The notes below the pieces were generated by a model. The model made no database searches. It saw nothing but the letters and a program-made list of their open reading frames with translations, and had not been told where the DNA came from. Shown one piece after another: positions 1-64,000 of a stretch of DNA of 64,000 nucleotides. The stretch spans positions 27,279,266-27,343,265 of the forward strand of contig NC_081362.1 of the NCBI RefSeq assembly GCF_030684315.1, given 5' to 3'. The first letter of the stretch is position 1, and each line of letters starts with the position of its first letter. Source of the stretch: Stegostoma tigrinum (Eukaryota). Made by a program: the position numbers and the translations under genes.

Positions 1-2032
1 GATATGTAGGCAGATCGTGGAAACATGCTAAAACATGGTTATTTTGACATTCCCAATAATGACGGGAACTCCCTTAGTGCCAGGGGCTTAGATGAGACAG
101 GATTTGTTAGATGCATTCAGGAGGGCTTCTTAAAACAATATGTAGATAGCTCAATTAGGGAAGGGGCCTTACCAGAACAGTATTGGTGAATGTGCCTGGC
201 CAGACAATCGAAGTTTTAGTGGGAAAGCATTTGGAACAGTGATCATAATTCTGTAAGTTCTAAGATAGTTACTGGATAAGATTGGTCCCTTAGGTGAAAG
301 TGCTAAACTCGGGGAGGGCTAATTATAACAATATTAGGCAGGAACAAGACAAATTATACGTGGGGGTGGCCTTTTGAGGGTACATCCACAACTGAAATAT
401 GGGAGTCTTTTAAAGGCTAGCTGATCAGAGTTTAGGACCAGCATGTTCCTGTGAGGAAGATATGGATGGCAAAATTCACGAACTTTGGATGATAAGAAAT
501 ATTAAAAGTCTAGTCAAACAAAAAATGTAGCATTTGTAAGGTTTAGGAAACTGAAATCAGGCAAGATCTTTTAAGAATATAAAGGCAGCAGGAAAGAACT
601 TAAACAAAGAATTAGGAAGACAAAAAAAGGGTCTACAAAATGTCTGTGACAAATCGGATTAATGAGAATCCCAAGGCATTTCATACTTACGTTAGGAGCA
701 ACATAGTAGCTAGGTAAAAGTAAGGTCTACTTAAAGACAAAGGAACAAAGAGAAAATGGAGCCAGGAAAAGTGGGTGATGTCCTCAATGAGTACTACACA
801 TTGGTATTCACCAAGAAGGACATGGACAACGTTAAGAATATGAAGGAGTATGTTGATATTCTAGGACATGTTGATATTAAAGAGGCGGTGGTGTTGGACG
901 TCTTGGAAACGTTAAGGTAGATAAGCCCCCAGAGCTTGGTGAGATCTATCCCTGGATAATGAGGGAGGAAAGGGGGGGAAGATTCTAAGGGCCATGACAG
1001 TGAGATTTGTATTCTGTTTCGCCACAGGTGAGGTCCCTGAAAACTAGAGAATAATCAATGTTATTTCTTTGCTAAGGAGGGCAACCAAGGGCAATTCATG
1101 AAATTATAGGCCGTGGGCCTTGCATCAGAAGTAGGGAAATTATTGGAGAAGATTCTCAGGGACAAAAAATATTTGTATTTGGTAAAGAATGGATTTATTT
1201 GGGATATTCAGCATGGTATTGTGTGGGGGTGGTCTTGTCTTACAAATTTGACAGAGCTTTTTGAAGAAGTTTAGTTTGGGATTATGTTCAACATGGACTA
1301 GTTGGACCGAAGGGTCTGTTTCCATACTATCTGTCTCTATAACTCTAAGTGACAAAAATGACTGATGAGGACAGGGCAGTGGATATAATCTATGTGGACT
1401 TTACAAAGGCATTTGACAAGGTCCCTGAAGGTAGGCTGGTCCAGAAGATTAAGTCACTTAGGATCGATAATGATTAGGCAAGTTGTATATAAAACTGTCT
1501 TCTATGACACAGCCAGAGGTTAGTTGTAGAGTGTTGCTTTTCCGACAGCAGCCTGTGACTAGTGTATTTTCTACAAATATGAGAGCTGGGACCTCTGCTG
1601 CTTGTAATATCAAGATAAAGTTATATTAATATGATCTGATTGAAAGCGTAGGTAATCTGATGAGTAGGTTTGCAGAAGACACAAAAGTTCATGCAGTTGT
1701 GGTTAGTGAGGAAGGTTGTCAAAGGATACAGTAAGATATAGGTCAGCTGAAAAGTTGAATGGTGAAATCACAGATGGAGTTTAATCCGGACAAATGAGAG
1801 GCAATGCATTTTGGGATGTCAAATGCAAGAGGAAATGGCAGGACCCTTAGGAGCACTGATATACAGAGGGATCTTGGGGTGCAAATCCATAGCTTCCCGA
1901 AAGTGGTAACACAAGTTGATAAACTGGTATATGGCATGCTTGCCTTCGATCGGCCAGGTATACAGTATAAAAGTTAGCAAATAATGTTGCAGAAAAATAA
2001 AAGCCACATTTGGAGTAGAGCATGCAGTTCTT

Positions 2033-3047
2033 AGCGAGTTTTGAGAAGATTTGTAGCTCAGGTTGAGGTTCTTTTTGTGAGTTTGCTCGCTGAGCTGGAA
2101 GGTTAGTTTTCAACTGTTTCGTCACCATTCTAGGTAACATCATCAGTGAGCCTCCGACGAAGCGCTGGTGTTATGTCCCGCTTTCTATTTACATGTTTAG
2201 GTTTCCTTGGGTTGGTGATGTCATTTCCTGGGTTGGTGATGTCATTTCCTGTTCTTTTTCTCAGGGGATGGTAGATTGATTTGGAACCAATGTGTTTGTT
2301 GATGGAGTTCCGGTTGGAATGCCATGCTTCTAGGAATTCTCGTGTGCGTCTCTGTTTGGCTTGTCCTAGGATGGATGTGTTGTCCCAATCAAAGTGGTGT
2401 CCTTCCTCATCTGTATGTAAGGATACGAGTGATAGTGGGTCATGTCGTTTTGTGGCTAGTTGACGTTCATGTATCCTGGTGGCTAGCTTTCTGCCTGTTT
2501 GTCCAATGTAGTGTTTGTCACAGTTCTTGCAAGGTATTTTGTAAATGACGTTCGTTTTGCAAAATAAACGTCATCTATAAAATACCTTGCAAGAACTGTG
2601 ACAAACACTACATTGGACAAACAGGCAGAAAGCTAGCCACCAGGATACATGAACGTCAACTAGCCACAAAACGACATGACCCACTATCACTCATATCCTT
2701 ACATACAGATGAGGAAGGACACCACTTTGATTGGGACAACACATCCATCCTAGGACAAGCCAAACAGAGACGCACACGAGAATTCCTAGAAGCATGGCAT
2801 TCCAACCGGAACTCCATCAACAAACACATTGGTTCCAAATCAATCTACCATCCCCTGAGAAAAAGAACAGGAAATGACATCACCAACACAGGAAATGACA
2901 TCACCAACCCAAGGAAACCTAAACATGTAAATAGAAAGCGGGACATAACACCAGCGCTTCGTCGGAGGCTCATTGATGATGTTACTTAGAATGGTGATGA
3001 AACGGCTGAAAACTAACCTTCCAGCTCAGCGAGCAAACTCACATCCA
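2033..3047. mobile_element. Fold-back (palindromic) Penelope-like element fragment encoding the GIY-YIG endonuclease C-terminus, with a 12-bp TSD
   Basis: Arms 2076-2559 and 2560-3043 are near-perfect reverse complements. They encode VIYKIPCKNCDKHYIGQTGRKLATRIHE. TSD CATGCAGTTCTT at 2021-2032 and 3048-3059. Confidence 0.9.
2109..2149 (-). ncRNA. Hammerhead ribozyme-like motif in palindrome arm (degenerate mirror copy at about 2970-3010, plus strand)
   Basis: Minus strand reads UCA-CUGAUGA-UGUUACC-UAGAAU-GGUGAC-GAAAC-AGUU-GA. Confidence 0.55.
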
Positions 3048-3719
3048 CATGCAGTTCTTGTTGCCACACTAAGGACATTGAGGCTTTGGAGAGGTTGCAA
3101 AATACGTTTACCAGGACGTTGCTCTGGATTGAAGCGTATTAGTTATATGGAGAAGCTGGTCAAATTTGGATTGATTTTGCTGGAACGTCACAGGCTGAGG
3201 GGTGACCTGTCAGAAGTATATAAAATTATGAGAGGTATCAATAGGGCAGATAGTCACAGTCTTTTTCCCAGGGTTGAAATATCAAATATTGGGGGTATAA
3301 GTTTATGGTGAGACAGGGAACGTTTAAGAGAGATTTGCGAGGCAAGTTATTTTAACAGTGAGTTTTACGTGCCTAGAATGCACTGCTAGAGGAGATGGTG
3401 GAAGCAGATATGACAGCAATACTTAAGTGGCATTTATACAGACACATGAACAGGCAGAGAATAGAGGGATACGGACCATGTGCAGGCAAATGGGATTTGT
3501 TTAGAATGGCAGGCTATACGACCTATTTCACTGTTATACTGTTCCATCTTCTATAGACTGGATTAATTAAATTGACAAGGGTAGCCTCAAGAGAGTGATC
3601 ATCGATTTTATTACAGATTGTGGTTCTCCAACAAATTGTTCTGAACAAATCAGGGAGCAGACTATTTTGGATTTAGTATTGTATAATGAGACAGGACTAA
3701 TGAACAATCACATAGACAT

Positions 3720-5120
3720 AGATATAGACAGAGTTTTACAGCCTGGTTTCCATGCTATTCGACCTTCACATTAAACTAGTCCCATTTGCCTGCGTTTAGT
3801 TCATATCCCTTCATACCTATCCCATCCGTGTACCTGTCCAAATGTTTCTTAAATGACAAAATTGTACTCGCCTCCACACTACCCTCTGGCAGCCTGTTCC
3901 AGGCACTCACCACCCTCTGTAAAAAAATAAATTGTCTCTCTGGACCCTTTTGTACCTCTCTAGCTTCCATGTTCTTCACCACATTAAATACTGACAAAAT
4001 ATTTAGTATTTCACCGCTCACCCATCTCCTGTGGTTCCATACATAGCATCTTTAGATCCTTGCTGATCTTTAAAATGGCCCTTTTCTCGCCCTTGTTACT
4101 CTTGCCATTAATATATTTGTAGAATCTCTTTAGATGCTCCTTAACCCTATTTGCCAAAGCCATGTCATGTCCTCTTTTTGCCCTCCTGAATTCCCTCTTC
4201 AGTGTACTCCTACTGCCTTTATACTCCTCTAGGGATTCACACGATCCCAGCTGTCTCTGCCTGACATATGCCTCTTTCTATCCCTTGGCCAGAACCCCAA
4301 TTTTTCTAGTCATCTAGTTTTCCCTATAACTACCAGCCTAACCCAATAGGAATATACTCTCTAACCTCTCACCTGTCATTATCTAATTTTTGAAGATGTC
4401 CCACTTTTCAACTTCTCAGAATCAACTTTTGCCTAACACCATCAAAACTGGCCTTACTCTAACTTTTAGATCACATCTATCCCTTTCCATAACTGTTTTA
4501 AAACTATTGGAATTATGATCACTAGCTCCAAAGTGCTCTCCCTATTGCCAACTCTGTCACTTGCCCTGCCTTATTTTCGAACAGAAGCTCAACTTTTGGT
4601 CCTTCTCTAATAGGTACATCCACATACCGCATAAGAAAATTTTCCTGTACACGTACTTAACAAATTCCACTCTATCCAAGCCCTTAACACGATGGCAGTT
4701 CCAATCTAAGTTTAGAAAGTTAAAATCCCCTCCCATTACTACCATATTATTTTTACATATATATGAGATCTCCTTTATTATTTGCTTCTCAACTTCACAC
4801 TGACTATTTGAAGGCCTACAGTAAAATCCCAATAAGGTGATCATCGCTTTCTTATTTCTCAGTTCCACCCACATAACTTCACTGGATGTTTTCCAAGGAA
4901 TATCCTTACCCAAAAAGGCCACAGCCCTTCCTGTCTTGCTATCCCTTTCCATTCTTCCTTTAGGTTCTATACCCTGGAATACTGCGCTGCCAGTCGTGCC
5001 CCTCTCTAAGCCGCATTTCTATCAAAGCTATGATATCCTAGTCCTATGTTCCCAACCATGCCCTAAGTTTATCCGTCTTGCCTGTCAGGCTTCTTGCACA
5101 GAAGTAAATGCAGTTTAATT
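3720..5120 (-). mobile_element. CR1-type LINE fragments (3' tail plus endonuclease region)
   Basis: Translations FLQRVVSAWNRLPEGSVEASTILSFKKHLDRY and WVELRNKK..TLLGFYCRPSNS..VVMGGDFNF. Confidence 0.8.
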
Positions 5121-5329
5121 AATCACCCTCACCTTATTCTCTGCTCTTGCCTTGAATATTTAACTTGCAGCCCTTATTCACTGAACTAGCCTCAGACCTA
5201 TCTCTTTTCTCCCTTATCACAATAGAATACTTGGGACCCAATATACGCCTTTTTACAGTACAGCCAGTTAGGGTACTGGAAAGCTGGCTGTCAGTGTAAT
5301 ATTCCCCCGAGAGGCATCAGTCCTTAACT

Positions 5330-6990
5330 CGATTGAGTGTTTTGAAGAGAAGACAAAGACTGATGAAGGCAAAGCCGTTAACGTCTATATGGACTTCAGC
5401 AAGACACAAGGTTCCGCATGATAGACTGTTTAGCAAGGTTAGAACACGTGAAATCCAGCAGGAGCTGGCCAATTGGATACACAATTGGCTTGAGGCAGGA
5501 GACATAGGGTGGTGGTGGTAGAGGCCTGTGACCAGTGCTGAGCTGCGAGGATCAATGTTGGATCCGCTGTTTTTAGTCATTTATATAAATGATTTGGATG
5601 TGAATATAGGAGGTATGGTTACTATGTTTGGAGATGACACCAAAATTATTGGGGTAATGGACAGTGAGTCAGAGTACAATGGGTCCATGATCAGATGGAC
5701 TAATGGGCTGAGGAAGGACAGATGCAGTTAAATTTAAATAAGTGTGAGGTGTTGCATTTTGGTATGCCAAACCAGGGCAGGGTTTACACAGTTGGTGGTA
5801 GGGCCCAGGGGAGTGCTGCCAAACAAAGAGACCGAAGAGTGTAGGTGCATAGTTCTGAGAAAGTGGAGTCGCAGGTAGACAGTGGTGAAGAAGGCATTTG
5901 ACACGTTTGCCTTCATTGATCTGCGCATTGAGCATCGGAGCTGGGATGTCATGTTGTGGCTTTACAGGTTACTGGTGAGGCAACTTCTGGAATACTGCAT
6001 TGATTTCTGGTCTCCCTGCTTTAGGAAAAGTATTGTTAAACTTGATAGGGTGCAGAAAAAAATTTATAAGGATGTGGCTGAGAATGGAGGGTTTGAACAA
6101 CAGGGAGAGGCTTAATTGGCAGGGAAACACACACGCACACACACACACATACTCTCTCTCTCTTTCTCACAACGTCAGAGGGGTGACTTTGTACAGGTTT
6201 ATACGATCATGAAGTGCATGGATAGGGGGAACAGTCATGGTCTTTTTCTCAGGATAGGGAGTCCAAAACCAGAGGACACAGGTTTAACGTGAGAGGGGCA
6301 AGACTTAAAAGGGACATCAGAGGGAACTTTTTCAACTGATGATGATGGATGTATGGAATGAGCTGCCAGAGGCAATGGTGGACGTGGATATAATTACAAC
6401 ATTTAAAAGTTATCTGGGTGGGTACGTGAATAGGAAGGGTTTGGAGAAATATGAGCCAAATGGGACTAGATCAGTTTAGGGTACAGTCAGCACAGACAAT
6501 TTGGGCCAAATGGTCTGTTTCTGATCTGTATAACGAGGGCTCCATCTCTATCAATGATGTGGATATGAGAATAAAATATACTATAGCCAAATTTTCAGAA
6601 GATACTAAAATCAGAGGAAAATAAGCTTCAATGAAGAAATAAGAAATTTACAATTGGGATGGATAGGATAAGTAAATAATTCAATACGTGACAGATGAAG
6701 TTTAATATGGATAAGTGTGTGGGATTGACAAAGTGGGCATAAAGCAGATATCTCACCTTGTGGGACACTCCAATATGAAAGGTCATAGTTTTAAGCTAAA
6801 GGATAGCAGATTTAAGAGTCACGAGGAGGAACTACTTCTATCAAAGGGTCGTGAATCTGCAGTATTTCCTACCCCAGGGTGCAGTGGATGCCAGGATACT
6901 GAATAAATTTAAGGAGGAGATGGTCAGATTTTTAATTAGTTATGGGCAGTGGGCAAGGAAGCGGAGTTGAGGCCAAGATGAGATCAACCA
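5330..6990 (+). mobile_element. CR1-type LINE fragments (RT to 3' tail) with an internal (CA)n(CT)n microsatellite at about 6127-6168
   Basis: GSMLDPLFLVIYINDLDVNIGGMVTMFGDDTKI and LVRQLLEYCIDFWSPCFRK motifs; CR1 tail. Confidence 0.8.
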
Positions 6991-7832
6991 ATATCTCGAG
7001 ATTGTATTTCCTGAGCAAATAGTGTCAGCAAGATGTTAGAACCAAATATGTGAGATTAGTGATTTGACCACACCAGCAAGAACATCAGAACAAGGAAGTG
7101 CAAAATATTTACACTTTATTCTTTTGCCTCCAAGTATAACCCAAGTATTTTCTTTTTCAGATATTCAGAGGATTAAACATTTACACTTCCACATTACTGT
7201 ATACGATTATGTATAAAACAATTTTTGTATCTTTACTGAATAAAAATCATTTTAAAATAAACCAAAAATTCTGTTCAAGAAACTGCTTGGTAGATTTTGA
7301 TGCTGAACACCAGACATAGATAAGGAATATAAAATTGGTTATTTTGGCATTTCCACAGGCAAATGAATATTTTTGATGATTAACCAGTACTTCTCTTTGG
7401 ATACCACATACTCTGTCTGCTGAGGTCATGCCATGTTGTAAATTGACCAAAGTGTTAATAAAATCTTTTGTCTGCTTTTTCTATGATTTTACTTTATTAT
7501 GATAAGAGTTTGGGAAAAATTTTGAGTGTACTCTTCAAATGAATGCACGTGACTGTTCACTTCAGAATCTCTAAGGCAAATGATTGCTTGGAAGATTGTT
7601 TAGGTTCATTGGCATTTTTTTTGTTCCAAGCATGCATTTTTGAAAGTCTCTCAAGGGGATAGAACTGGTTTTAGAAATCAGAACAGCCAGTTAAAGAATT
7701 CCAGCATCAGGGATTTAGAAGGGTCCTGGCTGCTACTTTTCCCCTCAAATCTGGGTATGCCTATTGGAAAAAGGGAGCTTTTTATTAAACAAATATGTCA
7801 TTATAATTTTTAATTACAAAAGCTTGTCTTAC

Positions 7833-7894
7833 CACACTTCTACATTGGACGAAAAATCTTTTGTACATTCCCAGAAACTCATCAAAATCAATCA
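7833..7894 (-). CDS. CEP43: CEP43 exon, second EF-hand-like segment (V-IDFDEFLGMYKRFFVQCRSV)
   Basis: Long pyrimidine tract plus aattAG acceptor, GTAAGA donor, 62 nt, phase 1-0. IDFDEFL is a typical EF-hand loop end. The remaining 3' exons were not found in the window. Confidence 0.87.
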
Positions 7895-8548
7895 CTAATT
7901 CAACAAGGAAGAAACAAAACAAATCACTTTAAAATCTTAACTGGATAAACAATAGCTTCAAAGTATTTTTGATTATATGATCTGCTGACAAATCTAATAT
8001 TGTATCAAATGAATAACAAAGCAAAATAACAACTTTTTCCATTGCGATTTCTTGGTTGCTGAGGTTAATTATCCTGCTGATTTCCTCATTTGCAGTGTTG
8101 TAGCTGCCCATGGCTGAGTATGACAAAATGGCTATTAGGGTTTTTTTTAAGTTGACAAGTCAATTGAAGGAAATTTTAGCTGATGTAGCATTTCATATAG
8201 CTCAAATCATGGCCTTCACAGACAGACAACAAAATGCCTGAGTCTTAGTAAGATCAGACTGGAATGCAAACAGTAAGACTAATAAGACAGCTCAGATGAA
8301 AACCATCTGATTTGAGATTTCGGATTTTTATACGAAGTAGAAAGGGAAAACTTGATTTTCCTGAGATGAAGCTTTTTAAATAACTATTATTACGTATTAA
8401 GAGTAGACACATTTACACAAGAATAGAAGTTTAAATTTACTAGATATTGGGGAATTAAATTTTGAAGACAGCTAGTTTTGGATGCAGAGATTAATTTCAA
8501 CAAACGCCCTTGAAGAAACTTTTTTCTCCGTCAGCAAGAAGATTAGAA

Positions 8549-8899
8549 CATGGGGGCTCAGTGGTTTGCACTGCTGCCTCACAGCACCAGTTATCCAGGT
8601 TTGATTTGACTCTTGGGTGACTGTCTGCGTGCAGTTTGCATATTCTCCTCATGTCCGTGTGGGTTTCCTCCAGGTGCTCTGGTTTCCTCCCACAGTTCAA
8701 AGATGCGCAGGTTAGGTGGACTGGCCATGCTAAATTGCCCCATAAATTTCCGGGGATGTGCAGTTTAAGGTGAGCAGCTGTGCTAAATGTACGGTTACAG
8801 GGATATGGTGGGGGTGGGTTTGGGTGAGATGGTCGTCGGAGGGTCACTGTGGATATGATGGGCAGATTGGCCTACTTCAACACTGTACAGATTCTATGA
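8549..8899 (+). mobile_element. HE1-like tRNA-derived SINE
   Basis: A-box-like ggctcagtggtttgcactgctgcctcacagc, central gtgggtttcctccaggtgctctggtttcctcccacag, LINE-like tail cacactgtacagattctatga. Confidence 0.8.
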
Positions 8900-11059
8900 A
8901 GGACCTGAAGACAAACAACACGGCAGGGGCGATAGAAACAATTTTGCAACAGATCACTACGACCTCAAGAGAATAAACAACTGCTACTTTACCAGTCAGA
9001 TAAGAGGGAAGCTGTTAACGAAATTGTTACCTTTGTCACAGAATCATAGTATTATGTTTAACTATGTATACTTTTATACATAACTTTATATTAGAGTTGA
9101 TATTACAAATATTCTCTCAATTGGAGGAATCAACATCCCTTGCAAGGGATCTGAATTGCATGAGCAAATTTGAAAAGTCGTCATTAGTAATAAACAAGAA
9201 AACGATGCGGCTAGCACATGTCTAGTAAGGGATGTAAATCTATACTGGAATGTGGTTGATAATTGTAGGAGCAAAAGGACAGCTGATAAAGAGTCTGGCA
9301 GACATCATGAGATGATGAGAGACCCTAAGGTGGTCAATGAAGTTGTGCATCATTGATCGTGCATTTACAGGATTTGGTGTATTGGTCAAAGAGATACAGA
9401 AAGCACTGATGTCAATGTTGCAATGTAACCATTGTAATGTAGTATGTATAAATATCCTGTACTTTATTGGGAAAGGTAGAGTGTCACTGACGTCCAATAT
9501 GACCTGTGATTCAGAAAGCATGTGGGGCAAAATTCAGAGCAGTCTCTAGCCTCAGCCACATGCATAGTAAAGGAGCTCTGAGTTAACATCGATGTGTACT
9601 GAACACGGGGCTTCGACTCCTTTAACATACACTCAACTTTTTCATTTTAAAAATACTGGATCAAATGTTCCTCCACCTTCTTGGTCACAGCAAAATATGT
9701 TTAATGCCTAGGTATTGCTGCATAACCCATTCCCTATAGCAGGCAACCATTTCCTCATTCTTAAAAGCCTTTTAGAGTCAGCCAGATATTCAATGTCAAC
9801 AATGATGAACACTGAAACAAATGCAGTTGTGCATCAGCATCCCAGTGTTCCCAACCCTCACAGACGTACAATAATTATCTAAGAAATCTAAATTTCTGAG
9901 AGGCAGTTTTGCACTGCCTGGTAATCTCCAAATAAGCTCCCAAACTAGACTCTGTCAGAGGCGTAGACTTCCTGGGTGACACTTGTTTGAGAATTTTTCC
10001 ACTGTTAACTTCTAAAATAGGTCAGTAATTAACAGCAAAGCATCTTCCTTGGCAACAGGTCCTGGGGTAGGACTCTAACACACAGCTTTTGGTTAAGAGG
10101 TAGGTGTGCCACACACCATAATGAATGTATATGTTGAGAGGGATTTTGGTGTTATATACTAAATCCAAGAAAGTTAGCATGCCTGTGTAGCATCAACTCT
10201 GGAAGGTAAACAGTACATTAACTTTCATCACAAGGGGTCTGAGCATTTATCAAGTCAGTGAAGTTATTTTTTTTTAAATATAGCATCATTACGTAAGCTA
10301 TTGTCATAGGAACAAAAAAAAATCTTCCAGCAATTATACAGGGATCTGGAGAGACCAAGTTGTATTGTGCAAAATTTTTTATCGAAAGTAGTATGCTTCC
10401 CTTAGAAGAGACAGAACAATGGTTTCCTAGATTTATTGCTTAAATAAGAGGGGTGTCCCATGGTTGAAGGTTAAGTAGAACTTCTCAGTATTTTGGAGAA
10501 TAAAGAAATTGCAGGGTCACTTCAGTGAAACACACAGAGTTCATACAAGGTTTTACAAAATAAACGCTCAAAATCTGAATCCTGTTGAACGGACGGGTAT
10601 GGTCACATTTCGGGAATTTTCTACCTTATGAGGCTGTGGAAACTCAGCTAATGAGCATGTTTAACATGTGATCAATAGATCTTTTGAGAGCGCTAATGAA
10701 AATCAAAGGATATGCGAAGAAAGTAAAGTTAACGGAGATACTTAGGTGTAGTACTGAATGGCCCAGCGCTTTACAGGACCCAAATATTCTATTCCTAATT
10801 TTTCTATTCCTTAGGAAACTACACATTTAATGGGTTCATCAGAGGAATATCCGGACAGGAAAGTTCCCTTTGTGTTGAAACACATTATTAATTTCAAAGT
10901 AGAATGAATTTACATCACAGAGGAATCTAACAATCTTAGTAACAAAATAAACATGCTAGAAAGATAAACATTAAATTTTAACTGGGATCAGACGACAAAA
11001 TTCCAATTACTTCAGCAGCCTTAAATGTATTTAAGAAACTTATTGCCAAGTATACTTAC

Positions 11060-11109
11060 CATTATTAAAAGCTTTAAATTCATCATTTACATATCTGTCC
11101 AGCATATTC
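11060..11109 (-). CDS. CEP43: CEP43 exon (K-NMLDRYVNDEFKAFNN-)
   Basis: ctgatAG acceptor after a 101-nt intron, GTAAGT donor, 50 nt, phase 2-1, frame-compatible with both neighbours. Confidence 0.88.
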
Positions 11110-11210
11110 CTATCAGTGAAACAAATTATGGTTTCGATGGTTAAAATTCAACAAAAAGCAAGGTTTGAACCAGAGAACAATACAAAAGTAAACAGCGAAA
11201 AATCACTTAC

Positions 11211-11281
11211 TTGTGAAAGTGAGGAAAGAGGTCTATGAATAGATCCTTCAATTCTTCTTTATTTATCCTGCCATTTTTGTC
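11211..11281 (-). CDS. CEP43: CEP43 exon, EF-hand loop and exit helix (DKNGRINKEELKDLFIDLFPHFH-K)
   Basis: attttAG acceptor, GTAAGT donor, 71 nt, phase 0-2. Confidence 0.9.
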
Positions 11282-11849
11282 CTAAAATTGAGATAGGCCA
11301 TGTACTTTCTAAAACCTTTAGATGATATGCACATTTCTAAATTTTAACTCTGATAAACACAACACTCCCAAAAGATTTCCATCCCTTGAGTGTACACCAG
11401 AAGGAGTTAACTCCGGTATTTAATTGAACTAAAATATTGAAATTACAGAACACGAAGGATTCCAATCAAATCATAGAAAATATGACATCTCATGATTTCT
11501 TGCATTGAGTCTGTCCATTAAACTTCAAGATAACAAAATCATTTGTTATGGGCCTGAGATTTTCTGACAGGCTCTCCTGGAAAACAATCACTAACCGCAG
11601 GCAACCAAATATGGATTCTTTTATTTTCATACTGTGCTATATTTTTATATTGGATTGTTTACGTGTCATTAAAATGTGTAAATTTTACACCATTCATTAA
11701 AAAAAATTTATGGTAATAGCCATAAAACATCAACCTCACAAATCAGCTGATAACAAAAGTGCATGAAAATACATAAGAAATTAGAACATACACAAAATTC
11801 AGCACATATTTACAATCCAAACTATACTGGCAGAATGTTAAAAACTCAC

Positions 11850-11906
11850 TCTATCATAAAATTCAAACTTTCTCTGGGCTTCTGTTAAATGTTTTGCTGA
11901 CAACTC
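11850..11906 (-). CDS. CEP43: CEP43 exon, EF-hand entering helix (ELSAKHLTEAQRKFEFYDR)
   Basis: cttttttccAG acceptor, GTGAGT donor, 57 nt, phase 0-0; joins the next exon to build a canonical EF-hand loop. Confidence 0.88.
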
Positions 11907-13341
11907 CTGGAAAAAAGTCAAAACAAGCTTTTAACCCAAATAGGGAAAAATATATGAATTGTTACACAGTTGTAAATTTATTAAATTAGGTGGCCATACA
12001 TTGACCATCCCTCTTGGTCATGTTTTATTGTACACTAAAACGACCTTAACAATTCCATGCTTCTGAGAAACTATAATACTTCATTAACACTGGTTCGCGC
12101 AAATATGGTAGTTCTCAGAATAAGCACAAATAGGGCATAAAAGAAACCATTCTGCCTACCTAGCTTGCACTAGCTCCAGATGTACTATCCAGATCATTCT
12201 CATATTCCTGAAAATGTTTTCTCCATTAAGAAGTTATCCAATTTCCCTTTGAAGGTTATCATTGAATCTATATTCACCTCCTAGACAGATTGCTCCAATT
12301 CCAAAATGTTCTTATTAATACAAGTATTTCCACAAATGGTCATTGACTTTAGTCACCAGAAACAGTCATGTGACCATCCATGCTGACAGTCCATTTATTC
12401 CCCCCCTTGAAATCTAATACCATTTCCCTTGAGTTCTGTGTCATTTGCGAATTTCAACACTATACTTGTAGCTCCAAGTCATCCCAGGTTTTGCTCACTA
12501 CTCAGACTCCCCACATCCCCCTCAACCTGGTCATTCCTCACACATCCATTCTGCACTCCCACTCCAGTCACCAACTACAATCCTGCTTCTATCAGTTCCG
12601 CCTTGGTTACTTAATCGCACCGATACCCAGAGACAATGGGTAACAGGAGTAGGAATTAAAAGTAGGATAACGAAATTACGAAAAATATTCAGCATTGAGC
12701 TAAAAGCATATCTTGAGGAGCCTGTATTCATCTTTTAACAACAAAAGTTGGTTTATTGGAGTTGTACCTATATCTGCATCTCTCTCCTCACCTTGCTGAC
12801 ACATCTACGCTACAGCGAAGAGAACAAGTTCCCTCTGTAGCCTATGAAACTGTTAAGAATGTAATTTTAAATGCAGTCGGCAAGGAATCCCTCTGCTTTG
12901 CTACTGACCTCAAGATCTATGCATTATTTTCATGGCATTCTAATCTTACTTCCCGTCAGTAAAATTTCATGACTCTCAGAAAATATCTGCTAACTGCTTC
13001 ACTTATATCTGAATTAGCTTCCTAGTGCTGCTGAGTGGTTTGTCACTGGTGCACTGAACTACCTCCAGAAACTACAGGAGGGATTAAAACGTTAGCATTC
13101 CTGTCATTCATTTTCTAATTTTCCCCATTCACATCCCTTCACCTCTAGCACCAATGGCCTAGTAAAACAACATAATCTCCCACAGCCTCACATATTGAAA
13201 AGCTGCGGAATTTGGAACTTAAAATAATTATGAAGGTTGAGAGCAGAAAGAGGACCATATCGGTATGTAAATCCCAGTAACCTTTACAAACAATAATACT
13301 TATCACCAGTCGCACAAAGTGAGGCATTAATTATTTAGTAC

Positions 13342-13368
13342 CTTAGGAATACAATTAAGCAGGTCACC
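13342..13368 (-). CDS. CEP43: CEP43 probable 27-nt microexon (GDLLNCIPK)
   Basis: Strong acceptor ttctttttgttgtAG, AAG|GTACTA donor, frame-preserving phase 0-0 between exon 5 and the next exon. Confidence 0.7.
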
Positions 13369-14089
13369 CTACAACAAAAAGAACACACTGTTTTTATGTT
13401 ACTGTCATGAATTCACCCACCACCAACTTTCTTATGTTAATGTTCAGCAAAGACATATGGTTTCCTTTTAGAAATTTCTTTTAAACCAAAATATTGCATT
13501 TAAAAAAGGTTTTAACAATTTGTGCTTTGAATAATGAGTCTTAAAATGTCAGGTTTTAAGCAATCAAAAGTTATACATAATTATATACTTTCCCTATCGC
13601 ATCGGACAGAAACAACAGTAGTGATCATTTCTGGCGTCTAAACAAAACTTTGTTTTCATAATTAAACATTACTCAAGGGGCTATCCTGGTAGACTTCAGA
13701 ATAAAGACACCTCCAATAAAGAGTAGTGATTCTTCCAAAATAAAAGATAACGGATTTAAACTCAGGAATAAATTATGAGCTCAAATTTGCCGCAGATTCA
13801 CGGAAAGAGCACAAGAGTTGAAAAATCAGCCAGCATTCTCATTTCCAATCTGTACTTATCAACTTCAAACTCCTGTTGAAAAATGCACATGACAGGTTAG
13901 GTGTAACTGCAATGCCAACACAGTCAAATGGCCTGCTGCGGACAGAAATGCAAAAATTAGATTATGAGAAAGGTAAATTAATACAGAAATAAATAAGAAG
14001 GTAAAGGAGTTAAAACAGCTATATTAGAACGACAAACTTCCTTGGAAGATATGGAAATTATATGATGAAAATCCCACAATATACTTTGT

Positions 14090-14715
14090 TCTGGACTTTC
14101 AGAAAGCCTTTAATCATGTCTGACATGAACAGACAGCACAGATACAGGTTCTTTGGCCCAACATGTCTATGCCAACCAAATTCCATTTGTCTGCCCTGGG
14201 TCCACTGTCTACCATACTCTGGTTAATTGTTCATCCAGAATATTCATGAATTTTGCAAGAATACCTGCCTCCACCACCTGCTCAGACAGCATGTTCCATT
14301 TTCCTACTACCCTCTGGTGAAAAAATAATTCCTCCGATCTTCTCTAAAACATTTACTCTTCACCTTAAATTTAGGCCCTCTGGTCTCAGACACATCTGCT
14401 ATGGGAAAAAATTCTCATGAACAATCCTGTGCCTGTCATAATCTGGCACACATTGATTAGATTCCCGCCCCCTCAGCCTCCACTGCTCCAAAGGAAACAA
14501 ACTCAGCCTGTTCAGTTTCCCGTCATAACGGAGGCTTTCCATCTCATACAATATCCAATTGAACTTTCTCTGCACCCTCTCAAGAGCAATCATGTCCTTC
14601 TGTTAGTGTGGTAATTAAAATTACACACATATTCCATCTGTGGCCTAACCAATGATTTATGAAGTTGTAACAAGATTTCCTTGCTCCTATATTCTATGCC
14701 TATACTAATGAAGTA
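14090..14715 (-). mobile_element. CR1-type LINE 3' fragment
   Basis: MIALERVQRKF...LNRLSLFPLEQWRLRG motif and CR1 tail. Confidence 0.75.
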
Positions 14716-15374
14716 ATTGAGTACAACTAAAGGTTAGATCACGTGAGTGGACATCATGATGAATGGGAAAGTCATCCAATGTCACAAAAACATCAAGTTT
14801 TGGACATATTTAACAAATCTAGGTGTAACTGTGGAGAAAGCAACAGAATTAAAAATTTCAGATCAACAACATTTCACATGGCCTCTTATTTCAGATTTAT
14901 AGCATCTGCTTTTGGGTTAGTACTGAAGGATTGAAATCCCTCGAATTGGACTTTATGAAATATAAAAAAAAACACAGGGCTGCAAATAAAAACCAACTCT
15001 TAAAATTAATATAAAACAAATATACAGGAGTTACACTGAGACAGTGGTTCAGCATGAAGAATTCAACATCATCCAACTGCTGTCACAACAGTGTAGGGAA
15101 ATGCCACTGCCTAGAGCAAATCAAATCAAATCAAGAGATTGATTGACTGATACTATAGTATTGGAACATGGCCATTGTTATCAAGAAATAAGTCATAAAA
15201 TTGCGGGAGAAACTCAGCTGTTCTGGCAGCATTTGTGGGAAGAAAGCAGAGGTAACACTAAGTCCAGTAACTTTTAAAATCAGAAAGCCTGCAAATAATA
15301 CTGCACAGATTTGCTTGTTGTGCTTCCCACACTTGCAACATCCTTCTGTCCCCACCCGACAACATGCTTAAATT

Positions 15375-15902
15375 AAAGATAATAAAGTGTGGAGCTGGAT
15401 GAACACAGCAGGCCCAGCAGCATCTCAGGAGCACAAAAGGTGACGTTTCGGGCCTAGACCCTTCATCAGAGAGGGGGATGGGGAGAGGGTTCTGGAATAA
15501 ATAGGGAGAGAGGGGGAGGCGGACCGAAGATGGAGGGAAAAGAAGATAGGTGGGGAGGTTGCGAGGGGATAGGTCAGTCCAGGGAAGACGGACAGGTGAA
15601 GGAGGTGAGATGAGGTTAGTAGGTAGGAAATGGAGGTGTGGCTTGAGGTGGGAGGAAGGGATGGGCAGGTTTGTGGATTTTGGGAAGGAGATAGAAATGG
15701 GCCGTGCGGGGTTGGGGAATAATAAGGTTGGAGTCTGTGGGTGGGAGGTCCCCTGAGTTGATCACCACAATGAATGGGGTGGCACAGTGGGTCAGTGGTG
15801 TTGGAGATGATAGTTTGGTGCTCGGGGGTGGGGTCATGATCAAGGGGGTGGTAGGAGGTGGTGTCGGAGAGTTGGCATTTGGCCTCGGTCCATGTAGAGG
15901 TC
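15375..15902 (-). mobile_element. Internally deleted Penelope-like element with hammerhead motif and 13-bp TSD
   Basis: PQPRTAHFYLLPKIHKP (RT-associated motif); terminus shared with other PLE copies; TSD ACATG(C/T)TTAAATT at 15362-15374 and 15903-15915. Confidence 0.8.
15438..15473 (-). ncRNA. Minimal type I hammerhead ribozyme motif in PLE terminus
   Basis: Minus strand reads CUGAUGA-AGGGUCUAGGCCC-GAAAC-GUC: conserved core boxes, stem II and short palindromic stem III. Stem I is weak. Confidence 0.65.
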
Positions 15903-16674
15903 ACATGTTTAAATTGGTGGACTGGGTGACAGTTAGGCAAGCTGCAATACAATTCAATCTACAGTAAAGCATTCTACCAACCGAACTGAAATTATTCCAC
16001 TGCAATACTGACTTGTACCTTACCGATGGCAGGTCGTCTTTTGGGAATCAGGAGGGAAGTTACTCATCGAAGAATGTTCTTTCCATAATAGCTTTTGCAG
16101 CTATAATATTCATATGAATGGTCCAGTTAAGTTTCTCATCAATAATAACCCCTCAGAATGCTGTTATTGGAAGATTCAGCAACGGAAGTGCTGTTGCACA
16201 TGAATGGGAAGATAGGTTAAATTCTCTCTCATTGGTGATTTCCTGAAACAGTGTGGCGCCGAACTTATTTGCCATTTGTCACCCCAAGCTTGAATGTTTT
16301 TCAGGTCTTGCTAATATGGACTGTAACTACTTAAGGGTCATAAATGGTGTTGAAAACTGCAGTCATTACTGAGCATTCCTCTTTCTGACTTTATGATAGG
16401 TGGAAATTCATTGAAGTTGGTTAGGCCAGGAACCCCTGCAGAGAAGACTAGGGACTGGGAACAAATGGCTTTCAATAATCACAGCCCTGTTTCTTTGAGC
16501 TCAGTATTGCTGAATGGATGTACCATTCACTATGCTGTGCAAGCTGCTGGTTGTAAGAAAGGTTGCTGCCCTAATCCTCTTCAGTGTAGGGAAGTACAGG
16601 GCCTGTCTGGTGTAGTGTGGTTGAGGAAGAATTCACAGTTGCTACCACTAAAACCACAGATCACCACAATGAAT

Positions 16675-17031
16675 GGGGTGGCACAGTGGGTCAGTGGTTA
16701 GCTATACTGCCTCACCGCACCAGGGACCCATGTTCAATTCTACCCTTGGGTGACTGTCTGTGTGGAGTTTGCACACTCTCCCCGTGTCTACTTGAGTTTC
16801 CTCCGGGTACTCTGGTTTCCTTATTTATTATTTCAAAAGATGTGCAGTTTACGTGCATTGGCAATGCTAAATTGCCCATGGTATCTGGGATGTGCAAGGT
16901 ACGTGGATTAGCCATGGGAAATGCAGGGTTACAGGGATAGGGTAGGGGGGTGGGTCTGTGTGGGATGTTCTTCAGAGACTTGGTCTGACTAGTTGGGCCA
17001 AATAGCCTTTTCCTCGCTGTAGGGATTCTAT
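16675..17031 (+). mobile_element. HE1-like SINE
   Basis: ggcacagtgggtcagtggttagc head, same central body as the 8549 copy, tail ctgtagggattcta. Confidence 0.8.
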
Positions 17032-17659
17032 ATAAAAAAAACCTCCAGTGGCAATTGATTATTTACTTAAGAGCATCAACTGGTAGTGGGGCAGGTGGGC
17101 TATCAACAGGCCCCAGGCTTAATTGGAGTGCAAACAGGTAGGTAACAGGTTCCTATTCACTATACTCCTACCTGATTAAATGTCTTACCAACTACTAAAC
17201 TCAGTAGAATGTACACAATTCTCCCCTATAACCAAGGCTTTCTTTTGTGCATAAGATTATTTGCAACTGGATGAAACAGAGTGCAGACTTTGCAGAATCA
17301 AACTGAAGTACCACAAGATCTGGAGCTGGATTTCATGCTCTTCAGCATGATGAACTAAGCTTCAGATGAAAATTAATGGCTGCCCATTGGGCTGTCAATT
17401 AGTGGCGCAAAACAGGGCACTGCACATCTAGGTTTACATGTCACATAGGAGGTGGGGTAAGTTGTGAACTAGAAATTGGTAACAGCCACCAATCTAAAGA
17501 CACCTGTGTTTCTAATTTCTCTTTATTTCTTTGGCAGTGTCCTAGCAATGAATAGCTTATGATAGGTTCCAAGCAATGAATAAATTAAGCCAACAAACAT
17601 ACATATACCGATTCATTCACTATCAGACTTCGCTGCTGCATGGAGACATGGTCCTGTTG

Positions 17660-17867
17660 GAGAGAGATAACAGGAACTGCTGGAGAATCCGAGATAACAA
17701 GGTGTAGAGCTGGATGAACACAGCAGGCCAAGCAGCATCAGAGGAGCAGTAAAGCTGATGTTTTGGGCCGAGATCCAGAAATTTTTTTTCTGAAGAAGGG
17801 TCTAGGCCTGAAACGTCAGCTTTCCTGCTCGGCCTGCTGTGTTCATCCAGCTCTACACCTTGTTATT
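17660..17867. mobile_element. Miniature fold-back PLE-derived element with 12-bp TSD
   Basis: PLE terminus followed by its reverse complement; TSD ATGGTCCTGTTG at 17648-17659 and 17868-17879. Confidence 0.8.
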
Positions 17868-18335
17868 ATGGTCCTGTTGCAAGCTTCTTTCGCTGTTTTG
17901 TCACCTCACTATACCTGGCATCTGACACTCCCAAAGATTTTTCAACCCATCACCCAAAAGTGGAATGGGGAACAAAATAAGTTACATACAACTGACTCCA
18001 TAACAAGCTTAAAAGCTTGCTTGTTTTTTTTTCTAAAAATGGTGGTGGGCAGCCTTCTGGTTTTCATGCCTGCATGTTCTCTGTATTGGACCTGACGTGG
18101 TGACAGCAGATGGCTAACCGGACATTATTATGCCATATTTTATCTATGCTGAAGACTGGGGATTGGGGTGCACATAACAGTGGCCCACACAATTTACAGC
18201 TGCAAAATCTAGCTCTTCATTCATAAACAATTCTTTACAAATCAAAATTATTTTATGAAAATAGCACAAATAGCAACTGCTAATGAAACAAGCGTATTAT
18301 TTGAATATTTATCATCTATTATATAAACTACTTAC

Positions 18336-18473
18336 GTCAGAGGGGCAAGTGCCTTTTTCTTTTTGTTGACTGTTTCTTATCACCTCCAATAATAATGGTA
18401 CTCCCTTCAATTCTTCTCTTTCATGAATGCCTAGCTCCCTTGCAAGATTATCTCGTCCATCCAGTCCAGTGAA
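18336..18473 (-). CDS. CEP43: CEP43 exon 5 (FTGLDGRDNLARELGIHEREELKGVPLLLEVIRNSQQKEKGTCPSD)
   Basis: actcAG acceptor, GTAAGT donor, 138 nt, phase 0-0; similar to human LQGLEGRENLARDLGI...PLLLEVIRRCQQKEK. Confidence 0.95.
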
Positions 18474-18650
18474 CTGAGTACAAAACAACCAATAGAAACC
18501 GAAGACTTGATCATTTGTAAATAATAAATCACTTTGGCAGGGATTGCAAATGCACTTTTTGGAGATAGTGGCATAATCCAGAGACACAGAGTAATACACT
18601 GGACACACAAGTCAAATCTTACCATGGTAGCTTCTGGAATTTAAGTTTAG

Positions 18651-19325
18651 TGTGAGAGTGCTGTGACCGTAAGAGTTTATTTGTCCTTTTTTTTGAAGGC
18701 AGATTTTAAGGCAGAGGCTCAAAGCTGCCTAGTGAGGACCCAAAGAGAATAAATAGCTTAGGAGGTCTTGAGGTGTTTTTTAGAAGTTGGGACAATAGGA
18801 GCAGCCCGGTTGAGTGTGGCCAGCTCTAACAGAACAGAATATCATTTTCTTTAGGTTTTAGGTTTACCTTTAAGCAGTTGCTATTGGAGTCTCCGCAAGG
18901 CAGAAGCTACTGCCGTTTTGAAGAAGTAGAAGCTATCCTTTCCGTTTCTCAGTTACAGCTAGAAGCTGGGATTTCTCTCTGCTGCTGGGTTATTTGTGAG
19001 ACAAGTTTATTTTTCTCATTTGCCTTTCTACCAAAGGGTGCATTTGTGGGGTGTTACTATATTGGAACAGTTAATTGGTAATAGTTACTGTATTTATTAT
19101 TCTATTAAGTTTTCCAAAACAGTTACATTAATGTGAGTTCTTCCTTTTTTTTGTATTTTGACTGTAGTGTTTAAATAAATTGTATTTTGTTTAATGTTGA
19201 GTAGTTTGACCAGTTGCATTACATCTGGAACACAGTACTTTACATTTGCCTTTAAAATAAGAGAAAGTTAGGATCTAGGCCACCTTTTTAAAATATTTTG
19301 AGGGTGTTTGGTCTGGTCTACGACA
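18651..19325 (+). mobile_element. Solo LTR-like element
   Basis: TG...CA termini, 4-bp TSD TTAG on both sides, internal AATAAA; similar along its length to 35712-36349. Confidence 0.7.
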
Positions 19326-20180
19326 TTAGTTAATTAATAAAACTGGAATGAAATGTCAGCTTCACATTCATCATGACTGGCAACATCAGATTCTCATTTA
19401 AACACGTTTCACAAATACCCTTTATAAATTTTGGCCCTTATTTGATTCCCAAGCCCACAATAGTGTGATTGCCTGTTAGTGTACCTCTGAATTGGCCCAG
19501 CAAGCTGCTTAGTTGTACCAAGCCACTAACTAAAACTAAAAATAAAATAAAACCAAACAAACCACCCAGCACAGACGTAGACACCAGATGCAGCCCTGGG
19601 CAAGGTTGGCCCAGTTAGCATTGTGAAGTCTCCTTACTAATAACTGGGGTCTCATTCCAAAATTACAACAGCTTTCTTACTGTTTAGTCAAGCTTGACAT
19701 GGTTGTACTTAGCAAGGCCCCACAGAAACACTACTGCAGAGGTATAATAAAGGATTGGGAACCAAAGGTGAGGTATTTGGAAATTTAAAAAATGTGACAG
19801 TGAGAAATTTGGAACAAACTTACAGATATTACATTTGTGACCACATTTCAAAAGTATTTAAAATCAGCTGTAAAGCACAATATAGCATCTTGAGATTATG
19901 AAAGGGGTCACAGACATGCAAGTTCTTTCCATCCTCACTTTCCGGATTGGGAAGTGCGGGTGTAGAAGGCATTTTTTTTTAAAAAAGAAATGGTCATCAC
20001 TTTCACCATTCATTAAATTTTGTCAGAAACAAAAATATAGCTTAAATAGTACGAACCTCAAGATATTTTGGACAAGGCCTGACCAGCCTGAAGTCTTATG
20101 AGGGGGCAGGTGTAGCACCTCCTGCAGTTGCAGGGAAAGACTTTATCTATTTAAATTTTTAAAAAGAGAAATTAACTTAC

Positions 20181-20269
20181 AGTGTTTGTTTCTGGTCGGA
20201 ATACTGCCAAAGTGAAGTCCAGATTGAAAAATTGGAGAAATTCAACAACAAGACCAGCCACCAAACGCC
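20181..20269 (-). CDS. CEP43: CEP43 exon 4, LisH motif (GRLVAGLVVEFLQFFNLDFTLAVFRPETNT)
   Basis: tcatAG acceptor, GTAAGT donor, 89 nt, phase 1-0; LisH-type motif matching human GRLVASLVAEFLQFFNLDFTLAVFQPETST. Confidence 0.96.
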
Positions 20270-21569
20270 CTATGAAGGAAAATTGTCTGTCAAATTCTGA
20301 AAAAAATTTACCAGTATGTTGTCATACGTGGAACAGTTATAGCCAAAAAGGATACCACTTGACCAAGTGTGTCAATTCTGGTTCGATGCAGATGAACTCA
20401 GCTAGTTATATACCGCTGGCTTTTCCCCATAGTCTTAAATTGCTTTCTCTTCAAATAAGTTTCCAGTTCCCCTTTGAAAATATGGGTTACATCTGCCTTT
20501 ACCAAATTCTATATTATTCCACATTGTAATCATTCATTGCACTAAATAGATTTTGTTCTTTTTCCATTCACCTTTAATCAGTGCTTTCTACTTCTTCACC
20601 GTTCCTCAATGGATAATTTCTAGAAATAGGTTAAAATCTCTCTGTTCAGATTATGTATGGGAGTCGAATGAAGGCACTCTGGCCCAGAGACAGATAAGCT
20701 ATCACTGCTCAACAAGTGTCACTAAAATATTGTTTCGCAGATCTCAGCATGTCTAGATATTTTCGAATTAATTTGTTCAGAATTGTTAAGACTGCATTAA
20801 ATGAGTCTTTAATCTGGGCCTCCAGGCTGCAATAGAGTCTCTACCTTTGTGCCATACAGCACTTGCTATCCATTTTGGACATATTTTGCAATCAACCTGT
20901 TTAGAATTATTATGATACAACTCTGGACTAGATAGGAATTGAAATTTCTTGGCTCAGAGACAGGTGCATTCCAATGCTGTACATCTCTACAACTACTACT
21001 GCACGACAAGAATGCTTAGAAACTATACAGTTTCTAGTCAACCTGCTCAGATTTGTTATTTTGTATACTTATGGAAAGGACTTGAATTTGGGCCTTTTGA
21101 ACTGCCAGAGAAAGTGGTAGATGCAGATTCAGTTCCAGTATTTAAAAGACATTTGGATAGATACATTAATTGGAAAGGTTTAGAGGGATATGGGCCAAAT
21201 GCAGACAAGTAAGCTAGTTTAGTTTGGGAAACTAGGTCAGCACAGACAGCATAGAACAGCACCTCATTTTCCACTTGAGAGCTCTACAGGCTTCTGGACT
21301 CAGTATCACCAACAGCCCTCTAGTTTCGAACTCTCCCCCACCCGAGGAAAAAGATCTTTGCTATTCACCTTATCTATGCCCCTCATGATTTTATAAGCCT
21401 CTATAAGATCACCCATCAAACTCCCACTCTCCAGTAAAAAGTCTCAACTTACCCTTATAACTAAGCCTCCTGACTCAGAGATAGGGATACTATTACTGCT
21501 TCAAAAGAGGCCTTCCAAATATTTTAATGATTTTTATAAATCCAACCTCTTCAGAGATATTATTGCATG

Positions 21570-23110
21570 CCTCTGAAGGGGCAGGTGTTTGCTGAGTGTG
21601 ATGGGGTTCGTGGGGAGTGTGGAGCAGACAAGGGAGTCGCAGGGTGAGCGGTTCCTATGAAAGGTAGATGGGGTGGGGTGGGAACTATCTCTTTGGTGGT
21701 GGGGTCAGATTGCAGGTAGCAGAATTGGCAGAGGATGATGTGCTGGATGCAGCAATTGGTAGGATGGTATGTGAAGACTTTGTCCTCATTTTTGTTGGGT
21801 GGAGCGAGTTTGAGGGCAGAAGTGTAGGAAATGCAAGAGATGTGGTGGAGGGCATTTTTGCTGAGTGGAGGGGGCAACTTGTGGTCCTCGAAGTAGGAGG
21901 GCATCTGGGATGTCCAGGAGCGGAATGTTCCAAATTGGGAGCAGAGGCAGAGGAATTAGGAGTAAGGGATTGCATTCTTGCAGGAGGGTGGGTGAGAGGA
22001 GGTATATCCAGGTGGCTACAGGAGCCGGTGGGTTTGAACTAGATGTCGGTGCTGAGACAGTTACCAGAGACAAAGACAGAGAGATCCAGGAAGAGGAGGG
22101 AGGTATCGGCGATGGGCCAGGTGAATTTGAGGTTGGGGTGAAAGGTGTTTGTAAAGTTGATGAACTAGTCAAGCTCCTCATGGGAGCACAAGGCAGCACC
22201 GATACAATGATCAACGTAAAGGACAGAGTCCCACTGGTCCTCTCATACCACCCAACCAATCTCTGCATCCAGTGCATCCTCTTCACCCACTTCCACCATA
22301 TGCATCTGACTCCACCAGCAAAGGGGTATTTCTGTCCCCACCCCTGCCTTTCCTAGGGACAGCCCACTCCTTGACTCCCTCGTCCTCGTCCACTCCACAA
22401 TACACCCAGCACCTTTCCCTGCAACTGCAGGAGGTACTACATATGCCCCTACAACCTCCCCTCTCACGTCCATCCAAGGTCCAAGACAAACTTTCCGCAT
22501 CCTATAGAGGTTCATCCTCCAACCTAGTCTACTGCATCTGTTGCTCCCAATATGGCCTCCTCTACATTGGTGAGACCAAGAGCAGACTCTGTGAATGATT
22601 TGCGGATCATCTGTGCTCTGTACGGTGTAATCAACACCACCTCCCAGTTGCCAACCATTCCCTTGGTGACATGTCCATCCTGGACATCCTCCAGTGTCAC
22701 AACGATGCTACATGCAAACTGGAGGAACAACACCTCACATTCTACCTCAGGAGCCTACAGCCCGATGGCTTCAAATTAGAATTCACCAGTTTCAAAGTCT
22801 CCCCAACCCCGGCCACATTCCATTTTGAACTCTTCCTCTCATCCCTGCCTCTTTGACTTGAGACTATCTGTCCAGCTTCTTTTCGACCTATCCATCTCAT
22901 CCCTCCCACTGACCTATCACCATCCGACCTACCTGCCCCCAGGCCAGCCCCACCCCACTCTTCCTATTTATTTCCAAGCTCTATTCCTCTGCCCCAGTCC
23001 TCATGAAGGGTCCTGACCTGAAATGTTGATTTTCCTGCACCTGGGATGTTGCCTGACCTGCTGTGTAACTCCAGTTCCACCCTATATTGACTCTGACAGT
23101 TCTTGCTCTC
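21570..23110. mobile_element. Penelope-like element with internal inversion (minus to about 22210, plus thereafter)
   Basis: RT C-terminal segment on minus; GIY-YIG NLVYCICCSQYGLLYIGETKSRL on plus; the two parts partially overlap as inverted copies. Confidence 0.8.
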
Positions 23111-23378
23111 CAGTATTTTAATTTACCACTTATCTGTTTCCTGACACCCAGCTAACTTCAGAGACATGCTGTGCAGCCTCTTCATTCCATTGCTATTATC
23201 AGGCTAGTGTGATGAAAATGCTTTGAAATTGGAAGAATCTTTGAAAAGAAAAACGACAATCTTCACTGCCTTGCAGAATAATCCAGGATTGCACGTTAAA
23301 ATTAGCAGATTTCTAAAACTCAAGGTCGACATCCTAAGACAAATCCGGAAGAAAAAAAGGTCATGTGGTGGAAAGAGA

Positions 23379-24767
23379 TAACTAGGTATAGAGCTGGATG
23401 AACACAGCAGACCAAGCAGTATCGGAGGAGCAGGAAAGCTGATGTTTCGGGTTGAGACCCTTCTTCAGAAATGGGGGAGGGGAAGGGAGTTCTGAAATAA
23501 ATAGGGAGGGAGGGGGAGGCGGATAGAAGATGGATAAAGGAGAAGATATGTGGACAGGTCAAAGAGGTGGGGTTGGAGCCAATGAAGGTGAATGTAGGTG
23601 GGGAGTTAGGGAGGGAATAGGTCAGTCCAGGGAGGATGGACAGGTCAAGGAGGAGGGGTGAGTTTGGTAGGTAGATGGGGGCAGGGCTTGAGGTGGGAGG
23701 AATGGTTAGGGAGGCGGGGACTAGCTGGGCTGCTTTTGGGATGCAGTCAGAGGAGGAGAAATTTTGAAGCTTGTGAAGTCCACGTGGATATCCTTGAGCT
23801 GCAGGGGTCCCAAGCGAAATATGAGATGCTGTTCCTGCAGCTTTTAGGTGGCGTCACTGTAGCAATGCAGGAGACCAAGGATGGACACGTCATCCAAGGA
23901 GTGGGAGGGGCAGTTGAAATGGTTCACGAATGGGAGGTGCAGTTGTTTGTTGCGAACTGAGCGTAGGTGTTCTGCAAGGCGGTCCCCAAGCCTCCGCTTG
24001 GTTTCCCCAATGTACAAGAGGCCACAATGGGAACAGCAGATACAGTATACCACGTCAGCACATGTGCAGGTAAACATCTGATTGATGCAGCAGGTCTTCT
24101 TAGGGCCTGGAATGGGGGGGGGGGGGGGGGAGAAGGTGTAGGGACAGGTTTGGCACTTTCTACGGTTGCAGGGAAAAGTGCCAGGGGTAGAGGGGCTGGA
24201 GGGGAGTGTGGAGTGGGCAAGGGAGTCACGGAGAGAGTGGTCCCTCCGGAAAGTAGATAAGGGTGGGGAGGGAAAAATGTCCTTGGTAGTGGGGTTGGAT
24301 TGCAGATGGTGGAAATGTTGGAGGATGATGCATTGGATTCAGAGGTTGGTGGGGTGGTACATGAGGTCGAGGGGGATTCTGTTATGGTTGTTAGTGCGGG
24401 TAGGGGGTGTGAGGGATGAGTTGTGGGAAATGCGGGTGACACAGTTGAGGGCATTTTCGATCACTGTGGAGGGGAAGTTGTGGTTCTTGAAACAAAGAGA
24501 GCATCTGGGATGTCCAGGAGCGGAATGCCTCATCTCAGGAGCGGATGCGGCGGAGGCAAAAGGAATTGGGAATGGGGGTGGCCTTTTTGCAGGAAGGTGG
24601 GCGAGAGGAGATGTACTCTAGGTAGTTGTGGGATTCAGTAGGTTTGAAATGGATATTGGTTTCCAGGTGGATGCCAGAGATGGAGACAGAGGTCCAGGAA
24701 GAAGAAAGAGGTATCAGAGATGGGCCAAGTGAACTTCAGATTGGGGTGGAAGGTGTTAGCGAAGTGG
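23379..24767 (-). mobile_element. Truncated Penelope-like element with about 16-bp TSD
   Basis: DVVYCICCSHCGLLYIGETKRRLGDRLAEHLRSV (GIY-YIG); TSD ATGTGGTGG(A/G)AAGAGA at 23363-23378 and 24768-24783. Confidence 0.85.
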
Positions 24768-26047
24768 ATGTGGTGGGAAGAGAAAGCCAGAGGGATGCAA
24801 CAATGTACTGAGCAATAACAGTGAAGCTTTGAATTTACCAAAGTCAAATGGCCAAAACTCACTTTGCATGTCTCTCTTTATAATAATAATAGTAATAATT
24901 AATAATATCTGGAGGAATTATTTTCAACAACTCTTTAAAGGTGAATCCACAATAAAATTACTCTCCCACTATTCTCCTATAGAATCCATGGTGAAATGCC
25001 ATTAATGGTAGAGCTGAAAAATGCAATCACACAGACAAACTGTGGTCTTCAAAGGTGGTCAGTTTTAGCCAATATCAAAACTCCATGCACCCATCTTAAT
25101 GATTCAGGAATAAAAGACATCCAGACTTCAGAAATGTTAACTATCTTCAAGAAGGCAGGTAATTTATGTGTGGAACAAATAAGATTTCTTTTTGTCCATA
25201 GAATGGAAAATCTTGATTCACGTGCTCCTGAACTGCTTACATCTGGGGGCTGAGTAATTCACACGGGGACATTAAGTGTAGCTTTAGGCTTTTCTGAAGA
25301 ACTTTCTGTTTGCTCTGTTGCCAGACAAATCCAAGCAAAATGCTGAAATCAACACAAGGAATCCCTCAGTGCATTAATTGTTCTGACCAATGCATTTCAC
25401 TCTATAGTTCAAAAAGCTCTGGATCTCCAATAAAAAACTACTTCATAATTCTGCAAACATTACATTCAAATGGGAAGTCCTAAATGCTCTTACAAAATCC
25501 AAACCGGGATTAAGCAAAACTGTGTGATAGCCTCTGAGGTTCACCTTAAAAGATTACTGCCCTCCGGTGTCAGCATTAAGTAAGAACAGCAACGGAAATC
25601 TCCAACCTCAGTCATCTTAGTGCCAAAATCAAGTTGGTCATCATATGAATAAGTGACCTACAGTTTACAGATGACTGCATAGCCCTGCTCAATCTCTTCA
25701 ATTCTACATTCAAGATTTGTGACTTATTCTTGCCAAAATAAACATCAGAAATCAACCCACATATGTTGAAGGAAACTGTCATGAATTTTCAGCATTTCCT
25801 ATATTTTGGCAGCCAAAGGATCATCATCGACAAGGAGATCTGACACTCAACTACACCAGTTCAGCCTTCTGCAAACTACAGCAGCTTATATTTAACAATA
25901 AAGATCTTTGTAAATCAGAGAAGTATAGTGTATAGGCAGCTTGTCATCTCACACTGCTGTAATCCAAACATCTAGAAATATCCTTCTTCAAGACAGCTCC
26001 ACTAAAATTCAGACAAAATACCTGAAAATCAACTTTGATGAACTGGA

Positions 26048-27446
26048 GAGAGATAATGGGAACTGCAGATGCTGGAGAATCCAAGATAATAAAGTGTGAA
26101 GCTGGATGAACACAGCAGGCCAAGCAGCTCCTCAGGAGCACAACCCCAAACTAAATCCCAAATCCCCAAACTAAAATAGCCCCACGTGCATGCTCCTGGC
26201 CCATTTCCCTCCAAATCTAGTATCAGAGATGGTGGGAACTGCAGATGTTGGAGAATCCGAGATGGCGGCGTGTGGAGCTGGATGAGCACGGCGGGCCGGG
26301 CGGCATCTTAGGAGCGCGGGGGCTGGCGTTTCGGGCCTGGACCCTTCATCAGAAAAGGGGGAGGGGAGGGGGATTCTGACATGGATGGGGGGGGGGGGGG
26401 GGTGGTAGGCCAATTGAGCATGTATTGGGGAGGGGATGGGTGGAGAGGAGACGGACAGGTTGCGGGGGGGGGCAGGGATGGAGCCAGTGGAGGTGGGTGT
26501 GGGCGGGGAGGGGATGGGTCGGCCTGGGGAGGACGGATAGGTTGGGGGGTGGGATGGGGTTGGTGGGTGGGGAATGGAGGTGTGGCTTGGGCTGGGGGGA
26601 GGGGATGTGTGGGAGGAGGGGCAGTTTGGGGGACGGGGATGAGCTGGGCTGGTTTTGGGATGCAGTTGGGGGGGGGGGGAGATTTTGGGGCTGGTGAGGT
26701 CCGCGTTGGTGCCGTTGGGCTGCGGGGTTCCCAGGGGAAGTGTGGGTTGCTGTTCCTGCGACCTGCGGGTGGCGTCGTTGTGGCACTGCAGGAGGCCCAT
26801 GATGGGCATGTCGTCTGAGGAGTGGGAGGGGGAGTTGAAATGGTCGTCTGAGGAGTGGGAGGGGGAGTTGAAATGGTTGTCTGGGGAATGGGAGGGGGAG
26901 TTGAAATAGTTGTCATTTCGGCTCCCCCTCACATTCCTTAGACGGCATGTCCATTCTGCAGTGCCACAGCGGTGCTGCCCAGGGGTTGTGGGGACGGCGA
27001 ATCGTGTTCTGCTTGGGGGCCCTGCAGCCCGGTGGCATCAGTGTGGATTTCACTAGCTTCGGGGTCGCCCCTCACCCCACATGCCAGCCCAACTCGTCCC
27101 CGTCTCCCTAGCCTGTTCTTCGTCTCACTTGCCCCTCCTCCCACCTCGAGCCGCGCTCCCGTTTCCTTCCTGCTAGCCTCATCCCACCCCCTTGACCTGT
27201 CCCCTCCCGGCCTCCCCTCCTGCATTCGCCTCTGCTGGCTCCATCCCCACCTCTTTGGCTTGTCTGTCTCCTCTCCACCTATCTTCTTCTCTATCCATCT
27301 TTGATCCACCTCCCCCTCTCTCCCTATTTATTTCAGAACCCTCTCCCCATCCCCCTCTCTGAAGGGTCTAGGCCCGAAACGTCAGCTTTTGTGCTCCCGA
27401 GATGCTGCTTGGCCTGCTGTGTTCATCCAGCTTCACACTTTATTAT
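26048..27446. mobile_element. Composite fold-back PLE insertion with A-to-G hypermutated core and 15-bp TSD
   Basis: TSD CTTTGATGAACTGGA at 26033-26047 and 27447-27461; inverted arms about 26225-26835 and 26920-27446; dense A>G relative to sibling copies. Confidence 0.85.
26810..26914. repeat. 33-bp tandem repeat, about 3.2 copies, at the hairpin apex
   Basis: Unit GTCGTCTGAGGAGTGGGAGGGGGAGTTGAAATG starts at 26810, 26843 and 26876 (variant). Confidence 0.85.
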
Positions 27447-29199
27447 CTTTGATGAACTGGAACTAGGTTCAAATGGTCATAAAAGAATCTCTCCTGTCAG
27501 GTGGTTTTCTCAACTCAAATAATCAACACGACAGGGAGGGAAAAGAAGTGATCAACACTACAGGGAGGAAAAAGAAGTGTTTCAAATGCAGTTTGAGGCT
27601 CTCCATGGATCACGGCATCAATGACTGGGAGGAGCCTATCAAAAGGGCTACAACTTTGTTCATCAAGTTGAATCATGCTTTGATGCACATATCATATTGA
27701 AGAGACGGAACAGTAGAAAGGAAAAAAAATACAAATCCTAGACTCTGGAACTCACAATCTATGGGACATCCTGGCCCACATACCCAGAGATCCATAGATC
27801 AATCTATTCAGTCACAATTCACACCCATGGGAAAAATACTAAGAAGATATTATGCTCCAACTGAGGGATAACTAACAACAGTTCCATGGCCTTTAACTTT
27901 GCTGATAAACTCATTATGTGCTGTTTCAACAAATGCGGTGTGGAGGTCCTTGTTCAGCACAACAATTATTACTCATCAACCTTCTTTGCTAGTTTACCAA
28001 ATAAGTTAAACTATCATAATTTGCCTTCAGCAAATCAGTGTTGGCTTTCCTTAATTGGTCCATATTTATAGTGGTTAAATTTTGACTCTGTTTATTGTTC
28101 CTTAGCTCTGTTTTCTATGACTGACAATGACTTGTCTCTAATTGCTAGGATTATCCAAACTTCCTTTTCTGAACCAAAGGTACATTATTTGCAATTCCAA
28201 ATCCTCTAGTACCAACTATGTATCTAAGGTGGATTTGAATATTATTTCCAATGCCTCTTCTACATCTATTCCTAAATTCCTCAGAATCCACAGATGCATC
28301 TCATTTAGTCCTGGAGAATTATATTAACTTTCAGTGCACCTAGACTTTCTAATTCCTCAATTTTATCAACTATCAGCTGATTTTGTGTTCCAGCTACTGC
28401 CTTATCAATATGACTGATGGCATTTGCTTCTTCAACAAAAATATACTCAAGGAACTCATTTGTCATCTCATCCATGCTCTCTGTCTCGTTGCATGTATTG
28501 CCTTTTCGATTCCTAATTGGCCCACCCAGTCTTTTATGATGCAGGTGCCTTTCTGCAATTTTTAGATTCTCTTTTATCTTAGCTTCCAGTCTCTTCCCGG
28601 TTCTCCTTTTCCTTTGGTCATTCTATATTCAGTCTTGTTCTTACAAATATAAACAACCTGATAACTGCTATTTCTCATCTTTCCTTTTTGCTGTAACATT
28701 CGTCATCCAAAGAGCTTTGGCTAAATTTGACTTGTCTTTCATTTCATGGAAAAATATTACTTATAATCAAACAGAGCCATAGAGGGATATTTCACTTTCA
28801 AAACAACCCATTGCTCCCTTACAGTTTTGCCTGTCAATCTTTGATTCCAATTTACCATGATGAGGTCTGTTCTCACAAAACTAAAATTGTACCATACCAG
28901 CCCTGCCCTCTCCATCTTCAATTATTTTTTCACTGACTTTCGTATTATCCTGTTCCGCAGCTAAGCCAAACTTTATGATACTGCGATCACTATCTCTTAG
29001 TCGATCTAACTCATTCCTCAGAATGAAATGCAAAAAATGACTTCTCTTGTTGATTTGGAAACAAAATGATCTAGGAAATTCTTCCCAATACATTTCAAAA
29101 ACTATACCCCACCTTTACATTACAATATTCCAGTGTACATAGCAGGATTGTGCTGTTTTCATTTATTTACCTTACAAATCCAATTAAAACAGTACTTAC

Positions 29200-29254
29200 C
29201 ATCCTCAGTGTTCAGAAATTTCTTCAAGCTCTCATTAACCAATGGTGTTTTGTT
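29200..29254 (-). CDS. CEP43: CEP43 exon 3 (NKTPLVNESLKKFLNTED-G)
   Basis: taatAG acceptor, GTAAGT donor, 55 nt, phase 0-1; matches human NKTPLVNESLKKFLNTKDG. Confidence 0.96.
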
Positions 29255-29995
29255 CTATTAAATGAATTAGAATTAGCTACTTGAAATCCACCTTCTATAC
29301 CATTAAAATTTGTCTTTCTTTGCAATGCTTTTTTTTCTATATTTACTTTTTGCCACATTTGTGATTTATTATCTACTTATCTTTTACTGTTGACTTTGTC
29401 CCCTATTCTGTTAAATATTAACTCCTTTCCAATGTCTCTGGATAACTTTATCTTTTTTTCTCAACATCTATTTCTGATGCTTGTAATTGTGTTGTTATAT
29501 AAACATTGGTACACTGTAAACTAGATACAAAAAGCTGCTATGTTGGACTAAATAGGAAGATTTTCCTGAGCAATTTTTACGTGCTAGTTGTACAAAGAAG
29601 TTGGATAACAAAAAGAAAGGCATGGAAATCACTACACTTGACAGTGGAATCTAACAGTTTCTTATCCATCTCAAAAGCTAATTTCTATATACATTTAGGT
29701 AATTTTTTTAATTACTCAATGTTTCCCAAAAATAACTAATTACACTAAAAAATATTGCAGATATACAAACTAATTCTATTTTTAACGACAGCTTTCAACC
29801 AATCATGAAACGGCTGTAGCAGTGCCTTCTATAACAACAGTCACTGCACTACATGTGGAGCAAGTTGAGACATCCTCATGAATTTAGCATGTGCTATATA
29901 AATACAATATTGATTTTTGACAATTAAAACAAAATGTACAGGGTTACTACTTATCAGCTGTTGAAAATAATTCTTTGCTTTGCAAAAACACTTAC

Positions 29996-30049
29996 CTCTA
30001 CTCTCTCCTGTTCTTCAAGTGCCAAGAATACAGCTGCCCGTATTTCAGC
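29996..30049 (-). CDS. CEP43: CEP43 exon 2 (AEIRAAVFLALEEQERVE)
   Basis: tttcAG acceptor, GTAAGT donor, 54 nt, phase 0-0; matches human AELRAAVFLALEEQEKVE. Confidence 0.96.
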
Positions 30050-30079
30050 CTGAAACAGGAAATACTTAGTCTGATCTCA

Positions 30080-31780
30080 TATAGTCAGAGATGTACAGTA
30101 TGGAAAAAACTTCAGTCCAACTCATCCATGCTGACAAGATAGCCGAAATTAATCTAGTTCCATTTGCAGCATTTGGCCCATGTCCCTCTAAACCGTTCCT
30201 ATTCAGTTGCTTTTTCAATGTTTAATTGTACCAGCCTTCACCACTTCTTCTGCCAGCTGATTCCATCTACACACCACCCTTTGTGAGTGAAGAAGTTGCC
30301 TCTTAAGTCCCTTTTAAATCTTTCTTCTCTCACCTTAAACCTATGACCTCTAGTTTTGGACTCCCTACCCTGAGGAAAAGACTCTGGCTGTTCATCCTAT
30401 CTATGCCCCCCATGATTTTATAACCCTCCATAAGATCAACCCTCAGCCTCCAAAGTTCCAGGGAAAATAGCCCCAGCCTGTTCGGAATCTTCCCAGTAGC
30501 TTAAACCCTTCAACCCTGGCAACATTCTTGTAAAAATCTTTTCTGAACCCTTTCAAGTTTCAAAAATTTTTCCTACAGCAGGGCGAAGAGAATTGAATGC
30601 AGTATTCCAAAAGTGGCTAAAATGTCCAGCACAGCCGCAACATGACCTCCCAACTCCTGCACTCAACACACTGACCAATAAAGGCAAGCGTACCAAATGT
30701 CATCTTCACTATGCTGAATACCTGTGACTCCACTTTTAAGGAGCTATGAACCAGCACTCCAAGGTCTCTTTGTTCAGGAACACTCTCCAGGACCTCAACA
30801 CTAAGTGCAGAAGTGCTATCCTGATTTGCCTTACAAAAACGCAACATGTCACATCTTTCAGCGTCCTCGGTTCATTCATCCATTCAATCAAGGTTCATTG
30901 TACTAAGATAACTTCCTTCACTGTTGACTTTAATACCAATTTGGGTGACATCTGTGAACGTACTAACCATACTTCCTGTTTTCACATCCAAATCACTTAT
31001 ATAAAATGACAAAAAGCAGTGGACCTAGCACCAATCCTTGCAATACACCGCTGGTCACGAGCCTTCAGTACAAAAAGCAACCCTCCACCATCATCCCCTG
31101 TCTACCTTCAAGCCAATTTTATATCCAAATGGCTTGCTCTCCCTGTATTTCATGTGACCGAATCAACCATGTAGAACCTTGTTGAATGCCTTAAGTCCAT
31201 ACAGACACAACCATCGCTCCGCCTTCATCGTTATTTTGTCACTTCTTCAAAAACCTCAATCAAGTTAGCGATACAAGATTTCCACACACAATGCCATGTT
31301 GACTATCCGTAATCGTTCCCTGCCTTTCCAAATAGATGTAAATCCTATCCCTCAGAATCTCCTCCAACAATTTATCCACCACTGACTTCGGGCTCACCAA
31401 TCTCTCATTCTCTGGCTTTTCCTGACCACCTTTCACAGATAATGGTATCAGACTTTCAACACCACACCTGTGGTCATCAATGATACAAATATCTCAGCAA
31501 GCCACCCAACAATCTCTTCCCTATCTTCCCACAAAGTTTTGGGATACACCTGATCAGTCCCAAGGATTAATCTACCTTTATGTGTCCAGCACCCACTCCT
31601 CTGTAATATGGACATTTTTTAAGATATCACTATTTATTTCTCCAAATTCTCTACCTTCCATATTCTTCTCCACCGTAAAAAACTGACATGAAATCCCCAC
31701 ATAGTATTTCTCCCACCTCCTGGGGTTCCATACATAGAAGGCCTTGCTAAGCTTTCAGGGGCTCTATTCTCTGACTGACT
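30080..31780 (-). mobile_element. CR1/HER1-type LINE fragment (RT to 3' tail)
   Basis: EQRDLGVLVHSSLKVESQV...LAFIGQCVECRSWEVMLRL; 3' tail near 30085, just upstream of the CEP43 exon 2 acceptor. Confidence 0.85.
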
Positions 31781-32339
31781 ACTAGTAGCTGTGAGGTCCC
31801 TTTAAATTCTCATGACTTTTAATAGTGGATACGGACTAACCGAGCAATTCTTAAGGCATGATTCCTGTTCTAAAAAGGCCGATGAAAAGGAGATTTTTAA
31901 AAATCCCTTAAGTTTAAATGTTTTGTTGCTGATCCTCAGAGCTCTGCTGCTGAACCCGACTGCAGAGTTATGGCATTTTCAAATCGTGAGATGGGGTCAC
32001 AATGAGAAATGTTTTGGAAGAAATAAAAAAAAATTTCTGGAAAGCCTCAGTAGGTCTGGTAGCACCTGTGGGGGGCGGAAATCGGTGTTAGAATTTTGGG
32101 TCCAGTGACACTGAAGTTCTGACGAAGCGTCACTCAAGTTGTTGCTTTGCAATAAAAAAAAGGGAAAAATTCTAAAGGGACAGACCCCACAATCTGAGGA
32201 TACCTTAAAAAAAAGTCAAAGATAGTGTCAAACTCAAAGAAAAGACATATAATTCTGCTAAGATGGTGGCAGATCAAAAGGTCAGACAGAATATAAAAAC
32301 GGCAAAAGAAATTACCAAATGATTCATGAGGAGCAATGA

Positions 32340-34225
32340 AGTTTGTTAGGGTGACTAGTGTGTCTGGCCATGTTGCGTCTCCTTGTTGTGGTCTGTCATG
32401 GAGGTAACGGCGGATTGTGCTTTTGGGTATCTATTCCTTTTAAAGGCTCCACCTAAGTGCTCCTGTTTTGCTTTGCGCAATTTCAGATTGCTGTAGGGTG
32501 CTGTGGCCTGTTGGAATAATTCCCTAACGCAGGTCCGTTTTTAGGTGTTGGGATGGTTGCTGGAGTAATTAAAGTATCTGGTCCATATGTGTGGTTTTCT
32601 GTACACACTAGGAGTTTGCCATTGTTTTTACATTATACCATTACATCTAGGAAGGGTAAACAGTTATTGTTGTTGTCTTCTTTTGTGGATTCTATTTGGT
32701 GAGGATGTTGTTTATGTTTCGGTGGATTTCTTCTAGTCTTGTACATTTGGTAATCACGAAGGTGTCATCTAAGTAGCAGACTGAATTATAACTACAGAAA
32801 TGCCAAAAAAAAACTGACTTCCTGGCTGCACTGGAATCAATGTTAAAGAACAATAGATTCATGGAGGAAATACACCAGACTATCAGACAGACGACTGTCC
32901 CAACATTGAGCAGAAAAGGAAAGTGTAACACACTCAACACAGTGGAAAAGAAAGACCTGGAAAGATTCATGAAAGACAGCAAGATTGTAAACTTACTAGT
33001 GGACAATGGACACATGACAGAAATCCTTTAAAGAGCCCAATACGTTGAGAAAGCTAATACACTACCAGCAGATACCAACACCGACCAACAGATGGCGATA
33101 GACCCAAAGACACAGTTAAACATCTGGATCATGACAACCCTGAAGAAATTACACAACTCAGGAGATATCAGCAAGATAGACGACCAAAAAAAAATGAAGG
33201 CAAAGGGATCCAACACACCCCACTTCTATGGACTCCCCACAAGTACACAAGCCAGCAGTCCCCCTCAGACCAACTGTCTCACTACCAGGCAGGCCAATTT
33301 TGAGACTAGCCAAAGAACTACAATGTAAACTGAAATAGTTAGCTGACAACACTAGCTACTCCATCCACTCCTCCCAAAGAATTCCTCAACATCAAGCACA
33401 CCAGAATAGAACAAGACAAGATAATGATATTCTTTGACATAACGGCACTATTTACATTCATAAACATTGACTGAGCCAAAGAGACAATTGCTAAACTGCT
33501 GGATGAATCAGGAAGGTAGGCATTCCATGAAATGGACACCCAAAAAAGCACAATCCACCACTACCTTCATGACTAACCACAACATAGCCAGACACACTAG
33601 TCACCCTAATGTACATCAGGAACATATCAGAGATGACCACAAGACAACTCAGACCCCTAGGTATCGGGGAGCCCACAAACAACGACTTTCTGATAGCTAC
33701 TGACAAACATAAAAGGATCCCATACTCACAACCAATAAAACTGAAGTAATATATAAAATACTCTGTAAGAACTGTGAAAAACATTACATAGGCCAAACTG
33801 GAAGAAAACTGACATTAAGCAGATACGAACACCAACTAACCACCGAGAGACATGACCAATTCTCTCTGGTCTCAATACACACAGACAAAGGAGGACACAA
33901 ATTCGACTGGGATAACACATCCATAATAGCAAGAGCCAAACAGAGACGTGACAGGGAATTTCTGGAGGCCTGGCATTCAAACTGGAACACCATGAACAAA
34001 CACATTGGACTGGACCACTGAAAATCAGGACCGGCAGTAATGCCAACAACCCCAGCAAACCAAGGCATATAAATAACAAGTGGGACAGAACACCAATGCT
34101 TCACTGGAAGTGCACTGACGACGTTAGCTAGCAGGGTGATGAAATGTCTGCAACAAAACACACCGGCTCGACAAACAAATCTACAACCTCATCCACAATC
34201 CAAGTTACAAATCTTCTCAAAAGCT
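32340..34225. mobile_element. Penelope/Poseidon-like element with an inverted RT segment, nested in a CR1 LINE
   Basis: Minus 32340-32790 holds the RT YLDDTFVI motif. Plus 32790-34225 holds TPHFYGLP, the GIY-YIG region and a degenerate hammerhead at about 34112-34151. Same family as the 2033 palindrome. Confidence 0.8.
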
Positions 34226-35660
34226 TTAAAGGGAAATAATGTTTAAATAATTTACTATCATTCTTTGAAGTAATAACTAGTGTTGTAAATAAAGATAAAC
34301 CAGCAGACGTGTAAAATTAACTCTTTTTTGATAAGGAGCTACATTAAAGGTTGTTGCAGAAATAAAGTCTCATTGCGTAGGGGGCAACACATTGGCATGG
34401 ATAGAAGATTAACTTGCTAACAAGAAGCAGGGAGTGGGAATAAGTAAGTCTGTTTCAGGCTGGCAAGATATTACAAGTAGTATGCAGCAGGGATCCTCAA
34501 CACTTTACAATTTATAAAAATGATTTGGATAAAGGGGTTAAAACATAGCTAAGTTTGTTAATGGCACAAAGATAGATAAGAAAGTGAGTAGTGAAGAATT
34601 CATAAGGAGTCTACGAAGGATATAGATAGGTTACGCAAGTCGTCAAGGTTCTGGCAAATGGAGTCCAATGCGTGAAATTGTCCATTTTGGTAGAAAGACC
34701 AAAAAAAGCATATTCATTGAATGTTGAGAAGTTGCAGAGCTCTGAGATGCCAAAAGATCTGGGTGTCTGATGCATGATCACAAAAGGCAAGTATGCAGGA
34801 ACAGCAAGAAATCAGTAAAGTTAATAGAATGTTATGTTCTATTGTGAGGGAAATTCAATGGAAAAAGAGGGAGGTTATGCTTCAGTTATACAGGGCATTG
34901 GTGAGACTGCAACTAGAATACTGTATACTATATTGGTCACTGCACCCAAAGAAGCATGTTAATGTGTTAGAATAATTCCACAGAAGGCATGCTAAACTAA
35001 TACCTGGAATGAAAGGACTGCATAAAGTGTGAAGGGGGGCCAGTATCCTTTGGCATTTAGAAGAGTCAGACATGAGAGGCAATTTTTTTTAATATACACA
35101 GAAGGTGGCTTGTGTGTAGAATGAACTTCCTGAGGAAGTAGTGGATGTGGGTACAATTATATCGCTTAAGAGACATCTGGCTAGATATATGAATAGGCAA
35201 AGTTTGGAGGGATATGGGTCAGGAGCAGGCAGATAGGACTAGTTTAGTTTGGGATTATGTTTGGTATGGACTGGTTGGGCCGAAAGGTCTGTTTCCGTGC
35301 TGTTAGACTCTATGACTCAACAAGACCCTAAAGAGACTTGACTGGGTGGATGCTGAAAGCATGTTTCCTCTTGTGGGAGAATGTATAGCTAGAAATCATA
35401 CTTTTAAAATGAGCGGATGCCCATTTAAAACAGAGATATTTTCTCTCACAGAGGATTAAGAGTCTTTGGAATTACTTCCTCAAAAGGCAGTGGACATAAA
35501 ATCTTAAAAGTTTTTTTTAGAAAGGGAGAGGTAAATACAGCTTTGATTATCGAGGGGTACAAGATTTCTGGGGATATACAGAAATGTAGAGTTCAGGTTA
35601 AAATCAGATCAATCATGATCTTATTGAGTAGTAGAACAGGCTGAAAGAGCTGAGTGGATT
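34226..35660 (+). mobile_element. CR1-type LINE fragment with a nested CR1 tail at about 35095-35320
   Basis: REVMLQLYRALVRLQLEYCILYWS motif; CR1 3' tail. Confidence 0.8.
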
Positions 35661-35711
35661 TCTCTTGTTTACATGCCCGTATACATTCAATAAATGCTGG
35701 AACTAGAAATG

Positions 35712-36349
35712 TGTCACAATTTGTGCCTTGAAGAGGGATTTGTTCTGTCCTGTTTCTCTTGAAGAGGGTGTTGTCAACCTGGTGCAGAGATGTCTGCATC
35801 AAAGAAAGCAGAGTAAATAGCTTTGGGTCTTTATTAAAATTAGACAAAAGATGCACGAACGGGTGGAATCGAGTTCACAGAGACGCAGGGTTTTAGCTTT
35901 GCTTTCTGTTGTTGAAGTTTAGTTTTTACTTGGAGTTGACGCTGCTAGATAAAGCTCGCTCTCTACTGCTGCACGAAGCTTGAGTTCTCTCTCTGCTGCT
36001 AGCTTCATTTCTTTTAGACTGGAAATGCAAGTGAGGGAAATCTGTTTTGCTGAATTTGCCTTTGCTGGGGAGGCAGGGTGTTTATGGAATGTTGTTATTT
36101 TGGAACGGAGGATGTGTAGTTAAATAATATATTATTAAGTATTTTGATACAGTTTAAGTTGTGCCAATTTTTTTTGTTGTATTAAATGTAGTGCAAGAAT
36201 AAAGCATGTTGTGCCTGCAGCCTAGTAGTTTAACCAATCGAATCACATCTGGAAGACAACACCTGACACGTGTCTTTGAATAAAATAGAAGTTCGGGGCC
36301 AGGCTATCCCCTTGATGCATTTTGAGGGCGTCTGGTCTGGTCCTTAACA
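35712..36349 (+). mobile_element. Solo LTR-like element related to 18651-19325
   Basis: TG...CA termini; shared 3' end ...gaggg.gt.tggtctggtc..aca; TSD not clean. Confidence 0.6.
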
Positions 36350-36919
36350 CAAGCTATTATTAATTGTGACAACAAAACTACCAGATTATACAAAAATGAT
36401 TTTCTAATGTCTTGGACAGAAGGAAATCTGCTGCTCTTAATTGGTCTGGCCTACATGAACACAGTTCCAAACCAATGTTGTTAGCTCTCAACAGTTCCCA
36501 TAAGTTCAGAAGTAATCTCGCAAGCCACTGACTTTAACATATAACAATAGTACAACTGGACATACCAAAAGGCATCAACCCAGGGACTGAATACAATAAA
36601 AGGCATTGCCCAGACAGCCCAGGAAACTCTCCCCAAAATCTTGAGACATGTCAAACTGGCATAATTTTCCTGCAGGCTAGTCAAGTAACAGTCTGACATA
36701 GTTATACTCTTAGAATCAGGATTTTCAGACAATGGCCTCGACAGCTCCATCGTCATCATCCTGCCTCACACATGAATGTCCTCAATACGGATTCTGAATC
36801 CCATAAAATTTCATGGTATCAGGTCAGACACGGGCAAGAAAACTTCCTCCGATTACAACCTACTGTTCCATTGGAACAATATTCCTCCATGTCGCAGTTG
36901 GGTTCAGGTGTTGAGCCTT

Positions 36920-38410
36920 GGATTGGAAATGTGCTCATGACATTCCACTCTTTAAGGGTGAGAGACAGGAACTAGGGAATTACAGACCAGTTAGCCTAAC
37001 AACCGTGGTGGGGAAATTTTCGCAGTCAAGAATCAAGTATGGGGTAAGTGATCACCTCGTAAAATTTCAGTTAATGAAGGAAGTCAACATGGATTCATGA
37101 AGGGTAGGTCATGCCTGACGAAACTCAACATTTTTTTTGAGGAGGCACCTAAGGTGGTGGAACGAGGGAAGTCAATGGATGTTGTTTATGTGGACTTTCA
37201 GAGGCTTTTGATAGTCGCACACAAGAGACTGTTAGCTAATGTGGGAGCTTGCAGAATTGAGGGCAAATTATTGACATAGATAGTAAATTGACTGAGTGGC
37301 AGAAAAGAGCATTGGAATGAAGAGCAAGGACTCAAACTGATAGGACTTGACTAGTGGTGTCCCACTGGGATCTGTGCTGGATCCTCAATTATTCACAATA
37401 TTCATTAACAACTTGGATAATGGAACAAAAAGTCAAATATCCAAAATTGCAGCCACCACAAAAACTAGTCAGTATTGTAGACAGTACTGAAGACAGCAAA
37501 AAATTACAATAGGAATGAACAAATCAGGCAAATGACAAAGCTGTGGGAGATGGATTTTAATATAAACAAGACTGATGTTATCCATTTCAGACTGAAAAAG
37601 GATAGATCAGGATATTTCTTAAGGCACAAAGCTGAAGAAAGTGGATGTCCAACAAGATTTGGGGGTTCAGGTCCATAGTTCTTTAAAATGCCATGAACAG
37701 ATGCAGAAATTAGTTAAACATGCTGATAGAATGCTGGCCTTCTTACCTAAAGGATAAGAGGGGTTACAGGAATACAGATGTTATGCTGCCGACATACAAA
37801 ACCCCAGTTAGACCCCACATAGAGGACTTGAATAGATCTAGGCAGCACTCCTAGGGAAGGTGTTTTGGCCCTTGAGAGTTCAATGCAGGTTTAAAAGGAT
37901 GATACCTGGACTTCATTCAGGGGTTAAGTTATGAGCTGCGATTAGACAAATTAGACACTTATTCTCTAAAATTTAGGATGCTGTGGGGGTTTTAAAGGTC
38001 TTCAGGATATTAACAGGAGAAGATAGGGGAGATAAATTATTCCCAATGCTTGAAGAGTGTAGAACCAGCAGGCATAAGAATTAAGGCCAGGCCATTCAGC
38101 AGACACATCAGAAAGATCTTCTACATACAAAATGTACAGGGGGATTGGAATTCTCTTCCTCAAATGGTAGTTGATGCTAATTCAATTCCCCCCCCACCCC
38201 CCTCCATGCTCTAGGGAAAACAGCCCTGGTCTATTCAGCTTCTCCTATAACTCAAACCCTCCAAACCTGGCAACATCCCTTTGGGACTTGAAAGGGTTCA
38301 GAAAAGATTCACATCATCTTTCCTACTGCAGGGAGACAGGGATTGAACGCAGTACTTCAAAAGTAGTCCAACCAATATCCTGCACAGCTGCAACATGACA
38401 TCCCAACTCG
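36920..38410. mobile_element. CR1-type LINE fragments (plus 36920-38180, minus 38200-38410)
   Basis: GNYRPVSLTTVVGK, KGRSCLTKL..FFEE and DVVYVDFQ motifs. Confidence 0.8.
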
Positions 38411-38936
38411 TATACATTTAAAGAGGATGCAGGAACAGGACTATAACACTTTAAATACATATACAGATCTCCAACTCTCTCTCTTAACACCCGCTAGTCC
38501 TAAAAACTCTTTCCAAAATCCTGTGTTCAATCCTGGTCTCCCTGCAAATAGGAAAGATGATGCAAATCTTTCCAAGATTTTGTTTCACTGACCGATCTTT
38601 ATAGCATCTTTCCCTCTCATGTGACCAATTACCTGGCTTTCATGGGTCCAAAACTTTAGATATCCTTTTTGAACCCATTCATCCAGAGTTTCATTCTCCT
38701 TAATATTCTCCACATTCACCAAAATTTTAGTCATCCCCTTATTGTCTATCTCATTCGATGCGGCATCATAACAGGATCAGCTTCTACTTGTAATTATGAA
38801 TATCAAATATGAACATCAACACCTAATATGGATTCTAGAAGGATGAAATAAAACAAAAGAAAATGCATCACCGTTAAGTATAGAGACACTTCTCTTCCAG
38901 GAATGCCTATCTTGAAAGAAGTTCCCTCCAATTTAG

Positions 38937-39223
38937 GGGTGGCAAGGTGGCACAATGGTCAGTGCCGCTGCCTCACAGCACCAGGGACCCAGGTTCAATT
39001 CCAACCTCAGGTGTCTGTGTGAAATTTGCACATTCTCCCTGTGTCTGCGTGGGTCTCCTCCCACTGTGCAGTTTAGGTGGATTGGCCCTGCTAAATTGTC
39101 CAGTGTTCAGGGATGCCTAGCTTCGGAGATTATAAGGGGATGGGCCTTGTTGGGACGCACTGAGGTTCAGTGTGGACTTGTTGGGCGGAAGGGCCTGTTT
39201 CCACAATGTAGGGATTCTATGAT
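38937..39223 (+). mobile_element. HE1-like SINE
   Basis: Same head, body and tail as the 8549 and 16675 copies. Confidence 0.78.
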
Positions 39224-39989
39224 TCCAATGGGAGTTCCATTTGTCTCTTTTACCATTTTTATTGTTTTGCATCCCTTCTCATGATCAATCAGATGTCTAC
39301 CAGAGATCACTTTCACGGCCAGATCTCCTTTCTCAGCAACAACCACATTACCTACTGCTCCTAGTTCCAACTTTCAGGTCATATCCTTGATTGACAAATG
39401 AGTGAAAGCATTTTAGGCACATGCAGGAAAGTAGAACTAAGGACTCTACAATAGCAATCTTAACAAATGTCACAGTAAGTTAGTGGCCAAATGGCCTACT
39501 CCTGCTTCAGTTGGTTCTATAAAATCATTTCTAATGCAAGGTCATTGACCTGAAACATTAACTTCTTTTCCCCCCCTCAATAGATGCTGCTTGATATATT
39601 AAGTCTACACAACATTTTCCATTTTTATATCATTTATTGCTGTTTTCTCAAGTGAAAAAAAATGCCAGACTTTGTTATTGTGATGACACTGACACAGATA
39701 AATTCACTGTTTTTTCATAGTAGTCTTCTATCCCAGTCATTGATTTAGGATCAATGGCAAAATTATACCACACACAATCTAGGACTTCCTCTATACAACA
39801 CATGTATCATTGTCCTCGATAATTATTAACTAACAAGTATGATTGTCCATATACAAAATTTCACTTTCAATGATCATGGGTTCTGCAGATCTTCGTACAA
39901 CTGATGAGCCTGATTCTACATCCATATCTCCAACCATACATTTTGACAGGTATTTCTGCCAAATGATCCTGGGCCTTGAGAACTTGGCA

Positions 39990-40410
39990 TTTCTTTCTCC
40001 CGGTTTCTTTTCCATACTTCCTCTTGCTAATAGGTGTGCTCAAAGAATACTGTCCCTTCACACGAGTTTCCTCCAAGTCAGTTTCTTCTAAATGAGTGTC
40101 TCCTATGCATTGACATCTATATTGTATTTCTTGAAGGAAACGAACCTTAAGGGAGTCTTTGAAATACCTTGTCCTCTTATGCAACTGCTTTCGCTGACAG
40201 AAGATTTGTTTTGGAAGTTGGATTTCAGGCATCCTAAGCACATGGCAGCCCAACAGAGTTTTTTTGTGATCATAGTCTAGGCTGTTAGCGGCTTCAAGAA
40301 TGCTTTTGCTTGTGTGCCTGTTTTCCCAGCTGATGCAGAGGATCCATCTCAAAAAGTGTCAATGGTGCTTCAAGGGTCTTCAGGTAGCGTCTGCACGTAC
40401 TCCAAGTTTC
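39990..40410 (-). mobile_element. RTE-clade LINE C-terminal fragment
   Basis: LRWILCISWENRHTSKSILEAAN...GCHVLRMPEIQLPKQIF resembles the RTE ORF C-terminus (LR.IL.I.W.D....W.GHV.RM....LPKQ). Confidence 0.7.
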
Positions 40411-40949
40411 AAGCCAAATGGACAGTCAGAAAGATGACTGCCTTACATAAAAGTGAAGCTAATTAGGCTAAAAGCATGAATCTATTTAGCACACTGAAAC
40501 CAGCAAATTTCTTCTACTACTGGGCTCAATTCACTTCCTTGCAAGAATTGACACATTTGATTTCTCTCAATGTTGTGTTGTGGCCTTAAAAAGGTTCTGT
40601 GATGAGAACTTGGTGTGCAGGGGAGGAGTAGAGAGAACGTACTGAGTTGGATGGAGCAACTGTAAAAGACCTTAAATAAAAAGTCAGGGCGAGGGGTAGG
40701 GTCTCAGAAACAAAAATTGTTGGAAAACCTCAGCAAGCCTAGTAGCATCAATGGAGAGAAAGCAGACGTTTTGAGTCCGATGACCCTTCCTCAGAACTGA
40801 TAGCATCTGGGTTTTAAAAAAGGGGCATTTATCTTGATGATAAAGGATGGGAGGGGAGGCAAGTGTTAAGATCTGAAATAATGAGAAACCTTCACCTTGC
40901 TTGTGGTTGAAGAGCTATCGACATGAGCTAAAACCCCAAAGCCATGGGC

Positions 40950-41450
40950 TGTCGACTGCCTCTAAGTTCGTCCATTAAACTAACGCGTTATCCGGTGACT
41001 TAAACTTCACCGGCTCCTCAGGCCTCTGCAAACCAGCGGTTCCGCAACAAATGGCGACGACGGCCTGCGGCCTAGGGTGATGGCGCATTACCTTGATCTT
41101 GTTGAGGACGCCGCTGTTCTCCAAGGTTTGCACCAGCAAGTCCCGCAGCTCTGTGTCCTCATCCGCCGACATTTTACCAAGACAACCACCCAAGCTTTGC
41201 TAGTGCTCTATTCACAGCGGCACTTTGACAACTTTTTTATTTCTCTCCCCCCCCAAAACAATATATAGAGTCTAGTGCAATGTTTTGAAAATAATCGCTG
41301 GCGCGTGCGTGTTAAATGAAAGAAGGTTGCTGACGCTCGAGGCGGTTTGACGAACTGTAAAGCGCGAATGGAGCAGTAACGGTCTATTAAACCGAGCACG
41401 CGAGTAGCGCTGTTGGCGGCGGTTAGGGCGACGCAGGCACTGAATGCAAT
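40950..41450 (-). promoter_or_regulatory. CpG-rich promoter/first-exon region of CEP43
   Basis: Visibly elevated CpG density (gcgcgtgcg, ggcggcgg, gcgacgacggc) around the ATG, in an otherwise CpG-depleted AT-rich window. Confidence 0.7.
41092..41172 (-). CDS. CEP43: CEP43/FGFR1OP coding exon 1 (MSADEDTELRDLLVQTLENSGVLNKIK)
   Basis: Peptide closely matches the N-terminus of vertebrate FGFR1OP as I recall it (EEDTELRDLLVQTLENSGVLNRIK). ATG in AAAATG context, GTAATG donor, phase 0, CpG-rich surroundings. Confidence 0.96.
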
Positions 41451-41925
41451 AAGGTACCGAACACTTCTTTAAAATGTGCCACTATTTCCTACTATTATAT
41501 AATAAAACCTAAACGCTCACCATTTATTTTAAAATTAGTCGTAATTTGTTTGCAAAGCACGGCAAATTTCTCTATTAACGTACCGAATTGTGGATGTGGC
41601 TTAGAATGTATTCTGCATTTTTATACAGAGTTCATCTTAACCACGATGTTCCTCTCCAGTGCATTTAATTGTATTCATAGGAGACTTTCTATTGCCAATT
41701 CCTCCTCCTGGTCCTCACTTAGCCAACTAGTGTTATTGATTCCATCCTCAGTTGTTTCACACGCCTATAACTCGGCAACTCCTCGAAAACAAAAAGCCCC
41801 CAGCCTTTCAAATCAGAGCTCAGGTTTTGTAGTAATTCTTAAAATGAATTGGGAGAGAGCGATATAATGGTAATGCCACTTAACTAAGAGGCTGGGGCTG
41901 TTGTTCAAGACCCATTACTGTAGCT

Positions 41926-42105
41926 GAGATAACAAGGTGTAGAACTGGATGAACACAGCAGGCCGAGGAGCAGGAAGGCTGACGTTTCGGGCCTAGAAGG
42001 GTCTAGGCCCGAAACGTCAGCCTTCCTGCTGCTTGGCCTGCTGTGTTCATCCAGCTCTACACCTGGTTATATCAGATTCTCCAGCACGTGCAGTCCCTAC
42101 TATCT
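41926..42105. mobile_element. Miniature fold-back PLE-derived element
   Basis: Hairpin centred near 41998 (gggcctagaagggtctaggccc); degenerate TSD CCAT(T/C)ACTGTAG. Confidence 0.75.
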
Positions 42106-44304
42106 CCATCACTGTAGTTTGTGGGATTTAAACGTGTGGAATTCTTTGCAGCAGAAGGCTGTGGAGACCAAGTCATTGCGTGTGTTAGAGGACAGGTTTT
42201 TGATTAATCAGGGGATCAAGAGTTACAGGAAGGTGGTAGGAGAATAGGATACAGAAACATCAGCCAGCACTGAACAGTCGAGCAGCTGCAATAGAGTAAG
42301 TGGCCCAATTCTGCTCCCCTGTCTTATGCTTTAACTTGTCAAAATTTATTAAGCCCAATTTCAATGCTTGCAATTGTACAAAACATCTCTTATCAGTTAC
42401 AGATGACATCCTACATAACTCTGACAGAAATACCTATCCCTCCTCTTTGACATACAGTCTGTGATTAACCACACGATGCTTCTTCAATGCTTCTCTGTTC
42501 TGAGCTGGGTGGGATTGCTTTCGAATTTCAGTCTTATCTATCTAAATAAGATTACTACTTGCAATGGCTCATCTGTCCACTCAACACTTCTAATGTCCCT
42601 GAAGATTCTGACCACGTCCTCCTTGTGCATACTGCCCCTTAGAGACACTGCCCAAAAGCACAGCATATAGTAATGACAACTTCCAAATTTACTGAATCAT
42701 CACCTCTCCCAACTGCATACAGTTGAAAGTGGAGACATTGGAAATAATTCCACAAGAGGCCAGTATGCCATCACCAAGTCACTCTTTATTGATATATGCA
42801 AAACCTTTGACACTGAACCAGCTTTCTCAGCATGAACAGAACCTGTGACACTCCTGTTTGTGCCAGCCTGGGATCCTGATTGTACCAGATTAAACAGCCC
42901 CAATCAGGGGACTCCTATTCAGAGGTCCACCTGGCTGACCTTATTACAATCACTCCAACTGCCAGTACCAAAGAAGTAGATTATTTCAGACCCACTTCAA
43001 ACAGTTTCCTTGTTACACATTGCAGCACCCTACCACAGCTCACCTGCTGCTGACACCCTCATTCATGCCTTTAGACTAGGCTACTCCAACACACTACTGA
43101 TTGATGCAGCCTCTGTCAACTGGGAGGTCATCTTTACAAAACTCTTCACATTTTACTTCAAAAATGATAACTGCCTACATACGGTATTTATTTTGTTTCT
43201 TGCTCTTCATAGCCAGGAGGATAGGAGGATAGCTGATTATACCCCAGCTGAATACCTAGACCAGTGACTTCCAATACAGTGCGAGGGTCTTGTCAGTTAC
43301 TAAGATGTGAGCAATTTACTTGTAGCATAGTGTCCTCAAAACTAGCTGTGATTTTAGACATTTTAACTTATTTTATCTTTTTAATGGGAAAATATGTTTA
43401 AAACATGAGTGTGGCTGCAGGGAAACAGCTTATTAGCAGTACACTTTGTCATCCATGATACTACAGGGATTCATTTATTTTTCACAATCCTGTCAACAAA
43501 CACAGATGCCAAGGTGAAAAATATCTCAGTAATTGTATTCACCATGTAGTTTTTTAATGAAATTTTCATATTATCTAGCACAAGAAGAGTTCAAAACAAT
43601 CAGTATCTTGACAACTATATCAAAAGCCTCATAAGAGGTTTTGCCTCAATCCCTTCTTTAATAATTGTATATTTCCCTGGAAAGAGCAAGGCTGTGCAAA
43701 TTTCATAGCAATTCCTGCTGCACTTTGAGTTCTACAAATTTGAGGACATTAAATTTATTTTGCAAACAAATTATTGAGGGATTATTTTCAACTTACAAAT
43801 AGAGTACTGTAGGTGATTGAAATCTTACACAAAAGTGCATAATTTAATCGGGCCTTGGGTGCATTGTACATGTGGTAATAGATAAGTAGTAGACCAGAAG
43901 AATTTAAGTCAGTTCTTTTTCCAGCTACACTGTGTTGCAATAGCCTGAAAATAAATTTGTGGAGGGAGGCAAAACCAAAAAGATTCTGCTTCACATATTC
44001 AAATGTGTTGATTAGTATTTCGAAAAATGTGACCTGGAACCAAATTAAATGTATAAATAGCATTTCTTCAAACTGGTAAATATAGCAGAACATCTTAATA
44101 TGTTTAATAACGTAATAACTAATTTAGTCAGGGTAAATAACAAGTTTCAATTGTACCAATGAATACCACATTCAAACACTCCAATAACCAATGTACAAAT
44201 ATGTCCACTTGCAAACATACATATTTTCAGGAACAGAAACACATTGTTTTAAAGGAAGGTATCCACATTCATTTAGATACTTTTTAAATTGTTTAAAATT
44301 TTCT

Positions 44305-47300
44305 TCAGAATTTATTTTCCCTGAAGCGTGCAGATAAGCAAACATTGGACTTGCAACGGGCATTATGATGCACAATGTTTTGTGCCAGTAAGTAAACTGG
44401 AATTATAAAAGCAGAACTTTACTGTAGAAAGAGCTAATTCAACAATTAATGCAAAATATTTTGATCCTACTAATCATTTTATTATTTATCCATAAAATCA
44501 TAAAACAAGGTGTGAAATTAGGTTGCTTTCTGAATGCCAGGAGAATGTGTTTCAGGAACATAATGGAACCAGTTACTACAGAGATAATAAAATGTGAGGC
44601 TGGATGAACACAGCAGGCCAAGCAGCATCTCAGGAGCACAAAAGCTGACGTTTCGGGCCTAGACCCTTTAGAGAGGGGGATGGGGAGAGGGAACTGGAAT
44701 AAATAGGGAGAGAGGGGGAGGCGGACCGAAGATGGAGAGTAAAGAAGATAGGTGGAGAGAGTATAGGTAGGGAGGGGATAGGTCAGTCCAGGGAAGATGG
44801 ACAGGTCAAGGAGGTGGGATGAGGTAAGTAGGTAGATGGGGGTGCAGCTTGGGGTGGGAGGAAGGGATGGGTGAGAGGAAGAACCGGTTAGGGAGGCAGA
44901 GACAGGTTGGACTGGTTTTGGGATGCAGTGGGTGGCGGGGGGGGAAAAGAGCTGGGCTGGTTGTGTGGTGCAGTGGGGGGAGGGGACGAACTGGGCTGGT
45001 TTAGGGATGTAGTAGGGAAAAGGGGAGATTTTGAAACTGGTGAAGTCCACGTTGATACCATTAGGCTGCAGGGTTCCCAGGCGGAATATGAGTTGCTGTT
45101 CCTGCAACCTTCGGGTGGCATCATTGTGGCAGTGCAGGAGGCCCATGATGGACATGTCATCTAGAGAATGGGAGGGGGAGTGGAAATGGTTTGCGACTGG
45201 GAGGTGCAGTTGTTTGTTGCGAACTGAGCGGAGGTGTTCTGCAAAGCGGTCCCCAAGCCTCCGCTTGGTTTCCCCAATGTAGAGGAAGCCGCACCGGGTA
45301 CAGTGGATGCAGTATACCACATTAAACAGAGGTTCACCTGCACATCTGCCAATGTGGAATGTCATCTTGGGGCCTGGGATAGGGGGGAGGGAGGAGGTGT
45401 GGGGACAAGTGTAGCATTTCCTGCGGTTGCAGGGGAAGGTGCCGGGTGTGGTGGGGTTGGAGGGCAGTGTGGAGCAAACAAGGGAGTCACGGAGAGTGTG
45501 GTCTCTCCGGAAAGCAGACGGGAGGGGATGGGAAAATGTCTTGGGTGGTGGGGTCGGATTGTAAATGGCGGAAGTGTCGGAGGATGATGTGTTGTATCCG
45601 GAGGTTGGCAGGGTGGTGTGTGAGAACGAGGGGGATCCTCTTAGGGCGGTTGTGGCGGGGGCGGGGTGTGAGGGATGTGTTGCGGGAAATACGGGAGACG
45701 CGGTCAAGGGCGTTCTCGATCACTGTGGGGGGAAAGTTGCGGTCCTTAAAGAACTTGGACATCTGGGATGTGCGGGAGTGGAATGTCTCATCGTGGGAGC
45801 AGATGCGGCGGAGGCGGAGGAATTGGGAATAGGGGATGGAATTTTTGCAGGAGGGTGGGTGGGAGGAGGTGTATTCTAGGTAGCTGTGGGAGTCGGTGGG
45901 CTTGAAATGGACATCAGTTACAAGCTGGTTGCCTGAGATGGAGACTGAAGGGTTCAGGAAGGTGAGGGATATGCTGGAGATGGCCCGGCTTTTGTGCTCC
46001 TGAGATGCTGCTTGGCCTGCTGTGTTCATCCAGCCTCACATTTTATTATCTTGGAATTCTCCAGCATCTGCAGTTCCCATTATCTCAGTTACTACAGAGG
46101 TTTTTTTTGCCTTGCCTAGATATAAAATTTATCCAAATACTTGGCATGTGTAAATATTCCCAAATCTTGAATAACACTACACCCATAGGGATAGTTGGAA
46201 AAAGAGAAGTGAAAATATGTAGAGTTTAAAAAAAAAAGTGGCTTAAATTACAATGTAGGAGCGAGGAAGAAGTGTGCATGAGTGCAAAATGTATGTCTTA
46301 TTCATTAACTGGAATTGTGTACAGGAATACCATCAATTACACTGTCATACACTAACCTCTACAGCCTGGTATGTTTGTGACCAAGCCGTTTCTGAATTTT
46401 CAAGTTTGAGTTATATAACAATGACAATATCATTCTATAACACGGAAACAGACCCTTCGGTCAAACTTGTCCACAGATGTTTAATAATTCAAGAGAATTG
46501 GAAAACACCATAGGTAAATACCTACCTCTGGTATAAGTGATTAAAACAAATAATGTTTTGCTTATATAAATGGCATCTTCCTCATTTCTGCTCTCAAAGA
46601 ACAAATTGAGTTTCTTGGGTGCACTTAAACATTTCTCATCAACTGGTATTTCCAAACAATGTTGATTTTTCTAAGTTAATAAAGGTTAAAATAATAGGCA
46701 AAGTAACATTTTAACATACATCTCTTCAGTTGCACTTAGAATGAGGTATTTATAGTCATTGACTCAACCACTATAGAAGAGGCCTTTGGCCCTTCAAGTC
46801 TGTACTACCAAAGTATACTTACTGTACTACACCGATAGCTTTCAATGTTGACATTTTTCAAGTGCTCATTCAGTACTTTTAAAAAGGTTGTGAGGTTTCC
46901 CACCTCAAGTACACTCCCAGGCAATGCATTATCAGAGTCTAACTACTCTCTGGGTGAAAAGCCTTTCCTGAAATCTCCTTTAAACCTCCTGCCTTTCACA
47001 TTAAAATTATGCCTAAAATGGAACAGCTGCTTCCTTCTGTTCACACCCCTTAATCTTATACACCCCAATCAGGTTCCCCCTGAGCCTTCTCTGCTGATCC
47101 ATTGTTTTGCTTTCTGGCATGTACTGAGCTCATGCCAAAAATAATGAATCACAAAATATCAAGACTGTCACAACTGTGTTTTGTGCAGGGCCATAACATT
47201 ATGAACTGTATGAAGGTCATAAAGCTGACCCACTGTTCATTTCCCACTGTGTATTTGTTCTTTGCAAATTAACAAAGTCAAACCTTGTCTTAAGCTCATT

Positions 47301-50300
47301 GTATAAATTAAGCATTTTAGTCATGTTGGGGAGCTCAATTTTAGAAACAACACACTGAAAACTCCAGACCTGAAAACTTTCAGACATGGGAATTCATTGT
47401 GATTTTAACCTTTGAGGATGGTGTTAAAGGCAACCCCATGGACCAACTGTAAAGTTGTTTCAAATCTTGTTGATAACTTACGACTATGACAGCAAATTTA
47501 GAATTGGACTATCCCGTAAAAGGTTTTAGTTGTTGGAGTTCGCTGAACGTGCTTCTAAAATGACAACAGATCCCAGTGTTGAGGAATTGTTAATCTGATT
47601 ACATACAGAAGCAATATTACACACTTGGTAGGAATAATTATGCTAAAGAATGCAATGTAAAGGGCTAATCTTCACATTAATTTCCCAGTGTCACAAACAT
47701 TCTCCCTCATTGTGGTACTGGCTACCCTTCAAAACAAAAAGAAATTTAATTGGCTGTAAAGGGCTTTTGAATATCCTGACTTTTTGCAAACCAAAAGAAT
47801 GGCAGATTCTGGAAATAAACAAAAACTGGCATTGCTGGAAAAACTCAACAGGTCTGCAGCAACAATGGAAAGAAATCAGTTAACATTTTGAGTTCAGTGA
47901 TCTCCAGTTCTGAGGAAGAATCACAGGACTCAAAACATGAACTGATTTTCTCTTCACAATTGCTGCCAGATCGGTTGAGTTTTTCCAGTAAATGTCTGTT
48001 TTTGTTACTATATAAATGCAAGTTTATTTCTAATCTTAATAACTGAAGGAAAGCTTCCTTCATGCCGTGACATGGATGTTTCTATATTTACAACATTAGT
48101 GGGAGAAAAGGTGGGGAGAGATGGCATGCAATAAAGCAACTTAAATCATTTCAACCAAACAGGAAAGGTCCTTGAAGATAGTGGCACTGAATGTACATGA
48201 AGCAGCTTTTAGGTGTGCAATCTTAGTATATTGAAGATGGATGTTAGAGGGCAAAATATTAAATAATACATCTGAAACTTGTATTAATATACCTCAAGAC
48301 ATTCTAAAGCACTTTGTATCCAATGAAATACCCTTGACATGTGCCTGCTCGTTATGTAAAGCATGACAGCCAGCACCTGGGAAGAGAAAATTGAAGTTGA
48401 TGTTTCATAATTAACATGCATTTAAAACATTGACTGCAGAATGCTGGAAACAGGGTCATCAACAGTAACAAGCAGGTAGTGTTTCAGCTTCCCAGCATTT
48501 GCTGTTTGCCCTTTTTTAATCAATTTGTTAAAGAATATCATCACAGTCTGGCACATCCAAACTCAATCACACTCACATTCTGAAGCACAATTGACTCTAT
48601 TCATATACTACTACTTACCCTACCCCACCATATGTTGGGCATAGTCAAGCATTCTCCATCTTTCTTACATTTTATTTCTATTCTTTCTACATTTCTTTAT
48701 TCAGCTATTGAAGTGAAAAATTTACAAGCCTGTTCTCAATTTTATATTGATCACAGAATCCCTAGTGTGGAAACAGCCCCTTCAGTGCCACAGGTCCACA
48801 CTGACCCATCTCTCTATAACCTACTGAATGTACACATCCCTGAACACTGCAGGCAATTTAGCATGTCCAATCCAACTAGCCTGTATGTCTTTGGACTGTG
48901 GAGGTATAATGTCTCTTATTGCACACACAGCTATTGAAAAGTAAACCTAAATTATCTATGTCTAAAACACAGTCCATAGCATGATCAGAAGTATGGGTGA
49001 CCCATGACTTGTCCGGGCATTACACCATCAGTTTATTAATTGGCTAGCTACAGTATGCACAGTATATGGATAATTCTTGGTTAATTGTGCATTGGCTAGG
49101 TGATGTGTGGCAAATTGGATTTATTTCTTAAATTGTCATCTACTGACATCACTTTCCATTAACTGTTGATTGGTCCTTTAAAAAGGAAATTCATTGGAAA
49201 GAAAAGAATATGCTGGAAAAGTGACTTCTAACCTTAAACCTATAGAATATACTCCAGGAGGCCCAGATTCAAGTCCCATCTGCTCCAGAAGTGTGTAATA
49301 ACATCAACAGGTTAAGTAGAAAATAGGATATCCAGTTTTGTACAAAATTTGATCATACACATATCACTGAAGCATCAGCATTAGGTAATGTAAGAAACTA
49401 TATAAAAGTTGAGGTGGTGAGATTCTTGTACAGTCACTTTATTATTGAGTAATAAATTCTGAAGGATTATATAGCTATCATTAAACTAAGTTACCTTTGC
49501 AACCTAAGTTATTTAGTCAAATACAATTGCTTCTCTTCTAAAACACAATTAAAACACCAACAATGTAGGACACAGATGCTGTATTTTTCCCCCCTCCACT
49601 CTACAGTAAATACCTTCTTGTCTTCCTGTATTGAAAATATCAAAGCCTTTTGCCAAGGATGCAACAAGTCAGGAGAATGTAAGCCAATTCAATCTTGAAG
49701 GTTGAAAGTTCTCACAGTGTAGCTCTGTAAAATCTCATGGTATGTTCTTTTAAAAAGTGAGTCTAAGCAGGGGCACATGGTATAGTAAAGTTTGTGTAGA
49801 TTAAAGTAAGGCAGAATGTGTTAGGTTAATTAATAAATGTGCTTTTGGTGGTATAAATAGACCAAACTAAAAAAAAATCGATCATCAAACATCAACTCCT
49901 CTCCTAGTCCCTACAGGAATATATTCTACCCTTTATTCATTTCTAAGGATCCACAAGAATTGGTCAACTGAAAATATATGTAATTACACATTTTCTCTCA
50001 TCTCACTCGCTACTGTCGATTGATATTAGAGAGATCAGACTTGAAAGATTGATTTCCAGACGAACAAGTCAACCATCTTAGAACATTGAGAAAGTCACCT
50101 GGAAATATTCAGCTGAGGCTGCATCTGTCGAGAGAGAAACAAAGTTAATATTTAGAGTCCAATAAGACTTCTGCAGAACATAGCATTGTGTGCTGTAAAT
50201 TTTGGCTTTGAGTCATTCATTCTCATTAAGTTTCAGTCTGAGGCTGGTGCAGAAACAAAATACCACATAAGCTGGAAGTTTAAAAATAGAAGAAAATACT

Positions 50301-50892
50301 GGAAACACTCAGGTGAAGATCTATGGAGACAGAAAAAGATTAATGCTTCAGGTCAATTACTGTTCAGAATCTGATAACTGGACTGGTTAGTTATAAAAGT
50401 CTTTCAAATGATAACTTTCAAGATTTTAGTCAACACCATGCAACAAGTATTGTAGTTTTTACTCAATGTGAGGTAAAGGTGAAAACATTAAGTGTTTTAA
50501 GACAGCACTTCTCACATCATCTTCTGGAATGACTGTCCAGGAATGTAATACATCACCCCATGTTCATTGGAAAGGCATTAGTTTAGCAGATAGACTTTTT
50601 TTGAAAGGCGGGTGAATTAATGTTAAGTATGGTAAAAGCTAATTTTTGTACTTCTTGTTTCTTGGCCCATTTCAGTATTCTGGCAATCACTCATTCCCAT
50701 TGTTCACTTTGCTTCGTGTGGGCCACATCTTGCATGTCAGCAGCTTCAATAAATTCACCTAAAGCTTATCAATCACAGCAAACTGTGCTTCTGCCCTTAC
50801 TAAAACATCCACATGTGCATCACATGCTGGGATCATTATGGTATGAAAGCAGAAATGTCTGGAGATACTGTTCTCTACAGCTGCTACCAGAC
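44305..50892 (-). pseudogene. Candidate decayed multi-exon gene of unknown identity (segments 50892-50463, 49724-49614, 46670-46526, 44396-44305)
   Basis: AG/GT-bounded non-repeat segments with protein-like translations. The last three join in frame (phase 0, then phase 1), but in-frame TGA stops and frameshifts are present. Confidence 0.4.
44584..46085 (-). mobile_element. Relatively young truncated Penelope-like element with inverted terminus and 14-bp TSD
   Basis: RT C-terminus TDVHFKPTDSHSYLEYTSSHP..CKNSIPYSQFLRLRRICS; GIY-YIG NVVYCIHCTRCGFLYIGETKRRLGDRFAEHL; TSD CAGTTACTACAGAG at 44570-44583 and 46086-46099. Confidence 0.9.
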
Positions 50893-51336
50893 CTAAGTTA
50901 ATGTTTTGAGGCCAGCATGACTCTTCTTTGGAACACCCGGGTTCAGGCTGCCAGTCCTCTGAATTTCTCCCATTATTTGTGCTTTTATTTTACATCGCCA
51001 GTATCTGCAATACAGTGTTTTCACTGCAGTGTTACAAACTATTATGAAATGAGCCAAATCTTTTCCCCAATCCAAAAGGTGCTGGATCCAGTTCATACCT
51101 TCATAGAATTGTCCAAGTTGAGATCAGTAACCCAACACTGAATCAAGATTTAGTTTGGACCATTTCTACCTTGTATGCCTTTGTATCTTTTAAAACAAAA
51201 GCCCTAGGAAGATTTGTACTACAAACCATAGCACAAGATTTCCAGTAACATAACTGTGTACATTCCTTTAAAAAAGTTCAACAATATTTTTGAAATATAG
51301 TGAGATGCAAAAAGAGGTATAGCTTTGAACTATGAC

Positions 51337-53313
51337 TTTATTGATCTATCAGCACAAATGCAAGGTCAGTAGGTGCAGTTGCACCTTATTGAAACAAAAT
51401 ATTTAATATAAACATCACTCGTCACATCTCAAAGTGGATACTTGTATACGGATGTTAGGTAGTACCCAATTGCTGGATTGAGAGTTTCCAACTGCTTTCA
51501 AGAAAAGTCAAATTATGTTGAACATGAGCATTGAATTCAACATACTGATTAATTTCAAAAAAGGATTCCTTTAGCAATAAAAGTCAGTTTATGAACTCTT
51601 ATGTATTCAAATGCAGACTAAACAAATTTTAATTCAAACTTCTGTAATCCACTATTTCCTAACTCCAGAGACTAGCCACATAAAACAAGGAGCTTTCTGT
51701 GTGTCAGAAGATTAAGTGTATGTATCATCTGAAAAGATCTTTAATCCAGCTGGCAACAGACTAAAGCAGGCTTCAAAAATCTTAAACAACTTAATTATTT
51801 AAAAAAATACAAATTTTCAAAAGTGGTGATAAATAAACTTTAATTACATTCATTTAACAAACATTTTTTCCCCCAACCGTAGCTAGAACAATACTTTTAA
51901 CTCACTGTGGCTTGGCCGATTTACGCTATGGTCTGTGCATTCTTAAGTGCACAATATTCATTCCTCAGCCACCAAAGAAAATACTTCTTAGTTTCAACCA
52001 GCTGAGCAGAATTTCACAAAGAGTGGAACTGGAAAAAGGAAGCTTTTGCTTAATTTCTCAAGAAACAAAACCTCCCCCTCCCAGATCTGCACTGGAATAA
52101 ATTCTCCAGCACAAAGCATAGCAACATTGAGCCATTTACAGCCAGACCTTTATTTTCATACCAATAATATCATTTACATTCCAATAAAATTACAACTGGC
52201 AAAATTTACACTTGGTTGTCAAAGTTTAGATTACAGCCTGCCCCCCACCCCCACCATACCTACTAACCCCATCATTGTTCCCCTAATTTGCCTCCCATAA
52301 AAAGGAAACACTAATTACCTCAACATTTCGTAATAAAGGAGCTAATGACCTCAAAAACAAGGGATGATTGACAACATAGATCATGACAATTGCAACTACT
52401 CAGGATGGACTCCAGTGGTTACCAGCTAACCATTTACTTTCTTTGCAACAGAAGACTTTTGTTATCCCACTAAAATAGCTTTTAGTTGCACCATCTGTGG
52501 CCAGGTTGGTCTAGAAAAGATATTACAAGAATATTGGGTATACAGCTTCTGGAAATCAATATTATTCGAAGATACTTTATAGCATAATAGGGTTATGATC
52601 TCGATATGTTGTATTGAACTATTATACTGATTTCAGTTTTCCCCTCCTAAATTCCAACAGCTAATTAGTTATTTATTGGTGGAATATGAATGCATTGATC
52701 AAAAACACAAAGCAAAATAATTTCAATTTTTCATTTTCACTGGAAGAGGCAAAACAATTATCTACAAGAATTTAAGATAAGAGATATTGACCATTATATA
52801 TGCATTTGACCAGTATTGTGTTTTACTTAACAATCACTAAAGCTAGTCACAGTTTGTTAATACCAAGGGGAAATACTCACCATATGTACAGAAAATAACA
52901 TGCATCTCATTAGGTCCTTATTTGAACTTGCACAGTTCACTGAATTTCTGGTTGGTAAGTAAGAGCAAATGTACAATTAATTTTTACCATTGCTCAAGAA
53001 ATATTAAGCAATTTCTAGGTCTAAGAATATCAACATCTATGCGCACAGGTTTTAAAATTTATAGTCATTAACGTTGGTGATTTAAACAATGTGATCAAGC
53101 AACTTTGCACTATACTGCATCACTTGCAAATCAAAATGTTCTCAACATGTTTTTGCAGACATCAATCACAAATTGACAATGCACCAAAGACACAGCCAAA
53201 CCTCATTTCATGTACAATAACTGGGAGTTGCTTTCTAAGATTTTCCTAAAGCTTCATCATATATCAGAACTTTGGATGGACGCACATGCAGTTATTCTGT
53301 TGCAAAGATGCTA
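51337..53313 (-). other. Probable TMEM30A 3' UTR with candidate AATAAA at 51342-51337
   Basis: About 2 kb of AT-rich sequence with no repeat I recognise, downstream of the stop and ending near a minus-strand AATAAA. The end point is inferred. Confidence 0.5.
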
Positions 53314-53507
53314 CTAATTAGGAATGTCAGCGCTGGTGTTGCGGCTTCCATATTTGTGGTGGATGATCAGTAGTACAACTCCCAGAAAGAAGCAGATGGA
53401 ACCGACAGTGATGTATGCAATTCCAAGGAATGGATTCTTTCCTCCCATCCAAGAAATAGTGCTCAAGATCATTCTTTTTCGCCCGTCAAAACTGCGCACT
53501 GGATAAT
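53314..53507 (-). CDS. TMEM30A: TMEM30A last coding exon ([64 protein letters not shown])
   Basis: gttcAG acceptor, phase 1, TAG stop at 53314-53316; second TM helix and a C-terminus typical of vertebrate TMEM30A. Confidence 0.97.
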
Positions 53508-55752
53508 CTGAACATTATAGTAAAGGAAGACTAGTATAGTACTTAACTAAAACTTACGCTTCTTGAACATTGATTTATTTACCAGAATAAATTTTCAAGA
53601 ATGCATTTTTAATTCAACTTTTGTTGTTATTTTTGACACATTAACTTTTGGTCTCATTGGGATTTTAATTTTGAAAATCTGTCATTGCGTAATCCTATGT
53701 TGACAGCATATATTGAACTGTTCAGCTCATTATAGCACGACAGATGAAATATGGGGTTACATCATCAAGCTGTTCTCAATAACGTATTGCCTAAACTCTA
53801 CTTTTGACTTTGGAAAGCATCAAATCTGAATCTAATCCTGCCCTGGCTTAAGAGGTACTTCCCAGCAGTGATCACAGATTGGATGAGGACATCCTATTGA
53901 GACAATTGCAAAACTCCCAACAAATCAGTTAATTCAGCCCTGACCTGGGATCAAACCAGAGAACATATAATGCAGTTGCATTTTGTGTGTTCATATTATT
54001 TCATAGCATAGTCCAATTTTCAAATTAATTATCATTTGATCAATTGTAGATTCACTTCCACCTGCTAAAGGAAACAAGTGAGCAATTTAACTTTCATTTG
54101 AAAATTTAGACTTGGCTTTCACATTCTAGCTGTCCTTACTACTAGATAATTTGGCCTGATACACCATTTGTAAATTGTAATCAGGCTTTGTACTACTGCA
54201 CACTGTCTTTGCACTTATCTCAACATTGTAATCTTATACAATACAAGGTAATGTTCTCTTGACCATTTTTAAGATTTGGAAAAATGTATATTGTGTCAGA
54301 GTCCTGGTTGTGGATGTGTCCTTTTGTAATACTTCAGCTGGGGGAGTAAAAACTTTGATATACCTAATCTTCAATCTTTGTCAATCGAATCTCATTTTAC
54401 GACTCCAGAAAGGTTCAATGATCTGATGCTGCAAATTATAGTGGTTGACATAAAGGAAGAATTTCAAATATTAGATGAAATATTCATTACTTGCCTGGGC
54501 AAATGTAGCTTCAACAATACATGAAACTTTATACCATCCAGAATAAAATGGCTCGATTGACACATGTTCCAACATTCACTCCTTCCATCAACTGCACAGT
54601 AGCAGCAGTGTGCGCCACTGTTTGCACTATAGCAATTCTAAGATCTTTAGACAGCACCCATCACTTCCATCTGGAAGGACAAGGAATGCAGATACATGGG
54701 AACACCACCACCTGGTTGTTACCCCCCAAGCCACTCACCATGCTGACTTAGAAACAGAATTGCTGTTTCTCAGTGTTGCTAGGTCAAAGCACTGAAACTC
54801 TGTTCAAGAGTCTACCTACAGCAAATGGACTGCCGTGATTGAAGAAGGGAGCTCACTACTACCTTCAAAGGCAATTAGGGAAAGGCAATAAATTTGACAC
54901 AGTCAGCAATGCCCACTTCCCATAAATTAATTAAACAAAACACAAATTTGAGAGCATCTACTTGACATCTCAAAATGGACCTAGATTAAAGAGAAAAGAT
55001 AAACCATGTTGCCCTCTTGTCACAGAATGAAATGAGATATTTCCTGATGCTGTTACATAAACTTGCATACAGACAATAACATTTCCTTCCTTCCTTCCAC
55101 AATGCAGATGTTCACATAGGATAATCAAAACAGTAATTTACAAAAATGATCTGTTGTTGACTTTATGATTGAGATTGTGTCACAGTACAAGCTAAAACCT
55201 ATCTTCATGTATAAAGTGAAAAACTACTAGTAACTTTAGGTGGACAGAATTTCAGAATAAATTCTCATTTTAGCTTTTATGATCAATTAAATCTGTGAAC
55301 TGCTTTTCAATTGGATACCTAACTATAGTTTTACTGCTTATGTATTAGCAGGTCTGTAATTTGTACCAATGCTCGTTGATGCAACATCTATATTCTTTAC
55401 ATTCTCATTTATAGCAATAATGCAATTAGAAAAGTGAAAATGATAGGCATGAAAAGGAGCCAAGATGCAGATTTTTTTAAAAAAAAGCAATATATCAGAT
55501 TTTATTTGACCTATAGCTGCAAACATTTGATTGCAGCAAGAAAATAAGTTCATATGTACAAGACTGCTTTTTGAACAAACATGAATCAGTACTTAAAACC
55601 CACTGATCTTCAGAAGACTTCAAGGAGGAGAATTAAGATGACAAACAGGCAGCATCTTTCGTTAACATGGTGTGAAGCTGGATGAATACAGCAGGCCAAG
55701 CAGCATCAGAGCATCTATAGTCAGTTGTTAGCAACTTCAGTAAAAAGGATAC
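53508..55752 (-). other. U12-type (minor spliceosome) GT-AG intron of TMEM30A
   Basis: 5' site GTATCCTTT; branch-like TTCCTTTAC at 53528-53520, about 12 nt upstream of the 3' splice site, with no long pyrimidine tract. Confidence 0.85.
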
Positions 55753-55962
55753 TGTATGTAACATGTAATGTATAATTTCCCTGTTGCAATGTAGGAGTCA
55801 ATGAATCATTTTTTACAATAAGCCGGTACAGCTTGCGAAAGGTAGGTAAAGCTGCAGTACGCATCCACACAATGAAATCTTCATTGATGAATCCATTGTT
55901 GTCCTTTTCAGTTGGATCAAGTTCATACACTGGCTTTGGCCAGTTCACGGGTTTTGTGGTGC
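55753..55962 (-). CDS. TMEM30A: TMEM30A exon ([16 protein letters not shown]...[26 protein letters not shown]...[10 protein letters not shown])
   Basis: ttacAG acceptor, GTATCCTT donor, 210 nt, phase 1-1; hallmark CDC50 motif [20 protein letters not shown]. Confidence 0.97.
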
Positions 55963-56744
55963 CTGTAATATAACCCAAAATACACCTTGATATTATGTTG
56001 AACTTAACCAGTTCCACTAGGTAATTTTGTGGAATTTTAAAAGGGCCTTTTTGGAAATTTTTGTCCCTTTTAATTCAAAGATTTTGAGATAGTTATAGAT
56101 GAAAAAATTCTGATTTTAACCTGAAGTTTATCTATTCAGAATCTTTTTTTAATTTTGAAACTGATTTTACAATATCTATATCTATTTTAATATTCTAATA
56201 GGGAGTCCAGCCAGTTCTGAAAGGAGTAACACTGGACTCAAACTTCAACTCCTTCATTCCCTCACGATGTTGCTAGGCTTGCTCATTTTCTGTTTTTAAA
56301 TGCAGTCCTTATGTTGGTCACACTAAAGAAATTTGTTTCAATCTGAACCCATGAAACTCACGTTACTGTCATTTCTTGAGTAAAAATAGTGTTCCAGAAC
56401 TTATCTATTCATTAATTCTGGAATTGGTTAGCTCAGTTGCCTGAACAGCTGGTTTGAAATGCAGTGACTGTGGGTTTAATTCCCGAACCTGGTTGAGGCT
56501 ACCATGAAGGATTTTCCTTCTCAATCTCTCTCCTCACCCAAGGCATGGTGACCCTCAGGTTAAACAATAAGTTACCTTGCTCGCTCGTGCTCTCTCTCTC
56601 GCTCTCTAATGAAACATCAGCCCTATCGGTAGCAATATAACAAACTTACCTGTTACTTATTAAAGTAGAAAATCAACTTTTATTCAATTCCTTTCATGAC
56701 TAGACATCCCATATTTCTCCAGTCATTCATTAGACAGCTGGTCA

Positions 56745-57640
56745 GAGTCATACATCATGGAACTGACCTTTCAGTCCAACAGTCCATACCAGCCATAATT
56801 CCAAACTGAACTGGTCCCACCTACTTGCACTTGGCCCATATCCCTTCAAACACTTCTTATGCGTGTACTTATCTAAATGTCTTTTAAAAGTTGTAATTCC
56901 ACTTCTTCTTGAAATTCATTCCATACATGAACCACACTATAAAAAAGTTATCCCTGATGCCTTTAAAATCTTTCTTTTCACTTTAAAAAAATGCCCCTTA
57001 ACCGTGAAATCCCCAACTGTAGGGAAAAGACCTTTGCTATTCACCTTATCTATAATGATTTTATAAATCCCTAAGGTCACCCCTAAACCTCCTATATTCC
57101 ACTGAAAAAAGTCCCTGTCTATCCAGCCTCTCCTTACAACTCAAACCCTCCATTCCCAGCAACATCCTGGTGAATTTTTTCTGAACTTGCTCCAGCTTCG
57201 TAATATGCTTTCTGTAACAGGTGGCCAGAACGGACACAGTACTCCAAAAGAGGCCTCACCAACGTCCTATACAAGCTCAATGTAACATCCCAACTTATAT
57301 ACTTAAAGGTCTGAGCAATGAAGGCAAATGTGCAAAATTCCTTCTTAACCACCTTGTGTACATGTGACACGAACTTCAAAGGATTATCTATCTGAACTGC
57401 TAGGTTTCTTTGTTCTATAACACTACCCAAGTCCCTGTCAATTGTGTAAGTTTTTTTTAACCAAAATCCAATACCTTTAATTTGTCCAAATTAACTCCAC
57501 CTGCCCCTTCTCAACCCAATTGATCAAGATCTCTTTGCAATCATAGATAGCCATCTTCACTGCCCAACATACTACCAATTTTGGTCTCATCCACAAATTT
57601 ACTAACCATGCCTTCTATATTTTCATCTAAATCTTTCATA
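56745..57640 (-). mobile_element. CR1/HER1-type LINE 3' fragment in a TMEM30A intron
   Basis: LSLYRTLVRPLLEYCV motif and CR1 tail. Confidence 0.8.
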
Positions 57641-58174
57641 TCTGCTGATACGTAATAACGATAAGAAATCTAGAAGTAAGCTTACAATCTTAGGAGCCAC
57701 TGCAAGATCCATGTTATTCTCAGTCCACCGTTTCAAGCAAATCAATGGATGGTGCAATTTCCACACTCAGAAGAACATCCCTTAATGTATTAGTGTAGTA
57801 CTTCTGTTTCACACATTTGCCAGCCTAATGCTAATTTTCCTATTCAGACCTGTTTGCACAGTATATTCACCCCCACAAATATCATGATTAAATCCAATTA
57901 ATTTACTGTCAGAGACCAAAATATATCCCATCAGATTCAAACTTGGGAAAAGGTGTGCTTGCCATTGTACCATTACAACTCTACACAATTTCTTAATTGT
58001 AGGTGACCCATATAGTTGCTCTCAAAGATAGCTTCACAATTAATATATTCAAGAAAACAGGGACGCAATCAATTTTCATTTTTAAATGAACTTGGGATAA
58101 TTCCAATGTAGAATTTACACAAAAACAAACTTCATACAGATTCAAAATTATACCCAGTGTTGAAATTAAGTTAC

Positions 58175-58315
58175 CTTTAAAAATGGTTGATAAATTGGAA
58201 TCCCCAGTTGGGTTTCTGAACTTGACATTCCTGTCTGTCCACCAAGCAATGCCTTTTTTAATCAATGGAATCTCACTTCGAGTGCCATTATCTATGTAGT
58301 ACAATACTAAAGTAT
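58175..58315 (-). CDS. TMEM30A: TMEM30A exon ([48 protein letters not shown])
   Basis: catttAG acceptor, GTAACT donor, 141 nt, phase 1-1; [15 protein letters not shown] motif. Confidence 0.96.
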
Positions 58316-59112
58316 CTAAATGAAAAATCAAAGACACAAGAATTATACATCAAAAAAATTGACAGATGTTTCTCAAAGTTTAATGTAACTGTAGGGAGCT
58401 GGTGTATCAGTTCAAATACCGAGCAGGGTGTTGGGTGTGGGTGCATTGCAGGGTAAAGGAGAGAGAGCGCGAGAGATAGATAGATAGAGAACACAACACA
58501 AACCGATTCACATTTATTTCATGAGAAATTTTGAAAACACACAATCTGGAATAAAGAGGAGACGAAGCTTGCTTCCAATAACTCAGTGGCTAAATGCAGG
58601 TCGTAAAAGAGATCAATCAGGCTATGAAGATTTGCTCAACCACAAGCAGGTACTGGGGTCACACAGTGAATACTGCTGCTGCCCTTAGACATCAAAATAA
58701 GAAAAAAAAAGGTCAGTTAAGAATTATGGATGTTTGAAAGTGATCCTTGCTGGAAGTTTGAGTTGTGTCAGTCCTGGACTTCATGCTGATGCCATTTGTC
58801 AAATTTTCAGCAAGATTCACCATTCAGTCTGTTCCGTGAATCAACAACGGTCACCATAGTAAGATGCCAGAGATCATAGAGTTATATACAGACCCTGTGA
58901 TCCAACTTGTTCACGCCGACTAGATCATTCAATAAGTCAAAATATTCAAAGCAAAGTGAGGAGGAAATCAAATTGGATCTACACAAACAATTTGGTAGCC
59001 TATAAATTGTACACAACTGATGACATTGATCCACTCTAGTGTGACTGGAGCATTATCTATTGATTCACACATACTGTTTGCCATCATAGAGCAATCTGAT
59101 CTGAATGATGGT

Positions 59113-59190
59113 GAAATGTGAGGCTGGATGAACACAGCAGGCCCAGCAGCATCTCAGGAGCACAAAAGCTGACGTTTCGGGCCATTATCA
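59113..59190. mobile_element. 78-bp PLE terminal fragment with 17-bp TSD
   Basis: TSD CTGATCTGAATGATGGT at 59096-59112 and 59191-59207. Confidence 0.8.
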
Positions 59191-60674
59191 CTGATCTGAA
59201 TGATGGTCCTAGTGAATCATATAATAAAATCATGTTTGAACTATTTGCTTTCCAGTCCATTAATCCTATTTAAAAGGAAGGTTTTTATTCACTCCACGAA
59301 ACTCGTATTCTTTCTCTTCCCTCCACCTGGCCCAAACCCACCAATTTTAAGGATTCATCTAAAAGGTGCTGTGCCGATCTCTCCCAGTTCTCCAGCTCAG
59401 CTCTTTTTCCAGCCTATTTCCACATCTCTGCTGTATTCCCTCCCAGGCCTGGGTTGTCCCCCCAAGTACTCATTATATTTTAGTAACCATCAATGTATTG
59501 ATCTTGTAGTCTCCTATACATATACATATTATGCATCTGCAAAGTGGTCTCTCTACATCTAATACCAACATTTTTATACCCATTCCAGATCCTGTGGCCA
59601 CTTACCTGGATTTTTGTCTATTTTCTTGTATAATGAACAAGAGTATTCAAATGGATTGTACCATCACAAAATAGTACGCAATTACAACAAAATATGCTGG
59701 AAATATTTAGTAGGTCAGGCACCATCTCAGGAGAGGGAAACAGGAATTAACTTTGATCATGGACCTGCCATTTTGGTGGTGGGTGTTGGGGACTGTTAGG
59801 ATACGGCACTGGGAATCTAGACAACAGGATTTCTAACAAGCTGTTTTCAGATGGGAAGTATTTGGTAGAGACCTGACAGGCTGGAATATTTTAGTACTTA
59901 TTTTAGATCAGCCTCTGTAGTATTGCGTTTTGGAAAACAGTCTGTATTCCTCTTTTACCACTTACAAATATTTCAAATACACAAATCAGTAATACACAGA
60001 CAGAATATGTAGAACAGGAGTAACTGATTGAAAATAAGTCAAAAGAATACTAGCAAGATTCATTGACAAGTGGTGCAATGAAATGGGTCTGAGAGGACAC
60101 ACAAACAGAAAAGAACTAACGATAAGATGTATGTCATTCTTATGTAAGCCCATCAGCAAAACTACAGTAATTGAATTATTCACAATTTTTCAACTGTCAA
60201 TACTCAGAATGTCATTGCCTATTTTTTAAAACAAATCAGTAGCTGAATGGTATAATGGTTCGGAACAAACATTGTAACTAAATATCTTCATAATGTTCTA
60301 ACTAAAAATCAAACAAACAGTCTCTGTATTATTTTGGTTGGAGGGTCCAACACACTCAACTAGAGTGCATACCAGCAACTTGCTCCACTGCTCTGTATCA
60401 GGCCTGTGAATGGCACATGTGGGATATAGCCTCATGGATGTTCTACTTTCATTCTAAATGACCTTCTTCCAATGGAAGGTTAAATATGTCTGAATATTTT
60501 ATTGTCTTGGTATGCCGTGCTACCAGGCCAATAAGTATTTTACAAAGTAATATTCTTTCTAACACACAGAAGTGCTGTATATTCACAGGTCTGTCTAACT
60601 CAAAACATGTTGTACATAAATTATACAATCTAATTTCTATTTGATATGTGAAAAGGTCTTGTATGGTTACCTAC

Positions 60675-60762
60675 CATTAAACAGACTGTTTGCAATAGCT
60701 CCACAAGGGGCAATAGGTAATCCATCAGACACTCGATATGGCTCACATTCTTTACTGGGATC
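60675..60762 (-). CDS. TMEM30A: TMEM30A/CDC50A internal exon ([30 protein letters not shown]), probably exon 4
   Basis: actcAG acceptor, GTAGGT donor, 88 nt; CDC50 family motif [15 protein letters not shown]. Upstream exons lie beyond position 64000. Confidence 0.96.
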
Positions 60763-62984
60763 CTGAGTGAGGTAGAGAACAGAGATTTAATATTGTAGTA
60801 CTACAGTAAAGAGACAAAAGATTCTTGTATGCTGAAAAAGCCTCACCCAGAATTTGTTATAAATGGACATTGAAGCGAAGAAGGTCAGGTTCATTTCTTT
60901 TCCATTTTATAATAAATTCAAATTCTTGTGACCAATTAGGTTCACGGTAAGATTGGACCAGAGAATGGGATTGCTACAATGTATAAACTGACTACGCAGG
61001 AGGCCAAACCAAGGAAGATTCATAATTAAATTTAGTAATGGATATGAAGTAGAGCAGATAGGAGAGATGTAAACATACGGGGGATTGCAAGACAACAGTG
61101 CTCATGATGTAGTACTATTTAAGCGGAAACCTAAAAACACAAGCATGACCAATAAAGATGACAGACTAATGAACTATAGAAAATTCAATGGAGGAATACA
61201 GCAGAATCTAGGCAAGTTTAAAAAAAGGTACAAAACAGCAATGGGAAACATGAACGCTGGAAAAAAAAAATCCATTTAAGACACCAAAATATTAAATTCT
61301 ACTGAAAGACCATGAATAAGTAACAGCATAAAAGAAAAATCTAAGGTAATGTTAAGTGCAGGGACAAAAAGGGATAATATGTGGAGAATACAAAGAAATT
61401 TGAGATAAGTTACAGAGGATTGATAAAAATATCAAGGTACACAAAACAAAATAGCAAGCAATCTACAATGATATTAAAGTCCTGTTCCTACACTATGACA
61501 AAAATTGCAGGTGGGTACTACAAAAGGATGGGATTAGTCAAAGATAATGTAGTAGATAAATATATCTAGATTCCAAGACGACCTTTGATAAAGCAGCAAA
61601 TAGGCAAAATGAATATGATCCCCTGGCTCTATGTTGACAGCAGAATGGATAGTGTCACTAAGACATTTTATATTTATCATTGCTTGGAGAGCTAAGTTTC
61701 AAAGGATTGTGGAGAATTGAATTATTCCAAGCTTTGGGGAAATACTTCAAGCAGATTTCCTGAAGAGCATTCTGAAAGTTCACAGTGGCAGTAATTTTTT
61801 TGGAACAAGTCTGCTTGTAAGTCACATGATTGCTGATACCGCTTTGCTGTAAACCCTCACTAAGGCCAATTTTGAACAGTGACCGGCCTGAAGAGATGCT
61901 GATTTTATCTGGTTCTATGAGAAAGACGGCCAATAAGAATAAGCCAGTTGGAAGAAAGCCTAAGAACAAACTATCCTGCTGATCACTTTCAGTTCTGAAA
62001 TGAAATTCTGTTGAGTTCAGGTGATTGAATGAGCATCTTAATGCTCAATTTCCTGAGCAGGCAATTTCTGAAAGACTGCAGAGACAACTATGATTAATGA
62101 TTAATGACATGATCACACCAGCAACAAAATCTGAAATTTCTAATAAACAGAAATTGATCATTTTTCAGATTTAATGACCCTTCTTCAGTAGACCAGAAAC
62201 ATTAACTCTGCTTTCTCACTGCAGATGCTGCTGGGTTTCTCCAGTAATTTTTGTTTCTGTTTCATGCTTGCAACATCCAAAGTTCTTTGTTTACTTTATC
62301 AGAGCAATGGACTCTGAAACATTCCACACCTTATCCTTTAACCTTCAAGAAAAATCCTTGACTAAAGTGTTTTGACTTTAGAAAGCCAATCTCTGCAGAG
62401 AATTTGTTTTTTTCTTTTCCTCAAGAGAAATTCTGCACATGAATGTTTTATCGATATTTTAGCGGTTAATACTTATACACAGCAAACTTGCTATTAATCA
62501 GTATCTATGGGACCAGGAGTGTGCCAGTTGCTCAAATATTCTGTATAATCAAGAGGTATGCATAGAAGTGCAGTAAACCGTGACAAGCGAAGCTTCAAGA
62601 CATCCACATCCCTCCAAAAATCTACATGAAAACATCAACACATCCTAAACTCAATGCAAAAACACAAAGTAATAGAAACGTAATGCAAGGGATGAACACA
62701 TCATTGTTATTCTTGACTTATGATATATACCACAAATACTAATGCGATTCATACTTTTTTGCTGGTTTGTCAAGAGTGCAGGTTGATCAGGCGTAGGTTA
62801 AAACAAAGTTTGCTGTACTTTGCCTGCATCATCCCATACCTTTTGAAGGTGGATAGATGAATTGTAATCTGGGATAAAAGAAGCCAGAGAGGTAATAGCG
62901 GATGCTCAGAGGATTCAATTTTCATTTGTTCCAGGCGAGGTACCAGAGGATCGAAACTTTGCAAACATAATTTATTCATAAAGG

Positions 62985-63705
62985 ATATTAGGGATAAGCC
63001 AAATTATTACATCAGTCATTCTTATCTCTGTGGTGGGAAAATTATTGCAATCAATATTGAGAGATTACTTGGACAGGCAAGGATTAACCAGTGATAGTCA
63101 GCATAGTTTTGATGAAGGAAAGTCATGTTTTCTAAATTTTTGAATTTTTTGAGGGAGCAATGAGTGTGGAGGAGTGGATGATGTCTGCATTAATTTCAGT
63201 AATGCATTTGACAAGGTCCCATATGTGGCATACTTACGCAAAATTAAAGCCCTTGGGATATACGAGAATGTTTCAAGCTGGATCCAAAATTGGCTCAATG
63301 ACAGAAAACCAGATGTATCTGTGAATGGAAAACCCCCAAGGCTCAGCATTGGGTTTCTTGCCATTTATGACCTGTATTAAATGATTTATACTGAAATATT
63401 GGAAGCTTGATTAGGAAATTTGCAGATAACACAAAAATTGGCCAGATAATTTACAGTGAGCAGGATGGTTGTCAACTACAGGAAGATATCAATGGTTTGG
63501 TTAAGTTGGCAGAAAAATAGCAAATGGAATTCAATCCAGAGAAGTATGAGCGTACACATTGGGGAGGACCAACAAAGCACAGTGATACATAATAGAGAGG
63601 AGGACATTAAGAGGGACACAGGAAGCAAGAGACCGTGGGGTTTGCGTCCACAGGTCCCTGAAAGCAGTACAACAGATAACGCGATAAAGGAGGCGTAGGA
63701 GATTT
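62985..63705 (+). mobile_element. Degenerate CR1-type LINE fragment
   Basis: DDVCINFSNAFDKVPY...SSWIQNWLNDRK motif. Confidence 0.75.
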
Positions 63706-64000
63706 TCTTCAGCAGAGAGCGGTGGGAGCTAAGCGGAATGAGGTTGGAGCAGAGTGATTTGGTATTTAAGCACTTACTTTGAAGCCCCAGGTCCTACACA
63801 GTAGGGCCTCCCTCCCTCCCCCTCTAACCTAATTAAAAGTCCACAGACTCACAGCAGGAAGAGCGGGAGTGTCGATCAGAGGCCTACAGGTGGGGGAGTC
63901 TCTGCTTTAAAGATTAGAAAATACCTACCTTGACCAGCGGGCCCTCCATTCCTGTTCTAGCAGAAAGAGCAGGAGATCTAACCAAGAAGGACTGTTAAGG

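Follow-up and report, generated by a model that had tools for sequence, protein, structure and literature searches.

An insertion probably derived from an ADAR-hyper-edited fold-back RNA, and its unedited parent locus in the same genome

The 1.4-kb insertion at positions 26048–27446 of the window (the whole stretch of 64,000 nucleotides analysed, G000:C11:27,279,266–27,343,265, from an animal genome of 3.2 Gb) is a retrotransposon copy lying between two identical 15-mers. We are confident that it is a DNA copy of a fold-back element on C33 that was probably hyper-edited by ADAR in a read-through transcript and then reverse-transcribed into the germline. The involvement of ADAR is a likely one, judged from the signature that the changes left in the sequence. 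An edited hairpin RNA had already been proposed in a sequence-only reading of this DNA, and our results support that proposal, none of the three outcomes that it had named as refuting having been observed, while adding two features that it had missed, namely that both ends are unedited and of another copy type, and that similar copies occur genome-wide. The insertion shows no sign of function and is a fossil of germline RNA editing, best read as the RNA-editing counterpart of APOBEC-edited retroelements.

The flanking 15-mers (CTTTGATGAACTGGA; left copy 26033–26047, right copy 27447–27461, both + strand) have no further copies in the window, confirming the perfect target-site duplication described earlier. 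Between them, the insertion opens with an unedited inverted 5′ piece of 96 nt (26048–26143, − strand), which comprises the antisense end of the Penelope-like repeat and that repeat's 3′ tail. In type it agrees with the unedited 3′ tail and not with the parent. The same short inverted piece is present in the sibling at 44.5 kb (45988–46086), indicating an ordinary integration product. The remaining parts all lie on the + strand: at the junction, a brief stutter in which CCCCAAACTAAA-type words are doubled (26144–26159); flank carried over from the parent locus (26160–26224; 60/64 columns as in the C33 flank); the left, antisense hairpin arm (26225–26809); an apex with one 33-nt unit more than that of the parent, three against two (26810–26913); the right, sense arm (26914–27262), which spans the end of the putative GIY-YIG-coding region and the start of the 3′ repeat and shows the parent's deletions; and an unedited 3′ tail of another copy type (27263–27446), with 86% identity to the parent tail compared to 93% to other copies. 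Apex units 1 and 2 are identical, including their G changes, and the 33-nt duplication is thus later than the editing. Family siblings occur in the window near 15375, 23376 and 44580, where copies had been claimed at 15375, 23379 and 44584.

The unedited parent, at G000:C33:~5,060,445–5,061,714, has its apex, deletions and 5′ flank in common with the insertion. The C33 site (~5.0605 Mb) was the best non-self match for two separate queries, one across the junction (26140–26270) and one across the apex (26640–27130), and the alignment of parent and insertion extends from 26160 to 27446 with the apex and right-arm deletions included. A 12-bp target-site repeat flanks the parent; because this 12-mer is found on both sides and the host repeat, presumably a CR1-type LINE tail, continues beyond it, the parent is native at C33. 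The insertion carries 65 nt of the parent's left flank together with the 12-mer (the parent's own left target-site copy, at 26207–26218), which identifies it as the daughter. Rare variants common to parent and copy occupy 24/922 arm columns versus 1/179 tail columns, both counts being small, and divergence between the two at other sites is 5–6%. The existence of an unedited parent implies that the fold-back is older than the A>G changes. The parent's + strand is predicted to form a hairpin of ~550 bp, and its RNA to be 88% paired as one long hairpin (−981 kcal/mol). Neither a parental transcript nor a host gene came to light; among the open frames in 130 kb around the parent only repeats are conspicuous. 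Comparison of the parent with runs X7, X8, X12 and X16 gave no bridging contig, the unique flank being uncovered in X12 and X16, a result that says nothing on expression or on presence in the related species organism B. Two other family copies (L033, C3:120,486,471; L034, C54:4,762,115) occupy the parent's own insertion point within that host repeat, which would reflect either common descent or a hot spot for insertion.

The orthologous site in organism B is empty, as one of its contigs holds 25700–26047 and 27549–27800 at ~6% divergence with 59 letters between them, thereby joining 26047 to 27549 without the insertion, in line with the expectation of the sequence-only reading. The window has a 29-nt tandem pair at 27517–27574, and the empty site is 28 letters shorter there, as it would be with one unit.

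Comparison with the parent reveals a dense scar on one strand. Among the 254 parental A's of the hairpin, 125 read G in the insertion (left arm 79/161, apex 8/22, right arm 38/71), on one strand and in both arms, while T>C changes number 9/213 (Fisher p 2e-30 versus A>G) and G>A changes 7/292 (p 1e-41), the latter indicating that a sense-strand G>A excess of the APOBEC type is absent. None of the 16 A's of the single-stranded flank is edited, the final change lies at 27258–27259, editing ends after 27259, and the tail shows only 2/25 A>G relative to the parent, both where the family has G. The claim that both arms are edited therefore holds for most of their length and fails for the last ~180 nt of what had been taken as the right arm (27263–27446) and for the 5′ piece (26048–26143). 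The same skew appears against siblings: relative to the 44.5-kb copy there are 67 A>G changes in the left arm (next class 12) and 31 in the right, both on the + strand, and two ordinary siblings compared with each other give 68 G>A and 44 A>G. An alignment of 26681–26816 to 45027–45162, previously estimated by hand, yields exactly 18 A>G among 22 mismatches.

Editing depends on the nucleotide preceding the A, with T at 30/35 (.86), A at 41/61 (.67), C at 31/71 (.44) and G at 23/83 (.28). Sparing of A after G (23/83 versus 102/167, p 1e-6) agrees with the sequence-only reading, and both the A>G excess and the 5′-G depletion are thus highly significant when put to a statistical test. A preference for a following G, also asserted earlier, was not borne out at the insertion compared with its parent (45/85 versus 80/165, p 0.59) and was not significant in the pool of 31 other loci described below (284/543, p 0.08). 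Predicted pairing hardly sorts sites within the hairpin (106/206 among paired A's, 17/34 in loops of at most 6 nt and 2/10 in larger ones), and two changes at 26230–26231 lie outside the long duplex. The apical TTGAAA, described earlier as unpaired and unedited, is in its first unit predicted to be paired in the parent RNA. Edited CA reads TG at 4/30 sites, which is suggestive of, though not significant for (p 0.07–0.16), CpG decay of editing-made CG after integration.

The insertion belongs to a wider class. Two motifs, each demanding three clustered A>G changes, were counted genome-wide and gave 44 and 52 matches, with 0 for the reversed controls. The unedited form of the first, a 26-nt terminal motif, has 184,448 exact matches versus the 44 edited ones; by this one motif, a lower bound, edited copies are rare and their effect on bulk sequence is small. 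Sixty loci were fetched, 30 of the 44 and 30 of the 52 matches, from which 6 were dropped in the skew count as this locus or duplicates (leaving 54) and 7 in the cluster-rule count (leaving 53). Beyond the motif itself, 31 of the 54 other motif-selected loci show an A>G excess at p<1e-4; the remaining 23 did not reach this threshold, 14 of them showing little change beyond the motif. Ten unselected copies in a leave-one-out comparison had no A>G excess by inspection. Pooled over the 31 loci, at sites chosen inside clusters, the 5′ neighbour follows the same order as at the insertion: T 125/175 (.71), A 261/402 (.65), C 262/535 (.49) and G 157/525 (.30; p 3e-27).

Under a simple cluster rule both arms are changed on one strand in 15/53 other loci. 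That rule also classes L131 and L134 among the mirrored loci and L126 among the edited ones, assignments that the per-locus excess analysis does not support. Inverted duplicates with mirrored T>C are found at L094, L101, L115 and L121, and they show the form that a DNA-level fold-back takes, which is not that of the insertion. As inversion in DNA turns existing changes into T>C on the inverted piece, A>G on one strand in both arms requires a hairpin in RNA. In 12 short fold-backs the editing also follows the duplex, with 3/86 A's edited in the unpaired extension versus 104/188 in the adjacent paired antisense part and, on the sense side, 62/89 in the inner part versus 2/58 over the final ~50 nt. 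At L088/L116 (C5:20,728,000–20,730,000) an edited fold-back with 67/134 and 40/82 A>G runs at its 3′ end straight into another repeat, which we take to be a CR1-type LINE, and this suggests capture by another element's reverse transcriptase. At L094/L095 (C10:91,697,000–91,700,000) the antisense pieces are edited at 1/95, 27/94 and 44/78 and a mirrored piece shows 28/40 T>C, possibly as a result of repeated template jumps in one event.

The cleanest example is a natural control, a unit with copies on C4, C3 and C12. Its unedited hairpin-bearing unit (L159, C4:6,372,593) ends in GTTCTAT repeats, presumably a LINE-type tail. The C3 copy (L160, C3:40,749,7xx) differs from it by G at 29/44 hairpin A's and by nothing else in 650 columns, with 0 A>G outside the hairpin. 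It is edited right to the end of the sense arm, which demonstrates that this end can be edited. The C12 copy (L161, C12:35,836,2xx) has 27 A>G changes, 23 of them common with C3, leaving 6 private to C3 and 4 to C12. Upstream sequence common with C4 amounts to at least 2.1 kb for C12 and only 190 nt for C3, and the C3 copy was likely moved by another element.

The ends of the insertion point to a second RNA template. Inspection by eye of ~8 diagnostic columns places the tail with the 5′ piece in one variant set, and the two arms of the parent with the edited left arm in the other; the join falls between ~27270 and ~27335, inside a block common to both copy types. Given that both ends are unedited and from another copy type, the insertion is likely a template-switch chimera on the evidence of these ~8 columns, and the tail (27263–27446) likely represents the RNA on which reverse transcription began. 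We thus hypothesise the following course of events. The native parent, with its 12-bp target-site repeat, has a + strand predicted to fold into the ~550-bp hairpin, and we infer that a transcript begun upstream of it folded and underwent A-to-I editing on both arms. A Penelope-like reverse transcriptase would have nicked the C11 target and started on unedited RNA of its own family, copying from 27446 back to ~27270–27335, where it would have switched at the shared block, guided by homology, to the edited RNA and read I as G. It would then have copied the right arm, the apex (with one 33-nt slip), the left arm and the 65 nt of flank, after which the usual short inverted piece from an unedited template would have ended synthesis. 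What is observed today is a copy fixed in DNA that is missing from the related species' orthologous site and that has diverged from the parent elsewhere by 5–6%.

A rather unlikely variant of this account retains the edited RNA and dispenses with the switch, attributing the composite ends to RNA-level joining (ligation or trans-splicing), to later gene conversion, or to a 3′ end shielded by protein or by its own fold. Shielding draws support from the regular sparing of the sense 3′ end in the 12 short fold-backs (2/58 A's over its final ~50 nt versus 104/188 in the partner arm) and from L117, where editing stops at the same block as in the insertion. However, it fails to explain why, at diagnostic columns preserved in the edited left arm, the tail departs from the two arms of the parent, and the C3 control copy is edited to the very end of its sense arm. 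For LINE-1 chimeras, ligation of RNAs has been put forward as an alternative (PMC11838501), but the join here lies inside a block shared by both copy types, as a homology-guided switch predicts, and gene conversion would need both ends to have been replaced with the same type. L152 was considered as a parent of L117 and rejected; its apex is similar, but it has neither L117's flank nor its deletions.

Deamination of A's in DNA, in a cDNA hairpin or an RNA:DNA hybrid at integration, by ADAR or another deaminase, is in our view very unlikely. In vitro, the DNA strand of model hybrids is reported to be a possible substrate of ADARs (PMC12925331), yet editing of first-strand cDNA predicts T>C on the RNA-like strand, which is the class seen at only 9/213 positions. 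Moreover, the piece inverted at the DNA level is unedited here, such pieces elsewhere mirror existing changes, and the editing borders track the RNA duplex.

We discount almost entirely an assembly or polishing artefact in a G-rich palindrome. The interval 26878–27198, which contains at least 32 right-arm changes, is held by contigs of two public runs (X1 and X2) with 1 and 0 other letters, at depths of 9 and 19 compared with 12 and 21 in the flank, as expected of single-copy sequence, so that the right-arm G's are present at the DNA level. These runs derive from two samples of one study, their kind is unrecorded and they may include the assembly's own sample; they comprise ~2.7–3.0 billion letters with continuous single-copy flanks. 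A bisulfite run (X20) was left out owing to thin coverage and heavy conversion. In favour of an artefact, the G-rich arm has long G runs, the contig pieces listed for X1 and X2 did not include the G's of the left arm, and clustered sequencing errors of one type are known to enter references, according to the passages of PMC2873906 consulted. Against it stand, besides the contigs of two samples, a C-rich right arm as heavily edited as the G-rich left, a neighbour rule of the ADAR type, mirrored copies, and the assembly of unedited fold-backs such as the parent with their A's in place.

It is scarcely more credible that the G's reflect a G-rich subfamily, GC-biased conversion or error-prone reverse transcription, explanations that the parent alignment refutes at the insertion. 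One low-change subfamily does exist. Fourteen loci (L110–L112, L122, L124–L126, L129, L131, L133–L137) share the three adjacent A>G of the second motif, at the putative endonuclease-coding end, and little else; they form an ordinary subfamily marked by these three G's only, and could descend from a lightly edited, still mobile copy. At the insertion, 16 of 123 edited sites have a family G frequency above 0.5, but the median over these sites is 0.026, and the arm changes fall at 79 columns that are clearly A in the family, 31 mixed columns and 7 with family G. No identical editing patterns were found among 269 antisense and 83 sense pairs of loci (0/352), in keeping with the prior view that the G's are not a subfamily consensus, and the best unrelated matches to an edited query reach 84–88%. 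Biased conversion would be strand-symmetric, and errors of a reverse transcriptase would neither halt at duplex borders nor spare A after G.

Assignment of the family to Penelope-like elements is putative, drawing on a near-threshold endonuclease match and on anatomy. A frame of sibling L110 matches GIY-YIG (PF01541) at E 1.4e-4 and 22.5 bits, just under the cut-off of 22.6, and one 249-aa L110 fragment in which a telomerase-like reverse transcriptase was sought matched no Pfam family. The terminal repeat has an optional tail of 30–40 nt, with sense ends clustering at reference ~1405 and ~1440, and inverted partial copies or fold-back pairs are common. With fold-backs this common and 184,448 matches to one terminal motif, this very large family must rank among the species' main sources of long dsRNA. 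Across 25900–27600 Rfam gave no match to a hammerhead family, only weak miRNA-hairpin matches below gathering scores. A stretch near 27360–27385 may be a minimal hammerhead-like core, of which the insertion is without three bases. As far as the accessible parts of PMC11167929 report, Penelope-like proteins nick AT-rich DNA and begin reverse transcription inside their own RNA at two sites, with which the two sense end points observed here agree. Penelope/Poseidon elements resemble the present family in the C-terminal GIY-YIG region, putative here, and in the terminal repeat with optional 30–40 nt tail and AT-rich target; the insertion differs as a non-coding chimeric fragment, and neither template switching nor editing appears in those parts of that source (PMC11167929).

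The scar has counterparts in known systems. Upstream-G depletion is described as an ADAR signature, and downstream-G enrichment has also been published for human hyper-editing (PMC4365171, in the sections available). Hyper-edited Alu-pair RNA accordingly resembles the insertion in dense A>G within long fold-backs and in upstream-G depletion, but in that source is known from RNA reads only and shows the downstream-G enrichment that is not significant at the insertion. APOBEC-edited LTR retrotransposons of vertebrates (PMC4866542, as far as consulted) are alike in their clustered changes of one type, neighbour rule, entry into the germline via reverse transcription and polarisation against unedited relatives. 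There C-to-U on cDNA yields sense-strand G>A and only LTR elements were screened, whereas here A>G falls on the RNA-like strand, in RNA duplex only, in Penelope-like repeats with identifiable parent loci. [quoted passage not shown] Here, in contrast, there are dozens of fixed, inherited copies of a non-viral retroelement. The avian cases are reportedly single virus or vector isolates in cells. U6/LINE-1 chimeric retrocopies share with the insertion a 3′ part supplied by the driver and a 5′ part that a different, co-oriented RNA contributed, within one target-site duplication, and the text of PMC11838501 as accessible to us makes no mention of ADAR, editing, edited or inosine. In the present case it is instead a hairpin RNA of the driver's own family that was captured in hyper-edited form, and the join lies within homologous sequence.

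Within the open literature surveyed, subscription papers and supplements lying outside its scope, we found no description of germline-fixed ADAR-edited retrocopies. A 2016 review, in the parts consulted, treats the role of editing in Alu evolution and the mutational role of ADAR in retroelement evolution as undetermined (PMC4982230); judged from that source, write-back of A-to-I edits into inherited DNA had been assumed rather than shown. The present data provide parent–daughter pairs within one genome, one pair differing by A>G inside the hairpin alone. We lean towards the broader view that reverse transcriptases of Penelope-like elements and of LINEs routinely take up hairpin RNAs after hyper-editing, through template switching or read-through, fixing hundreds of single-molecule patterns as a fossil archive of germline ADAR, by a route not previously described that can found subfamilies. 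Since a given copy preserves the edits of a single RNA molecule from the germline, ADAR site preference, editing depth and germline dsRNA become readable from DNA and datable across species. As labels of strand and template, the edits further reveal the poorly known integration of Penelope-like elements, including inversion at the RNA versus the DNA level and template switching.

A CEP43-type FOP_dimer exon lies elsewhere in the window, at 20178–20270 on the minus strand. A second FOP_dimer match (L190, C27:51,958,951–51,959,052) covers profile positions 1–44 in one 90-aa open frame and runs across the point at which the exon of the C11 gene begins (profile 18), and it is possibly a CEP43 retrocopy or a paralogue.
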